A stretch of 64,000 nucleotides of DNA, taken from contig JAUSEN010000005.1 in assembly GCA_030650025.1 (NCBI GenBank), positions 3,631-67,630 of the forward strand, written 5' to 3'. This document shows, piece after piece, positions 1 through 64,000 of this stretch. Numbering within the stretch: position 1 is the first letter of the stretch; each line of letters opens with the position of its first letter. The notes beneath the pieces are model-generated. The model made no database searches and was not told the DNA's origin. It was given only the letters and a program-made list of their open reading frames with translations. Both the position numbers and the translations under genes were made by a program. This DNA comes from Candidatus Magasanikiibacteriota bacterium (GTDB taxonomy: Bacteria > Patescibacteriota > Patescibacteriia > Magasanikbacterales > GWA2-37-8).

Positions 1-1149
1 GAGAGGCTTGTATTGGTCGGGTTCAGTAGCAGGGGGTGGCTGGCAGGCCGCGAAAGCCGTACAATCTGAATCAGCACAATCGATTTTTGTATCCTGATCA
101 TCATCTACTCCATTGCCACAGATTTCTGGAGTAGCGCCTAAGAGCTGGCAGAAGGGGCTGGCGGCGCAATCAAGATCAGCGCAGTCATTCTGGCTGTCAG
201 CGTCATCGTCTTGGCCATTATTACAAATTTCGGAGGGCGGGGCGACGCAAAGCGGGCTCCCTACGCAAGCGGCGTCTAAACAATCTGTTTGGCCGTTGGC
301 GTTATCATCAACGCCATTATTACAAATTTCTACGCCCGGAGGTGGCAAGATAATGGCGTCCGCTACCGCGCCGGTACTATATAAAACAGAAGTATTATAA
401 GAAAATACCGTATAAAAATAATGGATATTTTTTAAGACGTTGCTGTCCACAAAAGATTGCCCGGCGCCGGTATAAACTACAGTGCCGTTTGGGTCGGTCA
501 CATTGGCGGCCGGCTGCCCAATCGTGCGTAAAATTTTGACTCCGGAAAAATCGGGGATATCGTTAGGATTCGGATTATTCCAATTAACATTAAAAGCTCC
601 CCCACTCTCCACCACTAAAACATTTTGAACATTAGGGGGCGGCACAGTGCTCTTCTTGGTAGTAAAAATACTGTCAGCGGTGGCGGCGCTATTGCCGGCG
701 GCATCAGTAGAAATTATTTTAAAATGGTAAGTGGTGTTAGGGAGTAGGCTGAATAAAAAAATACCAGGCGCTCTTGAGAAAGCTCCGTCCAAGGCAGTAC
801 TGCCATACCCAGCCGTTAATCCATAATTTATTTGGCTGGAGGCAGGTTCGCTGTTTAACCAAGCGAGGCTCGAGGTAGTGATGCCAACGGTGACACTGAT
901 ATTAGATATAACGGGCGGGGTGCTATCAGGAGAACTCGTCGGGGATTTGTTGGTATCATCAGGTGGGGGTGGGGGTGGGGGTGGCGGAGGTGGAGGAGAG
1001 CCACCTCCGCCGCCAACTTGATTCACAATGCTAGCCGTAACGCCTATGGCTCCGGATTCTGTGATGGCTTCGGCTCTGGCTGATAATAAAAACTCTAACC
1101 CGATAAGCAGAGAGACAAACAATAAAATTAAGGAGAATTTGCGTTGCAT
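1..1149 (-). CDS. Secreted Fn3-like / Cys-Asp-rich repeat surface protein; only the N-terminal 383 aa are visible and the C-terminus runs off the window start
   Basis: ATG at 1149-1147 on the minus strand, 5 nt after the stop of the 1154..2074 ORF, open to the window edge (absent from the ORF track because truncated). Own translation: signal peptide MQRKFSLILLFVSLLIGLEFLLSARAEA; a poly-Pro linker encoded by the ggtggg repeats at 958-1010; two fibronectin-III-like modules; then three copies of EICNNGxDDDxDxxxDCxDxDC, which resembles the MopE-type putative metal-binding Cys motif. Confidence 0.6.
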   Translation of the reverse strand, partial: MQRKFSLILLFVSLLIGLEFLLSARAEAITESGAIGVTASIVNQVGGGGGSPPPPPPPPPPPPDDTNKSPTSSPDSTPPVISNISVTVGITTSSLAWLNSEPASSQINYGLTAGYGSTALDGAFSRAPGIFLFSLLPNTTYHFKIISTDAAGNSAATADSIFTTKKSTVPPPNVQNVLVVESGGAFNVNWNNPNPNDIPDFSGVKILRTIGQPAANVTDPNGTVVYTGAGQSFVDSNVLKNIHYFYTVFSYNTSVLYSTGAVADAIILPPPGVEICNNGVDDNANGQTDCLDAACVGSPLCVAPPSEICNNGQDDDADSQNDCADLDCAASPFCQLLGATPEICGNGVDDDQDTKIDCADSDCTAFAACQPPPATEPDQYKPL

Positions 1150-1153
1150 ATAA

Positions 1154-2074
1154 CTAATTAAGACGCCGAGCCAGGCGCTTGGTTCGAAATAATAATCCTG
1201 TGACTAGGAGGAGCCCAGCGCCAACTAAAACCACCAACCATTTGGGGGTATAGAATATGGCAGAGTTTTTGACGATAACACTTTGGCTTTGGCCATACTG
1301 CACAAAAAAACGCGCCGAATAAAATCCCGGCCAGCGAGCGCCTTCTAAAGAGAGGGGCACGGAAATTTGGCGCCACGCGCCCGGGATTAGATTATTACCA
1401 AGAGTAAGCGGCGCCGAGTAAATTTTTTTATTATTAGCAGTAGTAACTTCGATTTTACCAGTAAGAGGCACGGGAATAGTGCCAATATTATTAATAGCCA
1501 CGGGCCAAGCACGCGAAACTTTCCAGGGGTATATGGGCGTGGCACTACCGGGCGAAACCGCGAGCTCCTCCCGAACTAAACCAGCTACTTGAATATAAAT
1601 AATACTGACCAGGCGGCCGCTTAAACCAACCGCGCTTTGAGGGGTAGCCGCCTCGTTGATAGCCAACCCAACATAATGAGCGCTCGGCACGGCGTCTTGG
1701 GGCACGGAAATAACATAGGGCACGTCTCTAACCTCACCGGGGAGAATAGTGGCCGTCTCGACGTCTAGTTTTACCCAACTCTCCGCGATATCAAAACCCA
1801 CGCCAAATTCGGGGGCGCCATTTTGGCCAAGGCGTGCCCCTAAAACCGAAATAGCAAATTTTTTTGTGACCGGGCTGTCGTTATGAATGGTAATAGTATT
1901 GCTCGCTTGAGAACTCGGATCAATAAAAAAAGTGGCTTTGGCCGGGCTCAAACTCAACGCGGAAGCATGGCTCGGAATGAGGCTGGCAGAGGCGAGAAAT
2001 GAAAAAACCAAAAATAACGCCGTATAGATAACAGAGCTAAAAATTATTTTAAATATGCTTGGTGAATTTATCAT
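1154..2074 (-). CDS. Surface-anchored hypothetical protein with N-terminal signal peptide, ~240-aa ectodomain and a C-terminal TM helix plus basic tail (architecture like DUF916/CscA-type anchors)
   Basis: 306-aa ORF. N-terminus MINSPSIFKIIFSSVIYTALFLVFSFLASAS is signal-like. C-terminus PKWLVVLVGAGLLLVTGLLF followed by RTKRLARRLN. Packed in the same orientation between the neighbouring genes. Confidence 0.55.
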   Translation of the reverse strand: MINSPSIFKIIFSSVIYTALFLVFSFLASASLIPSHASALSLSPAKATFFIDPSSQASNTITIHNDSPVTKKFAISVLGARLGQNGAPEFGVGFDIAESWVKLDVETATILPGEVRDVPYVISVPQDAVPSAHYVGLAINEAATPQSAVGLSGRLVSIIYIQVAGLVREELAVSPGSATPIYPWKVSRAWPVAINNIGTIPVPLTGKIEVTTANNKKIYSAPLTLGNNLIPGAWRQISVPLSLEGARWPGFYSARFFVQYGQSQSVIVKNSAIFYTPKWLVVLVGAGLLLVTGLLFRTKRLARRLN

Positions 2075-2080
2075 AACAAG

Positions 2081-2727
2081 CTAAAAATTAGCCGAAGCGG
2101 TTAAAGTAACAACGTGGCTAAATGTAGAATCGGAGTCGCCAGAGGCCCGAGAGGCTTTAAAGTTTAAAATCACACTGTCATTGGCTATGGCAGAGGTCGA
2201 AGAAGCAACGAGCTGACCAGCTACTACCGCGCGATCATCTGAAAAAGCGGCGTGAGGCCCAGTGATGGAAAAACCATATTCCTGAACACCGGGGGAGACA
2301 GAGCCGTCCGCTACCGCTGTTGGCATTGTTCCAGAGACTCCGCCAATCGTCAGCGCATAACCATCGACAACATCGCTGGTAACAGACACGGTGGTCTCTT
2401 TAATACTAACAATCGTGTAACTTAACTGCCCTAAATTGATCGCGTTGTTACTGATGGTCAAAGTCAGGCTGCCCCGTTCCATAGCCTGATAGCCGCCGCG
2501 CACTTCGTAGCTAGTACTGGTAGTAAAACCAACGGGCGATTCTCCCGTGGTGTCTTCTATAGAATACGAAGCGCTTTGTGAGAGGATGCCGCCATTAACA
2601 CCAACAGAATCCGCGAAAATAAAATAATTAGTAGACGACATCGCGGCCAGAGCCACAAGAGGCGCGGCGAAACCAGCTATGAAGCCAGCCAAGGTTAAAA
2701 TAAATTTTATTTTCTGGTGAATCATAT
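2081..2727 (-). CDS. Small secreted Ser/Thr-rich hypothetical protein
   Basis: ORF-track ORF 2081..2767. The likely start is the internal Met of MIHQKIKFILTLAGFIAGFAAPLVALAAM, which is a signal peptide. That start abuts the stop of the upstream gene at 2730. Confidence 0.5.
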
Positions 2728-2729
2728 TT

Positions 2730-5042
2730 TTAAGGGGTGCTGGTGGCCGGGAGCGCGGGGCCGCCAACTAAGGAATTAATTTTGGTAATAACATCTTGAT
2801 TCTGGGGATTCAACTTCTTTACCTGGTAGTAATACTCGAGCGCTCTGGCTTTGGCGCCGCGGGATTCGCTTAAAAGCCCGAGGCTGTAAAGAGCGTTAGA
2901 ATTGTCCGCCTGCAGAGCTAAAACCTGCTGCCATAATTTTTCGGCATTGTCTCTGTCTCCATTCTTAGCGCGGTTATATAAAAGGCGTCCAAAATTGTAT
3001 AAAATATCCACGTCGTTTGGCAGTAGCGCATACACGGTTTGGTAGGTGGTAATAGCTTTATCTAAATTATTAGCCTGCTCATAAGCAACCGAGAGGCCTA
3101 CATAAGCAGGAGCGTAATCCTTTTTTAAATTAATGGCTTCTTGAAACAATTTTGTAGCGTTACTCCACTCGGAGGCCAGGGCATAATTGTTACCTAGGCG
3201 CCAGGCTAAAAATGGGTTGGTCGGTTCTAGGTCGCGGGCCTCAATAAGAGTATTAATCGCCAAAGAGCGCGCGCCCGGGACAAATAGCGCGGCGTTTTCA
3301 TACATCACAGTTAAGTTTTCCCAAAGAGCCACTGTCCGCGGACTCAAGGCAGTGGCGAAACGGGCAGTGACCACAGCCTGGCCGAGTAACTTACCGACTT
3401 TCTCTAAATCTGGCTTGGCAACGCGGCTCTCAACTATGGCCTGAAGCAAATAAGCTTGGGCTAACCCCGTGTGATAAGCGGCATAATTGCCGCGATAGCT
3501 AATGGCAGTTTTAACTTCTTCCTCGGCGATTTTATAGTCCTGGCTCGCTAACGCCTTAGTATAATGCCGTTCGGCAAAATAGAGGCGAAGGCCGTAAATA
3601 CCGCTAATTATCACCGCGCAGAGCACTACTATCATAACAAATGAAAACATTAAGCGATACTGGGGAGTGTCGGCAATAGCAAACTCATGGCCGCGCAGGG
3701 GCTCACCACCGGAGAGGGCGATGCCAATTGCCGTAAGAGCCAGGAGTACAAACCATAACCACCATAGCACCACGCCAAAAAATGTTACCAATAAACTGAC
3801 TGATAAAACAATCCAGGCTAAAGCTACTAAAAACACATCGAGCTGACTGCTAGGCTCTAAAATACTGCCACCGTCAGAACCCGGAAGTTCGCGGGTGGCT
3901 TTTTTAAGCTGGCGGAAACGAGCCGCTATATGCCCCAAAACCAACAAAATTATAATTAAAAGCGGAAACAAGGTAAGCACGCCACCCTCGGCCAAAATAG
4001 CGACTAGGCTACTTTGCGGACGGTGAAAACGCAATGACCAGGCAAGAGCGTCGTTATTAACGCTAACATCGCGAAACTGAGAAAAATCGATGCCAAAAGT
4101 TCCGAGGCCACTGCCGAGTAAAAAATTCTTCACTCCAAACAGCACGGTGTCGCGGGCAATCAACCAAGAAGATGCGCCATTCAACACAACCTCGGAGGGA
4201 ACAATGTTTTGAAAATTTTTCGGCGGCCCAAAGGCCAAAAGGAGCGCGGTGATTAGAAACAAAATAAACAGGACTGATAACCAACCAACGCGGCTAACCT
4301 TGATGAGAGTGATGCCGAGCGCAAGCAACAGAGCCAGAGCCAAGAGCAGTAACCACCAAATTATGGTAAAACCGAGAAGTACCAAACTGACAAAAGTGAG
4401 GAGGGCGATGAAGAAATATATCAATAACCAGGCGGCGGGCAAGGAACGGCTAATTAATTTGCCGGCCGCTAAAACAAAGATTACGATGAGCCAAACGCCA
4501 AAGGCACTATTCGCGATATCAACCGGGTTTAGCGCCGAGCCAACTAAGTAATTTAAGACGTCCCAATGCCACACGGCCTTAAGGATAAACACCAGGGCAC
4601 TGGTGCCACCGACTAAAACGATAGCGTGGACTAAAGATTCCCACCGCCTCACAGTCGAGATGGTATTAAGGCAGACAAAATACCAAATGACTGAAGAAAG
4701 AAGGAGAGCAAAACTAATAACTAAATAACTGTTGTTACCCCAAAAACTGTCGCCTCGAGCCACGGACCAAAGAGCGGATAAAAAGGCGGCAACCAACAAG
4801 CCCAGCAGGGGGAAGTCGAGAAACGAACGAACCAAAATTATTTTTTTGGAAAAAACTATTTTAACAGCAAAAACTAACAGGGCCAAAAGGCAGAGGCCCG
4901 CGCTTACTAATAACTTGCTAAGGGCAAAACTGTTAGTGACGCTGTTATCAACCGCCCAGGGCACGAGTATGGCCGCGGCGATTAAAAGGCCAAAGGTGAT
5001 CGCGTCAATTACGCGAGTGGCGTGATGGTGGATACTGAACAT
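2730..5042 (-). CDS. O-antigen-ligase-like (Wzy_C-type) polytopic membrane protein with C-terminal TPR repeats
   Basis: 770 aa with more than 10 hydrophobic segments. Contains the FGVKNFLLGSGLGTFG motif region. The C-terminal ~300 aa are TPR-like (YYYQVKKLNPQNQD, AYVGLSVAYEQANNLDKA). Confidence 0.6.
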   Translation of the reverse strand: MFSIHHHATRVIDAITFGLLIAAAILVPWAVDNSVTNSFALSKLLVSAGLCLLALLVFAVKIVFSKKIILVRSFLDFPLLGLLVAAFLSALWSVARGDSFWGNNSYLVISFALLLSSVIWYFVCLNTISTVRRWESLVHAIVLVGGTSALVFILKAVWHWDVLNYLVGSALNPVDIANSAFGVWLIVIFVLAAGKLISRSLPAAWLLIYFFIALLTFVSLVLLGFTIIWWLLLLALALLLALGITLIKVSRVGWLSVLFILFLITALLLAFGPPKNFQNIVPSEVVLNGASSWLIARDTVLFGVKNFLLGSGLGTFGIDFSQFRDVSVNNDALAWSLRFHRPQSSLVAILAEGGVLTLFPLLIIILLVLGHIAARFRQLKKATRELPGSDGGSILEPSSQLDVFLVALAWIVLSVSLLVTFFGVVLWWLWFVLLALTAIGIALSGGEPLRGHEFAIADTPQYRLMFSFVMIVVLCAVIISGIYGLRLYFAERHYTKALASQDYKIAEEEVKTAISYRGNYAAYHTGLAQAYLLQAIVESRVAKPDLEKVGKLLGQAVVTARFATALSPRTVALWENLTVMYENAALFVPGARSLAINTLIEARDLEPTNPFLAWRLGNNYALASEWSNATKLFQEAINLKKDYAPAYVGLSVAYEQANNLDKAITTYQTVYALLPNDVDILYNFGRLLYNRAKNGDRDNAEKLWQQVLALQADNSNALYSLGLLSESRGAKARALEYYYQVKKLNPQNQDVITKINSLVGGPALPATSTP

Positions 5043-5072
5043 GCACTAAAATTAAAGGTAATTAAAAAAATT

Positions 5073-8000
5073 TTATTCAGGAGCCGGTGCCAAGGTTGGG
5101 CTAGGGGTGGGTTCGGCGGGCGGCAAACTAATGGCTTCAACAATCGAAGCGGCTATTGGCTCGGCAGGAGCCGGAGCCGCGGCCTCCTCTGGCGCTATTA
5201 CCGGTTCGGTTGGTTCAGGCGGCAAAGAGGGCGCGGTAGGAGCCGGCGCCGCAGTATCGGTAACAATGATTACGGTTTCAGTGGTGGTGGCGACATTGGG
5301 GGAATCCAAATCAACACTAGGGTCAGCGGTCGTCGGAGCGGGTTGGCTGTCCAAAACAGGAGCCGGAGCCGGAGAAGATGGCGGTAAAGTAACCAGAGGG
5401 TCAAGAACAGCAGGCGAGAGCGCGGAATTATTTAAAAGATCTTTTAATTTACTTTCATCAACACAAGTGTCGCCCACACACAAAATTTGCGTATGGATTT
5501 TATCCGCGAAAAATTCTTTAACCCGCAATACGCCTTGTTCAATTTCAATGCCAAACTGCTTCAGCCACTGTAAAATTGTGCCCCAAAAACCGTCTGTGCG
5601 CGGAGGAGTGTTGGTGGCCTCTAATACTCCGTTCGGAAAGGCCCAACTGTTATTTACAAAAGCCAAGATAGTGCCATCTTCGAAGGAAGTCTCGCTCGGG
5701 TAATCTTCAGCCGCGATCGCAATGGTCGGCCCAGGCTCGGAAGCTTTTTGCGCAAAACCTGGGATGTCTGATGTGGTGAGCCTGTCACCAGCGCGAATTA
5801 CTTTATTTGCCGCCAAAATCTTGAGCGGCACTCGGCCGGCGAGCGCTACTTTACGCGTTGTGGACGAATCTAGCCCGCCTAAAGTGAAACCGGGATTGGC
5901 AGAAACAATGCCGATGGCTTTGGGGCTGTAGGCAGTACCGCATTTTTCTATTCTGGCCGGGAGGCCGCCGGTTAAACAAACCGCGTCGCCTGGCTCGGGA
6001 CAAGAATTAGTCTCATAGCAAGCCATACTAATCGGGTACAATTCAGCAAGATCTAGACTGGCTGAAGCCGTAATAAAACCGCTGGCTTGAATATACCCTC
6101 TGACTCCAAGGCCAGGGGAAGTATCAGCACCGCCATCAACATATACCTGGAAGGTGGTGGTAGGCAGAGTGGTAGTGCCAAAGAGTGAACGACCGCCGAC
6201 GACGGCGAAGGTGTTGGCGGCGGAAAGAGAATAGACCGTGGAACTAACGCCGATGCCAAATGAATTTTCTCCTGATACAGTAATACGGTTGCCAAGCGCC
6301 ATTGAACCAGTAGCACTGGCAGTAAGGTTTGTCCCTAAACCCACGCTGTTTACTCCGCTCGCGGTAACGGCATAGCCAATCGCCGTCGCTACAGTGTTGT
6401 TGGCGAAAGTCAATGCTCCTATGGCCACGCTTGAAATCCCGCTCGCAGTGGAAGAAGATCCAATCACCACTGCCGAATTGCCGCTGGCCAGTGTATTATA
6501 ACCTAGGGCAGTGGAAGACGCCCCAATATTACCATCGTCCCATTGATCCCCGGTGACTTGGCCAGCGCGAAAAGCGGCTTTGGCTGGAATCCACATGAGG
6601 CGGGTGCCGATGCCGCTCCCCGGAGTAGCGCCCGTAGTGCCGCTCGCCATAATGGCGCCATCAATAACTTCTAATTTCGCGGCCGGGGTACTAGAAGTCC
6701 CGCCGATGGTGACACTGCCATCAAAGCGAGAGGTGTCAGCATCAACCCAAAACGCGTAAGGGCCGTTGGTAAAAGTAACATTAGCAATATTGCTAGGAGC
6801 GCCGAGAATGTACGCAGAGGCTACATTCGTGATTGTTCTGGTGCTTGAGGCTGCCAGCCCTACAGAAGCAATATACAGAGGAAAGAAGCCGGTGAGAGTT
6901 GAGGTTTGGTTGCCAAGATTAATGCTTGACGCCCCGGGGGCAACTACCGCCAACCCAATGCGTAGGTCGGCCGCGCCTTTGCCAGCGGCAATACCAGGAG
7001 GCACGATGGCCGCGCCGATAGCAGCTTCAGCCGCCGAATTATCCCCACTAGAATTAATACCGAGGGTATACGCCAGTGTCAAAGTGGCAAAAGAGCCAAC
7101 CACCGGGGAGCGATCAACAGCAAAAGTGGCGGCTTCGGAAATAGTGGAAGAAGCGGTGAACGAATAAGTGGGGGCGCGCAACAAAGCGGCGCGTTGCAAA
7201 GCAACATTCCCGGCGGCCCACTGCAGGGTGCGATTAAAAGCCAGATCAAGATCAATTACTTCGGCGGTGGCAGTAAGGCTGGTATGGGCGCCGCCAATAA
7301 CAGTCAGAGCGGTACTGGTGCCAGAAGTACGAGCGGCTTGCGTAAGAATAGCGGCGGAATCGGTTATGCTGAAACGCTCGGCGCCATTGGTGGTAATTCC
7401 GACTGCAGTAGCAGAGGGGAAATAAATGCCCGTATCAGTATCAGTGGCGTTGCGCATTACCGGGGATGAAACCAGCCCTAATGAGCTAAAAATCAAGGTG
7501 CCAATATTAGCAGTGGTAATGGTAGAACTAGCTTGAGTGGTGGTGGTAAAAGTCGTAGTGGCCGTAAACGTCGTGGTATTGGAAAAAGTATTAAGTCCGG
7601 TAAATGTCTGGTCAATGGCAAGACCCGCCAAAGTGGCCGAGACAGTGGGTAGCGTCATGGTGGTGCTGTCTGTCCCGGTGAAAGCAATGGAGTTGTTGGC
7701 AGTCAAAGTTTTGCCGGCCGCGATGGTTAAGACATTAGTGCCGTTGTTCGTGATGGTGAGGCCGTTGAAGGTGGTGCCTAAGATGGTGGTGCCATTAAGA
7801 GTGGAAATATTGGCCGTGGTGATGGTCGAAGAAGAAAAAGTCGAAGTGCGGAAAGTGGTGGTGGCCGTGAAGGTGGTGGTATTGGAAAAAGTGTTGAGTC
7901 CCGAGAGCGTGTTGTTGCCCGTGAAAGTCTGGTTGGCGTCTAAAAGCGCGATGTTCGCGGTGTCTGATAAATCAGCCGACGCCAAACCTGTGACTGTGGC

Positions 8001-11000
8001 CGAACCAAAGTCAGCCAGGGTGGTGATGTGGAGGTTGGTGATGGTAGAACTGGCTTGAGTGGTGGTGGTGAACGTCGAAGTAGCGGAAACCCCAAGCGTC
8101 CCCTGAATATCAAGAGCATAGGCCGGGGTAGAGCTAGCGCCAATCACTAAACTGCCGCGTACATATGAATTGCCTGTGCCAATGCCAGCTGTCCATTGAG
8201 TACCACCAACGCCAGGCGCGTCAATCAAGAAGCCATAGCTGGTACCGATAAAACCACCGGAAGAAGTTATGGCGGGAATATATAAACCAGCCATCTGGGT
8301 GCTGGTTCCGGCGGAAATAATTTCTTGCGCGCGCAACGCGTAACTGCTGGTAACAGTGCCGCCGGATATATTTACCGTACCTCTTAACCCCTCAAGACTG
8401 CCAATCAATGAAGCAACATCTCCGGCCGAGGCAGCTGTCCCTCGCGACCCGATCAAACTGCCAGACAATTCAACTGCCCCCAAACCAGCCGTGGTTAAAT
8501 TAGAAGAATCAGCAATATAGGAGCCGCTATTAGCCGCTGAATTTACTGTGACCGTATTAGAAATACCTGGAACATTTGTGCCGCCAGTTAAGGCAGTCGT
8601 TGTCGCGATACGAAAAATAGCGGAAGTAAGAGGGGCTGTCCCTAAGCCTAGAGCTCCGTTTATTTGTTCATTCCCTGTTACTACAAACGTGGTCGCTGTG
8701 GCATTAGTTAATATGGTGTTGGTACCCGTGGCGTTGGTCCAAGTGAGGTCAGTGGGAGTTAAACTTGAAATATTAAGAGTAGTAATGTTCGCGGTGGTAA
8801 TAGTTGAACTAACCTGGGTGGTGGTGGTGAACGTCGAAGTAGCGGAAACCCCAAGCGTCCCCTGAATATCAAGAGCATAGGCCGGGGTAGAGCTAGCGCC
8901 AATCACTAAACTGCCGCGTACATATGAATTGCCTGTGCCAACCCCGAGTGTCCACTTGGTAGTGCCGGTAGCCGGAGCCTCAATACGTGCCCCATAGACG
9001 TTAGCGATGGTGCCGGCCGTAGCGCTAATTGGCGCTATATATAAACCATAGGCATTAATATGCGTGCCGCCAGACGATGAAATTGAACCATTCAGAGCTA
9101 TGGATGTTGTTACTGCCCCGCCAGACAAACTAACTTGACCTAAAATCCCGGTCGCATCATTTACCGAAGCTCCCAGGGTGGAAACATACGCATTGACACC
9201 GATAAGACTTGATACGCTGCCAGTAGATGGGGCCTGGGCAATAAATTGTCCGCCTGTAAATCCTCCCGTGTAGGTGGCGCCGTCGCTAACCCGGCCAACT
9301 TGCATAAAAAGTCCTGTTAAACTGTTTGCTATTGTACCGCTACCGTCAGTTAACTGGTAAACTACCATGCCATAGTCATCTCCGGACGTTAATACAGGCG
9401 TAGTATTAATATACAAATCGGAAATTGCTTCAAAACCATCTGGGTTCGCCACTACATCGCTGCCAATAGTAATATTCGTTGAGCTGATGTTCATAAATGG
9501 CACACCATTCGCAGAAAAACGAAATCCATTATTAACTGCCGGGACGTTAAATTGTAAATTACCATCAGTGTTGCGCCCAATTTGATAACGAGAGCCGGTA
9601 AGTGCCCGGCCGGTGGTAAAATCAAGCAGAGCGTCTGATGTAAAACTAGTTCCTGAAACATGGAGGCGAGTGGAAGTGGCGTTGGTGAGAATAAGGTTGG
9701 TTCCGGTGGCATTTGTCCAGGTGAGGCTGGTGGGGTTGAGCGCGGAAATATTCAAAGTGGTGATGTTGGCGGTCGTAATGGTACTTGAAGTTTGGGTGGT
9801 GGTGGTGAAGGCAATATTGCCGCCTCCGAAAGAAGTGATGGTTTGGTCGCCCGCCGCCGTAAGATTGAAGTCAAGGCCACGCACGTTGGTGCTGTCGGCA
9901 AAACGAAGATTATTTGCCGCGTTAGCGTAAATATTGGCGCTTCCTCCCATTCGGATTGCATTGCTTACCCCAACTCCACTTAAATTTATAGCGCGTGTCG
10001 TAGTGGCGTTAGCGGATTGTGTATCTATATGTATTCCATAACTTGTTGCGCCACCAACAGTTGATAGATTGAATATTTGCAACCCAGCAGTGTTAGTAAA
10101 TATCCCAGCTCCAGTTTGGTTTTGAACCACCAGGTTATATCCATTTGTAATCGTCCCAGCCGTAGGCACTAAATTGAACGCGCCAGCCACCATAGTTGTT
10201 AATGTTGTGGCGGCAGTCGCTTTTCTGGCATAAACATCAAGACTATAAAGAGATGCGGCCGCTCCGTTTTGCTGAGCATTTATTCTGACAGCATTATGTG
10301 ATTCGTCTTCTGCTGAATAAATTGGGCTAATATCAACAGCCGTATGTGTTCCACCTGGCGAGAAGGTTTGATTTTGCAAGGTAATACCAGTGGCAATAGC
10401 ATCGGTTGAAAGAATCCGATTTACCAAAAGAGGTTTAGAGGCAGTAATAGTCGTAGTGGCCAGGGTGGAAGTGCTAGAAACGCCAAGCGTCCCCTGGACA
10501 TCTAGCGTGTAACCAGGGGAAGCAGTACCGATACCAACTGTGCCACTAGCTGTGATTATCATTCGGCGAATGTCGTTGGTATATATATCAACTGTAGAAC
10601 TAGGAGCATTAGAGTTGGCTTTAAGCTCTAAAGCGTTCGCACCAGAATCCCAAGCCACATTAGCGGCAAATGGGATACTGGGGGTGCCCAGAGTTAAAAT
10701 GGCATAGGTGGGATCATTGATGCGAACGCGCGTACCGGCACCGCCGCCATTTCCCCAAATATCCAAACTATATCCTGGTGTGGTAGTCCCGATTCCAACT
10801 TTGCCACTACTTCCCCAGACTCCACCAATCCCCCAAATTCCACTACCGGGAAAAGTTGAGGTGCCAGTGATAGCGAGCCCAGTCGATGTGACATTCCTCA
10901 AACTAAAATTTCCACTACTGTCTGATATGGGTATGTAGGTAGAAGTCGAAGCTGAACTCGTGGCCGCCACTCCATCTAGATATTTTGAATTGAATGAAAA

Positions 11001-11504
11001 AGGTGAAGCGGTGATTTGTTTTCTAGGGGTAAGAGTTTCACCAGCGACAGAAATTTCTAAATAAATGGTTTGGTTGTTTTGAAAAATACTAGAGTCGAGT
11101 GAATTAGTACCCGTGTCGCCAAGATTTATTGAAAATAGTCCGTTGGTTGGGGTGACATTGATTGTGCTGGTGGTAGGAAGAGTCCCGGAAGCCGTGTAGA
11201 GAGCCGTGCCGCCAGATGAAGCGCTGTATAAAACAAACTTCATGGCGACAGTAGTCGTGATAGCGAAGTTGCTCGAGTTTAACATTTTCCCTTGGTAAGT
11301 GATGAGGGCCGGGGCCGTGGCGGCGCGAGCAACAGAAGAATTGAAAATTGTCCCGCCGCGAGCGGGATCCCGCAGTGGCGGGAAAAATTGAAAAATTACA
11401 AATAACAAAATCACACCGATACCAAAAAATGACCGGCTTAACTTAACTTTTGCCCGACTTTTTTTCTGCATAAATATAACCTCAAAGCATTTTGCCAGAG
11501 GCAT
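5073..11504 (-). CDS. Giant (2143 aa) Thr/Ser/Gly-rich repetitive cell-surface protein, adhesin or fibre-like
   Basis: Single ORF. N-terminal signal/TM MQKKSRAKVKLSRSFFGIGVILLFVIFQFF; an alternative start is the ATG at 11471. Many internal protein repeats (TTTQxSSTITTANITTLNISxLTPTxLTWTNATGTN..., GNSYVRGSLVIGASSTPAYALDIQGTLGVS...). Cys-containing C-terminal domain followed by a Pro/Ala-rich tail. Confidence 0.8.
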   Translation of the reverse strand: MPLAKCFEVIFMQKKSRAKVKLSRSFFGIGVILLFVIFQFFPPLRDPARGGTIFNSSVARAATAPALITYQGKMLNSSNFAITTTVAMKFVLYSASSGGTALYTASGTLPTTSTINVTPTNGLFSINLGDTGTNSLDSSIFQNNQTIYLEISVAGETLTPRKQITASPFSFNSKYLDGVAATSSASTSTYIPISDSSGNFSLRNVTSTGLAITGTSTFPGSGIWGIGGVWGSSGKVGIGTTTPGYSLDIWGNGGGAGTRVRINDPTYAILTLGTPSIPFAANVAWDSGANALELKANSNAPSSTVDIYTNDIRRMIITASGTVGIGTASPGYTLDVQGTLGVSSTSTLATTTITASKPLLVNRILSTDAIATGITLQNQTFSPGGTHTAVDISPIYSAEDESHNAVRINAQQNGAAASLYSLDVYARKATAATTLTTMVAGAFNLVPTAGTITNGYNLVVQNQTGAGIFTNTAGLQIFNLSTVGGATSYGIHIDTQSANATTTRAINLSGVGVSNAIRMGGSANIYANAANNLRFADSTNVRGLDFNLTAAGDQTITSFGGGNIAFTTTTQTSSTITTANITTLNISALNPTSLTWTNATGTNLILTNATSTRLHVSGTSFTSDALLDFTTGRALTGSRYQIGRNTDGNLQFNVPAVNNGFRFSANGVPFMNISSTNITIGSDVVANPDGFEAISDLYINTTPVLTSGDDYGMVVYQLTDGSGTIANSLTGLFMQVGRVSDGATYTGGFTGGQFIAQAPSTGSVSSLIGVNAYVSTLGASVNDATGILGQVSLSGGAVTTSIALNGSISSSGGTHINAYGLYIAPISATAGTIANVYGARIEAPATGTTKWTLGVGTGNSYVRGSLVIGASSTPAYALDIQGTLGVSATSTFTTTTQVSSTITTANITTLNISSLTPTDLTWTNATGTNTILTNATATTFVVTGNEQINGALGLGTAPLTSAIFRIATTTALTGGTNVPGISNTVTVNSAANSGSYIADSSNLTTAGLGAVELSGSLIGSRGTAASAGDVASLIGSLEGLRGTVNISGGTVTSSYALRAQEIISAGTSTQMAGLYIPAITSSGGFIGTSYGFLIDAPGVGGTQWTAGIGTGNSYVRGSLVIGASSTPAYALDIQGTLGVSATSTFTTTTQASSTITNLHITTLADFGSATVTGLASADLSDTANIALLDANQTFTGNNTLSGLNTFSNTTTFTATTTFRTSTFSSSTITTANISTLNGTTILGTTFNGLTITNNGTNVLTIAAGKTLTANNSIAFTGTDSTTMTLPTVSATLAGLAIDQTFTGLNTFSNTTTFTATTTFTTTTQASSTITTANIGTLIFSSLGLVSSPVMRNATDTDTGIYFPSATAVGITTNGAERFSITDSAAILTQAARTSGTSTALTVIGGAHTSLTATAEVIDLDLAFNRTLQWAAGNVALQRAALLRAPTYSFTASSTISEAATFAVDRSPVVGSFATLTLAYTLGINSSGDNSAAEAAIGAAIVPPGIAAGKGAADLRIGLAVVAPGASSINLGNQTSTLTGFFPLYIASVGLAASSTRTITNVASAYILGAPSNIANVTFTNGPYAFWVDADTSRFDGSVTIGGTSSTPAAKLEVIDGAIMASGTTGATPGSGIGTRLMWIPAKAAFRAGQVTGDQWDDGNIGASSTALGYNTLASGNSAVVIGSSSTASGISSVAIGALTFANNTVATAIGYAVTASGVNSVGLGTNLTASATGSMALGNRITVSGENSFGIGVSSTVYSLSAANTFAVVGGRSLFGTTTLPTTTFQVYVDGGADTSPGLGVRGYIQASGFITASASLDLAELYPISMACYETNSCPEPGDAVCLTGGLPARIEKCGTAYSPKAIGIVSANPGFTLGGLDSSTTRKVALAGRVPLKILAANKVIRAGDRLTTSDIPGFAQKASEPGPTIAIAAEDYPSETSFEDGTILAFVNNSWAFPNGVLEATNTPPRTDGFWGTILQWLKQFGIEIEQGVLRVKEFFADKIHTQILCVGDTCVDESKLKDLLNNSALSPAVLDPLVTLPPSSPAPAPVLDSQPAPTTADPSVDLDSPNVATTTETVIIVTDTAAPAPTAPSLPPEPTEPVIAPEEAAAPAPAEPIAASIVEAISLPPAEPTPSPTLAPAPE
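8059..8182. repeat. 124-bp exact intragenic direct repeat, copy 1 (copy 2 at 8818..8941)
   Basis: Identical string gtggtggtggtgaacgtcgaagtagcggaaaccccaagcgtcccctgaatatcaagagcataggccggggtagagctagcgccaatcactaaactgccgcgtacatatgaattgcctgtgccaa found at both positions inside the giant gene. Confidence 0.85.
8818..8941. repeat. 124-bp exact intragenic direct repeat, copy 2
   Basis: See copy 1. The copies are 759 bp apart and in frame. Confidence 0.85.
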
Positions 11505-11772
11505 ACATTATTATAACACTTTTTCCGCCTTTAAACGACTTTAGTTTATCCACTTTTTGACGCTGTAAAATTTATACCGCTCACGGGAGATTTTTGGCTT
11601 AAAATAAAGAGACTTTGTGGAAAAAATTTAAATAAAATAAAAAATATCAATACGCCAATAATGATACAGCGCCCAGCCAGACCGCCCTCACTCTGGCCAG
11701 AATTATTTCTGGACAAAGTGAGATGCCCATTTTGAACGTGTTGGGCGCACGAGAAGAATTACGTGGATAAGG

Positions 11773-12465
11773 CTACGACCCGGCCTCGCGGGCAAGCGCC
11801 GACCACCACTCTTCCATCGCCGCCATCACTGCCATGAAGCCGGCCTGGAAGTCGTTCTTGGCTGACGGCGCGCCGAGCAGAGGCGCGGCGGCGAGCCGCA
11901 ACTCCTTTTCGTGGCTCGGCTCCCAGACCTTGAGGTGGTGGTCAAAAAAGGCCTTGGTTTCTGCCGCGAGCGGCCTCCCCGCCGCCAGGTACCGCACGAG
12001 GCTAAGCACTACCTCGAGTTCCGGAACCGCCGTGTCTTCCAAGGCATAGGCGGCGCCCACGGCGCGGTACGCGTTCTTGTTCCCAAGTTCCGCCAGCAGC
12101 CGCCGGATGAACCGATCGGTCGCGGCCGACTGGGTGTGCGCGTGCACATCGAACAAAAACTCCCGGCGCAGGGCGGTGGCGAGCAACTGATGGTGCGGCA
12201 CACCCTCCGAATCTGACCCCAACTCCTGCCCGATGTTGCGCGCGAGCTCGCGCGCCACGCCGTCCCAGCCCTGCCGAACGGCACCCTGCCGGGCGAGCCC
12301 GAGGAGGTGCGCGACGTGGCGCGTGAACGTCTGGTACTGCACGAGCGCGTGCTCCAGGTTGACCACGGCCTTGCCGCTCGCCACCGGGTTGGTCTTCAGC
12401 TTGAGAAACAGCACCGTCTTGAGCGTGAGCTGAAGCGAGCGGAAAAAGCTCTGGAGAGCTTCCAT
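11773..12465 (-). CDS. GC-rich hypothetical protein, possibly a haem-oxygenase-like/iron-containing redox enzyme fold (low confidence on function)
   Basis: ORF-track 11773..12540. The likely start is Met26 (MEALQSFF...), which is preceded by AGGAGA. Markedly higher GC than the flanks: about 65-70% by eye versus about 25% in the adjacent intergenic region. Confidence 0.5.
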   Translation of the reverse strand: MEALQSFFRSLQLTLKTVLFLKLKTNPVASGKAVVNLEHALVQYQTFTRHVAHLLGLARQGAVRQGWDGVARELARNIGQELGSDSEGVPHHQLLATALRREFLFDVHAHTQSAATDRFIRRLLAELGNKNAYRAVGAAYALEDTAVPELEVVLSLVRYLAAGRPLAAETKAFFDHHLKVWEPSHEKELRLAAAPLLGAPSAKNDFQAGFMAVMAAMEEWWSALAREAGS

Positions 12466-12663
12466 TGGTTTTTCTCCTGTCAAACAACCATCCCGCAGTT
12501 GCGGGCGCCACGACTGCATCGCACCATGCGACACTATCATCGTAACTTACGAGTCTACACTAATTTCTCTATTCTGTCAATCATTTCTATATCATTTTAT
12601 TGACATTTTAGTTTTTTACTTGACTATTAGCTAAAAGAATGATATAAAATAAATTGACAAACT

Positions 12664-13395
12664 ATGGTTTTGCAGGACCAACTAAAACAACTTGGCCTTA
12701 ACCACTCGGAAATTGTGGTCTATTTGTTTTTGTTAGAAAATGGCCTATCCACTCCCCCAATTGTTTCACATGGAACAAAAATTGCCCGGACTAACTGCTA
12801 TAACATTTTAAAAGAATTAAAAAATAAAGACCTAGTAACCGAACAAGCGGCTGGCAAGCGTAAGGCCTATTTAGCCCATGACCCAGAGTCTTTGCTACAC
12901 GGGCTGGAGAGGAAACGCGAAATTATTAGCCAGATTCTGCCCGATCTGCGCGGCCTGTTTACCACCCAAAAAAACAAGCCAAAAATAAGGTTTTTTGATG
13001 GCATAGAACAAGTGCGGCAAATCTACTTAGCCAGCTTGGAGGCTAAACAGATTTATGGCTTTACTTCCATGAACCAGTTCCTAGATGTCTTCAAAAAACC
13101 TGGTCTGGATTATCTAACAGAACTGGCTAAAAGAAAGATATTTTTTAACGATGTCCTGTCTCATACATCCCGGGCATATGGCGCTCCCGAGATGAAAAAA
13201 ATTCTTGGAGGGCTTTATACATATCATTTTTTGCCCCCAGAATACAAAGAATTCCCAACTGATATGATAATTTGGGACGACAACATCGCTTTGTTAACAC
13301 TTAATGAGCCTGTGTTTGGTACCATTTTAACTAACAAAACCATGGCTAACACCTTTAAAATTATCCACCAAGTTATGTGGAATGCGACTAATTAA
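12664..13395 (+). CDS. TrmB-family (winged-helix) transcriptional regulator, paralog 1
   Basis: N-terminus LGLNHSEIVVYLFLLENGLSTPPIVSHGTKIARTNCYNILKELKNKDLV is a TrmB-type HTH. Three further paralogs lie in the window. Confidence 0.65.
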   Translation: MVLQDQLKQLGLNHSEIVVYLFLLENGLSTPPIVSHGTKIARTNCYNILKELKNKDLVTEQAAGKRKAYLAHDPESLLHGLERKREIISQILPDLRGLFTTQKNKPKIRFFDGIEQVRQIYLASLEAKQIYGFTSMNQFLDVFKKPGLDYLTELAKRKIFFNDVLSHTSRAYGAPEMKKILGGLYTYHFLPPEYKEFPTDMIIWDDNIALLTLNEPVFGTILTNKTMANTFKIIHQVMWNATN

Positions 13396-13593
13396 ATTGT
13401 TCGTTGTGAAACATTTAGCGAGAATTTATTTGAAATAGGCTAATATTAGAAAAATACACATTTTATTTGTATAGAATAGTGTATACAATATCCACAGTTA
13501 GGGTGGTTTATGCACTAAGTTATCCACAGGGTCATTCGACCCTGCAAGCAGGCTACTCTGAATACAGAAGATGCATGTTGAAAAATTAACTGA

Positions 13594-13622
13594 TTGACAA
13601 AACGTGTTTTTTGTGCTATACT
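13594..13622 (+). promoter_or_regulatory. Sigma-70-like promoter: TTGACA, 17-nt spacer, TATACT
   Basis: ttgacaaaacgtgttttttgtgctatact at 13594-13622. Confidence 0.5.
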
Positions 13623-13719
13623 TACTCTTGTAAGCTTATATTCCCTGGATACAGGGAAGTAACCCTGGGGCAAAGTTTGTAGCGCCAATGCTATAGACAT
13701 TAATTTTTAACATGGCAAT

Positions 13720-13854
13720 ATGTCGCAATTAGTAAATCATGTTAATCAAAGCCTCAAAGCCGCCGAGTATCAACTCTCGGTGACAGTCTACGCCATCTCA
13801 ATGGCATGGGTTCTCGGGTTTTTAGTGCCAACCGTGGCACTGATGTACTCGTAA
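13720..13854 (+). CDS. Candidate 44-aa small membrane protein (MSQLVNHVNQSLKAAEYQLSVTVYAISMAWVLGFLVPTVALMYS)
   Basis: Short ORF below the ORF-track cutoff. It sits between a consensus promoter (13594) and a hairpin+T terminator (13903-13928). Hydrophobic C-terminal half; no clear RBS. Confidence 0.3.
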   Translation: MSQLVNHVNQSLKAAEYQLSVTVYAISMAWVLGFLVPTVALMYS

Positions 13855-13902
13855 CTTGTGCTGATATGAGATAAGCAGAAAAATAAAATTTATACCGCTA
13901 CC

Positions 13903-13928
13903 AAAAATCCCGACAGAATCGGGATTTT
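13903..13928 (+). terminator. Rho-independent terminator-like hairpin (tcccgacagaatcggga followed by tttt)
   Basis: 6-bp stem with 5-nt loop and a T-run; a preceding A-run makes it potentially bidirectional. Confidence 0.45.
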
Positions 13929-14034
13929 CGTGTATATGCGTGTGAATAAATAATGTGAACCAATTATTTTGAGTTTACCCCGCGTAACAGAGTGAAGCAG
14001 GAGGATTTTCGTGTTTTTAGCCAAAAAAATGACC

Positions 14035-14063
14035 TTGACTTTTTGGCTAAAATATGCTATAAT
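14035..14063 (+). promoter_or_regulatory. Sigma-70-like promoter (TTGACT, 17-nt spacer, TATAAT) embedded in an 11-bp inverted repeat
   Basis: ttgactttttggctaaaatatgctataat. The flanking ttagccaaaaa / tttttggctaa arms surround the -35 box. Lies 129 nt upstream of the 14192 gene. Confidence 0.5.
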
Positions 14064-14191
14064 ATCTTTGTTAGATTAAGATCTTAGTCGTCGCAAGCGC
14101 TATTTTTTGAATTAGGGAGGGGCCTCTAAATGGGAGGAATCTCTGGTTTGAGATAGGGCGGAACTTCGATAAAATTGATCTTAATTTTTTT

Positions 14192-15700
14192 ATGTCTTCA
14201 TTTATAAATTCACTTGAAAATTGGCTTAAAACTCACCACACATATATATCAACGAGCGTACTGGCTCTTTCTGTCATTGCCACTCTGGGGCTGATCTCGC
14301 CAACCTTTTTGGTTCTGGCTCAAGAACTGCCGGCTACGACAGCGCCTACTGTTTCGTTGGATTCTACAGCCGGTACAGCGCCTCTGCCAGCGCCCGAAAC
14401 TGGAGCCGGCACAGCGACCCAACCGACTCTGGTTGATAATGTGCCACCCTTCTCGGAACCAATATCGCCAGAAGCGGCTGACCATGGGCGTACTGAAGAA
14501 GCGCCCCAGCCTGACCAGCCGTGGTCAGGAGAGAAGCCGCCAGAATCGTCTTTTAATAACAATCGGCCTCCTATAATGCCGGGAACACCGGAACAAAAAG
14601 ATTCTCGCGGAGAATTCCGCGGGTCACAACCAGGCATGAGTGGGCAACAAAATTTTGGCCCTCCCAATGGTGGTGGCCGAAGCGGCCCGGGGGGTGAAAT
14701 GGATGAAGCCAAAATGGCAGCGGAACAAAAACGCCGCGAGGCCCAGCAACTTAAAGGCATGAAGCAGGGTTTGCGGGGTATGGAAAATGGTTTAAAAATG
14801 TTTAAACGGCAAGTGGACCGCCTTGTGAAACAAAAATTAGGCGTGCCTCTAGAAATTAGCGCGACTATCAGCAAAATTGAAACCGCTATAGCCGCGGTAA
14901 AAGCCGCGGAAACATTAGAAGACGCTCAAGCCGCCGGATTAGAGGATATTATGGAGGAAATGCAGAAACTCCATGAGTATCAGGAGATTCTGGAAAAATT
15001 GTCGCGTTGGCCCCAGGCTGTGCGCCAGGTTGACCAGCAGGTTAAACAGCTGGAACGCCAGTTGCGCCAAGATAAAATTTTAGCTACTCGTCTTACCAAA
15101 AGTGGGTTTGATGTCAGTGATGAGCTGGGTAAATTTGAGTCTGGTATTCATGATATTAAGGCTCGGCGCGACCAAGCTAGCGCTCTTATTAGCACTAGCC
15201 CAGACGAAGCTTTTGAGACCTTAGAAAGTGTTTACGAAAAGTTTGATGAGGTCTTAGAGCCAGATCGCGTTATAAAAATGCTCTCTAACCTCGGCCGCTT
15301 TAATGCGGACTTCAAACGCGGCATTACCCAAGCCGAGAGGGATATTAAAGTTCTCAAGGCCAAAAAATTAGACACGACTGTTTTGGCTGGCTATTTAGCC
15401 GAAGCCAAAAATAAGGGCAAAGAGATTCTGGCTCTCATGAAAACCCGGCCTCTTGATGCGGACGCGATTATGATAGCGTTCCAAGAGCTGGATGATATTC
15501 GCCAGGCGTTTGACGAGAACAAAGCCGAGTTGACCGGCGCAGACGAGGACCTGCCTTGGGAAAAAGGCCCCGCCCAATTTAACTTTAATAATCTTTCCAC
15601 AAAGGGAATATCATCGTATGTTACTCCTAAGGCGGAAATGATGGGCGGCGGCGAAAAATTCGGGCCGTCCGGTGGAAACTTCAATAATGGTGGCTTCTAA
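14192..15700 (+). CDS. Membrane-anchored coiled-coil hypothetical protein with a Pro/Gly-rich low-complexity linker
   Basis: 502 aa. N-terminal TM helix (YISTSVLALSVIATLGLISPTFLVLA), a P/G/Q-rich region, then long heptad-like charged segments. Confidence 0.6.
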   Translation: MSSFINSLENWLKTHHTYISTSVLALSVIATLGLISPTFLVLAQELPATTAPTVSLDSTAGTAPLPAPETGAGTATQPTLVDNVPPFSEPISPEAADHGRTEEAPQPDQPWSGEKPPESSFNNNRPPIMPGTPEQKDSRGEFRGSQPGMSGQQNFGPPNGGGRSGPGGEMDEAKMAAEQKRREAQQLKGMKQGLRGMENGLKMFKRQVDRLVKQKLGVPLEISATISKIETAIAAVKAAETLEDAQAAGLEDIMEEMQKLHEYQEILEKLSRWPQAVRQVDQQVKQLERQLRQDKILATRLTKSGFDVSDELGKFESGIHDIKARRDQASALISTSPDEAFETLESVYEKFDEVLEPDRVIKMLSNLGRFNADFKRGITQAERDIKVLKAKKLDTTVLAGYLAEAKNKGKEILALMKTRPLDADAIMIAFQELDDIRQAFDENKAELTGADEDLPWEKGPAQFNFNNLSTKGISSYVTPKAEMMGGGEKFGPSGGNFNNGGF

Positions 15701-15727
15701 AAAATTAATAATACAGCACATTTAAAA

Positions 15728-15758
15728 CTCCCCTGACACAATGTCAGGGGAGTTTTTT
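15728..15758 (+). terminator. Rho-independent terminator
   Basis: ctcccctgacacaatgtcaggggag followed by tttttt, immediately after the stop of the 14192..15700 gene. Confidence 0.7.
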
Positions 15759-15760
15759 GG

Positions 15761-15850
15761 TGGACCTAGCCAGCCCCGCACCACGCTGGGTGCGGGGTAA
15801 AAATCGAACTGCCGTCCCGGCAATGCGCCCCGACGTAAAGTCGGGGTAAA
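15761..15850 (-). pseudogene. tRNA-Ala-like 3' partial duplicate (anticodon loop to CCA) with GC-rich hairpin insertions
   Basis: Minus-strand reading ...GCGCATTGCCGGGACGGCAGTTCGATT[TTTACCCCGCACCCAGCGTGGTGCGGGG]CTGGCTAGGTCCACCA matches the 3' part of the adjacent tRNA-Ala(CGC). It carries a 27-nt hairpin in the T-arm, and a second hairpin CCCCGACTTTACGTCGGGG lies just 5'. There is no 5' acceptor strand. Confidence 0.45.
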
Positions 15851-15865
15851 AATGCCTTTGTGTTG

Positions 15866-15936
15866 TGGACCTAGCCAGAATCGGACTGGCGCTTCGGCAA
15901 TGCGAATGCCGCGTCATACCACTAGACCATAGGCCC
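15866..15936 (-). tRNA. tRNA-Ala (anticodon CGC)
   Basis: Hand fold of GGGCCTATGGTCTAGTGGTATGACGCGGCATTCGCATTGCCGAAGCGCCAGTCCGATTCTGGCTAGGTCCA. It has the G3:U70 Ala identity pair, anticodon stem CGGCA/TGCCG, loop TTCGCAT and T-loop TCCGATT. Confidence 0.75.
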
Positions 15937-15980
15937 GAAAGTTTTTTCATTATACCTGATAACTGGTTTAAATCAAGTTG

Positions 15981-16052
15981 TGGCCCCGGCGCGAATCGAA
16001 CGCACATCCAACCCTTAGGACGGGCTTGTTTTATCCATTAAACTACAGGGCC
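15981..16052 (-). tRNA. tRNA-Arg (anticodon CCU)
   Basis: Hand fold of GGCCCTGTAGTTTAATGGATAAAACAAGCCCGTCCTAAGGGTTGGATGTGCGTTCGATTCGCGCCGGGGCCA. D-stem GTTT/AAAC, anticodon loop GTCCTAA, T-loop TTCGATT. Confidence 0.7.
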
Positions 16053-16057
16053 AAATT

Positions 16058-16837
16058 TTATTTTCTTATTGGTTTTGAATATCGCCACGCCATCTCAAAT
16101 AACCCTTTAAGGATGTTGGCGAGCGCTTGGCTCTCAATTAACACGCCCATACGGTTTGGCTGCTGCAACAGCGCCAGCGCGACCCTGTTATCGTAAATAT
16201 TAATTTCACCTCCGAACTCTAAAATACCAGGGAGGTCGCTCGGTTTAATCCACCGAAAGTCGGTATATTTTTTGGAACCGCGGTAGTGGTGCATCCACTC
16301 TCTCCCGGATGGCGTATCGAGAAACAAAATCCGCTCATGAATTTTTCGTGCGCTGCGCTCGCGGTTATAACCCTTTCCCCAGGCCCTTAATTCCTCGCTA
16401 TTCCAACCCTCGATATCTAGAATAGAAAAAATTTCACCTTTGGCTTCGAGCGTCTCAGAGAAAATATTTTTGATTCCGAGCACACCCTCCTGATAACGAA
16501 TAGTTGGCTTCTCCGCAATCTTATACAATGAAACTAATTCTGGCAAGAGCCGCTCCGCCTCTTTACTACGGCGCGCCCATTGGTTCTCGCGATTTTTTAC
16601 ATACTGCAAAAGGCTCCGAGGGTGGTTGGCCGAATATTTAATTTTAGCGCCCGCGCCCGACACGCGGTCCACTAAGCCGTGGAGAGCCAGGCGCTCCAGC
16701 ACATCATAGCCGAGGGTGCGGGTGATATTGGCTTTGGCAGTAATTTCCGAAACTGTTGCTGGCCCCAATGCCAAGAGAGCTTCATAGACACGAGCTTCGC
16801 TTTCTTCGAGCCCAATATTTTTTAGATTGGTCGGCAT
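16058..16837 (-). CDS. TrmB-family transcriptional regulator, paralog 2
   Basis: N-terminus LEESEARVYEALLALGPATVSEITAKANITRTLGYDVLERLALHGLV. Confidence 0.65.
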   Translation of the reverse strand: MPTNLKNIGLEESEARVYEALLALGPATVSEITAKANITRTLGYDVLERLALHGLVDRVSGAGAKIKYSANHPRSLLQYVKNRENQWARRSKEAERLLPELVSLYKIAEKPTIRYQEGVLGIKNIFSETLEAKGEIFSILDIEGWNSEELRAWGKGYNRERSARKIHERILFLDTPSGREWMHHYRGSKKYTDFRWIKPSDLPGILEFGGEINIYDNRVALALLQQPNRMGVLIESQALANILKGLFEMAWRYSKPIRK

Positions 16838-17048
16838 ACTATAAAACAGTGTACCACTGGGTGGTGAATTGTGTCAATCTAAATTTACAATAATTATTTT
16901 ATTACTAATTTATTGCTAACATTAGAGGTTGCTTATTACTAATTTTGTGTGCTGATATTCACAATATTATTAAATTTAGCTACAGTAACACTCGTTATTC
17001 TACAACTTCGCGAATTGTCGCGAGGGAGGATTAACAGGCTATCAGGAG

Positions 17049-17789
17049 GTGGCCATGCGCAAAGTTTTTAATGAAAAGAACCACGTGCGTTTCGAGCTTC
17101 TGCGCGATTGGAGGTGGCAGAGGGACTTCGTGAGGAAGCGTACCAAAACGCAGGAAGCTATGCTGGCGCATATGAGTGAGTGCGGCAAATGCATCTTAAC
17201 CTACATGCAGTGGTTCCCGTACGAGTTCAACCGGCGTCGGGTGCTCTACCCGAAGCACGGATACCGTCGCGGCGGCCACGTCATTTGGGAGGTCCTTAAA
17301 GAGAGGGTTTATTTCGCTGACACGCTTGAGCCCGCGCAGGAAGCGCAGATCGTGGAGCATCTCTCGAAATGCGTACCGTGTCGCGCCTTCGCGGAGAGTG
17401 AAGAACAGCGACAGAGGCAGAGCGCCTCATGCCTTCGGCAGGAGCCCTCGAACATTAACCACTACGCGATTCGGATCCCGTTCGAGATCGAGGGGCGATG
17501 CTTCGAGGCGGTCGGGTTCCTCCGCAACGATGAGGCTGCGGTATACAACCGAGAGGCATTCGTCCGTACGGCTGGCGAGAACGGTGGTCCCATCAAGGAG
17601 GAAGACGAAGCATTCCTCCTGAAGCATTGCGCCCAGATTCCCTGGAAGCTGCGTCCCTACTGGCTCATCACCGCCAAAGGCACCAACCTGTGCCGACACG
17701 GCACGCATAACTACTGCGATGGGCGCAATTTTAGTTGGCAAGGCGCCATGCTCAAAGAAAGAGACCTCGTGGTGCGCCGCGTTCGATAG
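17049..17789 (+). CDS. GC-rich hypothetical protein with a zf-HC2-like (anti-sigma-factor-type HxxxCxxC) motif
   Basis: 246 aa. FADTLEPAQEAQIVEHLSKCVPCRAF matches the anti-sigma zinc-finger pattern; a CGKC motif lies upstream. GC is visibly higher than the surroundings. Confidence 0.45.
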   Translation: MAMRKVFNEKNHVRFELLRDWRWQRDFVRKRTKTQEAMLAHMSECGKCILTYMQWFPYEFNRRRVLYPKHGYRRGGHVIWEVLKERVYFADTLEPAQEAQIVEHLSKCVPCRAFAESEEQRQRQSASCLRQEPSNINHYAIRIPFEIEGRCFEAVGFLRNDEAAVYNREAFVRTAGENGGPIKEEDEAFLLKHCAQIPWKLRPYWLITAKGTNLCRHGTHNYCDGRNFSWQGAMLKERDLVVRRVR

Positions 17790-17954
17790 ACAAACGTCGC
17801 TAGTGATGCCTCAACCTCTCCTCATCAAGCCCTGGTTCTTACCTGCGCCCCAGCCGCAGTTCAAGCTCATTCGAGCCTGCTGGGAATCTCTTGTTGAATT
17901 CAAAACTTGTTGGATCCAAGAAGCGAGCCCTGAACCCTACGTGGTTCAGGGATA

Positions 17955-17991
17955 ACAAAAAATCCCTTCCAAAATTGGCTGGGATTTTTTG
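17955..17991. terminator. Bidirectional terminator-like hairpin between convergent genes
   Basis: aaaaaatcccttccaaaattggctgggatttttt, with an A-run before and a T-run after. Confidence 0.45.
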
Positions 17992-18001
17992 ATTAAAATT
18001 A

Positions 18002-18268
18002 TTATTTTTCTAATACTACTTCTAGCGCCGCTTTGACCGAAGCATTGTTCGTTGACAACAAAACCACTTTCCCCGGGCGGGCGGCCATGAGCGGGGTAAT
18101 AAATTCATCGGCCCACGACGGGGTTAAAACTTGCACGCCGCTAAAATCAATTTCTATTAGTTCAGTTTTGTCTTTTGGAAAAGTATAAGCCTCTGCGGCT
18201 AAATACGCTTCTTTGCCAGCCGGGCGCGAAGTAAGATTAAGACCGAATTTTTTTAGTTCCAGACGCAT
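18002..18268 (-). CDS. Small STAS-like (DUF4325/SpoIIAA-like) protein
   Basis: 88 aa. The ELIEIDFSGVQVLTPSWADEFI core is STAS-like. It lies 21 nt downstream of the GHKL ATPase gene on the same strand. Confidence 0.4.
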   Translation of the reverse strand: MRLELKKFGLNLTSRPAGKEAYLAAEAYTFPKDKTELIEIDFSGVQVLTPSWADEFITPLMAARPGKVVLLSTNNASVKAALEVVLEK

Positions 18269-18289
18269 ATGGTTTACTTGAGACGCGAC

Positions 18290-19054
18290 TTAAAAATTAA
18301 TTACTGCCAACGTACCGGGGATAGTAGTCGGAGATTCAAAAATAGAGAGGCCGCCAGAATTTATTTCAGCCACAGCATTGCCGCTATAATAAGTTAAGCG
18401 CCAATTATTTTCTATAATTACTTTTTTTACAAATTTTAAACCGTTACCGCGTTGTTCGGGCGCGCGGCCGGATATTTTTTCTGTAAAAGCGACCTGTAGT
18501 GCTTGCATGTGGTCGGCTAGTGCTGGCCGCACGCGCTTAAGAGTGGCGAGCACGCCTTGGCCGCGATCGGCCATGATAATTATTTTGTTGACCTCATCAA
18601 GAATATAAATTAACCCGGGGAGCCCAAGCCACTGCCCAATATTATGGTCAAACGAATTGTTACCAATTTCACCGACTACCGCTGCCATCAAAAAACCTAT
18701 ATTTTCGTTGTTTAATATTTTTTTTATAACTCCCGCCAAACGATCACAACGCGCCTGAAAAACATCACGGGTTTGACAGTGCTCTCTGGAGCCAAAAAGA
18801 TTGTTGTCGCCAGAAATGGCCCAATTTATAGAATTTATGACTAGCGCAGAGTTATTTTTCATACTATTAGCATATTCATAATACCTGACCGAAGGCGGAT
18901 TGCCAACTTTATAGATAATTTTTTTCTCTTGTAAATTTTTAAGATGCCTAAATATCCCCGAGGCATTCTTGGCCAACTGGCTAATTATGTCGTGGGCACT
19001 GATGCCGCCCTGTTTCCTAATTAAATCCACTATTTTTTGCTCTGTTGTCAACAT
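18290..19054 (-). CDS. Winged-HTH fused to a GHKL/HATPase_c-like ATPase domain
   Basis: N-terminus ISAHDIISQLAKNASGIFRHLKNLQEKKIIYKV is wHTH-like. N-box-like VVGEIGNNSFDHN, G1-like DRGQGV and G2-like GNGLKF motifs follow. Confidence 0.5.
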   Translation of the reverse strand: MLTTEQKIVDLIRKQGGISAHDIISQLAKNASGIFRHLKNLQEKKIIYKVGNPPSVRYYEYANSMKNNSALVINSINWAISGDNNLFGSREHCQTRDVFQARCDRLAGVIKKILNNENIGFLMAAVVGEIGNNSFDHNIGQWLGLPGLIYILDEVNKIIIMADRGQGVLATLKRVRPALADHMQALQVAFTEKISGRAPEQRGNGLKFVKKVIIENNWRLTYYSGNAVAEINSGGLSIFESPTTIPGTLAVINF

Positions 19055-19123
19055 AATCTATAGTATATAGTTAATTATATACTATATACTATTAACTGTC
19101 AAGGCCTGTCTGCCGGTAGGCAA

Positions 19124-19153
19124 ACAAAAACCCTGCTCATTTTGGGAGCAGGG
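19124..19153 (-). terminator. Rho-independent terminator for the 19177..20580 gene
   Basis: Minus-strand reading ccctgctcccaaaatgagcaggg followed by ttttt. Confidence 0.6.
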
Positions 19154-19176
19154 CTGTGGTGAGAATTTTTGGCTCG

Positions 19177-20580
19177 TTATTGCACGGGCTGAATGTCTGG
19201 CTTGGCTCCGCTCCGGCGGGCTATAAAATATACGATGAGGACAAAAGCGACCACGGTTATTAAAGGAAGGAAACCATAACAATAGGTATTTAACATCTGG
19301 AAGGTGCTTATTTTGGTAAAGGAGAGTGAGCCCTCGACAGTTTCAACGTTAGCATCTAAGTTCGTGTCCTGCTCGGCCAGATTGTCCAGAGTTTTCTCCT
19401 TACTATTGATCTGCGTATTATAGCTATTTAATTTTTGTTGATAGCTGGAGTTTTCGGCGGCAATCTGATTTTTTAGCGAAGCGATTTGCCGACGTAATTC
19501 GGCTTTACGTGCGCTCATCGCTGTTTCATCTTCGGGCGTAATATAATCGATCGGTACAGCATTTTCTAATTCTCGTAGTTCTACTTCTTTGGCAGCCAAT
19601 TGCTTGTTGAGCAAAGCCAGCGTGGCGTTGTGCTTTTTAGTTAGTTCATTGCGTACCTTGGTAAGTTCCGCTAAGCTGGCAGTAGTTTTGTCGGTATTTT
19701 TTTCGATAACTTGTTTTTGGGGTAACAAGTTTTGCGAAGAAATATTTTCTTTAATAAATTTAGCACCAACAAAAGTTTTGATTTCTTCTCTAAACTCGGC
19801 AAACTTGTCTTTAGGGAGAGCAAAACTAATATAGCTATTCATATCCGAGATGTTGGCATTGTCCACGCGACCACCAAACCCCCGCACCGTAATGGCGGCG
19901 CGTTCGGCTAAATCACCCGGGTTCCGTGTCTTCAGGCTGGCATAGTAACTAGTTTTTAAATATTCACGGGTATCGCGAATGTCGTTTTGGCTAGAGTAGT
20001 CGGGGGGCATAGGGTAATACTCGGCGGACTCGTCTGATTTAAACATTCCGCCTACGGCACTAACCGCTCGAGCCATGGGGTTAGATACGCGGATGTCGGA
20101 AGCACCGAGGCCAGACTCTTGCGCCATCTGAAGATTCCCGCCACCCCCAGAGTAATTGCCAGGGCTACCCGCCCCGCCGCTAGTAGTGGCAGTCACCAGT
20201 TGGTTAACTACAAAAGACCCTACACTGTAAACTGCGACCACAACGATAAGCAGGCCGCCGCCTACTTTAATAAGAGTAAAAGGCGCGACTTGGCGAGCGA
20301 TCGCATTGCCGATTTTAGTAAAAATTGATTCTCGCTGTTGTGGATTGTTTTGGGTCATATTATTTTTAACAGATGAATTAGACTGGGATAGCTTGGGGAT
20401 TAATTTAGAAAAGCTCGCGCGCGCAGCGGCGTCTTCTTGGGCGTTAACAAAAATTTCGGAGGCTCGTAACAACTCTTTTGTAGGGGTCGCATATATGCGA
20501 CCCCTACAAGGCGTATCAAATAAAGCTTCGTCTAAAGCCTCGTCCAGTTCAATTTCTAATTTTTCTTCGTTGTAATCCAT
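19177..20580 (-). CDS. Membrane-spanning anti-sigma-factor-like protein (DUF4349-like coiled-coil ectodomain, C-terminal TM)
   Basis: 467 aa. TM helix FTLIKVGGGLLIVVVAVYSVGSFVV, a coiled-coil region, and a C-terminal TM LPLITVVAFVLIVYFIARR. Its start is 2 nt after the stop of the ECF sigma gene. Confidence 0.5.
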   Translation of the reverse strand: MDYNEEKLEIELDEALDEALFDTPCRGRIYATPTKELLRASEIFVNAQEDAAARASFSKLIPKLSQSNSSVKNNMTQNNPQQRESIFTKIGNAIARQVAPFTLIKVGGGLLIVVVAVYSVGSFVVNQLVTATTSGGAGSPGNYSGGGGNLQMAQESGLGASDIRVSNPMARAVSAVGGMFKSDESAEYYPMPPDYSSQNDIRDTREYLKTSYYASLKTRNPGDLAERAAITVRGFGGRVDNANISDMNSYISFALPKDKFAEFREEIKTFVGAKFIKENISSQNLLPQKQVIEKNTDKTTASLAELTKVRNELTKKHNATLALLNKQLAAKEVELRELENAVPIDYITPEDETAMSARKAELRRQIASLKNQIAAENSSYQQKLNSYNTQINSKEKTLDNLAEQDTNLDANVETVEGSLSFTKISTFQMLNTYCYGFLPLITVVAFVLIVYFIARRSGAKPDIQPVQ

Positions 20581-20581
20581 A

Positions 20582-21124
20582 TTATTTAATTTTCTCTCTA
20601 ATCTTCTTAAGCGCTCGGCACTGAATTTGGCGCACGGCCGCTTCGCTTTTATTTATTTTTAGCGCCACCTCGCGGCTACTAAAACCCTCAATGAGGCGCA
20701 GTGTTAAAATTTCGCGCTCTTCTGAATCTACTATTTGTAACAGCTGTTCGGCGGCAATTTGTGACAGTGTGGCTTCAGGAACATCATGGCTGTCAGGCGT
20801 ATCAAAATCCTCGGGCAGGTTTACCGGGGTACGGTTTTGTTTTTGCCAAAAATCGGCCAAACAATTTCTGGCGATCGTATATAAATAGTTGAGCGGGGAG
20901 CGGTTTTGATTAGAAAATTCGGTACGCGAGTTGTAAAGGCGGAGGAATACTTGTTGGGTAATGTCTTCAGAATCAGAGAGGTGTCGTAGCCGTTTTTGGC
21001 AATAGCGAAAAATAGGCAAATAAAAAGCGCTATAAACAGCGCCAAACGCCTGCTTATCACCGCTTTTGGCGGCTTGCAAAAGCTTAACTAAATCGGCGGC
21101 TGATTCTGGCATTGATTCACCCAT
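20582..21124 (-). CDS. ECF-type sigma-70 family RNA polymerase sigma factor
   Basis: 180 aa. Region-2-like FYLPIFRYCQKRL..EDITQQVFLRLY and region-4 HTH REILTLRLIEGFSSREVALKINKSEAAVRQIQCRALKKIRE. Confidence 0.8.
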   Translation of the reverse strand: MGESMPESAADLVKLLQAAKSGDKQAFGAVYSAFYLPIFRYCQKRLRHLSDSEDITQQVFLRLYNSRTEFSNQNRSPLNYLYTIARNCLADFWQKQNRTPVNLPEDFDTPDSHDVPEATLSQIAAEQLLQIVDSEEREILTLRLIEGFSSREVALKINKSEAAVRQIQCRALKKIREKIK

Positions 21125-21367
21125 ACTATTTAGAAGATCTTCAGTATCAATAACGTTTCGGGGCTGTCTTTTGTGACATGGGTCTAGCCTAGCATAGCTA
21201 AAGCGCGGCGTCCATTGTTTAAGATTAACTCATTCTAAAAACAGCAAAAACCGCCCGGTTAACAGGCGGTTCGGCGAGCGGTAGATGACTGTTTGCCGAT
21301 ATAGTGATAAAATACTAGTGAGTTTTAATTTTGCTGGGACGAGAAGAGGAGCCCTTGACAACCATTC

Positions 21368-21420
21368 TTAAAATTGATATTATTGATATTGATTTTAGTA
21401 CTTAAATTGATATTGATAAT
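21368..21420. repeat. Cluster of direct TTGATAT(TGAT) repeats in the divergent promoter region
   Basis: aaattgatattattgatattgattttagtacttaaattgatattgataatg: four TTGATAT units directly upstream of the ATG at 21428. Confidence 0.6.
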
Positions 21421-21427
21421 GTGATTT

Positions 21428-22669
21428 ATGCTCACTATTGAATTTTTAGAGCAAATAATCTTGGACCAAAAAGCGGCTTTTGAGGATAAAGGCACCGACG
21501 TGGAACGGGATATTGATTTTAAAAAATATCTTTCCGTGCCGCAAATTGTGGTTGTTTCCGGCGTCCGCCGCTGTGGCAAATCCACCCTGCTTAAACAATT
21601 TTCGCGCCGCGCCGCGCCGTATTATTATTTAAATTTTGAAGACGACCGTTTATTGAGCTTTACGGCCTCCGATTTTCAAAATTTACTTTTAGCCTTCAAA
21701 AAACAAAGGGCGGCTAAATTTGTTTATTTAGACGAGGTGCAAAATGTCATTGGTTGGGAAAGCTTCGCGCGCCGCTTGTTTGAAGCCGGGCACAAAGTAT
21801 TTATTACCGGCTCCAGCGCCAAACTATTGAGCGGCGAGCTGGCCAGCCGCCTGACCGGACGCTATCTAAAAATAGAGCTATTTCCATTTTCATTTAAAGA
21901 ATTTTTGCGCTGGCAGAGTGTCTCGACGACGGACAAGAGTTCGACCGGAGAAGCGCGTCTACTAAAACAATTTGACGAGTACGCGCGCCTGGGGGGCTTC
22001 CCGGAAATGCTAAAACTTCGTTTGCCGGAAATTGCCGTCCGTATTTATGAAGATGTGGTTTACCGCGATTTAATCGTGCGCTATAAAATTCGGGAAACGC
22101 GCGCTTTTCGCCAACTGGCCGGTTGGCTGTTTGCTAACATTGCCAAAGAAACAAACTATAATGCTTTGGCAAAAGCCCTGCAGGTAAAAAGCGTCGCGTC
22201 AATAAAAAATCATGTCGCCTTTATGGCCGAGTCATATTTGCTGTTTGAAATGGTTAAATATGATTGGTCGCTCAAGAGGCAATACATATCGGGACGAAAA
22301 TTTTATGCGATTGACGCGGGTTTGCGCGGTGAAGTGGCTTTTGTTGTTTCGGAAGATCGAGGTAGAATTTTGGAAAATATCGTATACCTGGAATTGCGCC
22401 GGCGGGGAAAGGCGCCTTATTACGCCAAAGACAAGGCGGAATGCGATTTTGTGACCGTTGAAAAAAATAAAATTACCGCCGCTATTCAGGTGGCCGATTT
22501 GTTTGATGACGGAAATCGCGAACGTGAACTGGCGGGTTTAATTGAGGCTTTGTCTTTGGGAAAATTGAAACAAGGGTTAATTTTAACTCGCAGTCAGAGC
22601 GACAATTTAATTATTAAAGGATTTAAAATTAAAGTGACCCCACTCTGGCAGTGGCTAATTGAGGAGTAA
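21428..22669 (+). CDS. AAA+ superfamily ATPase (COG1373-type with C-terminal DUF4143-like domain)
   Basis: 413 aa. Walker A SGVRRCGKST and Walker B-like FVYLDEVQ. Architecture typical of the predicted ATPase family. Confidence 0.7.
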   Translation: MLTIEFLEQIILDQKAAFEDKGTDVERDIDFKKYLSVPQIVVVSGVRRCGKSTLLKQFSRRAAPYYYLNFEDDRLLSFTASDFQNLLLAFKKQRAAKFVYLDEVQNVIGWESFARRLFEAGHKVFITGSSAKLLSGELASRLTGRYLKIELFPFSFKEFLRWQSVSTTDKSSTGEARLLKQFDEYARLGGFPEMLKLRLPEIAVRIYEDVVYRDLIVRYKIRETRAFRQLAGWLFANIAKETNYNALAKALQVKSVASIKNHVAFMAESYLLFEMVKYDWSLKRQYISGRKFYAIDAGLRGEVAFVVSEDRGRILENIVYLELRRRGKAPYYAKDKAECDFVTVEKNKITAAIQVADLFDDGNRERELAGLIEALSLGKLKQGLILTRSQSDNLIIKGFKIKVTPLWQWLIEE

Positions 22670-22677
22670 AAAAATTT

Positions 22678-23766
22678 ATGCCAACCATACTAACAATTAT
22701 TACAGCCGTTTTTCTGCTGGCCGGACTGGCGACTTGGTGGTTGATTTATAACAAGTTGCGGACGGGACAAAAACCCAAAGCCGAAGAGGAAAATCTATTT
22801 TTAATGATGCAACAGCAGATGCAGGATTTGGCGAGGTTGGTGGACCAAAAAATTGGTGACACGCATAAGCAAATGCAGAATACGGAAAAAGAATTAAACA
22901 AAACGATTCAACAGCAGTTTGGGCAAAGTATGAAAATTGTGACGGACGTGACGGAGCGTTTAACCAAGCTCGATGAAACTAATCGACAGGTGGTGGGGTT
23001 TGCCGAACAACTGGAGAGTTTGCAACAGACTCTGCAGAACCCTAAACAACGCGGCATTCTTGGCGAGTATTATCTAGAAAATGTGCTGAAGAATGTCTTG
23101 CCGCCCAATGGCTACGAGATGCAATACAAATTTAGCGATGGCGATATTGTGGACGCGGCCGTGTTTGTAAAAGACAAAATTATTCCCGTGGATTCTAAAT
23201 TTAGTTTAGAAAATTATAACCGCGCGATTGAGGAACGAGATTTAAATAAGAGAGAAGAACTGGAAAATTTATTTAAACAAGATTTAAAAAAACGCATTGA
23301 CGAAACCAGCAAGTATATTAAACCCAAAGAAGGGACGATGGATTTTGCTTTTATGTTTATTCCGTCCGAAGGGATTTACTACGACCTCCTGATTAATAAA
23401 GTAGGGGCGATGAAGACAAACACGAACGATTTAATTGATTATGCGTTTAAAGAGAAGCACGTAATTATTGTGTCGCCCACATCGTTTCTCGCTTACCTCC
23501 AAACTGTCATGCAGGGTTTGCGCGCGTTGCGTATAGAAGAAACTGCCAAAGAAATTCGGGGGCGAGTGGAAGAATTGGGGAAACACATCGTGGCCTACGA
23601 AACCTACATGACTAAACTCGGGAATAATTTGGGCACGACCGTAAATTCTTTTAATACTGCTTATAAAGAGCTGAATAAAATTGATAAAGACGTAGTGCGC
23701 ATAACCGATGGGGAACGGAAAATTGAAGTTTTGACGATTGAAAAGCCGAACGTGGAAATTGAATAA
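22678..23766 (+). CDS. rmuC: DNA recombination protein RmuC homolog
   Basis: N-terminal TM, a coiled-coil with Q-rich heptads, and a C-terminal motif VDAAVFVKDKIIPVDSKFSLENYN typical of the RmuC family. Confidence 0.65.
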   Translation: MPTILTIITAVFLLAGLATWWLIYNKLRTGQKPKAEEENLFLMMQQQMQDLARLVDQKIGDTHKQMQNTEKELNKTIQQQFGQSMKIVTDVTERLTKLDETNRQVVGFAEQLESLQQTLQNPKQRGILGEYYLENVLKNVLPPNGYEMQYKFSDGDIVDAAVFVKDKIIPVDSKFSLENYNRAIEERDLNKREELENLFKQDLKKRIDETSKYIKPKEGTMDFAFMFIPSEGIYYDLLINKVGAMKTNTNDLIDYAFKEKHVIIVSPTSFLAYLQTVMQGLRALRIEETAKEIRGRVEELGKHIVAYETYMTKLGNNLGTTVNSFNTAYKELNKIDKDVVRITDGERKIEVLTIEKPNVEIE

Positions 23767-23769
23767 TGC

Positions 23770-23798
23770 TTGACTTTACGGCGAAACTAACATATACT
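23770..23798 (+). promoter_or_regulatory. Sigma-70-like promoter (TTGACT, 17-nt spacer, TATACT) for rpsT
   Basis: ttgactttacggcgaaactaacatatact, 100 nt upstream of the rpsT start. Confidence 0.5.
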
Positions 23799-23897
23799 CG
23801 ATAAACAATTTTCAATCGGCTCTCAAATTGTTAATTGTTACTTGTCCCGCCACAGCGGGATCCCGCCTCGCGGCGGTGATTAATTGAATAAATTTTT

Positions 23898-24155
23898 ATG
23901 CCCAACAAAGCTGCGGGGCGAAAAGCCTTGCGCCAAACCAAAAAACACTTTGCGTGGAACACCGCTCGCAAAGAGGCTTTTAAAACCGCTATCAAAAAGG
24001 CGTTAAAAGCCGCCAGCGGAGACGAAGCCAAAAAACTGGTCGTGGTCGCCCAAAAGGCGCTCGACAAAGCCGCCAAACGCGGCGTCATAAAAAAGAACGC
24101 GGCGGCCCGCAAAATCTCACGCCTTATGAAGAAAGTGGCAGCCCTCAAAAAATAG
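23898..24155 (+). CDS. rpsT: 30S ribosomal protein S20
   Basis: 85-aa basic Ala/Lys-rich protein with an S20-like N-terminus. Confidence 0.8.
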   Translation: MPNKAAGRKALRQTKKHFAWNTARKEAFKTAIKKALKAASGDEAKKLVVVAQKALDKAAKRGVIKKNAAARKISRLMKKVAALKK

Positions 24156-24171
24156 GCAAAATAAAAGATTT

Positions 24172-24200
24172 AAAAACCCTCTCCGCGGAGAGGGTTTTTA
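24172..24200 (+). terminator. Rho-independent terminator after rpsT
   Basis: aaaaaccctctccgcggagagggttttt. Confidence 0.75.
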
Positions 24201-24239
24201 AATTAAGTCTCTTAAGTTAAGCGCCTTAACTAAAGCAGG

Positions 24240-25298
24240 TTAAATGGCGGCCACAAAAAAATCGAGTAGCAACTCGCGCGGAGCCAGGCTAGTTTTGATT
24301 TGCTGTTCTAGCTCTAAAAATTTGCGATACGTTTTTTGCAGTTGAGCGAGGGGGGCGCGGCGCGCCAGCCCCAAATTTTTTTTAACAACAAAAGGGTGCA
24401 AGCCGAGCTCCCGAGCGATGGCGTCGCTCGTGGCCGCGCTGTCGCCTTCTAAAAAATCCGCTATTTGCAATAAAATTCTATATTGCCAAATAACGAGGCC
24501 GACTATCCTCCCATCTTCTTCGCCCAAACCGCGCTGATGCGCCAAAAGCTGGAGCGCTTTTTTATGGTCGCCCTGTGCTACGGCATCAACCAGAGAAAAA
24601 ATATTATCATCTAACTTGGCTTTAACAAACAAGCCAACGGCTTCCGGAGTCACTGGTTCGGCGCCACAAAAAGCCAGCAAAATATCTATTAAATTGCTGG
24701 CCTCCCAGGTGTCCGAAACGCTGGCGCCAATTTTAGCCGCGGCTTCGGGAGTAATACTGCCGCCGCGCGCAGCGCCCTCGGACTTGACCCAGGCATTAAG
24801 ACTGGCGCCAGCGAGAGGCGCGAATTCGCGCGCGTATTTTTCTTTTTTTAATAACGCTTCTAGCTCTTTAGCTTCTTTAATTTTGGAGAGCGGCTCCCCC
24901 TGCCAGAAAACCACCACCGGGCTGTCGCCAAAAACCTGTTTTTTTATTTTTTCTATCATGACGGCAAGCAATTCTTTGTCTTTACTCGCTAAAATATTTT
25001 CTATTACCACCATTCTTTTTTCGGCTAAAAAGGGCGTGGCCGATAACTCACCCAGAATTTTACCTAGATCATCTCCGCCCGAGGCCTGCCTCGACCTAGT
25101 CTCATCAAGGCGGACGGATCCACCTGTGACGGGTAAAATAACCACGTTGTACCCGGCTGGGTCGCGCGTAGTTTTAAATTGCTTAATAGAGTGGCGCAGA
25201 TACTCCCGAGAACGGTAGGTATCCTCGCCGTAAATATATATAATCATAAAAATGGGCTTGATACGGTTCATCTTACCGCTTTGGAAGCTCTTTGGCAA
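24240..25298 (-). CDS. holA: DNA polymerase III delta subunit (HolA-like)
   Basis: Delta-subunit-like length and C-terminal pattern (ALQLLAHQRGLGEED..IVGLVIWQYRILLQ). The true start may be the internal Met at 25271 or 25247. Confidence 0.6.
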   Translation of the reverse strand: MPKSFQSGKMNRIKPIFMIIYIYGEDTYRSREYLRHSIKQFKTTRDPAGYNVVILPVTGGSVRLDETRSRQASGGDDLGKILGELSATPFLAEKRMVVIENILASKDKELLAVMIEKIKKQVFGDSPVVVFWQGEPLSKIKEAKELEALLKKEKYAREFAPLAGASLNAWVKSEGAARGGSITPEAAAKIGASVSDTWEASNLIDILLAFCGAEPVTPEAVGLFVKAKLDDNIFSLVDAVAQGDHKKALQLLAHQRGLGEEDGRIVGLVIWQYRILLQIADFLEGDSAATSDAIARELGLHPFVVKKNLGLARRAPLAQLQKTYRKFLELEQQIKTSLAPRELLLDFFVAAI

Positions 25299-25351
25299 TA
25301 AAAATGGCGCGATAGAGGGTAGTATGATATAATCGGGTTGTTAATTTTTTT

Positions 25352-26605
25352 ATGAAATCAATCCACACGGACATTCTAATACTAGGAGCCGGGATCGGCG
25401 GCTACCAGGCTTTTCGAAAATTATCACGAGGACTTAAAAAATACGGGATCAAAAAAACAATTACTATAATTGATAAAAATAATTATTTTACTTTTTATCC
25501 GCTCCTGCACGAAGTAGCGACCGGGGTGGTGGAGCCAGAGCATTGCACGGTGGCCTTGCGCGAGTTAGTGGCGGGGGGGCCGCACGCCTTTGTGAAGGCG
25601 GTAGTAAAACACATTGATGTAGAAAGAAAACTGGTATATTTGGACTGCGACCAAATTGAATGCGATGCTATTAGCTATGACTATTGCATCAGTTCTCTCG
25701 GCACAGGCGTTAACTTTTTTAACACGCCCGGCGCGGCCGAGTACGCTCACCACATTAAAACCCTGGAACACGCCATTACTTTTCGCCAAGCGCTGATTAA
25801 TCGTTTTGATACCGTGGATAAGCATATCACGGTAGCCGTGGTGGGAGGCGGCATGACGGGAATTGAAATTGGCAGCCATATTGCCCATTTTTTAAACTTT
25901 GATTTAAAAAAACTTTATCCGGAAAAAACTTCATCTATAAAAATAATTGAAAAAAACAAAGAGTTGGTGGAGTTTTTGCCGCCCAAAGCCCGCCGCCTGA
26001 TTGCGCGGCGCCTCCATAAACTGGGCGTTGAGGTAATACTAAATACCGGCGTGCGCGAAATAAAACCAGATAGTGTGATTTTGAGCGATGGCCGCGAAAT
26101 GGAAAGTGATTTAACCATGTGGTCGATTGGCGTGTTGAACGCGGCGGACAAAATTTTGCCGGCGGATTGGTGCGAACGCGGCTGTATACCGGTTAATGAA
26201 TTTTTGCAGACCAAAAAAAATAAATTTTTTTACGCCATCGGCGATATGATGCTGTGGGTAAACCCTAAAACTGGCAAACCCATTCCGCAAATGGGCGAAG
26301 CCGCGCACCGCGAGGCCGACTACGCGGCCAAACACCTGGTTAACACTCTCCGCGAAAAAATGACTAAGCCTTTTAGTTTTGAATCGCTTGGCACCATGAT
26401 GCCAATTGGAGAAAATTATGGGCTGTTTGTGAAAAATAATTTTGTGGTGGGCGGTTTTTTGGCCTGGTGGCTGCGCCGCACAGTGTACGTATTCTTTATG
26501 CCGGGCATGATCCGCAAAATCAAAATCATTGTGGATTGGACATTGCGCCTGTTTGGTTTTGCTGATATAGTAAGTATGAAGATTTACACGCCTACTAAAA
26601 AATAA
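25352..26605 (+). CDS. ndh: Type II NADH dehydrogenase-like FAD/NAD(P)-dependent oxidoreductase
   Basis: N-terminal GAGIGG dinucleotide-binding motif, a second GGGMTGIE motif, and the C-terminal membrane-anchoring region typical of NDH-2. Confidence 0.7.
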   Translation: MKSIHTDILILGAGIGGYQAFRKLSRGLKKYGIKKTITIIDKNNYFTFYPLLHEVATGVVEPEHCTVALRELVAGGPHAFVKAVVKHIDVERKLVYLDCDQIECDAISYDYCISSLGTGVNFFNTPGAAEYAHHIKTLEHAITFRQALINRFDTVDKHITVAVVGGGMTGIEIGSHIAHFLNFDLKKLYPEKTSSIKIIEKNKELVEFLPPKARRLIARRLHKLGVEVILNTGVREIKPDSVILSDGREMESDLTMWSIGVLNAADKILPADWCERGCIPVNEFLQTKKNKFFYAIGDMMLWVNPKTGKPIPQMGEAAHREADYAAKHLVNTLREKMTKPFSFESLGTMMPIGENYGLFVKNNFVVGGFLAWWLRRTVYVFFMPGMIRKIKIIVDWTLRLFGFADIVSMKIYTPTKK

Positions 26606-26616
26606 ACACTGACTTC

Positions 26617-26660
26617 CTCCTCCTCGGCTTTCCGCTGGGCGCGGAAAATCCTCGGAGTCG
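26617..26660 (+). repeat. Conserved intergenic hairpin motif, copy A (copy B at 36434..36480)
   Basis: cctcctcggctttccgctgggcgcggaaaatcctcggagtcgg versus cctccccttcggtcttctgctgggcgcagaaaatccttggggtcgg. The stem is tccgc/gcgga in A and tctgc/gcaga in B, a compensatory C>T/G>A change. Confidence 0.5.
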
Positions 26661-26728
26661 GAATAACCGGTATAGATAAAATTTTATTAATTTACACCTC
26701 GCCTAAAAACGGGACTAACAACTGTAAT

Positions 26729-27259
26729 ATGTGTAAAATAGACGGCAAAATGGGGTGCCATGGGTACATGAAACACTGGGGGCTCCTTGGCCTCCGGCTC
26801 GCGGTTGGTTTTATTATCGCCTACATGGGCTACAGCAAACTGTGGATACGCCCCGAGGCCACTGCCACCATGATGGCTACTATTGGCATTGGGAGCGGGG
26901 TATTTTGGGCCTACTTGGTAGGCATTTTAGAGTTTGTGGGCGGACTCATGATTATGACCGGGGTTTACGCCCCAATCGCGGCTACTTGGCAAAGCCTAAT
27001 TTTGCTGGTAGCAATATTCACCGTGCACCGGGGCAACCCCGTAACCGGATATTTTTTGCCACTCGCAGTTTTGGGTGGTTGTTTAGCATTGATGGGCACA
27101 GGCGCGGGCAAATATCGCTTGCTTAAAATGCAGTGTTGTTGCAAGTCCTGTCGCGCCGGTTGCATGATGTGTGGGACGGGTGGCGAGGGTGGTGGCTGTG
27201 GCGGGAATTGCGGTTGCGATCATGACAAACCAACCGGAAGCATGCCTCAATCCAAGTAA
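26729..27259 (+). CDS. DoxX-family membrane protein with a C-terminal Cys-rich (metallothionein-like) tail
   Basis: DoxX-like TM core (LLGLRLAVGFIIAYMGYSKLW...). Tail QCCCKSCRAGCMMCGTGGEGGGCGGNCGCDHDKPTG. Likely start is Met14 at 26768. Confidence 0.6.
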   Translation: MCKIDGKMGCHGYMKHWGLLGLRLAVGFIIAYMGYSKLWIRPEATATMMATIGIGSGVFWAYLVGILEFVGGLMIMTGVYAPIAATWQSLILLVAIFTVHRGNPVTGYFLPLAVLGGCLALMGTGAGKYRLLKMQCCCKSCRAGCMMCGTGGEGGGCGGNCGCDHDKPTGSMPQSK

Positions 27260-27284
27260 ATATCAAATAAATAATAAAAATTTT

Positions 27285-27320
27285 AAAACACCCTCTGCTT
27301 AGCAGAGGGTGTTTTGTTTT
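27285..27320 (+). terminator. Rho-independent terminator
   Basis: caccctctgcttagcagagggtg followed by ttttgtttt. Confidence 0.75.
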
Positions 27321-27342
27321 ATTTGACTTAATTTTTAGATTT

Positions 27343-27579
27343 TTATTTATGGTCAATCCTTTTAATTTCTGATTCTGCTAAAAAATTCTGAAACCAAGTG
27401 AGCAAGAGTTGGGGTTCTCCTCCCCCCACAGCGTATGAAGTCATATAGACAAGAATTTCAGTTACATGGTCTTGTGGATTATCCAAAAAATCACTAACAA
27501 AGGGGGGTTCATTTTTAAGTACCGCCCTGGAACGCGCCACAAAATCTGCTAAATTTAGAACTGGTCTAATTGGACTCAT
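27343..27579 (-). CDS. Hypothetical protein (78 aa)
   Basis: ORF only; no recognisable motifs. Confidence 0.3.
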   Translation of the reverse strand: MSPIRPVLNLADFVARSRAVLKNEPPFVSDFLDNPQDHVTEILVYMTSYAVGGGEPQLLLTWFQNFLAESEIKRIDHK

Positions 27580-27666
27580 AAAATACTAATTATTATGAAA
27601 ACTGGCTATAAGGCAAGTTCGATTAAGTATAATATAGAAAATAAAAAATGACAACATCGCCCTTCA

Positions 27667-28413
27667 CTATTCCGGCAGTGACCGCCACATAATTTCAAAC
27701 AGCTCGCGGTGCAAGCGCACCACGCTGGGGTTTTCTATCACAATAGCCATAATGGGCGTCTCCAGCTGATGGATAACCACCCGCTTGGGGATAATGACCA
27801 GGTTAGTATTAAGCGAGGTGCCGGGCGGCAGTAGTTTAATTTTCTTATTAAATGTTTGCTCCAGCCGTTTATGTTCGCGCGCTAGGGCCGAATCCTGCAC
27901 CAGGAGGCGGATTTTAATGGGGAGTTTAGCGCGGCGTTTGGTGAAGTCTAAAAAAAATTCTTTATCCAAATTTAGCCATTGTTCTCGGTGCGAGATGATT
28001 AAATAATCTTCTTTGGGACGCACATCTTTAATCAACCCCTCATAAACCGATTTTATGCCCGCCAGGCCCTCATAATATTTAATCGTACTCTCGCCGCCCT
28101 TGAGATTGTAGAGCGCCGAAAATTCTGGCAGAGCATTGGCTAAAAGTTGGCGACGATTGTCCAATATCGTTTGGAGCTGCTCCGGATCAGCTGCCGCGAA
28201 AAGCTGCTTGAATCCTTTAATTTGAACCACTACTAAACCCTTAATTTTTAGCGCTTCCACCACCGAATACACGGTGGTCCGTTTAATTTCCGCGGCCGCG
28301 GCAATTTTAAGCACCGTAGCTGGCCCTATTGCCAGCATCGCCAAATACACGGCCGACTCATGTTCGGTCAGGCCGAGAGTGGTTAAAATTGATAATAAAC
28401 GCCTTTTTTGCAT
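27667..28413 (-). CDS. TrmB-family transcriptional regulator, paralog 3
   Basis: N-terminus LTEHESAVYLAMLAIGPATVLKIAAAAEIKRTTVYSVVEALKIKGLV. Confidence 0.65.
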   Translation of the reverse strand: MQKRRLLSILTTLGLTEHESAVYLAMLAIGPATVLKIAAAAEIKRTTVYSVVEALKIKGLVVVQIKGFKQLFAAADPEQLQTILDNRRQLLANALPEFSALYNLKGGESTIKYYEGLAGIKSVYEGLIKDVRPKEDYLIISHREQWLNLDKEFFLDFTKRRAKLPIKIRLLVQDSALAREHKRLEQTFNKKIKLLPPGTSLNTNLVIIPKRVVIHQLETPIMAIVIENPSVVRLHRELFEIMWRSLPE

Positions 28414-28494
28414 ATTTTGTCGGTTGAACCGTCAACATAATATATTCTATATTAAAGCAAAAATTCTGTCAATATCACAACTATGACGACAGAA

Positions 28495-28523
28495 TTGACA
28501 TAAATGCTAATTTATACTATAAT
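28495..28523 (+). promoter_or_regulatory. Consensus sigma-70 promoter (TTGACA, 17-nt spacer, TATAAT) for the XRE regulator
   Basis: ttgacataaatgctaatttatactataat. An overlapping ttctgtcaat...attgaca inverted repeat is a candidate operator. Confidence 0.6.
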
Positions 28524-28590
28524 GTCCAGTCAAGCTAGAAACTTGACCCGCCCGATTTTCGGGGGGTGGCTCTTTTTAAAGGAGGTACGC

Positions 28591-29010
28591 TTGCCGAGAG
28601 GGAATAAGGAAGTCAATAACTTCGGCGATTTCCTTCGCCGCTGGCGAAAAGAGCGGGATTTAAAACAGTACGAGTTGGCCAAAGAGGTCGGCGTACCCCA
28701 AGGCACTATTTCGGCTTGGGAAGTCGGACGCCAAAAACCGCAGGGAGAGTCTCTCCGTAACTTATCCCAGGTTTTGGGCATCACCTTGGTTAAAATCATG
28801 GGGCTGCTGAACCAACCAACGACAGCAAACAGGTTTCTCCTTATTATGCCGCCGCAACCGGTCTCTAAGGAGGACCTGGCGTTTGTACAAACAGTGATGG
28901 AGGGGCTTGGGCGAAGTAGCATCGAACCAGAGCTGCTGATGCATCTCATTACCCTCCGCCAGAACAGCGCTCCCGCCCCCTCGGTGGCGAAACCAAAAAC
29001 CGAGGACTGA
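28591..29010 (+). CDS. XRE-family HTH transcriptional regulator
   Basis: TTG start 6 nt after AAGGAGG. HTH QYELAKEVGVPQGTISAWEVGRQKP. The ORF-track ORF 28504..29010 has an implausible N-terminal extension. Confidence 0.6.
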   Translation: MPRGNKEVNNFGDFLRRWRKERDLKQYELAKEVGVPQGTISAWEVGRQKPQGESLRNLSQVLGITLVKIMGLLNQPTTANRFLLIMPPQPVSKEDLAFVQTVMEGLGRSSIEPELLMHLITLRQNSAPAPSVAKPKTED

Positions 29011-29138
29011 GCCGGGCAGTTTCAAAAGCCGGCATTTCACCTTGCTCCTGCCACCTCGACTACGCTCAGCACGGGAGCAAATCAAGGCAAAAAATCCCAA
29101 TCATTTAGAAAGGGATTTTTTGTTAACAAAATTTTTCT

Positions 29139-31973
29139 TTATAATTTTATTGTCTCCAGCTCATTCCAATTTTTTCCTGCTTTAACTTCGACTCGAACCG
29201 GGACAAGCAATTTTACCACGTTCTCCATGATATCTTTAACCAGCGCGCCAACTTCCGTGGCGCTATTTTTATCCACTTCAAAAATTAATTCATCGTGAAC
29301 TTGGAGGAGTAATTGGACTTTGGACCCTAGACTTTGCCTGCCCGCAACGGCTTCGCCGTAGCGAAGTCGGGCGGGGACTTTGGACGCGACCGCGATCATG
29401 GCCATTTTCATGAGGTCCGCGGCGGTGCCTTGAATGGGGTGGTTAATAGCCATGCGCTCGGCCGCGGAGCGCAGTTGAAAGTTGCTGGCGGTGAGCTCGG
29501 GGATATAACGGCGGCGTCCAAAGAGAGTCTCGCAGTAGCCATTCTCTCTGGTAAATTGTAAAGTTCCGTCCAGATATTTCTTGACGCCGCTAAACTCGCT
29601 AAAATATTTTTTAATAAAATCCCGAGCCTCGGCGTGGGGGATCTCGGCGCGCCAAGCCAAGCCATAAGCGCCCATGCCATAAAGAATGCCAAAATTAACT
29701 TCTTTGGCACTGCGCCGCATTTCTTTGGATACGTCTTTAAGAGGCACGCCATGGATAGCGGCGGCCGTAGCGGTATGGACATCTTCACCAGCCTCAAAAA
29801 TTTCCATGAGGCGCTTATCTTTAGCGAGCGAGGCGACAATGCGCAGTTCAATTTGAGAATAATCGGCGCTTAATAAAACTTTGCCCGGAGGAGCGATAAA
29901 CGCGGAGCGAATGGCTCGCCCGAGAGCAGTACGAACGGGGATGTTTTGTAAATTAGGTTCAGAACTCGAAAGGCGCCCGGTGGCTGTCACCGCCTGATTA
30001 AACGTAGTGTGAATCCGACCGGTGGTTTTGTTTATTAAGGTCGGGAGAACGTCGATGTAAGTATTTTGGAGCTTGGCTAATTCGCGATATTCTTGAATTT
30101 CGTCAACCACCAGATGCACGCCACGCAATTTCTCCAATTGTTCGGCATCAGTAGAGAGGCCAGTTTTGCCTTTTTTTAAACCCGCGGTCGGAATTTGTAA
30201 TTTGTCGAATAAGACTTCGCGTAGTTGGAGAGGCGAAGCAATATTAAATTCCATGCCCGCTAATTTATAAATTTTTTGCGTTAAATTTTTGATAGCTTCA
30301 GCCACGTCTGTAGACAGCCCGCCGAGCTTGACCCGATCAATACTAATCCCGGCCAGTTCCATAGCGACCAACACTTTAATAAGAGGCATTTCCACATTAG
30401 TAAATAAACCTAAATTATTGGCGCTCTCTAATTCTTGTTTTAAAATTTTTCCAGCAGTAGCTAAATAAAATAATTCTTGCGCCGCGGCCCGGGCGTCAAA
30501 GCCAAATAAACTTTCCTGGCCACTGCCGGCTGTCAATTCTTTGCCTAAAGTTTTTAAAATGATCGCGGCGCTATCGTGGGCGCGACTGCCGGGCTGAAGC
30601 AGGTAGGAGGCGATCATGGTGTCGAAAAGATGGCACGCGAGACCCCCTCCCCGCCCGACTTCGCTACGGCGAAGCCGTTGCGGGCGGGCTGGCTCCCCCT
30701 TTGCGAAGGGGGAGGAATGAATTGTCAAAATCTTTACCAATTGTTTTAAATCGTGGCCGATGACTGTGATTTCTGGGTTGGTAAAAATTCCGTCAATTAC
30801 GTAGGGGCGGGGTAACCCCGCCCCTACGGGATATTGATTTAAATTGTTCGGGACAAAAAAACCTTCGTTACCAACGACAATCACAAACCCATTTAAATTT
30901 CCGGAAAAAACATCATTGCCAGAGAAAGCGGCGCGACAAGCAAATTCTTTGGCGATTAAAATTTTCTCAACTAAATTTTTTACTTCTGATGTCGATTTTA
31001 TTTCTGTAAAAATAAAATCGATTAATTTTTGGCTTTTTTTAATTTTTGGTTTTTTTTCTTCGGCAGTATCAGGGCTCCCCGGCAAACGTTTTAATAGCGA
31101 AATAAATTCCAATTTTTGAAATAAGGCCGTAATCGGACCACGATCCAGCTCTTTAATAGCGCAATCCTCCAATTTAAAATTTAACCCCGGCACAGCGTTA
31201 TCTAATTTGGAAAGTTCATAGCTCATCTCGGCGCTCTCTTCGCCGGCAATTAATTTCTGAAGCACTCCGGGTTTAATTTTTTTGGTTAATTGTTCTTTGC
31301 TAGTTGTTAATTGTTTATAAATATTTTTTAAACTGCCAAATTCTTTAATTAAATCAGTCGCGGTTTTGGCGCCAATGCCCGGCACGCCGGGGATATTGTC
31401 CGAAGCATCACCGCGCAAGGCTTTGTAATCGAGCATCAGCTCGGGCCCAAAACCATACCTGTCTTTTACCGCCTTTTCATCATAAATAACCGTATCAGAC
31501 AAACCTTTTTTAAGAGTATAAACTTTTATGCCATCGTGCACGAGTTGCAGGGTGTCCATGTCGCCCGTGACGATAAATATTTCTAGTTCTTTATTTTGGG
31601 CTAATTTTTTATTTATCTCCACCAATGTGCCAATAACATCATCGGCTTCGTAGCCTTCCTGCTCAAAAATCGGGAATTTAAAAGCGCGTACTAAATCGTG
31701 CACCAGGGGAATTTGCGAATACAGTTCCGGATCAGCCTTAACGCGCGTGGCTTTGTATTGATCATAGCGTTTTAAGCGGGCATGGCTGCCGCCCGCCACA
31801 TCAAAAGTAACGGCTAGATGCGTGGGCTTTAAGTCTTTAAGGGTCTTTAAAAGCATGGAAGTAAAGCCATAGACAGCATTAACCATGAGCCCGCTTTTAG
31901 TATTCATGGGCGGAATAGCGTGGTAAGCCCGATGGATAATGGCGTTACCATCGATAATTACTAATCGGTTCAT
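29139..31973 (-). CDS. polA: DNA polymerase I
   Basis: 944 aa. N-terminal 5'-nuclease (MNRLVIIDGNAIIHRAYHA), polymerase motifs A (LLSADYSQIELRI), B (RRSAKEVNFGILYG) and C (QVHDELIFEV). Confidence 0.95.
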   Translation of the reverse strand: MNRLVIIDGNAIIHRAYHAIPPMNTKSGLMVNAVYGFTSMLLKTLKDLKPTHLAVTFDVAGGSHARLKRYDQYKATRVKADPELYSQIPLVHDLVRAFKFPIFEQEGYEADDVIGTLVEINKKLAQNKELEIFIVTGDMDTLQLVHDGIKVYTLKKGLSDTVIYDEKAVKDRYGFGPELMLDYKALRGDASDNIPGVPGIGAKTATDLIKEFGSLKNIYKQLTTSKEQLTKKIKPGVLQKLIAGEESAEMSYELSKLDNAVPGLNFKLEDCAIKELDRGPITALFQKLEFISLLKRLPGSPDTAEEKKPKIKKSQKLIDFIFTEIKSTSEVKNLVEKILIAKEFACRAAFSGNDVFSGNLNGFVIVVGNEGFFVPNNLNQYPVGAGLPRPYVIDGIFTNPEITVIGHDLKQLVKILTIHSSPFAKGEPARPQRLRRSEVGRGGGLACHLFDTMIASYLLQPGSRAHDSAAIILKTLGKELTAGSGQESLFGFDARAAAQELFYLATAGKILKQELESANNLGLFTNVEMPLIKVLVAMELAGISIDRVKLGGLSTDVAEAIKNLTQKIYKLAGMEFNIASPLQLREVLFDKLQIPTAGLKKGKTGLSTDAEQLEKLRGVHLVVDEIQEYRELAKLQNTYIDVLPTLINKTTGRIHTTFNQAVTATGRLSSSEPNLQNIPVRTALGRAIRSAFIAPPGKVLLSADYSQIELRIVASLAKDKRLMEIFEAGEDVHTATAAAIHGVPLKDVSKEMRRSAKEVNFGILYGMGAYGLAWRAEIPHAEARDFIKKYFSEFSGVKKYLDGTLQFTRENGYCETLFGRRRYIPELTASNFQLRSAAERMAINHPIQGTAADLMKMAMIAVASKVPARLRYGEAVAGRQSLGSKVQLLLQVHDELIFEVDKNSATEVGALVKDIMENVVKLLVPVRVEVKAGKNWNELETIKL
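29345..29380. repeat. GC-rich palindromic element, in-frame within the polA polymerase domain; reverse complement of the 30639..30678 element
   Basis: cccgcaacggcttcgccgtagcgaagtcgggcgggg. Translated as part of VPARLRYGEAVAGRQ just before motif C. Confidence 0.7.
30633..30706. repeat. GC-rich composite palindromic element, in-frame within polA (exo-domain-equivalent region)
   Basis: ccccctccccgcccgacttcgctacggcgaagccgttgcgggcgggctggctccccctttgcgaagggggagg. The core at 30639-30678 is the reverse complement of 29345-29380. Translated as FAKGEPARPQRLRRSEVGRGGGLA. Confidence 0.7.
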
Positions 31974-32060
31974 GTTTGGAATTTTTAAAATAGACTACTC
32001 GATCATTATAACTCGTCCTGTTCAACTTGAAAAGTTGTTTGTTTTGTGGTATTTTTAGAG

Positions 32061-32099
32061 CCACGGCCCGATAGCCAAGTTAGAAAGGCAAAGGTCTGC
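32061..32099 (+). pseudogene. 5' partial copy of tRNA-Cys (4-nt leader plus positions 1-35), interrupted in the anticodon loop by a hairpin element
   Basis: ccacGGCCCGATAGCCAAGTTAGAAAGGCAAAGGTCTGC is identical to 32156-32194. After the 31-nt insert the sequence resumes with AAAACCT (anticodon stem 3' side) and then diverges. Confidence 0.6.
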
Positions 32100-32130
32100 C
32101 TCCCTACGGGAGATCCCCCGCAGGGGGACA
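32100..32130. repeat. 31-nt double-hairpin element, left copy (perfect inverted copy at 32506..32536)
   Basis: ctccctacgggagatcccccgcagggggaca. Two tandem hairpins: tccc/ggga and ccccc/ggggg. Confidence 0.8.
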
Positions 32131-32159
32131 AAACCTATTATAAACTTATTAATTACCAC

Positions 32160-32232
32160 GGCCCGATAGCCAAGTTAGAAAGGCAAAGGTCTGCAAAACC
32201 TTCATGCGCGGGTGCAACTCCCGCTCGGGCCT
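32160..32232 (+). tRNA. tRNA-Cys (anticodon GCA)
   Basis: GGCCCGATAGCCAAGTTAGAAAGGCAAAGGTCTGCAAAACCTTCATGCGCGGGTGCAACTCCCGCTCGGGCCT. Acceptor GGCCCGA/TCGGGCC, U73 discriminator typical of Cys, anticodon loop CTGCAAA. The T-loop TGCAACT is slightly non-canonical. Confidence 0.6.
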
Positions 32233-32235
32233 CAC

Positions 32236-32500
32236 TGTGTACTACGTTTACGCACTGCAAAGTCTGAAAAATAAAAATTGGCTATATATTGGCTCGTCAG
32301 AAAATTTACGGGCCCGTTTTGATGAACATACAAGCGGAAAAGTTATTTCTACAGCTAAATATAGACCACTTCGATTAGTTTATTACGAAGCATTTCTGAA
32401 CAAGAAAGATGCGACTCTACGAGAATATCAGCTTAAACATAATAGCCAGCAGAAAGAACAGCTAAAACTTAAACTTATCAATTCTCTTCAGGCTGAATAG
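32236..32500 (+). CDS. Small GIY-YIG (URI-domain, YhbQ/UPF0213-like) nuclease
   Basis: VYYVYALQSLKNKNWLYIGSSENLRARFDEHTSGK...LRLVYYEAFLNKKDATLREYQLK. The ORF-track ATG at 32204 lies inside the tRNA, so a GTG at 32236 is proposed as the start. Paralog of the 49112..49369 gene. Confidence 0.6.
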
Positions 32501-32505
32501 TTGGG

Positions 32506-32536
32506 TGTCCCCCTGCGGGGGATCTCCCGTAGGGAG
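32506..32536. repeat. 31-nt double-hairpin element, right copy (inverted)
   Basis: tgtccccctgcgggggatctcccgtagggag is the exact reverse complement of 32100-32130. Confidence 0.8.
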
Positions 32537-32596
32537 ACAAGTCCCTCCGTGGCCTCACAATTTTCTTGTTTCTTGCCTGGCAAGATTTTTTTATTT

Positions 32597-33928
32597 TTAT
32601 CTCACGTATCCGAGCGGGTTGCGACGGACGCCGTTGATAATAATTTCAAAATGCAAGTGAATGCCTGTCTTGCCGCGCACTTTGCCGGTGTTGCCCATGA
32701 GGCCAATAGTTTGGCCGGCGTCAACATAGTCGCCCGGTGAAACCAAGAGCACAGAGTTGTGGCCATAAAGAGTTTTGACGCCGCCGCCGTGGTCAATAAT
32801 AATCATACAGCCATAGCCGCTATTCCAACCACATTGCGCCTTTTCCACGGTGCCAGCTTTAGCGGCATAGTTAGGGGTTTGCCAAGAGCCGGCAACATCA
32901 AGGGCGTGGTGCTTCCAGCTATAATACTGGGTTATCATGCGCGCGCCGCTTGGCCAAATAAACCCGCTGGCCGAGGGGCCAGACAAAGAACGCGGCGGCG
33001 CGGCGCGTACCGCGGCGCTCCCGGTAGTGCGCCCTTTGGTAGCGAGAGGCACACCGCTGACTTTTTTGACACCGCCCGGGATCATCACGCGATCGCCGAT
33101 AATCAGGTTGGTCGCTTTTTGATTCAGATTATTAAAAGCAATAATATCATCGACTTTGGCAGTATACAGTTTGGCAATTTTTTGAATGGTATCTCCTTTT
33201 TTGACAGTATGCATCACGCCATCAACCGGAGGAATTTTAAGAATCAGGCCGGGACGAATTAGGGTTCTTTCAGTAAGGCCGTTCTCCCATAAAATAGTAG
33301 CTAGCTTGATATTGAAGCGCGCGGCAATTAAATTAAGCGAGTCGCCCGGGTTAACTTCGTAATTAATGGTTGTTTGGCGCGCAGTCAAAGAAACACTAAT
33401 TGCCCCGGGCAACATAATGGGCTTAAGCAGGGCACTGCCGCCAGCCACGGCGCTCATGGCTAGCTCTTCATAATTAAAAGCGGCGTCAGCACCTGAAACT
33501 CTTTGGGATTCTAAGGACCCAATTCGCCGGTTAGCCGGCACGGGGGCGAGGGGGATTTCCGCGAGAGTCACCTCTTGAATTTCGGATTTATCATCTAGCC
33601 CAATTAAGGTATAAGCCAGGGTGCGGCGGCCGGCCAGGGCCGGGTCTGTTTTCGCTAAAAGGCGCGTTTGAGGTAGAGCTACCAAAAAAAGCGCTCCAAA
33701 AAGCGCTGTTTGCATTAAACCGCGCCCCCACAGCACGGTGGCAAGGCCGCTGGCCAAACTTTTTTTGAAACGATAAAAAATCTTGTATTTTAACCACAAT
33801 ACCCCTTTGACTACAGGCCAAAGGGCCACCCCGGCTCCCTTACCCAAAACCCGCCCTCCCCACCAGAGAGCGCGCTTGAGATAGATAAAACCTCGTAAAA
33901 TTAACAAAAGAACTTGATATTTCTTCAT
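32597..33928 (-). CDS. LysM-domain M23-family metallopeptidase (cell-wall hydrolase)
   Basis: N-terminal TM; two LysM-like segments (GDSLNLIAARFNIKLATILWENGL, GDTIQKIAKLYTAKVDDIIAFNNL); C-terminal M23 motifs HHALDV and GIHLHFEI. Start chosen at MKKYQVLLL (33928). Confidence 0.8.
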   Translation of the reverse strand: MKKYQVLLLILRGFIYLKRALWWGGRVLGKGAGVALWPVVKGVLWLKYKIFYRFKKSLASGLATVLWGRGLMQTALFGALFLVALPQTRLLAKTDPALAGRRTLAYTLIGLDDKSEIQEVTLAEIPLAPVPANRRIGSLESQRVSGADAAFNYEELAMSAVAGGSALLKPIMLPGAISVSLTARQTTINYEVNPGDSLNLIAARFNIKLATILWENGLTERTLIRPGLILKIPPVDGVMHTVKKGDTIQKIAKLYTAKVDDIIAFNNLNQKATNLIIGDRVMIPGGVKKVSGVPLATKGRTTGSAAVRAAPPRSLSGPSASGFIWPSGARMITQYYSWKHHALDVAGSWQTPNYAAKAGTVEKAQCGWNSGYGCMIIIDHGGGVKTLYGHNSVLLVSPGDYVDAGQTIGLMGNTGKVRGKTGIHLHFEIIINGVRRNPLGYVR

Positions 33929-34026
33929 AGGAGAAGTTGACGTGTGGGCAATTGTACCATATAATAGAGCCCGAATCAACGGTAACAATCACCGTTTTCG
34001 TTAATTCATATATTAATTTATTAGTT

Positions 34027-36027
34027 ATGTCAGCAACTTTAGTAATCGTTATTTTAGCACTATTGCCAGCAATTTTGGCTATCGCCTATGGCGTAATATT
34101 AATCATCTGGATAATGCGCCAGAGCCCGGGGGACGACCGCATGCAAGCGATTGCTCGGGCTATCCAACAGGGGGCTAGGGCCTACCTGGTCAGGCAATAT
34201 CGCACTATTGCCTTCGTGGCGGCTGTTTTATTTGTGCTCCTCGGTATTGTGCTTGATTGGACCACGGCTGTTGGGTTCTTAGTTGGGGCAACTTGCTCTG
34301 GCCTCGCGGGGATTATTGGCATGAGCGTGTCAGTGCGCGCCAATGTCCGCACTGCCGAAGCAGCCAAAAGCGGGTTTGCCAAAGCTTTAAACATGGCGGT
34401 CCGAGGCGGATCAATTACCGGTCTGCTCGTGGCGGGCTTAGGGCTTTTGTCAGTAGCGGTCTTTTATTTAATCACTAAAAATGTGCCGGCCTTAATTGGC
34501 CTTGGATTTGGCGGTAGCTTGATCTCGGTTTTCGCGCGCATTGGCGGGGGTATTTTTACTAAAGCCGCGGATGTCGGAGCTGATCTTGTTGGTAAAGTGG
34601 AAAAGGGCATTCCCGAGGACGATCCCCGAAACCCGGCGGTAATCGCGGACAATGTGGGCGATAATGTCGGCGATTGCGCGGGCATGGCCGCGGATTTGTT
34701 TGAAACTTATGCCATTACCACGATTGCGGCCATGGTGCTCGCGAGTTTGCTATTTCCAAGCAATGAACGCGCTGTCGTGTACCCTCTAGTTTTGGGCGGG
34801 GTGTCCTTGGTTGCTTCAATCATCGGGACTCTCGCTATACGCCTCGGAAAAAATAACGACCAAAATGTGATGCGCGCCCTATACAAAGGTTTAATCGTGA
34901 CCGGTCTTATCTCGCTAGTCGCTTATTACCCAATCACTAATTGGTTAGTGGGAAGCTTGCCTTTTGCCAAAAATTTTCTCTTCTACACCACGATAATCGG
35001 CTTGGTTTTAACCGGCCTCATGGTTTGGATCACTGAATATTATACTTCCACTGCTCATAAGCCGGTCCAAAACATCGCCAAGGCGAGCGTGACTGGGCAT
35101 GGCACCAATGTAATTGCCGGCCTCGCGGTATCGATGCGCTCCACGGCCTGGCCAGTCTTGGCAATTGTCGCGGCCATGCTTGGGGCATATGGCTTAGCCG
35201 GTATTTATGGCGTCGCTGTCGCGGCTGTGGCCATGTTGTCCTTGGCTGGTATTATAGTGACAATCGATTCCTATGGCCCAATTACGGACAATGCCGGCGG
35301 CATTGCGGAAATGGCCAACCTGCCAGAGAGCGTGCGCGCGGTGACTGACCCTTTAGACGCTGTTGGCAACACCACCAAAGCAGTAACAAAAGGCTACGCG
35401 ATTGCGTCCGCTGGCCTCGCCGCGCTCGTTTTGTTCGCGGACTTCACTCACAAGCTCCCGGAGGGGACTAAATTTTTAATTAATGACCCCAAAGTCTTAG
35501 CCGGTTTATTTATCGGCGGGCTCTTGCCATATTTGTTTGGCGCGATGCTTATGGAATCAGTTGGTAAGGTAGCCGGTAAAGTGGTGGAAGAAGTGCGCCG
35601 CCAATTTAAAGAAATCGCCGGCATTATGGAAGGCACGGGCAAGCCAGATTACGCGGCCTGCTCGGACATTGTGACGCGTGACGCGATTCGCCAAATGATT
35701 GTGCCTTCGCTGTTGCCGATTGTCATGCCCATTGTGGTCGGATATTTTTTGGGAGTAGAGGCGCTCGGCGGACTGCTGGTTGGCACTATTATCACCGGCT
35801 TGTTCGTGGCTATCAGCATGACCACGGGCGGCGGCGCCTGGGACAATGCCAAGAAATATATTGAAAAAGGGAATTACGGCGGCAAAGGCGGCGAAGCGCA
35901 CAAAGCCGCGGTGACCGGTGACACGGTCGGCGACCCTTACAAAGACACGGCCGGGCCAGCCATTAACCCGATGATTAAGGTGGCGAATATTGTGGCTCTG
36001 CTCATCGTGGGGTTGCTAATAAAATAG
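34027..36027 (+). CDS. hppA: Membrane-bound proton/sodium-translocating pyrophosphatase
   Basis: [19 protein letters not shown] and [21 protein letters not shown] signature regions; about 15 TM segments. Start at MSATLVIV (34027), which avoids overlap with the upstream gene. Confidence 0.9.
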
Positions 36028-36087
36028 GCCTGCGGTTGACAGTGGTTGCTGGCGGCAGTATGATAATTAAGCAACATAATTTATTGT

Positions 36088-36309
36088 ATGCCTAAGAAAA
36101 CTATTGATGAAAAAATCGATGATTTGGCTGTAGCCATGGCCACGGGTTTTACCGCGGTTGATAAAAAAATGGAAAAACTTCCCACTAAAGAATACCTGAC
36201 GGACTATGTGGATAAAAAATTCTCCAACCTGCCGGACAAGGCATATTTAGACGACAAACTGGCCAATCTAAAAGGTGACCTATTGGAACCATCCGCGCAG
36301 CTTCTCTAA
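36088..36309 (+). CDS. Small hypothetical protein (73 aa)
   Basis: ORF followed by a terminator. Confidence 0.35.
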   Translation: MPKKTIDEKIDDLAVAMATGFTAVDKKMEKLPTKEYLTDYVDKKFSNLPDKAYLDDKLANLKGDLLEPSAQLL

Positions 36310-36321
36310 ATTTTAAAAATT

Positions 36322-36360
36322 TAAAAATCCTCTCGTGAAAACGGGAGGATTTTTATTTTT
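36322..36360 (+). terminator. Rho-independent terminator
   Basis: aaaaatcctctcgtgaaaacgggaggatttttattttt. Confidence 0.7.
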
Positions 36361-36433
36361 GATAAGCGGGTTGACAGAGACAATCTTTTTCGCTAAACTG
36401 CCACTACTTTAATTAATCTTTAGAGCATCGCCA

Positions 36434-36480
36434 ACCTCCCCTTCGGTCTTCTGCTGGGCGCAGAAAATCCTTGGGGTCGG
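36434..36480 (+). repeat. Conserved intergenic hairpin motif, copy B (see 26617..26660)
   Basis: cctccccttcggtcttctgctgggcgcagaaaatccttggggtcgg, 27 nt upstream of the tig start. Confidence 0.5.
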
Positions 36481-36506
36481 CACGGCAGAGTCTTGTACAA
36501 ACAAAT

Positions 36507-37787
36507 ATGTCCTACGAATTTAAAAAACTAGAGAAATCTCAAGCGGAGTTTATAATCACGATTAAACCAGAGGAATATAAAAAGGATTTAGAAAAAGCCG
36601 CGGTGCGCTTAAGCGAGCGGGCGGCGATTAAAGGTTTTCGGCCAGGGAAAGCGCCCTACGAAATGGTAAAACAACAGCTTGGCGAATTAAAAATTTTAGA
36701 GGAGGCCTTGCAGTCGATCGTCGCGCGGACGTTTTTTGAAGCCGTGACTACCGAAAAATTAATTACGATTGGCCAGCCGGATGTAAAAATAGAAAAATTA
36801 GCGCCGGGCAATGATTTGATTTTTAAAGCCACGGCGGCGCTCCTCCCGGTAGTAACACTTCCTAATTTAAACGAAATTAAAATAGAAAAAAAGGCAGTGG
36901 CAGTGGGTGATAAAGAAGTTGGCGAAACTCTCGACAATTTGAAAAAGATGCAATCTAAGGAAGTAATAAAAAATGGCCCGGCGACTAAAGAAGACAAAGT
37001 AATAATCGCGATGGAAATGTTTTTGGATAAAGTTCCGGTGGAAGGCGGCCAGGCGCCTAACCACCAAGTATACTTGAGCGAAGCGCATTATATCCCGGGT
37101 TTAGCCGAGCAATTAGTTGGCCTCAAAAAAGATGAGTTAAAAGAGTTTAATTTAAAATTCCCGGCCGACCACTACCAAAAACATATTGCCGGCAGAAATG
37201 TTGATTTTAAAATCAAAGTAAAAGACGTTTTTACTCTGGAGTACCCCGAAGTTGATGATGTCTTTGCCAAAGCGCTTGGCCAAGCCAGTGTGGCCAAGCT
37301 CAAAGAACTTCTGCTCGGCAACCTCACGCGTGAAGCCGAAAATAAAGAGGATCACCGCCAGGAAGAGGCCATTTTGGAGCAGATGATAGAAAAATCTAAA
37401 TTCGAGGACTTGCCCGAGATTTTAGTGGATTCGGAAAAACGCAAAATGTTTTACGAATTAAAAAATGACTTGGAACGCCGCGGCTTGGATATGGCTAAAT
37501 ATTTGCTGGACATCAAAAAAACCGAGGCCCAAATTTTTGCGGATTTTAAAGAAGGGGCCGAGAAGCGCGCCAAGGCCGCCTTAATTTCGCGCCAAGTGGC
37601 TAAAGACAATGATATAAAAGTAGAAAAGACGGAGTTGGACCAAGAAATTGAAGAAATCAAAAAAGCTTACCCGGGAGACGAAAAGGTGGCGAAAAATTTA
37701 AAACGGCCAGAAGTGATTGACACCATCGCCGCGACCGTGCAAAATAGGAAGGTAATTAGTTATCTAAAAGAAAAAATTATTACATAA
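36507..37787 (+). CDS. tig: Trigger factor
   Basis: MSYEFKKLEKSQAEFIITIKPEEYKKDLEKAAVRLSERAAIKGFRPGKAPYEMV is the characteristic trigger factor N-terminus (GFRPGKxP). Confidence 0.85.
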   Translation: MSYEFKKLEKSQAEFIITIKPEEYKKDLEKAAVRLSERAAIKGFRPGKAPYEMVKQQLGELKILEEALQSIVARTFFEAVTTEKLITIGQPDVKIEKLAPGNDLIFKATAALLPVVTLPNLNEIKIEKKAVAVGDKEVGETLDNLKKMQSKEVIKNGPATKEDKVIIAMEMFLDKVPVEGGQAPNHQVYLSEAHYIPGLAEQLVGLKKDELKEFNLKFPADHYQKHIAGRNVDFKIKVKDVFTLEYPEVDDVFAKALGQASVAKLKELLLGNLTREAENKEDHRQEEAILEQMIEKSKFEDLPEILVDSEKRKMFYELKNDLERRGLDMAKYLLDIKKTEAQIFADFKEGAEKRAKAALISRQVAKDNDIKVEKTELDQEIEEIKKAYPGDEKVAKNLKRPEVIDTIAATVQNRKVISYLKEKIIT

Positions 37788-37805
37788 AAATTTAATTCTA
37801 CTGGT

Positions 37806-38105
37806 ATGAGTGAAAACCTTGAAGCAGAGCAAATACGGGGTGCTGTCCAACAATTGTTTGCCCGCGCCGGCTATACATTTAGACGAGGAGATGCGGTTGT
37901 GGTAAAATTCCCAGATACAGGGAATGTTTTTCGAGATGCCATAGTTGCCGATTTTGGTTTTAATCCGCTGGGTAAATCTGGCGAACCGGCCATGTATATT
38001 CGTCGCCCCGAGGGGGCCCCGGGCCCAACCGACATGCTTTTTACATTACAAACAATTGGTGAGTGTATAGAAAAAAACTCTCCGGTACAGCCACAAAACA
38101 CATAA
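37806..38105 (+). CDS. Hypothetical protein (99 aa)
   Basis: ORF only. Confidence 0.35.
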   Translation: MSENLEAEQIRGAVQQLFARAGYTFRRGDAVVVKFPDTGNVFRDAIVADFGFNPLGKSGEPAMYIRRPEGAPGPTDMLFTLQTIGECIEKNSPVQPQNT

Positions 38106-38109
38106 CACT

Positions 38110-38943
38110 ATGCTCTTCGGCGCCCATGTTTCTATTGCCGGAGGCATTTTCAATGCCCCGCTCAATGCCGCGGCGATTGGCTGTGAGGTATTCCAAATGT
38201 TTACGCGTTCGCCACATGGTGGGCTCGTGAAACCTATTACACCAGAAGTGGCGGCGCTATTTAAAACCAACATGGCCTTATGCGCGCAGAGCGAATGCTA
38301 TATTCACGCGCCATATTTTATTAACTACGCGTCCGCTAACAATCGCATACGTTATGGATCAATCTCAGTAATACGACAAGAATTGGAGCGCGGAACGCTC
38401 CTCGGCGCTAAATATGTAATGGTGCACCTCGGAAGTTATAAAGATTTGGGCGCCAAAGAGGGTTTTAAACAGTTGGTGGAAGGGTTAGACAAAACCCTTA
38501 ATGGCTACCGCGGCAGTACAGAATTTTTAATTGAAATTACGGCCGGAGCGGGCCAAATTATCGGCGATACGTTTGAAGAAATTGCCAAAATTATTTATCA
38601 CTCAAAATTAAAAAAATATAATATTGGCGTGTGTTACGACACCCAACACGCGTTTGCGAGCGGATATGACTGCCGGACGCCAGCGCAGGTAGAAAAAACG
38701 CTCCGAGATTTTGATAAAATCATTGGCTTAAATAAATTAAAATTAGTACAATGCAACGATTCTAAGACCGAGTTTGGCTCGCACCACGACCGGCACGAAC
38801 ATATTGGACAAGGTAAAATTGGGTTAGCCGGCTTTAAAGCAATATTAGGCAATAAAGATTTTCAAAAAATAAATTTTGTTTTGGAAACGGAACATAATAA
38901 AGTGAGGGAGGATTTAAAAATTTTAAAAACCATTCGGGGTTGA
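38110..38943 (+). CDS. nfo: Endonuclease IV (AP endonuclease family 2)
   Basis: MLFGAHVSIAGGIFNAPLNAAAIGCEVFQMFTRSP...HAPYFINYAS...VMVHLGS: TIM-barrel AP endonuclease motifs. Confidence 0.8.
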   Translation: MLFGAHVSIAGGIFNAPLNAAAIGCEVFQMFTRSPHGGLVKPITPEVAALFKTNMALCAQSECYIHAPYFINYASANNRIRYGSISVIRQELERGTLLGAKYVMVHLGSYKDLGAKEGFKQLVEGLDKTLNGYRGSTEFLIEITAGAGQIIGDTFEEIAKIIYHSKLKKYNIGVCYDTQHAFASGYDCRTPAQVEKTLRDFDKIIGLNKLKLVQCNDSKTEFGSHHDRHEHIGQGKIGLAGFKAILGNKDFQKINFVLETEHNKVREDLKILKTIRG

Positions 38944-38953
38944 TTTATGAACT

Positions 38954-39172
38954 ATGAAAATCGCTGTACACCTCGTGCCAACGTCCGCCCAAAATAAAAT
39001 CGAGATTTTAACCGATGGTTCACTTAAAGCCTGGGTGACCGCGCCGCCGATTAATGGCGCGGCGAACGAGGCTTTAATAAAGCTACTGGCGGATTACTAT
39101 GGCGTTGCCAAAAGCCGCGTCCGGGTACGGCGCGGTTTTAAAAGCAGAAAAAAAGTTATAGAAATTATCTAA
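38954..39172 (+). CDS. DUF167 (YggU/UPF0235)-family small protein
   Basis: 72 aa. [47 protein letters not shown]. Confidence 0.6.
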
Positions 39173-39441
39173 GGCAGATCAACCCCACCTTTACCCAGGG
39201 GGTTACAGCGGAGTATTCGCCAAACAGATTTAACGAGGCCGAAAATTAGACCTTGTTTTTTTATAGCCTGATAAGCATATTCACTACAAGAAGGATAAAA
39301 CCGGCAAAACCCCGTGGGGTGGCGGGCTTTAAGCCAGCTGTGGTCGGGAGAGAGGGTGGCTTGATAAATTTTAATTAAAAATAAAACTGCGTTTTTTGGC
39401 AGAGTTAAGAGAAAAATTAATACTAATTTTATTTTTAACAT
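39169..39441 (-). CDS. yidD: Membrane protein insertion efficiency factor YidD
   Basis: [19 protein letters not shown]...[12 protein letters not shown] signature. Positioned downstream of rnpA. Confidence 0.8.
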
Positions 39442-39542
39442 GTTAATTGCTTGAGAAAGAAGGTGCGATGATTTGTAATCGTGTTTTTGAGGAGGATTAA
39501 AACGAGAAGCGAGGGAGTGGCGGGGAAATTTGGTTAAAAAAA

Positions 39543-39935
39543 CTAAAATAAATTTATTTTTTTATAAAATAACTTTACTTCTGCTCTTAGATCAGCAAAA
39601 TTTTTTGTTAAAATAGTTATTTTAGGAACGAATAATAAGTAAAGTCCGGGACGGAGCGTTTGACCAACGCTCTCCAGGCGAATGGCTTCACGCAAAAGAC
39701 GCCTGGCACGATTACGCACCACAGCCTTTTTAGAGAACTTGACGCCGGTAGAAATCGCTAATTTTAGCTGTTTAACGAATTTATCAGGATCGACTTTTTT
39801 AGGAAAATAACTTCTGTTTTTGGCTAACTCTAACACTTTACAGCTAAAACTCTGGCTGTTTACCCAAAAACCGCGCTTAGCAACTAAATCAAAATCCCGT
39901 TTTTTAGTGATGGTGATATATGACAATCCAATCAT
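39543..39935 (-). CDS. rnpA: Ribonuclease P protein component
   Basis: 130 aa basic protein with the RNR motif region [15 protein letters not shown]. Immediately downstream of rpmH. Confidence 0.8.
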
Positions 39936-40066
39936 AATATTGATTAAAATCGCTGTAATTTCAACGATAAGATTAGTGTATAAGAATTAATGTTACAAGT
40001 CAAAAAACCCCGGTAGCTAAGACGACCAGGGTGTGTGGCAATTTATAGAAGCCGGTTGCTGAACCT

Positions 40067-40246
40067 TTAGCTCTTGAAACGGCGAAGTTTGCCTTTGATC
40101 TCGTCGGAAACCGTGAGTTTTTTGCGCCCCTTGGCGCGGCGACGAGCCAGAACACTGCGCCCGCCTTTAGTACTCATACGAGAGCGGAAGCCGTGTGACT
40201 TGGCGCGTTTACGCTTTTTTGGTTGATAGGTTCTTTTGGTAGCCAT
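40067..40246 (-). CDS. rpmH: 50S ribosomal protein L34
   Basis: Own translation of the minus strand: [59 protein letters not shown]. This matches the L34 consensus. Not in the ORF track because it is under 60 aa. Confidence 0.85.
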
Positions 40247-40451
40247 AAAAATTAAGTAAGTGGGGCTAGTATATATAATTTAAGATGGATTGTCAACAGC
40301 TTTGCCAGCCAAGTAAACTTTGTCAAGAGCGGGTTTCTCCACATCTTATCCACTAAATACGCGCTTTGATGGGTATTGATGTGGAGGGGGGGCTGTGCTA
40401 AGATGCTTCAACCTATTGGCGGTTGTTTTTTGCCTCAAATTACTAATTATT
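40247..40451. other. oriC-like region upstream of dnaA with tandem and inverted DnaA-box-like 9-mers and an AT-rich stretch
   Basis: TTCTCCACA (40336-40344) and TTATCCACT (40346-40354) in tandem; inverted gatgtggag at 40379-40387; AT-rich tatatataatttaa at 40270-40285. Confidence 0.55.
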
Positions 40452-41837
40452 ATGACGAATCACGAACTGTGGCAGTCTGTTTTGGCCGAACTAGAATTAA
40501 GCATTTCTAAAGCTAATTTCGTCACTTGGTTCAAAAATACAGGGATAATATCATTTCAAGATGGTCAGGTCGCTCTCTTTGTGCCCAACGCCTTTACCAA
40601 GGCTTGGATGGAAAAAAAATATAATCAAGTATTAATTAAGTCTTTAGAGAGGGTAAGCGGGAAGCCGATCAAGCGTTTGGAGTATCGCATTGAAAGCCCC
40701 AAGAATGTGGCAGAACAGGCGCTTGAAGCGCAAAATCAGGCGGAAGGTAGGGGGCAAGGATTTTCGCCGCAAACCATACCGGAAGAAACCACGGCTCCTA
40801 ACCAAGGGTTTACTCTTAACCCCAAATACAGCTTTGAAAGTTTTGTGGTTGGCAAAAGCAGCGAATTGGCTTTCGCGGCAGCCCAGGCGGTTTGTTCTCG
40901 CCCCGGAGTGGCTTATAACCCCCTGTTTATATATGGGGGAGTGGGCCTCGGAAAAACCCACCTCCTGCAAGCGGTCGGCAACCAACTGCGCAAAGAACGC
41001 CCCAGCACTTCCATAATGTATGTTAGCGCCGAGCGTTTTTCTAATGATTTTATCAATTCTATTAAAGAGCGCGTCACTAAAGATTTTCAGTCGCGCTACC
41101 GCGGCATTGATTTACTGCTGATCGATGATATTCAATTTAGTGCCGGGAAAGAAGGCACCCAAGAGTCTTTTTTTCATACCTTTAATGAGTTGCACCAACA
41201 AAATAAACAGGTGGTAATTACTTCGGACCGCCCGCCTAAGGCAATCCCGGCTCTCGAGGATCGCTTGCGCTCGCGTTTTGAATGGGGAATGATTGCGGAT
41301 ATTAGCGCTCCGGATTTTGAAACTAGGGTGGCGGTACTGGGTAAAAAAAGCGCGGAAAAGGCCTTCCCACTCTCGGAAAAGATCTTGCAAGCCATTGCCG
41401 CGACCGTGCAAAGTAACGTGCGCGAATTGGAGGGCGCCCTTAACAAAGTTATTGTTTTCCACCAATTAAAAAATATGGCTCCTACTTTGGAGTCAGTTAA
41501 ATCGATTCTCTCCTCGTGGGGTACAGGCAGCGCCCGCCAGTCCGTAACCGCGCGCCAGCTTCTAGATGTCGCCAGCCAATTCTTTAATATCAGCCAAGAA
41601 GATATTGTGAGCAAAAATAGAGAGAAGCGCGTGGCTCTGCCGAGGCAAGTAATAATGTTTTTGATGCGAGAGGAGTTGAAAATGAGCTACCCCGCTATTG
41701 GAGACGAGCTTGGCGGACGCGATCATACTACCGCCATGCACGCGTATGAAAAAATTTTTAGAGAGGTAGAAAATGATTTGCGCTTGCGCCAAGAAATAGA
41801 ATTGCTCCGGCAGCGTTTGTATGTGAATAACGTCTAG
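40452..41837 (+). CDS. dnaA: Chromosomal replication initiator protein DnaA
   Basis: Start at MTNHELWQSVLAELE (40452). Walker A GGVGLGKTHLLQA, sensor and box motifs, and the C-terminal DnaA-box-binding HTH. Confidence 0.95.
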   Translation: MTNHELWQSVLAELELSISKANFVTWFKNTGIISFQDGQVALFVPNAFTKAWMEKKYNQVLIKSLERVSGKPIKRLEYRIESPKNVAEQALEAQNQAEGRGQGFSPQTIPEETTAPNQGFTLNPKYSFESFVVGKSSELAFAAAQAVCSRPGVAYNPLFIYGGVGLGKTHLLQAVGNQLRKERPSTSIMYVSAERFSNDFINSIKERVTKDFQSRYRGIDLLLIDDIQFSAGKEGTQESFFHTFNELHQQNKQVVITSDRPPKAIPALEDRLRSRFEWGMIADISAPDFETRVAVLGKKSAEKAFPLSEKILQAIAATVQSNVRELEGALNKVIVFHQLKNMAPTLESVKSILSSWGTGSARQSVTARQLLDVASQFFNISQEDIVSKNREKRVALPRQVIMFLMREELKMSYPAIGDELGGRDHTTAMHAYEKIFREVENDLRLRQEIELLRQRLYVNNV

Positions 41838-42078
41838 AAAACCTGTGGATTAGTTTGGGATAGTAATGGGGGTTCGGGATGGAATGATGGGGATAAGATG
41901 TTTTTAGAGAAGGATGTTATCCCCTGTGCTATGATGATTTTTAAAAAAGACTTAGGGCGGCTCACAGTTAATACCGGGCGGCTCACAGTTAAACCCACAA
42001 GAAAAATTAATAAAATCTAATAGTTTTTCACTTATCCCCACTATCCACTCGCTTATTATAGTTATTACTTAAATATAT
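41838..42078. other. dnaA-dnaN intergenic oriC-like region: DnaA-box-like motifs, a 17-bp direct repeat and an AT-rich element
   Basis: tgtggatta (rc TAATCCACA), TTATCCCCA, CTATCCACT; gggcggctcacagttaa repeated twice (41947-41987); AT-rich tgatgatttttaaaaaag. Confidence 0.55.
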
Positions 42079-43197
42079 ATGAAATTCTCCTGTACCAAGG
42101 ATAACGTGGCGCGAGCCCTCGGTTTAATTGGCGGGCTAACTAGTAAAAATGTTACCTTGCCGATTTTGAATAACGTATTAATAAAAGTAGAGGAACAGAA
42201 AATTGAATTTGTCGCCACCAATTTAGAATTGGCAGTGGTAGTGGTGGTGAGGGGAAAGGTAGACGCGACCGGGGCTTTTACGGTGCCGGCCCGGACACTA
42301 AGCGACTTTGTGGGGCTGTTACCTAACGAGCGGATTGATTTTGAATTAGTGGGAGGCGAGTTGGCCTTGGCTTGCGGAAAAACCAGTACCAAAATAAAAG
42401 GGATGGGGTCAGATGAATTTCCGGTATTACCGGCTTTGGGCAGTGGGGCTGGTTTTACGGTTTTAGTAGACACTCTAACTACGGCTCTTAATAGAGTGCT
42501 CCCGGCTATCGCGAGAAATGAGATTAGGCCAGAGTTGTCGGGAGTATACTTTGGTTTTAACACTCGCGAGGCCAAAACACTAGTGTTGGCGTCTACAGAC
42601 AGCTATCGATTAGCCGAGCAAGTAATCGCTTTAGAAAGCGGAGCCGAGGCGCTTGGCGTGGTGGTGCCGGGCCGGACTGCCCAGGAAGTGGCCCGAGCAC
42701 TAAGCGCGGCCGAAGAAGGAGAAAAATCCGTGCGTTTATTAGTGAGCGCCAATCAATTAGTGGTTAATTATGATAGTGTTCAAATTATTTCGCGCTTGGT
42801 GGCGGGCCAATATCCTGATTATACCCAAATAATTCCCCAGCAGTTTAAAACTACCGTGGTGATCGCGACTAGCCATATGCAAAAAGAAATGAAAGCCGCC
42901 GGTTTGTTTACCACGAGCGGCGTTAACGCGGTGGCTGTAGAAGCATTGCCAGAAAAGAAGGTAATTTCTTTGACAGCGTCTTCACAGCAAACCGGCGAGT
43001 ATGCCTCGGAAGTGGAATGCGAGGTGATGGGTGAGGCGGTAACAGTTTTATTAAATCACCGTTATGTATTAGATGGGCTTAATCAGATGGCTTCGCCGGA
43101 AGTTAAATTGCAATTAGCCGGCCCCGAGAGCCCTTGTCTTTTGACTGCCGAGAAAGAAGTGGGGTTTCGTTATATTGTGATGCCGATTAGGCAGTAA
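42079..43197 (+). CDS. dnaN: DNA polymerase III beta sliding clamp
   Basis: 372 aa. MKFSCTKDNVARALGLIGGLTSKNVTLPILNNVLIK is a typical DnaN N-terminus. Follows dnaA. Confidence 0.9.
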   Translation: MKFSCTKDNVARALGLIGGLTSKNVTLPILNNVLIKVEEQKIEFVATNLELAVVVVVRGKVDATGAFTVPARTLSDFVGLLPNERIDFELVGGELALACGKTSTKIKGMGSDEFPVLPALGSGAGFTVLVDTLTTALNRVLPAIARNEIRPELSGVYFGFNTREAKTLVLASTDSYRLAEQVIALESGAEALGVVVPGRTAQEVARALSAAEEGEKSVRLLVSANQLVVNYDSVQIISRLVAGQYPDYTQIIPQQFKTTVVIATSHMQKEMKAAGLFTTSGVNAVAVEALPEKKVISLTASSQQTGEYASEVECEVMGEAVTVLLNHRYVLDGLNQMASPEVKLQLAGPESPCLLTAEKEVGFRYIVMPIRQ

Positions 43198-43209
43198 AGT
43201 CACTGGGGG

Positions 43210-44055
43210 CTAGGCAGTAGATTTGTGAAGAGAGAGTGGGGCGGGACGCTTGTTAAAAAACCAAAAAGCGACACTTAAATAGGCGAGGTAACTAACAACT
43301 TCAACTAACGAAGGATTGCCGTTATACCCAAACAGCCCCTTGAGGATACTCCCTAACGCGCCTTTATCGTGCCACAGAGGAAAGGAGCCATCATCTGAAA
43401 CTGCTGGGTTAATATTCCAAACTTCTTTGATACCCTCCGGAATAAGACCGGCCTCGTGGAATTCGTGGACACCGTGCGCAACCAGGCCAGCGGCGAATAA
43501 AATTAATAGTATACTAGTAATATTAAAAAAACGTTTTAGGGGAAGGTGACGTGACCAGACAAACAGGGCTAGTCCCGTGGTTGTGGCTAAACCCATGCCT
43601 AATAAGGCCCCGATAATATTATTTTCTCCGGCGACCAAGCTCGCGGAGGCTAAAAAAATTATCAATTCAACTCCTTCTCGCCAAACCGACACCAGCATCA
43701 AAAAAAATAAACCAAATTTTTCCGCTTTCACGATTTTGGCTTCAACCCTGGCCTCAAGTTTTTTTACCGCCGACTGTTGTCTCCGCATCCAAATTATCAT
43801 GGTAGTCAGCAGGGAGGCGCCAACGAGCATCATAACTCCTTCAAAAACTTCTTCACTTTGCCCGCTGAAGCCGCCCGCTAATTTTTCAAACAGCACAGCG
43901 CTTAAGATGCTTATGAAAATACCAGCGAGCAAACCAAAATAGACCGACTTTTTGAAAGCGGTTTGGTTGGTTCGAGCGAGGTAGGAAATAACAACCCCCA
44001 CGATTAGGGCGACTTCTAAAACTTCGCGGAAGGTAATAATTAAACTGGGTAACAT
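43210..44055 (-). CDS. FTR1-family high-affinity iron permease
   Basis: Two REXXE motifs (FREVLEVAL, WREGVELIIF) in a polytopic membrane protein. Confidence 0.65.
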   Translation of the reverse strand: MLPSLIITFREVLEVALIVGVVISYLARTNQTAFKKSVYFGLLAGIFISILSAVLFEKLAGGFSGQSEEVFEGVMMLVGASLLTTMIIWMRRQQSAVKKLEARVEAKIVKAEKFGLFFLMLVSVWREGVELIIFLASASLVAGENNIIGALLGMGLATTTGLALFVWSRHLPLKRFFNITSILLILFAAGLVAHGVHEFHEAGLIPEGIKEVWNINPAVSDDGSFPLWHDKGALGSILKGLFGYNGNPSLVEVVSYLAYLSVAFWFFNKRPAPLSLHKSTA

Positions 44056-44062
44056 AAGGCAA

Positions 44063-45097
44063 TTACCAGTCTAGCGTGCCGCCGACTTTATATTCGGTAA
44101 CGCGAGTTTCAAAGAAGTTTTTTTCTTTGTTTAAGTCAATCGCTTCGCTCATCCAGGGGAAGGGGTTGGGGGTGTGGTATTGCTCCGGCAGGCCAACGCG
44201 AGTTAAACGGCGATCGGCAATATGTTCAATATATTTGCGGAACCCCTCGGCATTGAGGCCAAAGATGCCTTTGGGGAAGACCTCGGCCGCGAATTTGGCC
44301 TCGAGGTCGACCGCTTGTTTAACAAGGTCGACGGCATGCTGTTGAAATTCGGGAGTCCAGAGCTCGGGCTGTTCTTCTTTGATGGTATTAATAATGTTCA
44401 TGCCAAAGTTAAGGTGTTGGCTTTCATCGCGCATAATGTATTGAATTTGTTCGGCGGCGCCCACCATTTTGTTCATTCTTTGGAATCCAAACATAACCGC
44501 GAATGAACTGTAAAAAAAGATACCTTCTAAAACCAGGGAGAAAATTACCATGTTCTCCAAAAATTGCTGGTCGGATTTAAAAGTGCCGGTTTTAAAGTCC
44601 GGGCTAAAGATGCCCTCGTTGAAACTCAAAATAAAAGCGTCTTTATTAAAAATAGCATCAACCTCGCGATACATATTAAAAATTTCGCTTTCGTCTAGCC
44701 CCAAAGATTCGACGATGTACTGATACGAATGCGTGTGGATGGCTTCCTCGTAAGCTTGGCGGAGCAAATACATGCGGCATTCGGGCGAAGTAATGTGGCG
44801 ATACATGGCCAAGACCACATTATTGGCGGCAATGGAGTCCGCGGTGGTAAAAAAGCCCAGCACGGTTTTAAGGGCCTTGCGCTCATCATCCGAGAGGAGC
44901 GTTGGCGAGTTCCACTGTTCAATATCTTTTTGCATGCTGATTTCCGTAGGGAGCCAATGGTTGGCATTGCCGACATTATAAGCCTCCCAGGCAAAAGTGT
45001 GGCGCATGGGGTAGAGCTGAATAACATCGGCATCGGCCCCGTTAATTACACGTCGTTTGTTAATGTCAACTTTTTCGCTGGTTTTAGAAATGGGCAT
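44063..45097 (-). CDS. nrdB: Ribonucleotide reductase class I small (R2) subunit
   Basis: Di-iron ferritin-like motifs EEAIHTHSY and FFYSSFAVMF..MRDESQHLNF. Confidence 0.85.
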   Translation of the reverse strand: MPISKTSEKVDINKRRVINGADADVIQLYPMRHTFAWEAYNVGNANHWLPTEISMQKDIEQWNSPTLLSDDERKALKTVLGFFTTADSIAANNVVLAMYRHITSPECRMYLLRQAYEEAIHTHSYQYIVESLGLDESEIFNMYREVDAIFNKDAFILSFNEGIFSPDFKTGTFKSDQQFLENMVIFSLVLEGIFFYSSFAVMFGFQRMNKMVGAAEQIQYIMRDESQHLNFGMNIINTIKEEQPELWTPEFQQHAVDLVKQAVDLEAKFAAEVFPKGIFGLNAEGFRKYIEHIADRRLTRVGLPEQYHTPNPFPWMSEAIDLNKEKNFFETRVTEYKVGGTLDW

Positions 45098-45172
45098 AGG
45101 AGGGATAAATTTTTATTATTAAAGATTGCTTCGTTGGCTCGCCTAGGCGAGCCTCCTCGCAATGACGTGATG

Positions 45173-48058
45173 TTACCCCTGGCAAGATTCGCAGGACGGA
45201 TCGTCGATGGAGCAGACTTTGAGTTTCGCTATAACCGGAAGTGGTTTAGTGGTGGTGGCCATCGGAGGAGAAGAAGGGGCGGCAGAAGAGGCCGTTGGCT
45301 CGGAGGGAGAGGCTAAACCAGAAGTCACCGAGGCCGTGCTGACAGTGGCGCCGGCGGCCTCGGGCGCAAAGCGGCGGTGGTGGGTGGAACCGAATTCTTT
45401 GGTGCTAACCGTAGATTTTTCTACTTGAGAAGCGGCTAGGGTGCGCAAGTAGTAGGTGGTTTTAAGCCCCATTTCCCAAGCATAGGTGTAAACATCGGAC
45501 AGCTCTTTGCCAGAAGTGCTGCGGAAGAAGATGTTGAGGGACTGTGATTGATCAATCCATTTGGCGCGGTAGGCCGCGGCTTTAATTAGCCAGCGCGAGT
45601 CAATTTCAAATACCTCTTTATATTTAGCGCGAATGGGCTCGGGAATCTCGGAAATTTGCGCGATACTGCCATCGTGGTATTTGATTTTGCCGAGCATTTC
45701 ATAATCCCAGAGGTTAAGTTTTTTGAGATCCTCCACCAGATAGGCATTGATTACCACAAAATCGCCGGCCTGGTTGGATTTGACATAGAGATTTTTGTAA
45801 ATTGGCTCCACGGTTGGAACGCAACCAACGATGTTGGCGGTGGTGGCGGTCGGGGCTACGGCCAGGCAGTTAGAGTTGCGCAGGCCATAGAGCTTGACGG
45901 CTTGGCGGACTGGCGTCCAATCCATTTGGCCGCCCCGGGCGACATTGATGATCTCGCCGCGTTCTTTTTCTAAAAGATCAATGGTGTCTTGAGGGAAGAG
46001 GCCGCGGTCCCACTTACTGCCGCGATAAGATTCGTAGGCTCCCCGCTCGCGGGCGAGCTCGCTAGAGGCCAGGTAGGCGTAATAAGAAATGGTCTCCATG
46101 CTCGAGTCGGAGAAGGCCACGCAGGCTTCGGAATCAAAATTAATGCCCAGCTGGTAAAGAGCATCCTGAAAACCGCGGAGCCCGAGGCCCACGGGGCGGT
46201 GGCGAAGGTTAGAACGCTTCGAGTCCTCGGTGGGGTAATAGTTAATGTCAATAACATTATCTAGCATGCGCATGGCCACCGGTACCACTTCTTTAATCAG
46301 CTCCACGTCAAACTGACTGTTCGTCACAAACTTAGCGAGGTTAAGAGAGCCTAAGTTGCAAACCGCGGTTTCGTTTTCGCTGGTGTTCAAGGTAATCTCG
46401 GTGCAGAGGTTGGAGTTATGCACCACGCCTATATGATCTTGTGGGGAGCGAACATTGGCCGCGTCTTTAAAGGTAATCCAGGGGTGACCGGTTTCAAACA
46501 GCATGGCGAGCATCTTTTTCCAAAGGTCGCGGGCTTTGAGTTTTTTAAATAAAGCGATTTTGCCTTCGGCGGCGCGTTTTTCATACATAGCATAACGATC
46601 TTCAAAAGCGCGCCCATAGATATGGTGCAGGTCCGGGGTCTCCTCGGGGCTAAAGAGAGTCCAGTCGCCGTCTTCTTTGACGCGTTTCATAAAGAGGTCG
46701 GGGATCCAGTTAGCAGTATCCATATCGTGCGTCCGGCGGCGTTCATCACCGGTATTCTTGCGGAGCTCGAGAAAAGCCTCCACGTCATAGTGCCAGCATT
46801 CGAGGTAGACGCAGGCGGCGCCGCGGCGGCGGCCAGAACGGTTAATGGCCACGGTGACGTCATTGGCGATTTTGAGAAAAGGAATAACACCTTGGGATTC
46901 CACCCCCGTGCCTTTGATATAAGCGCCCGTACCGCGCAAATTGGTCCAGTCAGTGCCAATGCCGCCGCTCCACTTGGAAAGCTGGGCGTTGTCGGCATAG
47001 GTTTTGAAAATATTATCGAGCGAGTCCGAGACCGTGTTTAAGTAGCAAGAAGACAGTTGTGGCTTCGGCGTGCCAGCGTGGAATAGGGTGGGGGTGGAAG
47101 GAGTATACAAGAGCCGCGACATGATGCCATAAAACTGAATGGTTTTTTCGTGGCGATTTTCTTTTTCGAGGAGAGCCGAACCCATGGCAATGCGCATCCA
47201 AAAAGTTTGGGGTGTCTCTAAAACTAATTTAGTGGCCGTGTCACGCACAAAATAGCGGTCGTATAAAGTTTGGAGGCCCATATAGATAAACAGGTCGTCG
47301 CGTTCAATTACGAGTGCCGCCGCGAGCCGCTCTAAATCAAAAGCCAAGAGGCGCGGATCGAGGCGCTCGATTTCCACGCCGCGTTTGATGTTTTGGATAA
47401 AGGCCGCGCGGTATTGAGCGGCTAGTTTTTGCCAGTCAATTTTATCCGCGCCAATAAATTCTTTGTAGTTGGTGAAGAGGAGTAAGCGCGAGGCCACAGT
47501 GGCATAGGCCGGGTCTTGTTCAATCATGGTGCGGGCCGTCATGATAAGGGCGCGGTTAATGTCGCTGGTCGAAATGCCGTCGTAAAGTTCGGAGCGGCAC
47601 TGGGCGAGGATAATTTCGGCATCCACGGATGGTTCCAAACCGACCATCGCAAAGCTTAAGGCGTGGCGGAGTTTATCCATCGAGAACTGCTCGGTTTGGC
47701 CGTTAGCTTTTTTAACATTAATTTCATTCTTCTCAATTTTTTCGAGCAATTCTTTTTTCTTTTCCGCGCGGATCTTGGCGTGCTCATAGCGATAGAGGAT
47801 ATAAGTTTTGGCTACGTCGTAGTAGCCGTCTTGCATCAGTTGTTTTTCCACAAAATCCTGGACGTTTTCCACGCCGGGCGAGCGGTCGGTATAAATTGTT
47901 TCTAAATCCGCCAAGACGCTGTCAGTTAACAGTTTGATTTTTTCCGGGTCGAAATTTTTGCGGACATCAGAGAAGGCTTTGCCCACGGCGGTAATAATTT
48001 TTTGAGGATCAAAGTCAACGAGGGAACCATTGCGCTTTTTTATTTTAGTGATGGCCAT
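45173..48058 (-). CDS. nrdA: Ribonucleotide reductase class I large (R1) subunit with N-terminal ATP-cone(s)
   Basis: ATP-cone MAITKIKKRNGSLVDFDPQKIITAV. Catalytic-core motifs (NLCTEI, ...). C-terminal CxxC tail (CSIDDPSCESCQG). Confidence 0.9.
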   Translation of the reverse strand: MAITKIKKRNGSLVDFDPQKIITAVGKAFSDVRKNFDPEKIKLLTDSVLADLETIYTDRSPGVENVQDFVEKQLMQDGYYDVAKTYILYRYEHAKIRAEKKKELLEKIEKNEINVKKANGQTEQFSMDKLRHALSFAMVGLEPSVDAEIILAQCRSELYDGISTSDINRALIMTARTMIEQDPAYATVASRLLLFTNYKEFIGADKIDWQKLAAQYRAAFIQNIKRGVEIERLDPRLLAFDLERLAAALVIERDDLFIYMGLQTLYDRYFVRDTATKLVLETPQTFWMRIAMGSALLEKENRHEKTIQFYGIMSRLLYTPSTPTLFHAGTPKPQLSSCYLNTVSDSLDNIFKTYADNAQLSKWSGGIGTDWTNLRGTGAYIKGTGVESQGVIPFLKIANDVTVAINRSGRRRGAACVYLECWHYDVEAFLELRKNTGDERRRTHDMDTANWIPDLFMKRVKEDGDWTLFSPEETPDLHHIYGRAFEDRYAMYEKRAAEGKIALFKKLKARDLWKKMLAMLFETGHPWITFKDAANVRSPQDHIGVVHNSNLCTEITLNTSENETAVCNLGSLNLAKFVTNSQFDVELIKEVVPVAMRMLDNVIDINYYPTEDSKRSNLRHRPVGLGLRGFQDALYQLGINFDSEACVAFSDSSMETISYYAYLASSELARERGAYESYRGSKWDRGLFPQDTIDLLEKERGEIINVARGGQMDWTPVRQAVKLYGLRNSNCLAVAPTATTANIVGCVPTVEPIYKNLYVKSNQAGDFVVINAYLVEDLKKLNLWDYEMLGKIKYHDGSIAQISEIPEPIRAKYKEVFEIDSRWLIKAAAYRAKWIDQSQSLNIFFRSTSGKELSDVYTYAWEMGLKTTYYLRTLAASQVEKSTVSTKEFGSTHHRRFAPEAAGATVSTASVTSGLASPSEPTASSAAPSSPPMATTTKPLPVIAKLKVCSIDDPSCESCQG

Positions 48059-48203
48059 ATAAATTTGGCTTTAGAGAATAAGAGGCGCCGCTTTTAGCGG
48101 CACCTCTCTAAGTATAGCATACATTTCCAAATACTACATCTAGTGGGTTATCCACAGGTTTTTGTACTACCGGTAGTTTTTGGGTATTTTTAGAGTAATC
48201 AGG

Positions 48204-48914
48204 CTATTTTCCCAGGCGACGCTCAGTGTCGCCGTATTTTTTTATAATTGCTTGGAGCTCCAGGGCAGTAAAATCGGGGAATAGAGTGGGGGTAAAGGCC
48301 AGTTGGGCGTCTTTAGCCTCCCACAGCAGGAATCCTTCGGAAAAATGAGCAAACTCTGGCTCGGCCGCGGTGCGAATAACCAAGTCAACCGGAGGGAGCT
48401 CGTGAGTATAGAGCTGTTTTTTTAGACCTTCTTCAGTAATGGCCGTGGTGTTAGCGCTAGGAAGGCGCGTTAAGGCGCTGATGGCCTTTAGCATCTCAAT
48501 AATGCCGCTATAAGCTAGTAAAAAAGTAAGGTTAAATTCAGTAAAATTAGCAGTTTTTGAAATCAGCTCTCGTAAAATTTTTTGCAGGGAGGTCGGAAGA
48601 TATGTTTCCCACTCGCCAAATACGCGCACCCGAACCAGACTTTTAGAATTGTTAACTTCATTCAATAATTTGGTAAAGTATTCCTCAAAAAGGCCAAATA
48701 AAAAGTTCACCTCCGCGGAATCTCGCTTGGTAACATTGCGGACCGAGCAGCCCCAAAATGTTAAGTAAGGGACACCAGCTTCACGGGCCGCTTTAAAAAG
48801 AGTTTCGGCGCCTTCAATACCAGCTTTGTGTCCAAGCGATCCAATCAGGCCTTTGGCTTTGGCCCAGCGGCGGTTGCCGTCGGGGATAATGGCGATGTGG
48901 GTAGGGAGAGACAT
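48204..48914 (-). CDS. uppS: Undecaprenyl-diphosphate synthase (cis-prenyltransferase)
   Basis: HIAIIPDGNRRWAKAKG N-terminal motif and the C-terminal RxG region. Confidence 0.85.
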   Translation of the reverse strand: MSLPTHIAIIPDGNRRWAKAKGLIGSLGHKAGIEGAETLFKAAREAGVPYLTFWGCSVRNVTKRDSAEVNFLFGLFEEYFTKLLNEVNNSKSLVRVRVFGEWETYLPTSLQKILRELISKTANFTEFNLTFLLAYSGIIEMLKAISALTRLPSANTTAITEEGLKKQLYTHELPPVDLVIRTAAEPEFAHFSEGFLLWEAKDAQLAFTPTLFPDFTALELQAIIKKYGDTERRLGK

Positions 48915-48931
48915 AGAGTAGAAATATTATT

Positions 48932-48986
48932 TGGTGGACCCTGTCGGGCTCGAACCGACCACCTCCGCATTGCAAACGCGGCGCTC
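48932..48986 (-). pseudogene. 3' portion (D-stem 3' strand to CCA) of a split tRNA-Ala(UGC)-like gene
   Basis: Minus-strand reading GAGCGCCGCGTTTGCAATGCGGAGGTGGTCGGTTCGAGCCCGACAGGGTCCACCA: anticodon loop TTTGCAA, T-loop TTCGAGC, encoded CCA. The matching 5' piece GGGCCCTTAGCTCAT lies at 49443-49457, separated by ~456 bp. Confidence 0.55.
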
Positions 48987-49038
48987 CCGTGCACCACAAG
49001 GGTGCACGGCCATGAACCCTTGTGGTTCATGGTACCAG
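48983..49038. repeat. 56-nt double-hairpin direct repeat, copy 1 (copy 2 at 49387..49442)
   Basis: gctcccgtgcaccacaagggtgcacggccatgaacccttgtggttcatggtaccag. Hairpins ccgtgcacc/ggtgcacgg and catgaacc/ggttcatg. Copy 2 is identical except for one nt. Confidence 0.85.
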
Positions 49039-49110
49039 TGGACCTGAGGGGATTCGCACCCCTGACCTTCGCCTTGCAAAGGCGCCGCTCTACTACTGAG
49101 CTACAGGCCC
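49039..49110 (-). tRNA. tRNA-Ala (anticodon UGC)
   Basis: GGGCCTGTAGCTCAGTAGTAGAGCGGCGCCTTTGCAAGGCGAAGGTCAGGGGTGCGAATCCCCTCAGGTCCA. G3:U70 pair, anticodon loop TTTGCAA. Confidence 0.8.
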
Positions 49111-49111
49111 T

Positions 49112-49369
49112 TTATTTAGTTGACCTCAAGTATTCGTACAGCATTAATCGTAATGTTGTTTTGCCTTTGTTTGTTTTGAAATATTTTTCTCTCCTCTTGG
49201 CATCATGCTCGTGTAAAAAGGCCTCATAAAAAATAAGTTTGACCGGTAAAAATTTGCTTGTTGTTTTATCCCCACCCGCGGAGTGTTCTCTGACTCGGCG
49301 TTTAAGATCGGCTGAATAGCCCGTGTAAAATTGTTTATTGCACATCATTAATATGTAGGTATAAAACAT
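49112..49369 (-). CDS. Small GIY-YIG (YhbQ/UPF0213-like) nuclease, paralog of the 32236..32500 gene
   Basis: MFYTYILMMCNKQFYTGYSADLKRRVREHSAGGDKTTSKFLPVKLIFYEAFLHEHDAKRREKYFK aligns with the other GIY-YIG protein. The ORF-track N-terminus (to 49417) is encoded by repeat copy 2 and is probably not translated. The stop lies 1 nt from the tRNA-Ala 5' end. Confidence 0.6.
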   Translation of the reverse strand: MFYTYILMMCNKQFYTGYSADLKRRVREHSAGGDKTTSKFLPVKLIFYEAFLHEHDAKRREKYFKTNKGKTTLRLMLYEYLRSTK

Positions 49370-49386
49370 ATTTGCAGATATATATT

Positions 49387-49442
49387 GCTCCCGTGCACCA
49401 CAAGGGTGCACGGCCATGAACCCTTGTGGTTCATGGTTCCAG
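49387..49442. repeat. 56-nt double-hairpin direct repeat, copy 2
   Basis: gctcccgtgcaccacaagggtgcacggccatgaacccttgtggttcatggttccag. Confidence 0.85.
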
Positions 49443-49457
49443 ATGAGCTAAGGGCCC
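49443..49457 (-). pseudogene. 5' piece (acceptor 5' strand plus D-stem) of the split tRNA-Ala-like gene
   Basis: Minus-strand reading GGGCCCTTAGCTCAT. GGGCCCT pairs with AGGGTCC of the 48932-48986 piece, including G3:U70. Confidence 0.45.
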
Positions 49458-49602
49458 TGCTTCGCTAAAGCTTCGCAGGGTAAACCCCAGAAGCCCTGAC
49501 TTTAGTTGGTATAATTTATCAGCAATTAACAGAAAAGTCAATCAGTGCTATAATTTATTTGGAGGGAAGAAATAATTTATTTTAATTGATATAAACATAA
49601 AT

Positions 49603-50013
49603 ATGAATATAGAATTTATATTTTTGGGGCAGGTGCTTTTGGCGGCGGTACTCGGAGGGCTTTTGGGGTTCCAGCGCGAACGTTTAGGCAAGCCCGCGGG
49701 GCCACGGACATATGCTCTAGTCACAGCCGGGTCGGCCTTATTTACTATTTTGTCTATATATGGGTTTGGGCCGAATGATACGGCGCGAGTGGCCTCAAAT
49801 ATAGTCGTGGGAATGGGGTTTTTGGGAGCCGGCTTAATTTTTCAACGCGATGGCCACATTGATAATCTTACCACTGCCGCTGGGCTGTGGGCTTCGGCGG
49901 CGGTCGGGATGGCGGTCGGCACCGGGCATTATATTTTAGCGGTGGGCGGGGCGGTGATAATGTTGATTTTATTTGCCATTAACGACAGCAAGTTTCGAAA
50001 GCAAGAAAAATAA
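49603..50013 (+). CDS. MgtC/SapB-family membrane protein
   Basis: 136 aa. LLAAVLGGLLGFQRERLGKPAGPRTYALV is the MgtC-family N-terminal signature. Confidence 0.7.
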   Translation: MNIEFIFLGQVLLAAVLGGLLGFQRERLGKPAGPRTYALVTAGSALFTILSIYGFGPNDTARVASNIVVGMGFLGAGLIFQRDGHIDNLTTAAGLWASAAVGMAVGTGHYILAVGGAVIMLILFAINDSKFRKQEK

Positions 50014-50132
50014 TAAGTTTGGGTTTAAGCGGTATTCTATAAAATCAAAAAATCTCTTGTAAAAAAGAGGTTTTTTAATTTGTTTAAATTTTACAAATAA
50101 AATCGCCCCTCTCGACAGGCTCGAGGTCTTGT

Positions 50133-50654
50133 TTAATATTTTAAGTAGAAACGACCGAGCCAAAATAGCGCGGCCACCAGGACAAAATCAAAGTGGATGC
50201 GTTTGAGGAGGTTGAGGAAATATAAGATTATTACAAAGGGATAGCCAACGAGAATTAAAGGATTGCGCCAAACGCGCGAATTAGTGGTTTGGAGGAGGGA
50301 TTTGGCGTCGCCAGTTGAAGGAATGGCGTGCATGCCGATGGCAAACCCGAGCCAGAGGTAAAAATATGGTTGCCAAGAAGTAAATGGGGTTTTAACTTGA
50401 GAAAAGCAAAATAAAGTTATTAGAGAGTTGATGATGAGAGGCCCAAACGAAATTAAGACCGCTTGATAAAAATTGTGGGGTTCATCATGCACCACATAGC
50501 CGGCAGTTTTGCCAAATTGAAACAGCTTTATTTTGTGAATTTTTACGCCGGCGAGCAAACAAAAAACCAGGTGCCCAAACTCGTGGACCATAACGCCCGG
50601 CGCGGTAAAGAGAGAGTAGAAATAATACCAAGCCATAAATAATATTTTATTCAT
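50133..50654 (-). CDS. Polytopic membrane protein with an HEXXH motif (possible membrane metalloprotease-like protein)
   Basis: 173 aa. VMVHEFGHLVF sits in the first TM region. The start codon lies inside the inverted-repeat arm at 50653-50667. Confidence 0.45.
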   Translation of the reverse strand: MNKILFMAWYYFYSLFTAPGVMVHEFGHLVFCLLAGVKIHKIKLFQFGKTAGYVVHDEPHNFYQAVLISFGPLIINSLITLFCFSQVKTPFTSWQPYFYLWLGFAIGMHAIPSTGDAKSLLQTTNSRVWRNPLILVGYPFVIILYFLNLLKRIHFDFVLVAALFWLGRFYLKY

Positions 50655-50756
50655 AATGTCGTGAATACCCCCTCGCTTTTCTCGGCCCCCGCCCAGGGCG
50701 GGCTCGGGGCGACCCGCCTCGGGCGGGTCAAACCCGCTCGGGAATATTCACGACAT
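50653..50756. repeat. Approx. 105-bp palindromic element: 15-bp terminal inverted repeats flanking GC-rich internal hairpins
   Basis: ataatgtcgtgaata (50653-50667) ... cccgcccagggcggg ... gacccgcctcgggcgggtc ... tattcacgacattat (50742-50756). The arms overlap the start of the 50133..50654 gene and the last 8 codons of the 50728.. gene. Confidence 0.75.
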
Positions 50757-52047
50757 TATTTTTTGAGGCAATTACTAATCCAGCGATTATCCAAAATAAA
50801 AACGCTAGATCATTTTTAAAATAGGGCACGTCTATTAGGCCGTGAATTAAGATGGCGATGAGGCCAGCGCAAAGCGCGGCGGCGAAAATGTTTTGTTTAT
50901 TAGCGGCGCGCCAACTGTATTGTAGCAAAGTAAAGAGGAGTAGTAAAAAAGCGGTGGCTCCGAGGAGGCCAATTTCGCTCCAGAAGTTAAGCAAAATATT
51001 ATGGGGGTAAATAAGGCGCTCTAGTTCTGCGGGGTTATAGAGCGGTTTTTCGATCTTGCGAAAATATTGGCGGATGCCAGCGCCAAAAATAAAGTTTTTG
51101 GGAGTAGCGGTGAGAAAGGTGGCAGTGTGGCTCCAGAGTAATAACCGATTATTGCCAGAGCGGATTTTTGTGGAGAATTTAGCGCGCAAAGCCGAATTAT
51201 TTAACCCTAGGAAAGAAATGGCGATTATGACTAAAGCATAGACGAGGAGGTGTTTGAAAATTTTGGGGCGATTTTTAGAGTTTAAGAAAAACCAAACTGA
51301 TAAGCCAGCCACGAGGGCGATAGCGCCGCCATATGATTGGCTGAAGATAAGGGCAGCACAGCCAAGAATGAAGGCGAACAGAGTTAGGAAAAAATATTTT
51401 TTTTGGTTAGTTTGCTTAAAATTTTTAAGAAGTGAGAGGGAGAGCATTAAAATTGGAACAAGATATAAGGCGAGGGCATTGGGAGATGTAAAATAGCCGA
51501 CCGCGCGGCCGCGAGTGATGTCATCCCAAAGGCTCGGCGGGTAGAGATTGCCAGAAAGACTTTGGATAATGGCGACGATGCTAAGGGGAATGGTGGAAGT
51601 GAGAAGAGCGGCGACGATGTTTTTTGACATCTCCCCCGACTCCTCCTTGTTAGGAGGGGGGGCGAGGCGGCCGATTAACACCAAGCAAAACAACATGGGT
51701 TCGAGAAAATAGGCGCGCCACTGGCCGAGCGAGTACCACCACATGTCAGAAACAAAAATACCAGATATTGAAGCCAAAAAAAACACCGCTAGAGAAGCGG
51801 CAAAAAATTTGTTAGCCGAAAAGAATTGTTTAATCTTCGGCCAATCGGCGCGGGCGTATTTAATAAGCCAGACAAGAAAAATTATGCCAAAGCTTACTTC
51901 GAGGAGCGTGGTGGGCAGACCCACAATAGTAAAACGAATCAAATAACCGGGGAGAAGCAGGATAAAAATAAAAAGCGCGGAGCGAAAATTGCGCCAGGCG
52001 AGGTACGCAAGCAGTAAGCAGTAAGCAGTAAGCGCTAGGTAAGGCAT
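50728..52047 (-). CDS. O-antigen-ligase-like (Wzy_C-type) polytopic membrane protein, second paralog
   Basis: More than 10 TM segments with the IFGAGIRQYF motif region. Start chosen at MPYLALTAYCLLLAY (52047), which avoids overlap with the AbiEii gene; the ORF-track start is 52110. Confidence 0.55.
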   Translation of the reverse strand: MPYLALTAYCLLLAYLAWRNFRSALFIFILLLPGYLIRFTIVGLPTTLLEVSFGIIFLVWLIKYARADWPKIKQFFSANKFFAASLAVFFLASISGIFVSDMWWYSLGQWRAYFLEPMLFCLVLIGRLAPPPNKEESGEMSKNIVAALLTSTIPLSIVAIIQSLSGNLYPPSLWDDITRGRAVGYFTSPNALALYLVPILMLSLSLLKNFKQTNQKKYFFLTLFAFILGCAALIFSQSYGGAIALVAGLSVWFFLNSKNRPKIFKHLLVYALVIIAISFLGLNNSALRAKFSTKIRSGNNRLLLWSHTATFLTATPKNFIFGAGIRQYFRKIEKPLYNPAELERLIYPHNILLNFWSEIGLLGATAFLLLLFTLLQYSWRAANKQNIFAAALCAGLIAILIHGLIDVPYFKNDLAFLFWIIAGLVIASKNNVVNIPERV

Positions 52048-52066
52048 TTTTGAACAATTAATAAGA

Positions 52067-52819
52067 TTAAGATATTTCTTCAAAGGGTAAGTTTTTGATA
52101 AGGGTTTCAATGTCGCTGTCTTCTACCGGGCGTGAAAAATAGATTTGTCTCATTTCCGCCTCTTTCTGCGTGGCAATCACCAGCCAATTATTTTTGATGC
52201 TTGTTTTAGTAACCGGTCGGCGAATTTCTTTTTGTTTAATATAGCCAATGATTTCCGGCAGATTAATAGTAAAATCACGTAGCAGTGAAAATAAGTCATA
52301 AAAATCTCGGTAACGCGCCCGGTCGCTCATGGCGCGGATTTTTTCCGCCGCCACTTCTCTTATATCCATCACGTTTACCTCAAAATCAAGACCCCAGACA
52401 TTGCGGTATTTTTTCTTTTGGGGCGGGAGGAGGACGTTCTGCAAAAAATCTATGTCCACTTTTATGTAATTTGGCTGGACAAGCGGGCCGGTGTACTGCA
52501 AATTTTGAATTTTTATAGTCGCCCCGGATATATAGTCCCGTTTGATTTTTAAATAGTCTACCTCGGCAAACATGCCGCGCGCCTCCCCGAGCGTCAATGG
52601 TTTTTTGTCGGCGGAAAAATCCAAATCTTCGGAAAAACGGTATTGTTCAAGATAGCAATGGTGCAGGGCCGTTCCGCCTTTAAAGATTAGGCGCGCGCCG
52701 ACCGGGGACTCGGCGATGATTTGTAGAATTACGGCTAAAAAATAATCCTTCTCCGCAATCTGTAAAGGATACCTAAGCGTGCGGCGGTTGATAATTTCTA
52801 ATTGTTGTCTCGTAATCAT
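52067..52819 (-). CDS. abiEii: AbiEii/AbiGii-type nucleotidyltransferase toxin (DUF1814), type IV TA / abortive infection
   Basis: ARLIFKGGTALHHCYLEQYRFSEDLDFSAD is a nucleotidyltransferase motif. 250 aa, directly downstream of the AbiEi-like gene. Confidence 0.7.
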   Translation of the reverse strand: MITRQQLEIINRRTLRYPLQIAEKDYFLAVILQIIAESPVGARLIFKGGTALHHCYLEQYRFSEDLDFSADKKPLTLGEARGMFAEVDYLKIKRDYISGATIKIQNLQYTGPLVQPNYIKVDIDFLQNVLLPPQKKKYRNVWGLDFEVNVMDIREVAAEKIRAMSDRARYRDFYDLFSLLRDFTINLPEIIGYIKQKEIRRPVTKTSIKNNWLVIATQKEAEMRQIYFSRPVEDSDIETLIKNLPFEEIS

Positions 52820-52824
52820 AGGGG

Positions 52825-53607
52825 TTATAAAGTCGCGTACTTATTAAAGTACTCATCGTAATACAGCCGCCATTTAGCATTGAATTTTTTGGCGTTGGCC
52901 ACCATGCGATGGGCGCCATCTTGATTTTTTACCAACGTAAACAAATCAGAAGAGTCAATGCCGAGCAGATCAAATATAAATCCAAAAATCTTGACTGTGG
53001 TAGTGGAAAATTTTTTTAAGTGTTCAACGAGTGCGGCAAAGTCGATGTTGTTTTTGTATTCGCGCAATTTTTCAATTACCAGGTCGATCGCATAAACGCT
53101 CTTATGAAAGTTTACAATGTCAATCAGGGCCTTTTCGGCTGTGGCAACGCGCGCGGTTTTATTTTCTATCGCAACTTCTTGCCAGCCGAAATAATACGCC
53201 GCCTTAGTTTTGATGAAGCTGTATTCAATATCCTGTAATTTTGCCGTCTTGTATCGTTTGAGCGAGACTGAAACGACTTTGTTGGTAAGTTGATCGAACA
53301 TGCCATGATGATGGAGCGCCGACTCAAAGGAAACATAGGAATCCGCGTTCAGCAGGTTCGCGACAACATAGGAAGATAGCGACAAAAAGCCGCGGCCGCT
53401 AAGATCGGAAATCATGTACAACCCTTTTTTAATCCGGATAAGCCAGCCTTGCTTGGCAAGCGCGCTGATAAAATATTCCGTCTGTTTGTGGTTCAAAAGA
53501 TTACCGGTTTCGGCATAAATATTTTGAACACTGATGATTTGTCCATGCTTAATAATCAAGTTCTCCAATATTTCAGTATTTTTAGCAGAAATTTGAGTAT
53601 ATTTCAT
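52825..53607 (-). CDS. abiEi: AbiEi-type antitoxin/transcriptional regulator
   Basis: 260 aa. N-terminal wHTH-like region (ISVQNIYAETGNLLNHKQTEYFISALAKQGWLIRIKKGLYMIS). 5 nt upstream of abiEii. Confidence 0.6.
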   Translation of the reverse strand: MKYTQISAKNTEILENLIIKHGQIISVQNIYAETGNLLNHKQTEYFISALAKQGWLIRIKKGLYMISDLSGRGFLSLSSYVVANLLNADSYVSFESALHHHGMFDQLTNKVVSVSLKRYKTAKLQDIEYSFIKTKAAYYFGWQEVAIENKTARVATAEKALIDIVNFHKSVYAIDLVIEKLREYKNNIDFAALVEHLKKFSTTTVKIFGFIFDLLGIDSSDLFTLVKNQDGAHRMVANAKKFNAKWRLYYDEYFNKYATL

Positions 53608-53694
53608 ATATTCAAAACCTTAAATTATTAGGTATATCTATACATAGAATACACTAAAGTTTTGATATGGTCAATAGCCATTTGACATAGCCCC

Positions 53695-53723
53695 TTGACA
53701 AAACTCCTATTTTATGCTATACT
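53695..53723 (+). promoter_or_regulatory. Consensus sigma-70-like promoter (TTGACA, 17-nt spacer, TATACT) with no downstream plus-strand ORF
   Basis: ttgacaaaactcctattttatgctatact. Confidence 0.45.
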
Positions 53724-53729
53724 TTGCTG

Positions 53730-53975
53730 TTATGATTGTAGCGAAATAGTAGTCCTTTTTACAATTATCCCAGTTTTCCTTTTAGATTTTACAAATGGCA
53801 CCGGCTACGGCTTGTGCATGAGAAATCTCTCCACTTCGTTACTTCAGAATGCGATCGGCTAAGGTTTGCCGCAGAGCAAGGATGAAGTGAGAAAATGAAG
53901 ATACTCGGTGCAATGTGTTAGCGCGCTCAAGACGCGGAATACGATTCAACCCCAAGAGTATTCAAGGGGTGGTTT
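53730..53975 (+). ncRNA. Candidate ~240-nt non-coding transcript (orphan promoter to a weak hairpin+T region)
   Basis: No ORF above 15 codons. Ends near ccccaagagtattcaagggg followed by tggtttcggtttcc, which is convergent with the 3' end of the TrmB gene. Purely positional inference. Confidence 0.2.
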
Positions 53976-54741
53976 CGGTTTCCATGGGGCGGCTAATACT
54001 CCAGAGCAAATTAAATAGTTGCAACATCATTTGAGACAAGACCGGGCTAGTTATGACCACCGCGGTGCCTTCGGCGCGAGTAGTAAAGATGGCCACGGTT
54101 TGCTTCCAGAAAAATATTGAGGCTTCAAAAGTTAATTCGCGTGGCAAGAATTTGGCCTCGCGCAGTTCGCGTTGATGAGAGGCTCGCGAATATTTTTTTA
54201 TTTCCTCGACCTCGACGCGCAGGCTTTTCAGGCTAATATTTTTTTCCACACGGCGTTTGGTAAAATGGTACTTCTCGCCTAAAATATCCTGAATTTGGCG
54301 CGGAGCGACTATTTCGTAAACCGTGACTGGTTTGGCCGCGAACAAATCATCAAAAATATCGTTGAATCTTTCCCGATAGTAAATTTTAACCGCCGCCTCG
54401 GTAGTATGCTCTTTTTTTAGCGTTTCTAAAAGAGGCACGATTTTTTGGATTTCTTCCAATTTTTTTTCTAAGATTTTTTTAAGATGTTTCGGTTCATGCG
54501 CCGTATAAATATGGCGGGAGGCATGTTTGGTAGCAAAAACTAGTCCGTCGTTATATAGACGCTTAATAATAGACTCGGCGGTGGTGGGGCGGAGCCTGGC
54601 TTTTCTCGCGAGAGGGGTTGTGGTGCTGGGGCCGAGGCTAAGAAGAGCGAGGTAAACCAGCTGTTCTTTGTCTCTAAGCCCAAATGACGATAACACTTCG
54701 GTTATTTCTTGTTTTTGGGCGACAGATAAAGGCATGGACAA
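53962..54741 (-). CDS. TrmB-family transcriptional regulator, paralog 4
   Basis: N-terminus LRDKEQLVYLALLSLGPSTTTPLARKARLRPTTAESIIKRLYNDGLV. Confidence 0.6.
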   Translation of the reverse strand: MSMPLSVAQKQEITEVLSSFGLRDKEQLVYLALLSLGPSTTTPLARKARLRPTTAESIIKRLYNDGLVFATKHASRHIYTAHEPKHLKKILEKKLEEIQKIVPLLETLKKEHTTEAAVKIYYRERFNDIFDDLFAAKPVTVYEIVAPRQIQDILGEKYHFTKRRVEKNISLKSLRVEVEEIKKYSRASHQRELREAKFLPRELTFEASIFFWKQTVAIFTTRAEGTAVVITSPVLSQMMLQLFNLLWSISRPMETETTP

Positions 54742-54933
54742 TTATTTAAGTAGTATCTACGAGATTTTTCGTAGTTATTAAACACTAAATATAGCCTTAT
54801 TTTAGCGTTAATTTTTTAGTTAGTCAAGTTATCCACATATTTTCATGGAGAAGTTATTTGGGGAATTGTAAAGTACAGGCGTAATCGGTTACAGCGTTCT
54901 TTACAACCAAACACCAAACCAAGGAGAAGACCA

Positions 54934-55434
54934 GTGAAAAATAAGAAGAAGGTGGAGCGCTCGGGAAAGATCATTCGGACGGTTGACGTGGTGCTGTCCG
55001 ATGAGAAGCGCGTGCTTCTGATTCGGCGGGCGAAGCCGCCGTTCCTGGACAAGCTCGTTCTCCCGGGTGGCCACAAGGAAAAGGCTGACCGGACCATGAT
55101 CGCGGCGGCTCAGCGCGAGATGCGCGAGGAGGTGGGGCTCGAAATCGACGCCGGTCGGTTCCAGTTCCTTTGCACGCTCGATACGCCCGGGCGAGATCCG
55201 CGCCCGGGGAGGAGGGTGTCAACGGTGTTCTACGTCGAGCTCAAGCCCGAGGAGCTCGACCGGGCCAAGGCGGGTGATGACGCCGCCGAAGTCATTCTGC
55301 ACGAAACGGAGAATTCGCTCGACAGCGAGACGCTCGGGTTCGATCACTTCGACGCGATCGCCACCTATTACAACTACCGAAACTTGCTCGATTCGTTCGA
55401 AGAAGATGACGGCTGGCCCGGTACCATCTTCTAG
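54934..55434 (+). CDS. NUDIX hydrolase (GC-rich gene)
   Basis: GTG start 7 nt after AAGGAGA. Nudix box GGHKEKADRTMIAAAQREMREEVGLEI. GC visibly above the flanks. Confidence 0.75.
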   Translation: MKNKKKVERSGKIIRTVDVVLSDEKRVLLIRRAKPPFLDKLVLPGGHKEKADRTMIAAAQREMREEVGLEIDAGRFQFLCTLDTPGRDPRPGRRVSTVFYVELKPEELDRAKAGDDAAEVILHETENSLDSETLGFDHFDAIATYYNYRNLLDSFEEDDGWPGTIF

Positions 55435-55569
55435 TTCTAGAAAATTGTTCTTTTTTAGCCTCCCCGAGCGGCTTATAATAGCTCGGGACTAAACAAAGTG
55501 CATTTTGTCAGAACAAAAAACTTCGGTTTGAAAGCCGATGGTTTTTTGATTATAAATATTTTTAAATTT

Positions 55570-56865
55570 TTAATATCTGTAATGATCAGGTTTGAAGGGA
55601 CCGTTTTGGCCAAGGCCTAGATAGCTGGCCTGTTTTTTGGTAAGTTTAGTTAGTTTAACGCCAAGTTTTGGCAGATGTAAGCGCGCCACTTCTTCGTCTA
55701 GTTCTTTGGGCAAAACATACACCCAACCATTTTTATATTCGCCTTTATTGTTCCAAATGGCGAGCTGGGCGAGAACTTGGTTGGTAAAGCTGGTGGACAT
55801 GACAAAACTGGGGTGGCCGTGGGCATTGCCGAGGTTAACGAGGCGGCCGCGCGAGAGCAAAATTATACATTTACCATTTGGCCACGTAAATTTGTCTACC
55901 TGCGGTTTAATATTTTCTTCTTTGATTTTTTTGTCCGCGGTAAGAGTAGCGACGTCGATTTCGCTATCAAAGTGCCCAATGTTGCAGACAATGGCCCCAT
56001 CTTTCATAGCATCCAGGTGTTTTTTGGTGATGACGTCGCAACAGCCGGTGGCAGTAACAAAAATGTCAGCTATTCCCGCGACTTCTTCCATTGATAAGAC
56101 TTCGTAGCCTTCCATGGCCGCTTGGAGCGCGTTGATGGGGTCAATTTCGGTAACAATGACGCGGGCGCCATAGCCGCGCATACTTTGCGCGCAGCCTTTA
56201 CCCACGTCACCAAAGCCTGCGATGACTATGGTTTTGCCAGCGAGCATAATGTCCGTGGCGCGCTTGAGTCCGTCTGCTAAACTTTCGCGACAACCGTATT
56301 TATTGTCGAATTTAGATTTAGTAACCGAGTCATTGACGTTAATGGCCACGGTGCCGAGAGTCTTTTTTTCCATCATTTGATACAGGCGATGTACGCCAGT
56401 AGTAGTTTCTTCGGATACGCCTTTGATTTCTTTTAGCATCTTGGGGTGTTTTTCGTGGACAAGTACGGTGAGGTCGCCGCCGTCATCCAGCAATAAATTA
56501 GGGCCTTTTCCGCCCGCGAATTTAAGCGACTCTTCCACGCACCACCAATACTCTTTTTCCGTTTCGCCCTTCCAGGCGAACACCGGAATGCCGGCTTTGG
56601 CCACGGCGGCCGCGGCTTCGTCTTGGGTGGAAAAAATATTGCACGAAGACCAACGGACTTCGGCGCCGAGCGCAACTAGAGTTTCAATTAAAACCGCGGT
56701 TTGAGTAGTCATGTGGAGGCACCCGGCAATGCGCGCCCCGGCGAGGGGCTTTTGATCGCTATATTTTTTGCGTAGGCTCATGAGGCCCGGCATTTCTTTT
56801 TCAGCGAGAATAATTTGTTTGCGCCCAGCGGCGGCCAATTTTATATCGGCAACTTTGTAGCTCAT
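55570..56865 (-). CDS. ahcY: Adenosylhomocysteinase
   Basis: 431 aa. N-terminal [27 protein letters not shown] and the NAD-binding [12 protein letters not shown] motif. Confidence 0.9.
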
Positions 56866-56972
56866 AGTTTTTATTTTTTAATCTTTAAATGACCAGCATC
56901 CAGTAGTTTTTGCATATCTGTTATTGATAAATAATTGGTCATAGGTTGATTTGTTTATTCTTTTTGCCGCAC

Positions 56973-57413
56973 TTATCCTTGTTTCGCTCGCCAATCTTCC
57001 AGTAAATCTTTAGGCAAAACAATTTTGAGACCCCAGAGCTGGCATTGTTGTTTTACTTTTGGCGTGTGAAAATCTTTTCTATCTAGCGTGCATAGCGCCT
57101 CGGCGGAGCAGAACAGGGCGGCGGCCAGGATGGGCGCGTCTTTTAACGGCATCAAGTTGTGCGCGTGTTGAATAAGTCCAGTACTCGGTGGGTGAACCAC
57201 CGTAAGTAGCGGGCTCGTGATAAGCGCGCTAAACTCTTCGCGCTTGGCCGGGAGTTTGGTAGCAACATTAATCCGGGCCTCGGCAATGGCATAGGCGCTG
57301 GTTACCAATTGCCAGCGGGCGTCTTTTTCGGCCACGCGCCACAGATATCGTGAGCCACCACTCTCGCTGCCAGCGGCGGCCACTAAAATGTTGGCGTCAA
57401 GAAAAATTTTCAC
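56973..57413 (-). CDS. vapC: PIN-domain toxin (VapC-like)
   Basis: MKIFLDANILVAAAGSESGGSRY... Acidic residues at PIN positions. 4 nt downstream of the RHH antitoxin. Confidence 0.7.
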   Translation of the reverse strand: MKIFLDANILVAAAGSESGGSRYLWRVAEKDARWQLVTSAYAIAEARINVATKLPAKREEFSALITSPLLTVVHPPSTGLIQHAHNLMPLKDAPILAAALFCSAEALCTLDRKDFHTPKVKQQCQLWGLKIVLPKDLLEDWRAKQG

Positions 57414-57417
57414 ACGT

Positions 57418-57651
57418 TTATTTCAAAAGACGGTCCAAGTCACGCTTTAAGCCGGTCGGCAGAGCGTCTTTTTTAAGCAATCGGCCAATTTCTGCGTTTG
57501 AATACAACGCCGCCTCGGTGTTGGTGTAGAATGTAAATGAGTCGCGGAGCAGCCCAGAAACGCTGGTGCGGCGGCGGTTAGCTTCGTTTTTAAGGCGCCG
57601 AAAGAACGGCCGGGGAACGGTGATGGTGAGCGGTTGAAAAGCACTTTGCAT
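57418..57651 (-). CDS. vapB: Ribbon-helix-helix antitoxin (VapB/CopG-like)
   Basis: 77 aa. LTITVPRPFFRRLKNEANRRRTSVSGLLRDSF is an RHH motif. Confidence 0.6.
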   Translation of the reverse strand: MQSAFQPLTITVPRPFFRRLKNEANRRRTSVSGLLRDSFTFYTNTEAALYSNAEIGRLLKKDALPTGLKRDLDRLLK

Positions 57652-57727
57652 AAGAATAAATGACTATGTATTGAATATGTATTTATTATAGTTTAATTAG
57701 TGGGAGTTGTCAAGGGTAAACGCCTGG

Positions 57728-58672
57728 TTACAATCCCAATTTCTCTCCATACGTTTTTTCGTAGCGTTCGGCAAATTCAATCTTAGTAAACGTGTGCGCC
57801 TGGGTGCCGTAGGTTTCAATTGCGAAGCTGGCCGCCACTGCCCCCATTTGGCCGCAGGTTTTAAGCGGAAGAGAGTGTTCATAACCAGCGCAGAACCCGG
57901 CGCGGTAGGCATCGCCAGCGCCGGTGGGGTCGTCCACGGAATTTGGTTTACAAGGAGCAATGGCGATAATTTGGCCATCTTGTGTAGATATGACGGAGCC
58001 TTTGGCGCCGAGCGTGGTAATAATTAGGTCCGATGATTTTAAAATATCAGCTGTGGTTAGGCCGCTTTGTTTTTCGAGAAGCCTAATTTCGTAATCGTTC
58101 CCAATCACTATATTAGCCTGCCCTAAGCAGGCGGTAAGTTCTTCAGATTTGAAAGCGGTCAATTGTTGGCCGGGGTCAAATACAGTGGTCCAGCCCAAGG
58201 AGCGGCTCTCGCGCAAGTGTTTTATCATCACATCTTTGTTAGTGGGCGATATTAAAGCCAAGGTAACAGATTTTTGGAGCGGTCGAAAGTCCAAGCTGGC
58301 CGCTAAATCGAGCGGGCCGTTATAAAAAGCGGTTACTTGATTGTCGTCGATGTCGGTCGTGATATAGGCCGAAGCAGTCAGGCGCGCGCTGTCTTTTAAA
58401 ATATATTCCGTATTGATGTTTTTAGTTCGCAGATGCGCCAGGTATTCGCGGCTGTCACTCCCGAGCGCGGAAGCAATTAAAACCTCGTTCCCGAGGAGGC
58501 TTAAAGTATAGGCAATATTACCGGCGGTACCGCCCCAGCTTTTGGCCAGTTTATCCACAGTAAAGCAGACATTAAGAATATGGATTTGGTCCGGTAAAAT
58601 GTGATTTTTGAATGAATCGGGAAAATTCATTATATAATCGTAGGCGAGAGACCCGGAAACTAATATAGCCAT
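57728..58672 (-). CDS. PfkB-family carbohydrate/nucleoside kinase
   Basis: N-terminal di-Gly region GGTAGNIAYTL and C-terminal TGAGDAYRAGF motif. Confidence 0.8.
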   Translation of the reverse strand: MAILVSGSLAYDYIMNFPDSFKNHILPDQIHILNVCFTVDKLAKSWGGTAGNIAYTLSLLGNEVLIASALGSDSREYLAHLRTKNINTEYILKDSARLTASAYITTDIDDNQVTAFYNGPLDLAASLDFRPLQKSVTLALISPTNKDVMIKHLRESRSLGWTTVFDPGQQLTAFKSEELTACLGQANIVIGNDYEIRLLEKQSGLTTADILKSSDLIITTLGAKGSVISTQDGQIIAIAPCKPNSVDDPTGAGDAYRAGFCAGYEHSLPLKTCGQMGAVAASFAIETYGTQAHTFTKIEFAERYEKTYGEKLGL

Positions 58673-58732
58673 AGAAGTGTATTAAGTAAAGCAGGGTGAT
58701 TGTAACAGAAAAACGGTTAGAATGTCCACTGT

Positions 58733-59230
58733 TTGTTTATTCCTAGAGAGCAGGGTATAATAAAATATAGTCCAAACAATATTATGCTAGATGATATTTT
58801 TTATTTTTTATTGGGGGCTCTGGCTCTCTTAGGCATGCTGGTTTGGTTTTTAGTAAGAGAAATTAAGCGATTAAAGACGCATACGTTTAGCGGCATAGTG
58901 CGGGTAGGAGAGGGGAATGGAGAGCGCGTGGGGGCGTTGACGGCTAACTTGGACGTGGCTTTGGCAAAGCACCTGCCAAAGGGCCTGTATGTTTGCGAAA
59001 TTTTTATTGCCAAAAAGGCAGAGCGCGGAGTTTTGTATTACGGCTATAATTCAGTAACTAATAAAAATACTTTGGAGGTCCATGTGTTTGATTTTGTCGG
59101 TGATTTATATGGTAAATATTTAACAATTAAAACAAAACAATATCTGCGGGCTCCGAAACGGTTTGATACCATCGAGCGCTTGAGGGAGCAGATAAAAAAG
59201 GATTTGGTGCTGGCGAGAAAAATGGCGTAA
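58733..59230 (+). CDS. Riboflavin kinase domain protein (RibF C-terminal-domain type)
   Basis: GIVRVGEGNGERVGALTANLDV and the downstream E..V.DF motif. The start may be the internal Met at 58786. Confidence 0.65.
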   Translation: MFIPREQGIIKYSPNNIMLDDIFYFLLGALALLGMLVWFLVREIKRLKTHTFSGIVRVGEGNGERVGALTANLDVALAKHLPKGLYVCEIFIAKKAERGVLYYGYNSVTNKNTLEVHVFDFVGDLYGKYLTIKTKQYLRAPKRFDTIERLREQIKKDLVLARKMA

Positions 59231-59276
59231 AAAAATATCGGATATGTATCAACGTATTACTACGTTAATACAAATA

Positions 59277-59546
59277 TTAATTCATCTTATATAGTTGGCT
59301 GTGGGTGCCAATCATGCGGAAGTAAACCATCGCTCTACCACTATGCTCTTCAAAGATAGCCCGCCAGTCGCCGGTAACATTGATACTACGACAACCACGG
59401 TATTGACCGGTAAGCGGATGATTTCTCAAGAGCGGGTGAAATTTTTCGGTGAGAAAAAGGCGCACACGTTTTTTAAATGCCGCCTGGATGCCTGACGGAG
59501 CTTTGTCATATTCTTTAAGGAAACGGCGTGAATATTCAATGCGCAT
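59277..59546 (-). CDS. RelE/ParE-family toxin
   Basis: 89 aa. MRIEYSRRFLKEYDKAPSGIQAAFKKRVRLFLTEKFHPLLRNHPLTGQYRGCRSINVTGDWRAIFE is a RelE-fold pattern. Overlaps the upstream antitoxin gene by 11 nt. Confidence 0.7.
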   Translation of the reverse strand: MRIEYSRRFLKEYDKAPSGIQAAFKKRVRLFLTEKFHPLLRNHPLTGQYRGCRSINVTGDWRAIFEEHSGRAMVYFRMIGTHSQLYKMN

Positions 59547-59838
59547 AGCGGCGTTTTTTGGATTTTAGAGTGTCCAAAAATTTAAGCGCCTCTTCTGGGT
59601 CGTCAAAACCAATCGTCCGGCCTTTCCGCAGGTCTTCTTCTGATTCACGCAGGGCCGCGAGCAGGAACTCGCTGGGCTCTTCGGGGCGAGTGCTGACCGT
59701 AAAGGTTTCAGTGCGGATTAATTCTCGCAGGTAGCCGTTAATTACCACGCTTAAATTAAGCCCTAGGCGAGAGGCCACTTGTTTGGCGCGGGATTTAACG
59801 CGCGGATCAACCTTGACGTTTAAAATAGTAGTAGCCAC
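59536..59838 (-). CDS. RelB/DinJ-like RHH antitoxin
   Basis: Probable GTG start: (M)ATTILNVKVDPRVKSRAKQVASRLGLNLSVVINGYLRELI. The ORF-track N-terminal extension to 59907 is hydrophobic junk. Confidence 0.55.
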   Translation of the reverse strand: MATTILNVKVDPRVKSRAKQVASRLGLNLSVVINGYLRELIRTETFTVSTRPEEPSEFLLAALRESEEDLRKGRTIGFDDPEEALKFLDTLKSKKRRYAH

Positions 59839-59962
59839 AGATGAGAAACTTAATAGTAAAATACAAAGTATATACTTAGTATATACTAGAAATCGGGCAA
59901 TTGTCAAGTGGCGTCACGTCAAATTATGCACCAAATTTAATGGACTCAAACGCGCCGGTAAT

Positions 59963-60427
59963 TTAGCGCTGCCACCAGTGGTGTTTAAACGGTTCGAGTT
60001 TAGCTCCAATAGTCATGGCCAAGGCAATAATGACGACGTTTTTAATAATGTACTGGCCTTCGAGGGTGGGGATAAATAAGCCGTGCCAAGTAAGAGAGGG
60101 AAGCAATATAAGCGGACTAATAATCATGAAAAGGTGTGGAATTAAGAGGGCAATGGCAATGCGCTCGCCTTTGGGGATAAGCCACAAAACGCCAATGAGC
60201 ATTTCGTATAAGCCAAAAAATATTATGAAGGTTGGAAATGATAATGATGACACAGTACGTTCAAGCAGGGCTTCCACCAAAGGGTTCGCTGGGCTCGTGC
60301 CAAAAATTTTTAAAACTCCAAACCAGAAATAGACAATAAAAAGCGCTAGACGCGTAATCGGCCCTTGGTATTGTTTGAGGTGGTTAATAATAGCGCGGTC
60401 GAGCAGAGTTATTTTATACGAGGCCAT
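59963..60427 (-). CDS. Hypothetical 4-TM membrane protein
   Basis: 154-aa ORF with four hydrophobic segments. Confidence 0.45.
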   Translation of the reverse strand: MASYKITLLDRAIINHLKQYQGPITRLALFIVYFWFGVLKIFGTSPANPLVEALLERTVSSLSFPTFIIFFGLYEMLIGVLWLIPKGERIAIALLIPHLFMIISPLILLPSLTWHGLFIPTLEGQYIIKNVVIIALAMTIGAKLEPFKHHWWQR

Positions 60428-60442
60428 AGTTGATCTAAAATA

Positions 60443-61066
60443 CTAAAAGCCCAGAATTTCTTTGACCAGAATTACTGTCAGGCGGTGGGGTTTGGTTTCT
60501 TTATTTAAAATAAAGAGTTTATTAATGGCGCTGCCCGGGAGATTGGCGGGAATATGGTAGGCAGAGTGGGCGCGAGCGCTTTCGAGCGGTAAAACATATT
60601 CGGAAATTCTTTTCCAACCGGTGTTTAAATCAGGTACGATTTTTTGGGCGCCGACAACCCACACTACATGCGCCGAGCCGCTTGCGTAAGCCGGTAGCTG
60701 TGAACCGCTTTGTGAAGCCACCATAATTTTACCGTCTTCTGTTATGGCGTGCACACTCCCCACAGCCCATTCGGGAGCGGCGCCGATTTTTAGTTTTTGT
60801 ATCGGGTCTGTGTCTTTAGGGAGGCCAGTGAGTGTTTGGCGTACCGAATTATAATTGCCCGAGTCGTTCAGGTCAGTAGCGAGGCCGATATTTTCCACGG
60901 TTTGGGAAGTCATAGTCATAACTTCGGCGCCGTGCGGAATAATTTCGAGCACCATGGCTTTGGCCGCCGCGCTATTCTTGACAATAAAAACATCCACGCC
61001 GTTACTCTCTAAAGCCGCGGCCGTGGTTTGAATTATTTTGTCGGTGGGAATCTTATCCCAGTCCAT
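60443..61066 (-). CDS. LUD-domain (LutC/DUF162-like) protein
   Basis: 207 aa. Alpha/beta pattern with GAAPEWAVGSVHAITEDGKIMVASQSGSQL typical of the LUD domain. Confidence 0.55.
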   Translation of the reverse strand: MDWDKIPTDKIIQTTAAALESNGVDVFIVKNSAAAKAMVLEIIPHGAEVMTMTSQTVENIGLATDLNDSGNYNSVRQTLTGLPKDTDPIQKLKIGAAPEWAVGSVHAITEDGKIMVASQSGSQLPAYASGSAHVVWVVGAQKIVPDLNTGWKRISEYVLPLESARAHSAYHIPANLPGSAINKLFILNKETKPHRLTVILVKEILGF

Positions 61067-61132
61067 AAAATATATTAGAGCAAAGCCATTGGAGCTGGCC
61101 GGTATTTTAGATGATTTTGTTTATTTCCGCAA

Positions 61133-61612
61133 TTATATATTTAAAAATTGTATTTTATTGCCACAATAATCTAGAAATTTTTTTAAATCCTCGCGTTTAA
61201 AAACTAGCGAGGCAGTGTTAATAAGCGGGTGGCAATTAATTTCGTCGTGTTTCCAGAGGTCGTTGTCTATTATAATTACCACTTCTTTATTAATATCATT
61301 AATAAGGCCAAGCAGAGTGACTGAGCCGGGAGTGACGCCCAGATATTTTTGCAAACGCTCGGGCGAGGCAAAACTTAAGTTGGACTCGTTTAACAGCGCG
61401 GCTAATTTTTTTAAGTCCGCGCGTTTCTCAATTTCGAGGCACACTAAATAATGTTTATCGCCCTTTTTGTTTTTGAGGAATAAATTTTTACTCGTGGCCC
61501 CGGGTACTTTGACGCCCAGGCGTAGTTCGTCCTCGTAGCTAAACACGGCCGGGTGGTCGTACTTGGTGTAGGGGACGTTGAGCTGTCTTAGCACTTCGTA
61601 AATATCCGGCAT
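61133..61612 (-). CDS. YbaK/ProX-type aminoacyl-tRNA deacylase
   Basis: 159 aa. GATSKNLFLKNKKGDKHYLVCLEIEKRADLKKLAALL...GVTPGSVTLLG motifs. Confidence 0.7.
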   Translation of the reverse strand: MPDIYEVLRQLNVPYTKYDHPAVFSYEDELRLGVKVPGATSKNLFLKNKKGDKHYLVCLEIEKRADLKKLAALLNESNLSFASPERLQKYLGVTPGSVTLLGLINDINKEVVIIIDNDLWKHDEINCHPLINTASLVFKREDLKKFLDYCGNKIQFLNI

Positions 61613-61642
61613 ATGATTTTATTAAATTTGTCAGTTACCGGG

Positions 61643-62209
61643 CTATCTAAATAATAATTTTTTTAATTTAGCCTTGGCCCGGGGGTTATACAAGGCTTCA
61701 AGCAGTTTGGCCTTCAGGCTTGGTTCGTGAAAATCAGGGTTTAGGCCGAGCAGGATAAATTCATTAAAAGATAGTTTTTTTACTTTAATTTTTTCGCCAG
61801 CGTCGAGCATGGGAGAAGTGGTTTGGTTGATGCCATCGGCAATAAAAATGCTAATTGTCCAGATTATTTTACTATAAGGCTGTTCGGCGTACCAAAGGCG
61901 CCAATGATTGGCAGTGTAGCCGGTTTCTTCTCGTAATTCGCGCTTAGCCGCGTTTAAGGGAGTTTCTTTTTGCTCGTGACGTCCGCCCGGAATTCCCAGA
62001 AAGGGTTTTTTGGTAGGTTGTTGTTCTTCTAGAATTAGTATTTTTTTGTCTTTGGTTATGGCAATAACCTGGACAGTGTCGGGGCGCTTGAGCTTTTCAA
62101 AAATTTCAGTTGAGCCATCAAACATTGTTTGGGGCCACTGGTAGACGTCAAAGATCACGCCTTTAAAGACGCGTTTAGCATTTTTAGGAAGCCCAGATTT
62201 TTTGGCCAT
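61643..62209 (-). CDS. NUDIX hydrolase
   Basis: Nudix box GIPGGRHEQKETPLNAAKRELREETGY. Confidence 0.75.
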   Translation of the reverse strand: MAKKSGLPKNAKRVFKGVIFDVYQWPQTMFDGSTEIFEKLKRPDTVQVIAITKDKKILILEEQQPTKKPFLGIPGGRHEQKETPLNAAKRELREETGYTANHWRLWYAEQPYSKIIWTISIFIADGINQTTSPMLDAGEKIKVKKLSFNEFILLGLNPDFHEPSLKAKLLEALYNPRAKAKLKKLLFR

Positions 62210-62320
62210 AGTGATTTCATTTTATCTGTTTATACGGTCGTTGGCAAGCGGAGAGACCCCGCTACTTGAGGGCGGGGTAAACTTGATTTTTCTTCAGAGA
62301 TCTGGTATTTTAGAGCAGTT

Positions 62321-62400
62321 ATATATGGAGAGGTGGCGCACGCGCACACCGAATTAGATTACACATGGAGAGGTGGCGCACGCGCACACCGAATTAGATT
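62321..62400 (+). repeat. Two tandem 40-bp repeats, each duplicating the first ~12 nt of tRNA-Ser plus upstream -10-like sequence
   Basis: a(t/c)atggagaggtggcgcacgcgcacaccgaattagatt repeated twice, then a third copy of acatggagaggtg continues into the intact tRNA. Confidence 0.8.
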
Positions 62401-62406
62401 ATACAT

Positions 62407-62491
62407 GGAGAGGTGTCTGAGTGGTTTAAAGTACCGCTCTCGAAAAGCGGAGTACCGCAAGGTACCGTGAGTTCGAATCTCACCCTCTCCG
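62407..62491 (+). tRNA. tRNA-Ser (anticodon CGA)
   Basis: GGAGAGGTGTCTGAGTGGTTTAAAGTACCGCTCTCGAAAAGCGGAGTACCGCAAGGTACCGTGAGTTCGAATCTCACCCTCTCCG. Long variable arm, anticodon loop CTCGAAA. Confidence 0.8.
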
Positions 62492-62492
62492 C

Positions 62493-62939
62493 ATGCGACT
62501 TAGACTTCTAAAGAAATCAGATATTCCCGCGGCCGTAGCTATTATCCGGCAAAATTTTTCGCGTGAATTCGCGCGCCGCGCCCGGCGAGAACTAGCTGAT
62601 ATGTTTGGTTCGGCCGCTATTAAACCAATCTATATTGTTGCCGAAGAGGCCGGCCAAATCGTGGGCTTAGTTGCTTATATGCAGTCGTGGATGGATTATG
62701 ATGTTTATGAAATTTTTTGGGTCAACGTGCACCCCAGCTACCTAAAACGAAGCATTGGCAAGCGGCTGGTACAGGCTGCTATTAGGCAAATAAAAAAACA
62801 GCGCGGTGCGGCGCTGATACTTTTAACGGCGCGGGCGGTGGCTGGTTTACCTGTTTTTTATCAGAAACAATTTGGCTTTAAAACCGTGCAGAAATTTTCT
62901 AATCGTAAGTACCACCTAATGGCCGCTTCTGTTTTTTGA
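62493..62939 (+). CDS. GNAT-family N-acetyltransferase
   Basis: IVGLVAYMQSWMDYDVYEIFWVNVHPSYLKRSIGKRLVQAAIRQIKKQRGAALILLTAR has acetyl-CoA-binding motif A. Confidence 0.7.
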   Translation: MRLRLLKKSDIPAAVAIIRQNFSREFARRARRELADMFGSAAIKPIYIVAEEAGQIVGLVAYMQSWMDYDVYEIFWVNVHPSYLKRSIGKRLVQAAIRQIKKQRGAALILLTARAVAGLPVFYQKQFGFKTVQKFSNRKYHLMAASVF

Positions 62940-63699
62940 AGTGCTTGAGGTACGCCACGATGATGAAACTGATGATGACCAGGAGCGCCCAGGAGGTAAT
63001 TTTGCGCGTGGAGACGCTGGTCCAAGTGATAAGTTGGTCGGGATATTTCCAGGCGCCAAAGTAGGTGGAGATATTTTCGGCAATCCAGATGAAGAAGCCA
63101 ATCAGAACAAAAGAAATAATTAGAGGCATGGCGTAGCGGCGGATAGTGATGGTAAATTGCACGATAGTTTTGGCAAAAACAACGGCCACTAGGCCAAAGA
63201 GCACCCAGCGAAAATCCGGTAAAAAATGATTGGTAAAGAAATTGAGATATATAAGAATAGACAAAACAATGCTGGGGGTATAATTTTTATACCCGGTGAG
63301 CTCGAGTTTAAAAATGTTCCAGGCCTGGCTGATGTAACTCCCGACTGCGGCATACATAAAGCCGCTGTAAAGTGGCACATTAGCGATTTTGAAATAACCA
63401 ACCTCCGGGTAGCTCCACGAACCAATCGCGGGGTTGGTTTTGTAGATTTCGAGAATCAGGCCGATGACGTGAAATAAGCAGATCATCTTTACTTCGTCTT
63501 TGGTTTCGATTTTGGTCAAGTATAAAATTATTTGAATCGCCACCGCCGCTAAAAAAAGAAAATCATATCGCGCTAGGCCCGGAATGTGGATGTGGTGGGA
63601 AAGAAAGAGGAGCAGAAAAAACGAACCGGCAAAAATACAGGCGCGCGCCTGTTTGAGGCCAAAAACAAAAAATTCTCGCAGATAAAAACTCATAACCAT
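62899..63699 (-). CDS. Hypothetical polytopic membrane protein
   Basis: 266 aa with ~8 hydrophobic segments. Overlaps the 3' end of the GNAT gene convergently by 41 nt. Confidence 0.45.
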   Translation of the reverse strand: MVMSFYLREFFVFGLKQARACIFAGSFFLLLFLSHHIHIPGLARYDFLFLAAVAIQIILYLTKIETKDEVKMICLFHVIGLILEIYKTNPAIGSWSYPEVGYFKIANVPLYSGFMYAAVGSYISQAWNIFKLELTGYKNYTPSIVLSILIYLNFFTNHFLPDFRWVLFGLVAVVFAKTIVQFTITIRRYAMPLIISFVLIGFFIWIAENISTYFGAWKYPDQLITWTSVSTRKITSWALLVIISFIIVAYLKHFKKQKRPLGGTYD

Positions 63700-63799
63700 G
63701 GCACTATATAGTAATTATCAGAAAAGGTCAAAATGAGTTTGGGCGGATGGCCGGCTGTCTTGATTTTGGTCTCGGGGCGTGATATGGTATGGACGTTTT

Positions 63800-63889
63800 G
63801 GAGAGGTGACAGAGCGGTTTAATGTACCGGTCTTGAAAACCGGAGACCACGCAAGTGGTCCGTGAGTTCGAATCTCACCCTCTCCGCCA
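63800..63889 (+). tRNA. tRNA-Ser (anticodon UGA) with encoded CCA
   Basis: GGAGAGGTGACAGAGCGGTTTAATGTACCGGTCTTGAAAACCGGAGACCACGCAAGTGGTCCGTGAGTTCGAATCTCACCCTCTCCGCCA. Confidence 0.8.
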
Positions 63890-64000
63890 ATTTTCACTTT
63901 TTGTGAAATCGTAAGAAACAGCCTCGGCGCAAAGCGCCTCGGCATGGTATTTTTCCGCAATTTTAAAGGCATTTTTGAAATCCAAAACCAAAGTGCGGTC

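Follow-up and report, generated by a model that had tools for sequence, protein, structure and literature searches.

How does a tRNA-Cys gene come to be broken inside its anticodon by a GC-rich double hairpin, just upstream of an intact tRNA-Cys gene, a small nuclease gene and an inverted copy of the same hairpin? This arrangement (locus 1) lies in the 64,000-nt stretch of Candidatus Magasanikiibacteriota DNA analysed here, hereafter the window. It spans 32061–32558 and comprises a direct repeat, a split tRNA copy, the intact tRNA-Cys, the nuclease gene, the inverted hairpin and a 3' remnant. An initial annotation of the letters alone had taken it for a small selfish element associated with tRNA genes. 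We compared the locus with a second one in the window (locus 2) and with loci of related contigs, which are denoted by L numbers.

Layout of the tRNA loci in the window

The features of locus 1, all on the plus strand, are the following.

32027–32055, plus: promoter-like site, TTGAAA-17-TATTTT with TG, just 5' of the unit (consensus match only)
32060–32065, plus: GCCACG, complementary to CGTGGC at 32549–32554; the G at 32065 is common to the following partial tRNA copy
32065–32098, plus: partial tRNA-Cys copy, nt 1–34, part of the 39-nt direct repeat, to which the CCAC leader and C35 also belong
32099–32128, plus: 30-nt double hairpin, CCTCCC-TAC-GGGAGA / TCCCCC-GCA-GGGGGA with central GATC, in the anticodon
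32129–32136, plus: resumed tRNA-Cys sequence, nt 35–42, CAAAACCT, then divergence
32137–32159, plus: AT-rich spacer and second copy of the CCAC leader
32160–32232, plus: intact tRNA-Cys(GCA), the putative working copy of the cassette (ARAGORN end 32232/3; Rfam 60.1 bits)
32237–32500, plus: 87-aa GIY-YIG nuclease gene with GTG start, Slx1/UPF0213 type (Pfam PF01541, E=1.6e-14)
32508–32537, plus: inverted double-hairpin copy, TCCCCCTGCGGGGGATCTCCCGTAGGGAGA, with 30/30 nt identity to both L001 copies
32538–32557, plus: tRNA-Cys 3'-end remnant, with part of the T-loop, the 3' strand of the T-stem, the acceptor CGTGGCC and TCA
32571–32595, plus: intrinsic-terminator-like hairpin, then a T run

The 39-nt direct repeat CCACGGCCCGATAGCCAAGTTAGAAAGGCAAAGGTCTGC, described in the initial annotation as the first 35 nt of tRNA-Cys with four leader nucleotides, was found at 32061–32099 and 32156–32194 with 100% identity between the copies. 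The break had been placed after the second anticodon-loop nucleotide; it actually falls inside the anticodon, after G34 if the 30-nt unit at 32099–32128 is used, or after C35 in the 31-nt coordinates. The tRNA sequence resumes briefly and then diverges, as had been reported, with nt 35/36–42 at 32129–32136, and a piece CAAAACTC that matches the CAAAACCT segment is also present 3' of the hairpin in L001, L081, L085 and L088. Both ARAGORN and Rfam recovered the intact tRNA-Cys(GCA), whose D-loop lacks GG and whose T-loop is TGCAACT. The GIY-YIG gene was likewise recovered, its length being corrected from about 88 to 87 aa. Two copies of the 31-nt hairpin element, and no more, are present in the window, at 32100–32130 (plus) and 32506–32536 (minus), and the second copy is indeed a perfect inverted one, with 0 mismatches; such a match appeared in 0 of 100 shuffled sequences, and the inverted repeat extends to 34 nt.

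The segment GCCACG at 32060–32065 is likely to be what is left of an older tRNA-Cys, namely its acceptor strand on the 5' side. In the predicted RNA fold, the acceptor remnants GCCACGG and CCGUGGC are paired, and L094 contains an intact tRNA-Cys with the same GGCCACG/CGTGGCC acceptor. At the other end, 32538–32558 has diverged from the tRNA-Cys 3' end (16 of 21 nt match), and L001 and L085 carry homologous, full 35–76 remnants with the same acceptor. Nucleotides 35–55 of the outer tRNA-Cys are missing. In the predicted transcript of locus 1, the two hairpin copies pair into a stem of 31–34 bp, which prolongs the anticodon arm and is closed by the acceptor-like helix (z = -7.4).

For 48.9–49.5 kb, the annotation had noted a paralogous nuclease gene with analogous repeats and a split tRNA. 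All three are present, but the repeats are direct and not inverted. In the direction of transcription, locus 2 reads as follows.

49437–49457, minus: nt 1–21 (5' fragment) of the outer gene, a canonical tRNA-Ala(UGC)
49391–49436, minus: 46-nt double hairpin, copy 1, with mutually complementary loops ACAAG and CTTGT
49112–49369, minus: GIY-YIG paralog of 85 aa, 40% identical to the locus 1 nuclease (Pfam PF01541, E=7.5e-14)
49039–49110, minus: intact inner tRNA-Ala(UGC), 71% identical to the outer gene
48987–49032, minus: 46-nt double hairpin, copy 2, a direct repeat extending to 51 nt
48932–48986, minus: 3' part of the outer tRNA-Ala(UGC), nt 22–76 including CCA

The hairpins of locus 2 interrupt the canonical tRNA-Ala in its D-loop, and the virtual removal of 450 nt (49436..48987) yields a 76-nt tRNA-Ala(UGC) with G3:U70 and a perfect cloverleaf. 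In the inner tRNA-Ala, G3:U70 is present, CCA is not encoded, the D-loop lacks GG and the T-loop is TGCGAAT. With an identity of only 71% to the outer copy, it is not a local duplicate. An ARAGORN call of tRNA-Ala at 48932–49005 was rejected as an artefact that joins the 3' part of the split gene to hairpin sequence and scores only 20.1 bits in Rfam. Locus 2 is an independent and cleaner example of the same kind as locus 1.

Two further tRNA loci of the window bear remnants with hairpins and no nuclease gene, an observation that counts against the explanation favoured below.

15760–15846, minus: tRNA-Ala(CGC) 3' remnant, 3' of the intact gene, in the order hairpin, nt 33–42, T-arm piece, hairpin, nt 59–72 plus CCA
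62327–62406, plus: two 40-nt tandem units directly 5' of an intact tRNA-Ser(CGA), each consisting of tRNA-Ser nt 1–9 and a GC-rich near-palindrome

The nuclease family and its surroundings in relatives

In the nuclease, the catalytic residues are conserved: Y3, Y5, Y17, G19, R27, H31 and E63, among others, are invariant in 23 homologs, and no Asn occurs in the invariant or near-invariant columns. The protein, of 85–87 aa, consists of the catalytic domain alone. The best PDB matches were 1zg2 (E=2e-14) and 1ywl (2e-08), followed by SLX1 (5e-04), with I-TevI only marginal. Judged by its sequence, the nuclease is a member of the minimal Slx1/UPF0213 branch without an auxiliary domain, and not of the Seg/I-TevI branch. 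In the study that defined the former branch, the prokaryotic family was held to be a non-selfish repair family of mainly vertical descent, and the selfish GIY-YIG enzymes, including the HEase cluster, were assigned by sequence to the UvrC+ lineage (PMC1564403). We found at least 556 family matches in a species-level genome set, and relatives of the element are present at numerous tRNA, rRNA and other genes of candidate-phyla-radiation bacteria. The nuclease clades follow tRNA identity or inverted-repeat type. Carriage by phages was considered and rejected, as a scan of viral contigs with the protein profile gave only five distant matches and the hairpin pattern was absent from the viral contigs scanned.

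The empty tRNA-Cys locus that the annotation had suggested looking for in relatives exists. Six contigs with the gene order M23–tRNA-Cys–polA (L091, L092, L093, L095, L096 and L099) carry one clean tRNA-Cys each, and have no nuclease, no tRNA fragments and no flanking hairpins. The window and L081 are occupied at this conserved site, which is therefore polymorphic for presence and absence (six empty, two occupied) at family-level and not strain-level divergence. Among contigs encoding an identical P0002 protein, the sole difference, in L084, turned out to be a scaffold gap of Ns, and strain-level polymorphism was rejected there. Between the window and L081, identity is 76% for the nuclease, 57% for PolA and 47% for M23; the higher conservation of the nuclease would fit horizontal transfer. 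As compared to the ancestral orientation of tRNA-Cys, the window unit is inverted as a whole, together with its remnants, and a simple homing event at the resident gene cannot produce this. An inversion between the hairpin copies was rejected as the cause of this orientation, because the outer remnants are inverted too.

GIY-YIG paralogs beside tRNA genes, another of the proposed checks, proved to be frequent: at 42 of the 82 family loci, a tRNA on the same strand lies no more than 150 nt away, where about 2 would be expected (background density, 0.06 tRNAs per kb), and in 23 of these it lies within 14 nt. Partial tRNA copies adjoining GC hairpins number 43 in 26 loci. They break in D-loops, anticodon loops and T-loops. 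The breakpoints recorded are nt 11–14, 21–23, 33–37, 48 and 54–56, and such copies accompany 10 of 29 nuclease-adjacent tRNAs as compared to 0 of 16 distant ones (p=0.008). Many 5' fragments are 100% identical to the adjoining tRNA; in L022, L001, L081 and L062, the acceptor stems of inner and outer tRNAs differ. L062 contains three nested generations and L085 a tandem cassette. When the inserts were virtually excised at about 88 loci, an outer tRNA of the same anticodon was restored only at locus 2 (W2), L062 and L050, and in none of the shifted controls; the fact that no more than 3 loci allow a complete outer tRNA to be rebuilt also counts against the favoured explanation. Junction-spanning ARAGORN calls numbered four, without locus 1 (W1), where rebuilding the outer tRNA-Cys fails for lack of nt 35–55. 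The Arg and Gly calls in L001 were discarded as spurious products of a cut contig.

The CGTGGCC-type 3' remnant is common to the window, L001 and L085 despite their different inner tRNAs, and its carriers occur in at least two different genomic contexts, so the remnants may travel with the element instead of being local leftovers. A shared T-stem type, considered as possible proof that cassette and tRNA travel together, was not conclusive, as the intact gene of L094 has the same T-stem.

GC hairpins reach a density of 7.5 per kb in the 100 nt flanking the cassettes, as compared to about 1.5 per kb further out (about fivefold). The double hairpin is a strict 2 x 15-nt unit, of which 37 examples were counted in 689 kb against 1 in shuffles, nearly all of them at cassette edges. 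The search for further hairpin copies also revealed the identical 30-mer in L001, where the DNA of the nuclease gene shows only 66% identity. Flanking repeats of at least 12 nt, in either orientation, were found at 31 of 67 loci and in 0 of 67 mismatched locus pairs. The copies flanking one cassette are identical (31/31, 46/46, 30/30, 32/32) and differ between loci of the same genome, and the hairpin ends at a regular distance of 10–40 nt 5' of the nuclease start codon. GC hairpins are also present in-frame in the window polA, where orthologs lack them, and L024 grpE contains, also in-frame, the same 30-nt double hairpin with one mismatch; the hairpins may therefore be an independent repeat class. 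G.T versus A.C mismatches in near-perfect double hairpins, which bear on RNA- versus DNA-level selection, amounted to eleven cases, too few to decide.

Among the relatives, 25 lack a tRNA and are elements of 277–322 bp with terminal inverted repeats, perfect over 11–22 bp (at least 12 bp in 19 of 25). They sit in 16S and 23S rRNA, RNase P-like RNA and pilin genes and at ATGA gene junctions. In L005, a 306-nt insert with 19-bp inverted ends replaces an 11-nt 16S loop, and L019 has the same form of insertion in 23S; as in rRNA intervening sequences (IVS), the insertion lies at the tip of a host RNA helix and its own inverted ends form a stem. Terminal inverted repeats, a hallmark of DNA transposons, are thus found in these 25 relatives and, as the perfect 31-nt repeat, at locus 1, while locus 2 and L001 have direct repeats instead. 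Flanking direct repeats of 2–4 nt, with no fixed length, accompany 9 of the 25 (about 1.6 expected). The element encodes no known transposase (DDE, Y1/HUH or Ser/Tyr recombinase), its only ORF being the GIY-YIG nuclease, and to our knowledge GIY-YIG nucleases constitute no class of transposase.

Explanations for the arrangement

We consider it fairly probable that locus 1 is a compact selfish cassette that has disrupted or displaced a tRNA-Cys gene and supplied a replacement copy. The cassette would comprise the 87-aa Slx1/UPF0213 nuclease gene, the complete tRNA-Cys and a 30-nt double hairpin at each end, and would be flanked by the 5' and the 3' part of another tRNA-Cys, which is broken at 34/35 of its anticodon. 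Its tRNA would have taken over the function, with the flanking fragments as dead remnants. The nuclease may cut the loop region of a cassette-less tRNA gene, or a hairpin or cruciform formed there. Repair of the break from a cassette-bearing copy, with the tRNA halves serving as short homology arms, would then copy the cassette in, similarly to homing with co-conversion. With the invaded gene destroyed, in a small genome that usually contains a single gene for each tRNA, the cassette tRNA would become indispensable, and the nuclease gene would ride along with it. The nested and tandem tRNA fragments could stem from repeated invasions and from recombination between hairpins, and the hairpin ends could be the counterpart of the terminal inverted repeats in the tRNA-less relatives of about 300 bp.

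In support of the selfish element first proposed, there are the empty and occupied sites, the association with tRNA genes at 42 of 82 loci, the tRNA fragments, the hairpins and the clean insertion in tRNA-Ala. The sequence comparison shows the anatomy of an insertion, empty alleles, recurrence at many tRNA types and conservation of the hairpins; mobility of the cassette is the best reading of this comparison, made at roughly family-level divergence. A protein of 87 aa that consists of the catalytic domain alone is unlikely to pick out a long, specific site unaided, and specificity of the classical homing type is therefore doubtful. At locus 1, the outer tRNA is split at the hairpin, but the anticodon-loop sequence of the supposed target is retained in the inner tRNA-Cys; the inner tRNA of locus 2 differs in the D-loop at the insertion point.

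A wider reading, possible but on balance doubtful, is that the family may form a new class of ultra-small autonomous elements, of about 300 bp, or about 440 bp with the tRNA cargo. Taken together, its parts would be that the sole protein is a minimal Slx1-type structure-specific GIY-YIG nuclease; that the target is not a sequence but DNA hairpin loops in tRNA, rRNA and RNase P RNA genes; that the 30-nt double hairpins are ORF-less, MITE-like derivatives mobilised in trans and landing in-frame in proteins; and that the tRNA-carrying version makes itself indispensable by destroying and replacing the resident tRNA gene, a form of addiction.

The hairpins might also be independent, genome-wide GC-rich palindromic repeats, similar to REP elements, Rickettsia palindromic elements or mitochondrial GC clusters, that insert at any tolerant site, pile up in neutral, dead tRNA fragments and are neither cassette ends nor substrates. 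The in-frame copies in polA and L024 grpE and the nuclease-less remnants at tRNA-Ala(CGC) and tRNA-Ser(CGA) agree with this account. We regard it as unlikely, given that the two copies of a cassette are identical and yet differ between loci of one genome, that their spacing from the nuclease start codon is regular, that the density peak is restricted to the 100 nt beside the cassette, and that tRNA-less relatives have inverted repeats at the equivalent positions. Somewhat further from our preference is a vertically inherited host gene, acting for instance in repair or RNA processing, that is co-transcribed with tRNAs and never transferred between genomes; fragments and hairpins would then be by-products of replication slippage or break-induced amplification near a highly transcribed gene. 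The view of Slx1/UPF0213 as non-selfish and mainly vertical (PMC1564403) speaks for it, as do a report that T4 SegB promotes segmental amplification of an anti-defence locus (PMC13096335) and the many 5' fragments fully identical to the adjoining tRNA. It is nevertheless distinctly unlikely in view of the empty sites within the same gene order, the divergence of inner from outer tRNAs (71% identity at locus 2; acceptor stems in the four relatives above) and the stronger conservation of the nuclease as compared to the flanking housekeeping proteins. Further evidence against it comes from the insertion of the family into rRNA helices, pilin genes and gene junctions, and from the two paralogs, only 40% identical, at different tRNAs of one 64-kb window.

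If the outer tRNA pieces were functional, the hairpins would unite the halves, and the insert would be removed before ligation, cleavage of the long stem by RNase III being one possibility. The outer halves of locus 2, complete and forming a perfect canonical tRNA-Ala with encoded CCA, would suit such a process, as would the predicted stem and acceptor-like helix of locus 1 and the self-splicing introns that Patescibacteria carry at tRNA position 35/36 (PMC13011429). A group I or II intron or other known RNA was rejected, however: at both loci, Rfam covariance models found only tRNAs at the gathering threshold and noise at E up to 1, and the ORF and the tRNA leave no space for a ribozyme core. 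The exons are incomplete at locus 1, where the outer 3' part lacks nt 35–55 and no tRNA can be rebuilt; most loci hold fragments only, and the outer gene is made redundant by the complete tRNA of the same anticodon that always lies inside. We identified no pathway in the window that would splice or ligate RNA with such inserts, and we know of none in bacteria. We therefore consider functional outer pieces very improbable, and return to the displacing cassette.

Relation to known systems and consequences

Short GC-rich palindromes are known to proliferate as REP/RAYT, Rickettsia palindromic elements, mitochondrial GC clusters and fungal double-hairpin elements. Like these, the hairpins of the window can sit in-frame in proteins and flank the gene of a presumed mobilising enzyme. 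Unlike in REP/RAYT, where palindromes also flank the enzyme gene, the enzyme is a GIY-YIG protein and not a Y1 (HUH) transposase, and the 2 x 15-nt hairpins lie preferentially in tRNA-gene loops by the nuclease. The integrative elements that target tRNA genes and bring along a replacement segment of the tRNA rely on tyrosine or serine integrases and extend over kilobases, and their duplication at the att site is confined to the tRNA 3' end. The window element shares with them the tRNA target and the restoration of function by element-borne sequence, but it measures about 440 bp, has no recombinase and carries a whole tRNA gene.

Seg proteins have about 200–250 aa and a C-terminal DNA-binding domain; those of the window are far shorter, with the catalytic domain alone and no C-terminal Asn, and belong to the Slx1/UPF0213 branch. 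T4 SegB is encoded in a tRNA gene cluster, and SegA–G are free-standing GIY-YIG homing endonucleases of T4-like phages (PMC2330249). The GIY-YIG domain, the position of the nuclease gene beside tRNAs and the proposed spread by break repair that copies flanking markers are shared, whereas Seg genes are not known to lie inside a tRNA gene or to have hairpin ends, and the window element has both features. The T4 seg comparison drawn in the initial annotation thus stands as a functional analogy only and not as a family relationship, because the nuclease is not of the Seg/I-TevI type with a DNA-binding domain. The closest relatives with solved structures are Slx1/UPF0213 proteins (YhbQ-like; 1zg2, 1ywl) and SLX1, which have the minimal domain in common with it; unlike that family, taken as one of vertically inherited repair proteins, the window members behave as genes of mobile elements.

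GIY-YIG ORFs in insertions of CPR rRNA genes go back to Brown et al. 2015, as cited in Tsurumaki et al. 2024 (PMC11270868), and the latter describe the rRNA insertions as sitting atop stem-loops and as not being group I/II introns (PMC11270868). They involve the same protein family, L005 (16S) and L019 (23S) having been found with the window's protein; the window element adds a replacement tRNA gene, double-hairpin ends and tRNA remnants. The tRNA group I introns of Patescibacteria lie at 35/36, with HNH, LAGLIDADG and PD-(D/E)XK as the endonuclease families reported (PMC13011429). The window element occurs in the same phylum at nearly the same tRNA position, and these introns too sometimes carry a homing endonuclease gene; it differs in having no ribozyme, in securing function via a second tRNA gene and in its nuclease family. 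In this phylum, the searchable full-text literature describes GIY-YIG ORFs borne by rRNA genes as well as group I introns of tRNA genes; it yielded no description of a tRNA cassette.

If the cassette reading is true, a selfish endonuclease would occupy an essential RNA gene not as a self-splicing intron but by bringing a spare copy, and would be hard to lose. In bacteria with tiny genomes, tRNA genes would then be replaceable, horizontally exchanged cargo. Such cassettes would account for tRNA calls that are spurious or fragmentary, the false tRNA-Ala described above being one, and may explain why many contigs end beside these genes. The minimal Slx1/UPF0213 branch, so far seen as housekeeping repair, would join the enzymes of mobile elements, and the elements with terminal inverted repeats, together with the conserved 30-nt double hairpins, would provide a testable system for a structure-specific nuclease that drives DNA mobility.

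Organization of the two tRNA cassettes

The tRNA-Cys locus (locus 1) had been described as a partial tRNA duplication with a GIY-YIG nuclease gene and perfect inverted double hairpins, and each of these parts was recovered on the plus strand, as follows.

32027-32055: promoter-like site bracketing the unit on one side
32060-32065, plus: GCCACG, complementary to the acceptor strand of the 3' remnant
32061-32099 and 32156-32194, plus: 39-nt direct repeat (CCAC leader and tRNA-Cys nt 1-35)
32100-32130 and, inverted, 32506-32536: 31-nt double hairpin, exactly two copies in the window, 0 mismatches
32160-32232, plus: intact tRNA-Cys(GCA)
32237-32500, plus: GIY-YIG ORF of 87 aa with a GTG start (domain E=1.6e-14)
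32538-32557, plus: diverged tRNA-Cys 3' end beyond the inverted hairpin
32571-32585: terminator-like hairpin bracketing the unit on the other side

A match such as that of the 31-nt element occurred in none of 100 shuffles. The first tRNA copy is indeed interrupted, but not after the second anticodon-loop nucleotide, as the initial annotation had it; the break falls within the anticodon and follows either G34 or C35, according to the limits chosen for the insert, and tRNA-Cys sequence (nt 35-42) returns after the first hairpin. When the locus is folded as a single RNA, the hairpin copies are predicted to pair in a 31-34-bp stem closed by a GCCACGG/CCGUGGC helix (z = -7.4), with the intact tRNA held in the loop as a cloverleaf. 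The nuclease protein shows 100% identity to an NCBI entry named Candidatus Magasanikbacteria, of the candidate phyla radiation (CPR).

The second GIY-YIG gene with repeats and a split tRNA was likewise found, at 49457-48932 (locus 2). Its parts, in order along the minus strand, are:

tRNA-Ala nt 1-21
46-nt double hairpin
85-aa GIY-YIG paralog, 40% identical to the locus 1 nuclease
intact, unusual tRNA-Ala(UGC)
direct copy of the hairpin
tRNA-Ala nt 22-76 with CCA

Removal of 49436..48987 yields a perfect 76-nt tRNA-Ala(UGC) with a G3:U70 pair; this outer gene and the inner tRNA-Ala share only 71% identity. Locus 2 is therefore a foreign cassette with its own tRNA-Ala, inserted in the D-loop of a canonical resident gene. 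The 'tRNA-Ala' reported by ARAGORN at 48932-49005 is an artefact of this layout and scores only 20.1 bits with Rfam. Rfam models detected no ribozyme at either locus, which distinguishes both from the group I introns reported at tRNA position 35/36 in this phylum (PMC13011429).

The D-loop GG is absent, and the T-loop starts with TGC instead of TTC, in some tRNA-Cys genes of the lineage and in the inner tRNA-Ala (32160-32232 and 49039-49110), while relatives having the D-loop GG retain TTC; this looks like a coupled change in the D-loop/T-loop contact. Elsewhere in the window, a second tRNA-Ala(CGC) 3'-half remnant with an encoded CCA (15760-15846, minus strand) lies downstream of the intact tRNA-Ala(CGC) and is cut by two GC hairpins, CCCCGAC...GTCGGGG and CCCCGCACC...GGTGCGGGG. 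Two 40-nt tandem units at 62327-62406 directly precede the intact tRNA-Ser(CGA), each composed of tRNA-Ser nt 1-9 (GGAGAGGTG), a GC-rich near-palindrome and an AT-rich tail. No nuclease gene lies near the remnants of either tRNA.

Association with tRNA genes and empty sites

A scan of one genome per species gave at least 556 relatives of the nuclease, most of them in Patescibacteria and the remainder in Omnitrophota and other phyla. The initial annotation had proposed looking for paralogs beside tRNA genes, and among 82 loci (80 from the scan and the two in the window) 42 carry a same-strand tRNA within 150 nt, as compared to about 2 expected from the tRNA density of 0.06 per kb at more than 500 nt away. 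The tRNA is downstream of the nuclease in 31 of these loci and upstream in 11, the gap is at most 14 nt in 23, and the tRNA types comprise Cys, Trp, Met, Glu, Ile, Leu, Ser, Asp, Ala, Pro, Val and Phe. Nuclease clades in a rough neighbour-joining tree track tRNA identity or inverted-repeat type, and the Cys clade includes both gene orders. Many genome contigs in the family scan table stop close to the nuclease gene, at a distance of a few hundred bases or less, perhaps because the cassette-flanking repeats disrupt short-read assembly.

Partial tRNA copies, 43 in all, are spread over 26 loci and were found at 10 of 29 nuclease-adjacent tRNAs as compared to 0 of 16 distant ones (p=0.008). Breakpoints are concentrated at nt 11-14, 21-23, 33-37, 48 and 54-56, corresponding to the D, anticodon, variable and T loops, and GC hairpins abut 21 of 34 3' ends and 12 of 27 5' starts. 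Virtual excision between flanking hairpins rebuilt an outer tRNA of the same anticodon at locus 2 (Ala) and at the comparison loci L062 (Ile), which has three nested layers, and L050 (Met), while shifted controls rebuilt none. Upstream of the full cassette at the comparison locus L085 lie the final 75 nt of a nuclease gene, tRNA nt 1-34 and a hairpin, which makes this a tandem or re-invaded cassette. At another locus, L022 (2744-2766 and 3579-3652), hairpin-bearing tRNA-Leu sequence is downstream of a tRNA-Cys cassette and an intact tRNA-Leu, and a copy of its hairpin is also upstream of the cassette, suggesting a nested or two-tRNA arrangement.

Empty tRNA-Cys loci, whose existence in relatives had been raised as a check, were sought by a metagenome scan using the neighbouring M23 peptidase of the window. 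Six contigs share the gene order M23, tRNA-Cys, polA, with M23 proteins 47-53% identical to that of the window; each has one clean same-strand tRNA-Cys, with no nuclease gene, tRNA fragments or flanking hairpins. The window and the comparison locus L081 are occupied. L081 retains the ancestral orientation, whereas in the window the whole locus 1 unit lies in the opposite orientation with respect to M23 and polA, and the 3' remnant of L081 matches the tRNA-Cys type of the empty contigs. Between the two occupied loci the nuclease is 76% identical, as compared to 57% for PolA and 47% for M23, a pattern that fits horizontal movement. The acceptor type of the locus 1 remnant (GGCCACG/CGTGGCC) is present as an intact gene at L094. 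Given that this remnant type also adjoins the cassettes of L001 and L085, whose inner tRNAs differ, and that the genomic context of L085 differs from that of the window, the tRNA remnants may be co-converted flanks travelling with the element.

Double hairpins and tRNA-less relatives

Within 100 nt of a cassette on each side, GC hairpins reach a density of 7.5 per kb, as compared to about 1.5 per kb elsewhere. The form seen most frequently is a strict unit of 30 nt built from two 15-nt hairpins (each with a 6-bp arm and a 3-nt loop), in most cases TC....GA|TC....GA around a central GATC; it occurs 37 times in 689 kb versus once in shuffles. Nearly all such units are at most 60 nt upstream of the nuclease start or directly past the cassette. 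Among these hairpins, C-rich 5' arms number 53 versus 14, and among distant hairpins 258 versus 181 (p=0.001). Stems vary between loci by two-sided pair changes, while the copies around one cassette are identical. Further copies of the window element do exist: L001 has the 30-mer unchanged, twice, although its nuclease gene and that of the window share only 66% DNA identity.

A one-mismatch version of the 30-mer lies in-frame, as 10 codons, at L024 5109-5138 (Jorgensenbacteria), in a grpE-like gene directly upstream of dnaK. The polA gene of the window (minus strand) has in-frame GC-rich hairpins at 30659-30828 and 29351-29366, which add short stretches of peptide (residues ~382-392, 420-439 and 870-875) that are missing from the L095 and L096 orthologs; at the corresponding positions L091 has other insertions. 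On this evidence the hairpins are conserved, structured and mobile, and they may act as DNA or as RNA. Other hairpins of the same style in the window (11351-11383, 23845-23860 and 50688-50737), including TCCCGC...GCGGGA twice in tandem within a 2143-aa surface-protein ORF and CCCGCCC-A-GGGCGGG between two genes, look like the outer ends of the tRNA-less relatives' inverted repeats.

In 25 of the 40 loci without an adjacent tRNA, perfect terminal inverted repeats of 11-22 bp (e.g. CCCCGCCCTTTTGG, CCCCCACACCTTTT) closely frame the ORF, for a total length of 277-322 bp. Flanking duplications of 2-4 nt, not fixed in length, occur at 9 of these 25 elements. The insertions, listed for L005; L019; L011; L033, L041, L068; L017, L049; and L046, L072, L078, are:

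16S rRNA, L005 2965-3274: element in place of an 11-nt loop
16S rRNA, L011: near the 3' end, by sequence inspection
23S rRNA: L019 ~2950-3260
putative RNase P RNA-like sequences, from a conserved GGAGGAAAGTCCGAAC motif read by eye
type IV pilin genes: N-terminal region
ATGA stop/start gene junctions

Four elements from Omnitrophota and Planctomycetales (L002, L004, L008, L012) occupy the loop of a conserved host hairpin upstream of the ribosome-binding site (…GAATTTGA, element, TTCAATTCGCAG…); this host RNA matched no Rfam family at the gathering threshold.

The nuclease and a possible mode of spread

The nearest solved structures are the UPF0213 proteins BH0048 (1zg2, 2e-14) and EF2693 (1ywl), followed by SLX1 structure-specific endonucleases, with a marginal match to I-TevI; the catalytic Tyr, Arg, His and Glu are among the invariant residues. 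UPF0213-type proteins form the minimal prokaryotic Slx1 branch, held to be vertically inherited and repair-related, and selfish GIY-YIG enzymes have been traced to another lineage (PMC1564403). GIY-YIG ORFs are known in non-intron insertions of CPR rRNA genes, for which tRNA genes, inverted repeats and hairpins go unmentioned and homing is doubted (PMC11270868). A full-text literature search, which missed most subscription journals, found no description of the tRNA cassette, and an earlier one is possible.

Since the protein is small and kin to SLX1, we speculate that what it recognises is not a long sequence but a DNA structure (hairpin loop, cruciform or three-way junction), which would account for the insertions in tRNA and rRNA genes lying at loop positions. 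The nuclease would make a break that leads to the cassette being copied into a tRNA gene still free of it. The tRNA halves would provide the homology arms, the hairpins would serve as the ends of the element or as the nuclease's substrate, and the replacement tRNA would render the cassette indispensable.

As judged by sequence comparison, a compact cassette is enclosed by, or lies next to, broken copies of a tRNA gene of the same anticodon, at many tRNA types and at sites empty in relatives, which supports the selfish-element reading of the initial annotation. The cassette would then be a form of selfish endonuclease element, and the chance of its being something more distinct is substantial.

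Follow-up and report, generated by a model that had tools for sequence, protein, structure and literature searches.

The locus described here lies on the minus strand of a 64,000-nucleotide stretch of DNA from a Candidatus Magasanikiibacteriota bacterium, the whole of which is referred to below as the window. A canonical tRNA-Ala(UGC) gene is interrupted there in its D-loop, between A21 and G22. In minus-strand order, the locus consists of the 5′ piece of this outer tRNA gene, a first hairpin copy, a spacer, a gene encoding a GIY-YIG nuclease, an intact inner tRNA-Ala(UGC) gene, a second hairpin copy, and the 3′ piece of the outer gene. A preliminary description of this DNA had reported a split tRNA-Ala on the minus strand, and all the features that it named are present in the sequence at the coordinates given. 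Approximately 55 nt upstream of the outer 5′ piece stands a promoter-like site (TTGACT-17-TAAATT with TG; 49513..49541, minus strand), recognized by consensus match only, which probably drives transcription of the entire cassette; no terminator-like site was found from there to uppS.

The outer 5′ piece runs from 49457 to 49443 (GGGCCCTTAGCTCAT) and is separated from the 3′ piece by 456 nt, the distance first given as approximate. In terms of the native tRNA, positions 1–21 (acceptor 5′ strand, D-stem 5′ strand, and D-loop to A21) occupy 49437..49457 (GGGCCCTTAGCTCATCTGGAA), and positions 22–76 (D-stem 3′ strand to the encoded CCA, with T-loop TTCGAGC) occupy 48932..48986, ending 17 nt before the uppS start codon at 48914. 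Repeat copy 1 (49387..49442) comprises CTGGAA of the D-loop, a 46-nt double hairpin (49391..49436), and GAGC of the D-stem 3′ strand; an A+T-rich spacer (AATATATATCTGCAAAT; 49370..49386) leads from it to the nuclease start codon. The nuclease gene (85 aa plus stop, MFYTY...RSTK; 49112..49369) has its stop codon 1 nt from the inner tRNA-Ala, the putative replacement copy (49039..49110), which has G3:U70, no encoded CCA, D-loop AGTAGTA, and T-loop TGCGAAT. Repeat copy 2 (48983..49038) follows, with CTGGTA, a 46-nt double hairpin (49032-48987), and GAGC. All of these features are on the minus strand.

The two nearly identical direct repeats first reported, each 56 nt long with two perfect hairpins, are confirmed at 49442-49387 and 49038-48983 (55/56 identical). 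Their description as 56-nt double hairpins holds for the length of the repeat but not for its composition: only 46 nt form hairpins, and the other 10 nt (CTGG[A/T]A and GAGC) are tRNA D-arm. The insert is placed at 46 nt (23 + 23), exactly between A21 and G22, because an uninterrupted homologue reads GCTCATCTGGTAGAGC; the uninterrupted D-arm sequence is CTGGTAGAGC. Recombination between the repeats, predicted earlier to leave a 56-nt double hairpin in the D-loop, would leave an insertion of 46 nt. The two hairpins of copy 1, each of 23 nt with a perfect 9-bp stem, are CCATGAACC-ACAAG-GGTTCATGG (49436-49414) and CCGTGCACC-CTTGT-GGTGCACGG (49413-49391), and their loops are reverse complements of each other.

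Repeats of this length are ones at which short-read assemblers can misjoin, and only one assembly of this genome is available. That the 56-nt repeat merely misjoined two loci in a single metagenome-assembled contig is nevertheless scarcely credible: the repeat copies differ by one base, which falls in the tRNA-derived flank; the flanks fit a conserved synteny, with tRNA-Ala beside uppS; and the same bracket occurs in independent assemblies from different studies and assemblers (loci L068, L074, L173, and others).

When the outer pieces are joined, ARAGORN reports a tRNA-Ala(UGC) with a full cloverleaf, all stems paired, G18G19, T-loop TTCGAGC, G3:U70, and an encoded CCA, in agreement with the complete tRNA-Ala-like sequence inferred at the outset. 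In the closest uppS relatives, an uninterrupted tRNA-Ala adjoins uppS, and we therefore take the split outer gene to be the native one. The joined pieces are 82% identical to the uninterrupted tRNA-Ala(UGC) of a genome with such a uppS-adjacent gene; inner and outer tRNA-Ala share only 72% identity. The inner gene (49110-49039) is intact, as originally read, and scores 67 bits against the Rfam tRNA model (RF00005, gathering threshold 29), with atypical loops (a D-loop without GG and a T-loop with TGC). Related genomes have other tRNAs with the same pair of atypical loops at sites remote from nuclease genes. Within the window, the inner Ala, Cys, and Ala(CGC) genes lack D-loop GG and T-loop TTC. 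The idea that replacement tRNAs escape re-insertion by losing these motifs was considered and set aside, there being no convincing enrichment: among 151 tRNAs, T-loops are non-canonical in five of the twenty-seven that follow a nuclease gene, in four of the forty that precede one, and in eight of the eighty-four located elsewhere. A second ‘tRNA-Ala’ reported by ARAGORN at 48932-49005 was rejected as an artefact in which a hairpin is borrowed as an acceptor strand; it scores 20 bits in Rfam, below threshold.

Because both outer pieces are undamaged and, when joined, give a canonical tRNA complete with CCA, the outer tRNA-Ala could be thought to be still expressed, the 450-nt interval being removed at the RNA level as an unrecognized intron or through splicing guided by repeat pairing (compare archaeal split and intron-containing tRNAs). 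The repeat copies, 80% complementary, could indeed pair, and group I introns are common in Patescibacteria tRNAs (PMC13011429), one being located beside an element in L033. Several observations make this very improbable. No ribozyme or intron family matches in 48600-49800 even at E up to 10 (Rfam), and no group I or II intron was found in the whole window at gathering score. Inspection of the junctions, A21|C and G|G22, shows that each directly abuts the foot of a perfect 9-bp helix; neither 3-nt bulges nor an archaeal-type bulge-helix-bulge motif is present. The complete tRNA within the interval would be cut from any precursor by RNase P and 3′ processing, and the hairpin pairing is of DNA type, with almost no G-U. 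In most related loci, moreover, the 3′ part of the old gene has been lost, has diverged, or contains many additional hairpins, so that no tRNA could be restored by splicing, and intact tRNAs interrupted only by a hairpin are rare.

The nuclease, recognized as GIY-YIG from the start, matches Pfam PF01541 (7.5e-14; 52.2 bits against a cut-off of 22.6). Its true start is the ATG at 49369, as homologues begin at MFYTY; in the 101-aa ORF of the ORF finder, sixteen extra residues come from repeat and spacer, which bears out the earlier remark that the N-terminus of that ORF was encoded by the repeat. The catalytic-type residues Y15, G17, R25, H29, and E49 are invariant in twenty-eight sequences. In a profile search of the PDB, the closest solved structures were the UPF0213 proteins BH0048 (2.3e-13) and EF2693 (4.2e-11), followed by SLX1 (0.008), and neither I-TevI nor UvrC was matched at E up to 1. 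The NCBIfam model for group I intron endonucleases gave 17.5 bits, under its cut-off of 56. By sequence, then, the protein belongs to the UPF0213/SLX1-like branch of the GIY-YIG nucleases and has a single domain, an 85-aa catalytic domain without evident DNA-binding domain. The family is large, with 3,835 clusters at E up to 0.001 in a full scan of 1.84 billion representatives. An origin in a defence system or phage was considered and rejected: the nuclease has no significant match among PADLOC defence-system models or PHROGs phage-protein models, and collections of phage and plasmid records, from which the family is essentially absent, gave almost no matches.

Folded as DNA, the repeat has a dG of −21.6 kcal/mol (z = −6.5), and the complementary strand folds too. 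The 23-nt hairpin is found in the window only at the two repeat sites (0 expected). In alignments assembled by hand, hairpin family A is 98.8% paired, with both sides changed at 16/21 pairs (a value reached by none of 500 shuffles), and family B is 100% paired, with both sides changed at 10/16; G-T pairs fill only three of 415 cells. Such strong compensatory change with almost no G-T pairs indicates that the hairpins are DNA palindromes, and they are under selection at the DNA level. Covariation, dispersed copies, and solo copies in tRNA remnants and intergenic DNA are what is expected of double-hairpin or palindromic miniature elements. Solo hairpins pile up at the loops of dead tRNA remnants (L003, L010, L040, and the tRNA-Ala(CGC) locus of the window), arrays of hairpins occur in L078 and L025, and in L053, L056, L078, and L079 inverted repeats bracket the ORF, with solo copies arranged in arrays. 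We also asked how often a hairpin is simply an intron-like insert in an otherwise intact tRNA; deletion of all double hairpins from 160 loci, with ARAGORN rerun, yielded essentially no new internal cases.

The window holds a second GIY-YIG paralogue at a different tRNA, on the plus strand (32061..32559). Here, CCAC plus tRNA-Cys positions 1–35 (32061-32099) form a perfect 39-nt copy of 32156-32194, followed by a hairpin pair (32100-32128), seven nucleotides that continue the tRNA (AAAACCT, 32130-32136), and a spacer. The intact tRNA-Cys (32160-32232), the nuclease gene (32237-32500), an inverted copy of the hairpin pair (32506-32539), and a diverged tRNA-Cys 3′ fragment (32538-32558) complete the locus, whose architecture recurs in L169. 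The preliminary description was right to count it as a further instance, although the hairpin pair is inverted rather than directly repeated. Other tRNA loci in the window carry partial duplications without a nuclease gene; an apparent 3′ duplication behind tRNA-Ser(UGA) was dismissed as an artefact of slicing where the window ends.

The anatomy found at tRNA-Ala, with the same protein family, recurs in independent genomes: the hairpin-plus-nuclease design occurs within or beside tRNA, tmRNA, and 5S rRNA genes of approximately 100 other genomes. Among homologous nuclease loci from other genomes, 57 of 80 have a same-strand tRNA within 300 nt, located either −10 to +15 nt after the nuclease stop or 60–280 nt before the start; a few per cent would be expected by chance. 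Of 79 nuclease genes, 23 have a strict double hairpin (two adjacent perfect stems, each 7 bp or longer) in the 150 nt upstream, compared to 1/410 control windows. Many of the nuclease genes follow a double hairpin that sits in a tRNA loop or just past the 3′ end of a tRNA, tmRNA, or 5S rRNA, and elements were also found after a 5S rRNA, a tmRNA, and an intron-containing tRNA. In L017 and L033, 9–10-nt repeats flank elements at RNA 3′ ends.

Of the twenty-seven loci with an intact tRNA after the nuclease, approximately nineteen have a 5′ fragment ending in a loop, and ten have a downstream 3′ fragment. Full brackets (old 5′ piece, hairpin, nuclease, intact tRNA, old 3′ piece) are present in L021, L034, L040, L068, L074, and L173; in the last, AGTCTG + hairpin + CAAAACTC stands on both sides of the nuclease and the new tRNA-Cys, a direct duplication of the hairpin. 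The offsets of the breakpoints are consistent, with 3–8 nt of tRNA after the hairpin and 5–6 nt before the right-hand copy. The intact tRNA shares the isotype of the disrupted one, and in some cases it is not foreign but an identical local copy. In L071, L169, L176, and the tRNA-Ala locus, the old tRNA differs from the new.

All this might be neutral debris: tRNA genes are duplication and recombination hot spots in small genomes, the hairpins could be terminator- or REP-like, and the GIY-YIG protein could be a host housekeeping nuclease co-transcribed with tRNAs. The partial duplications without nuclease gene in the window would fit, as would the stable fixation of one family member in a population and the status of UPF0213 as ordinary chromosomal genes in Bacillus and Escherichia coli. 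We judge this quite improbable, however, in view of the very large enrichment over controls and the fact that single genomes have several diverged paralogues located at different tRNAs (two within the 64 kb; tandem copies in L048, L057, L059, and L070). The precise positions of the hairpins in tRNA loops, none of which a terminator role explains, and the intact tRNA that always accompanies a broken one argue in the same direction.

A more serious competitor is a conventional free-standing homing endonuclease that reads tRNA gene sequence (D-loop TGGTAGAGC, T-loop GTTCGAATC, anticodon loops), with the hairpins being independent palindromic miniature elements, mobilized otherwise, that share its preferred sites. 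Insertion points in the most conserved tRNA motifs would be the classical strategy of such enzymes; some solo hairpins have no nuclease gene nearby (15774-15846 and 17928-17951 in the window, and L003); and SegB of phage T4, a GIY-YIG enzyme, cuts within a tRNA gene cluster (PMC2330249). We still consider it unlikely. The hairpin stands 10–60 nt upstream of the ORF, a fixed short distance, and in one orientation, and hairpin, spacer, and ORF are kept as a single block over different tRNA isotypes. The tRNA-Ala locus aligns with loci at tRNA-Leu and tRNA-Lys across this block, the alignment ending at the tRNA sequence with a shared site GG[TC]A|G; the conserved unit, as judged from these alignments, is hairpin plus spacer plus nuclease. 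In addition, Seg and I-TevI owe their specificity to a DNA-binding domain that is missing from this protein, whose affinities are with structure-specific nucleases.

We consider it rather probable, on the strength of these comparisons, that stable-RNA genes are invaded by a selfish element made of hairpin and nuclease, which is tolerated via an intact tRNA copy that travels or arises with it. The tRNA-Ala cassette would then belong to a family of selfish DNA elements of very small size, whose core consists of a palindromic double hairpin (~40–60 nt) and, across a short A+T-rich spacer, the gene for a minimal UPF0213/SLX1-type GIY-YIG nuclease of ~85 aa. The preliminary description had likewise suggested a selfish family that enters tRNA genes with a replacement tRNA, a suggestion now supported by the native tRNA-Ala in relatives, the linkage, and the recurring brackets; the outer pieces fold as a tRNA, and repeats and nuclease are linked elsewhere as well. 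The elements are oriented with the stable-RNA genes and probably transcribed from the promoters of those genes. Their target sites would be the position after a tRNA, tmRNA, or 5S rRNA 3′ end or, inside tRNAs, D-loop 21/22, the anticodon loop, 43/44, and the T-loop after TTCG. Insertion within a tRNA would destroy the gene, of which a 5′ piece would remain upstream and, in many cases, a 3′ piece downstream, and would persist because an intact same-isotype tRNA lies right beside the nuclease gene. In the window, the native tRNA-Ala(UGC) by uppS would have been invaded at A21/G22, with the inner tRNA-Ala as working substitute and the hairpin plus 6 + 4 nt of flanking D-arm duplicated on either side of the cassette.

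As to mechanism, the nuclease would recognize the hairpin, probably as an extruded cruciform or in folded single-stranded DNA; the same loop motif on opposite strands of the two hairpins may constitute a two-fold symmetric site. It would nick ~5 nt outside the hairpin on either side, and repair of the staggered break would copy in or capture the nuclease-plus-tRNA cassette. A hairpin within the stagger would be duplicated, and 3–8 nt of tRNA would be left between hairpin and spacer. The element would pass from genome to genome in a homing-like manner, with conserved tRNA sequence providing homology arms. A single staggered cut sits uneasily with the many loci that repeat the tRNA 5′ part plus 3–8 nt upstream rather than the hairpin, for which serial re-invasion or homologous resolution may be invoked. 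Two further observations weigh against the proposed explanation: the intact tRNA often retains the target sequence of the disrupted gene (e.g. L002), with no obvious avoidance of self-targeting, and an 85-aa catalytic domain without evident DNA-binding domain would have to do the work. We infer mobility from distribution only, because we saw no site with both filled and empty alleles (the context of a family member present on 24 contigs from many samples did not vary) and no close relative of the genome was available: a metagenome scan with UppS for an empty or single-repeat allele gave relatives of at most 47% identity, and exact-protein look-ups with UppS and the nuclease gave no match.

More tentatively, we raise the possibility that this is an undescribed minimal autonomous element (~330–400 bp) whose two-fold symmetric double hairpin is the cis site of an SLX1/UPF0213-type nuclease cutting at the base of the extruded structure. 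Such an element would invade conserved stable-RNA loops and 3′ ends across Patescibacteria, Planctomycetota, Omnitrophota, and others, carry or regenerate a substitute tRNA, and over time shred and replace tRNA genes; its homing would be structure-guided, not sequence-guided, and it could be a major shaper of tRNA gene evolution in reduced genomes. No description of an association of hairpin, GIY-YIG gene, and tRNA was found in the full-text literature searched, nor is it mentioned in a 2026 survey of Patescibacteria tRNA introns, and the hairpin-plus-nuclease design is apparently previously undescribed.

If correct, our interpretation would explain the frequent ‘GIY-YIG family protein’ genes, tRNA fragments, and odd hairpins by tRNA genes of the candidate phyla radiation, and would give a large uncharacterized family of UPF0213-like proteins a concrete biological role. 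It would also mean that a selfish element with no ribozyme can inhabit an essential RNA gene if it supplies or generates a second copy of that gene, and that native tRNAs are replaced by imported ones, an unrecognized route of horizontal tRNA gene transfer. The elements would be a bacterial counterpart of mitochondrial double-hairpin elements (DHEs) with a candidate enzyme attached, and an 85-residue nuclease guided by a DNA hairpin could have practical interest. Annotators should be aware that tRNA finders both miss and invent genes at such loci, as ARAGORN did here by inventing one.

In Allomyces, a mobile endonuclease ORF carrying a duplicated atp6 3′ end is bordered by a DHE. DHEs were described from chytrid and fission-yeast mitochondria by Paquin and Lang (as summarized in PMC10085805) and, like the hairpins reported here, are in that summary short, G+C-rich, multi-copy, potentially mobile pairs of adjacent hairpins in intergenic regions and rRNA genes. 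They differ in being mitochondrial and of unrelated sequence and in having no enzyme known to be assigned to them, whereas the bacterial hairpins are coupled to a nuclease gene and to tRNA loops. REP/REPIN sequences with their RAYT genes are comparable as dispersed, non-autonomous palindromic hairpins with a single nuclease-type gene flanked by hairpins, as in L053, L056, L078, and L079. RAYTs, however, are HUH/Y1 transposases with covalent intermediates, unlike a hydrolytic GIY-YIG enzyme, and REPs are extragenic and not aimed at stable-RNA genes.

Among proteins, the closest sequence relatives are UPF0213 (YazA/YhbQ; PDB 1zg2, 1ywl) and SLX1, which have the same minimal GIY-YIG (URI) domain. 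Bacterial UPF0213 genes differ in being single-copy and housekeeping-type. We know of no link of these genes to hairpins or tRNA genes. The free-standing GIY-YIG homing endonuclease genes of T4-like phages offer a further parallel, especially SegB of T4: it too is a GIY-YIG gene among tRNA genes and not inside an intron, and it is selfish and co-converts its flanks, cleavage of the T4 tRNA gene region promoting inheritance of the nuclease gene and its neighbours (PMC2330249). Seg proteins, however, are two-domain phage enzymes with a DNA-binding domain, in contrast to a bare, chromosomally encoded 85-aa domain of the UPF0213/SLX1 branch, and Seg genes are not accompanied by the hairpin element, tRNA fragments, and replacement copy that mark the tRNA-Ala cassette.

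Integrase islands and prophages share with the element tRNA and tmRNA targets, a partial gene duplicate at the flank, and reconstitution of an intact gene. They are kilobases long and use tyrosine integrases with attP/attB crossover at the 3′ part of the gene; the element is 330–750 bp long, encodes no integrase, and inserts in D-, anticodon-, or T-loops, and the duplicate that it leaves is often of the 5′ and not the 3′ part. Group I introns, finally, which are located at the tRNA anticodon loop and may harbour GIY-YIG genes, occur frequently in Patescibacteria (PMC13011429, PMC3984707). The element resembles them in interrupting tRNA genes, including at the anticodon loop, but it has no ribozyme, and rescue would come from a second gene copy instead of splicing.

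The Ala locus lies on the minus strand, where a promoter-like site (49541-49513) precedes positions 1-21 of a split, outer tRNA-Ala (GGGCCCTTAGCTCATCTGGAA, 49457-49437), a first copy of a 46-nt double hairpin (49436-49391; CCATGAACC-ACAAG-GGTTCATGG then CCGTGCACC-CTTGT-GGTGCACGG), GAGC (49390-49387), an A+T-rich spacer of 17 nt and the nuclease ORF (ATG at 49369, stop at 49112). An intact inner tRNA-Ala(UGC) (49110-49039; 67 bits in Rfam) begins 1 nt after the stop and is followed by CTGGTA, the second hairpin copy (49032-48987) and GAGC, from which outer positions 22-76 run to an encoded CCA at 48932; uppS starts 17 nt beyond (48914). As the preliminary description had proposed, the outer pieces together make a complete tRNA: ARAGORN accepts them, once joined, as tRNA-Ala(UGC) with a full cloverleaf, G3:U70, G18G19, a TTCGAGC T-loop and CCA. 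The two direct repeats that it reported are equally real, being 56 nt long with a single-base difference, and both strands of the repeat fold into two perfect 9-bp hairpins (dG ~-21 kcal/mol, z ~-6.5). Another ARAGORN call, a tRNA-Ala at 48932-49005 whose acceptor strand is taken from the hairpin, was rejected as an artefact because it scores only 20 bits in Rfam. The promoter-like site and uppS have no terminator-like site between them, so a single transcription unit probably spans both outer pieces, the nuclease gene, the inner tRNA and uppS.

The outer tRNA-Ala is the native gene. Among the uppS loci that could be inspected, the four most similar, none of them from close relatives, all have an uninterrupted tRNA-Ala directly upstream of uppS. 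On another related contig, an uninterrupted tRNA-Ala(UGC) shares 82% identity with the joined outer pieces, whereas the inner and outer genes share 72% identity and differ in acceptor stem, anticodon stem and T-arm, the inner gene also lacking CCA. On these grounds the inner gene is a replacement of different descent, which supports the earlier suggestion that the element supplies one. Because the uninterrupted relative reads GCTCATCTGGTAGAGC in its D-arm, the insertion point falls exactly between A21 and G22. The same comparison assigns 10 of the 56 repeated nucleotides to the tRNA; the 56-nt double-hairpin insert first described thus stands as a repeat, but the inserted hairpin measures 46 nt.

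The ORF-finder version of the nuclease (101 aa) begins inside the repeat, as had been noticed, and every homologue begins at MFYTY; the identical database entry, from a Candidatus Magasanikbacteria metagenome-assembled genome, has 85 aa. The protein consists of one GIY-YIG domain (Pfam 7.5e-14), and the catalytic-type Tyr, Tyr-x-Gly, Arg, His and Glu are invariant across the family alignment. Against solved structures, the family profile finds the UPF0213 proteins BH0048 (2e-13) and EF2693 (4e-11), then SLX1, and does not match homing enzymes of the I-TevI type; the nuclease scores far below the cut-off of a group I intron endonuclease model. At E <= 0.001, the family has 3,835 clusters among 1.84 billion representative proteins, all of which were scanned. 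The family was not found in defence-system or phage family libraries and is nearly absent from phage and plasmid records. The gene at the window's Cys locus (32061-32559, plus strand) is indeed a paralogue, at 38% identity.

Homologous nuclease genes were collected by searching one genome per species with the family alignment, which gave 80 loci (designated by L-numbers), mostly from Patescibacteria, with some from Planctomycetota, Lentisphaerota, Omnitrophota and others. A tRNA gene lies within 300 nt of the nuclease gene on the same strand in 57 of them and never on the opposite strand, placed either -10 to +15 nt past the stop codon or 60-280 nt ahead of the start; at several of the others the tRNA is truncated by the contig end or present as a 3' fragment, or a 5S rRNA (L017), a tmRNA (L058) or a tRNA carrying a group I intron (L033) is found instead. 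A strict double hairpin (two adjacent perfect stems, each of at least 7 bp, within 150 nt upstream) precedes 23/79 nuclease genes, compared with 1/410 control windows of the same loci, and imperfect or more elaborate hairpins occur at many further loci. The family of elements at tRNA genes that had been suspected is thereby supported. That these loci are neutral debris accompanied by a housekeeping nuclease is improbable, as it would leave the many paralogues, the precise loop insertions and the enrichment unexplained.

Three arrangements recur. In the first, a tRNA 5' fragment is followed by the hairpin, 3-8 nt that continue the tRNA, the spacer, the nuclease and an intact tRNA (L002, L004, L009, L011, L038, L054, L072, L080). 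In the second, an intact tRNA, tmRNA or 5S rRNA gene carries the hairpin right at its 3' end, then spacer and nuclease (L007, L014, L017, L023, L033, L035, L073), sometimes with part of the RNA gene, either 9-10 nt or a longer 3' stretch, repeated past the nuclease stop. Here L017 has the element immediately behind a 5S rRNA gene (2705-2853) and a 9-nt repeat, AATGCCAGC, after the stop, and at L058 hairpin and nuclease lie directly 3' of a tmRNA gene (2470-2852); the targets are therefore stable-RNA genes generally, beyond tRNAs. At L033 (2595-2796), a tRNA with a group I intron (Rfam 72.9 bits) precedes an element flanked by a 10-nt repeat, CCCCGCAACA, so that one gene holds two kinds of tRNA parasite. 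In the third, inverted repeats enclose the ORF and solo copies form arrays in the vicinity (L053, L056, L078, L079). The inverted repeats of this sub-family read CCC[GT]GTAGTAGAA...TTCACTAC[AG]GG, the nuclease ORF forming the loop of a long hairpin (L078, ~2840-3000; L053, L056 and L079, ~2975-3290); upstream of the L078 element, at least five solo copies are arrayed like REP/BIME clusters. Insertion points within tRNAs are D-loop 21/22 (GG[TC]A|GA), 9/10 in L005, the anticodon loop, 43/44 and the T-loop after TTCG.

When the Ala locus is aligned with the most closely related loci, at tRNA-Leu (L002, L006, L011) and tRNA-Lys (L005), similarity runs from TGG[TC]A of the tRNA fragment through hairpin, spacer and ORF and stops at the next tRNA. 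In L002, from another Magasanikbacterium, the D-loop of a tRNA-Leu holds an almost identical hairpin at the matching position. This points to hairpin, spacer and nuclease as the heritable unit, one that appears to have occupied different tRNA isotypes sharing a short site. A conventional homing endonuclease specific for tRNA sequence, with the hairpins as unrelated elements, is possible, but leaves the fixed hairpin-ORF block unexplained.

An intact tRNA directly follows the nuclease gene at 27 loci; a loop-ended 5' fragment of that tRNA lies upstream in ~19 of these and a 3' fragment downstream in 10. Full brackets resembling the Ala locus occur at L021, L034, L040, L068, L074 and L173. The last, kin to the Cys-locus nuclease, has AGTCTG, hairpin and CAAAACTC on both sides of nuclease and new tRNA-Cys and thus shares the duplicated-hairpin bracket, while L169 repeats the architecture of the window's Cys locus, inverted hairpin pair included; the linkage of repeats and GIY-YIG gene accordingly recurs elsewhere. 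Given such independent recurrences, an assembly error at the Ala locus is unlikely. Old pieces and intact gene differ clearly at L071, L169, L176 and the Ala locus and are identical at L004, L038, L072 and others. Where they are identical, the direct repeat often reaches 3-8 nt upstream of tRNA position 1, and at L080 it reaches an apparent decayed nuclease 3' end; such extended repeats may have arisen when a tRNA that an earlier copy had brought was itself invaded again. Additional solo hairpins sit at loops of dead tRNA remnants: the old tRNA-Leu of L003 (3341-3530) has three hairpin insertions (anticodon, variable and T-loop), and L010 (3342-3640) and L040 (3357-3540) hold tandem arrays of tRNA 3' end and hairpin, which suggests repeated cycles of cutting and repair.

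In the related species of L173 and L176, a tRNA-Cys element occupies the same chromosomal position (PfkB...PGM neighbourhood) but L173 has the nuclease ahead of the tRNA and L176 the reverse, which suggests that the cassette rearranges in place or can be permuted. At L043 (~2860-2870), no tRNA lies upstream of the element, yet its first nucleotides are GGAACCA, the final 7 nt of the tRNA-Gln found in front of the closely related L051 and L075 elements; the element may have taken this tRNA 3' end along to a new place, or the tRNA may have been lost by deletion.

Two hairpin families were aligned by hand. Family A, which includes the Ala-locus hairpins, has stems of 9-12 bp ending ACC...GGT and loops ACGTAG and CTACGT; it is 98.8% paired, with changes on both sides in 16/21 pairs, a level that 0/500 shuffles reach and from which slid controls drop to 24-41% paired. 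Many family-A hairpins start with CCA. Family B (loops ATCC and GGAT) is 100% paired, with compensatory changes in 10/16 pairs, and the Cys-locus hairpins form a third family. G-T pairs fill only 3/415 cells, as is expected if both DNA strands fold or the palindrome is copied, and unlike an RNA helix. In families A and B, the loop and top of the first hairpin are the reverse complement of the second's; the motif therefore occurs once on each strand, making the site two-fold symmetric. Selection on the hairpins acts at the DNA level. Removal of the insert from the RNA is unlikely: the pairing is of this DNA type, Rfam gives no ribozyme match at E up to 10, processing would cut the inner tRNA out of the insert, and at other loci the old 3' parts have degenerated.

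Related features occur elsewhere in the window. Behind an intact tRNA-Ala(CGC) (15936-15865, minus strand; T-loop TCCGATT and no CCA) come a hairpin (15846-15828), an older tRNA-Ala(CGC) reduced to its 3' part from the anticodon onward, a family-A-type hairpin (15797-15774) in the T-loop of that remnant after TTCGAT, CTGGCTAGGTCCACCA (15773-15758) and a terminator; this locus (15758-15936) pairs a new gene with a riddled old one, as elsewhere, yet without a nuclease gene. Directly upstream of tRNA-Ser(CGA), two tandem 40-nt units (62327-62406, plus strand) each consist of its first 9 nt (GGAGAGGTG) and GCGCACGCGCACACCGAATTAGATTA[C/T]ACAT, a partial 5' duplication, again with the nuclease gene absent. 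An intergenic solo hairpin (17928-17951; CCCTGAACC-CTACGT-GGTTCAGGG), just ahead of a terminator-like hairpin, matches the family-A consensus exactly; Rfam has no match in the 140 nt upstream (about 17790-17927), which might be an unannotated RNA gene. Several tRNAs (32160-32232, 49039-49110, 15865-15936, L016, L052, L069, L087) have T-loops starting TGC (or TCC), not TTC, and every one with TGC also lacks GG in the D-loop (e.g. AGTAGTA), which suggests that D-loop and T-loop co-vary in these lineages to form an alternative tertiary contact. Such T-loops have no significant tie to nuclease genes (5/27 after, 4/40 before, 8/84 elsewhere).

The anatomy of the Ala locus, its recurrence in independent genomes and the nuclease family are established; together with DNA-level selection on the hairpins and the native status of the split gene, they lead us to infer a selfish element with the double hairpin as its cis site and the small nuclease as its enzyme. 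The tRNA resumes for 3-8 nt (median 5) between hairpin and spacer, right-hand repeat copies begin 5-6 nt ahead of the hairpin, and elements at RNA 3' ends can have 9-10-nt flanking repeats, regular breakpoints that would fit a pair of opposite-strand nicks, one ~5 nt to each side of the insertion point. The hairpin, if extruded, would lie inside the staggered break, and fill-in after capture or copying of the nuclease and tRNA cassette would duplicate 6 nt, hairpin and 4 nt, exactly as seen at the Ala locus and L173. Recognition of structure by the nuclease is plausible, given its kinship to junction-cutting SLX1. Spread between genomes may be homing-like, with tRNA fragment and intact tRNA as conserved homology arms and the duplicated tRNA part playing the role that splicing has for intron-borne endonucleases. 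That the elements share the strand of the RNA gene and lack terminators suggests that the stable-RNA promoter drives their expression. Some repeat structures fall outside any single cut scheme, intact tRNA copies often keep the target sequence, and no empty-site allele was seen among distant UppS relatives or for one family member (24 contigs).

A full-text search of open-access papers and preprints found no description of the hairpin-nuclease-tRNA association, though one may exist elsewhere, and a recent survey of tRNA introns in Patescibacteria does not mention it. The closest functional analogues are T4 SegB, a GIY-YIG enzyme that acts on a cluster of tRNA genes (PMC2330249), mitochondrial double-hairpin elements (PMC10085805), group I introns with endonuclease genes in tRNAs (PMC13011429), REP/RAYT systems and integrase-borne islands in tRNA genes. 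None of these joins a minimal nuclease of the UPF0213/SLX1 type, a double hairpin, and tRNA disruption with replacement. With no matching system or description, we therefore rate the element as akin to both homing-type selfish nuclease elements and palindromic miniature elements, with a substantial chance of a new mechanism.
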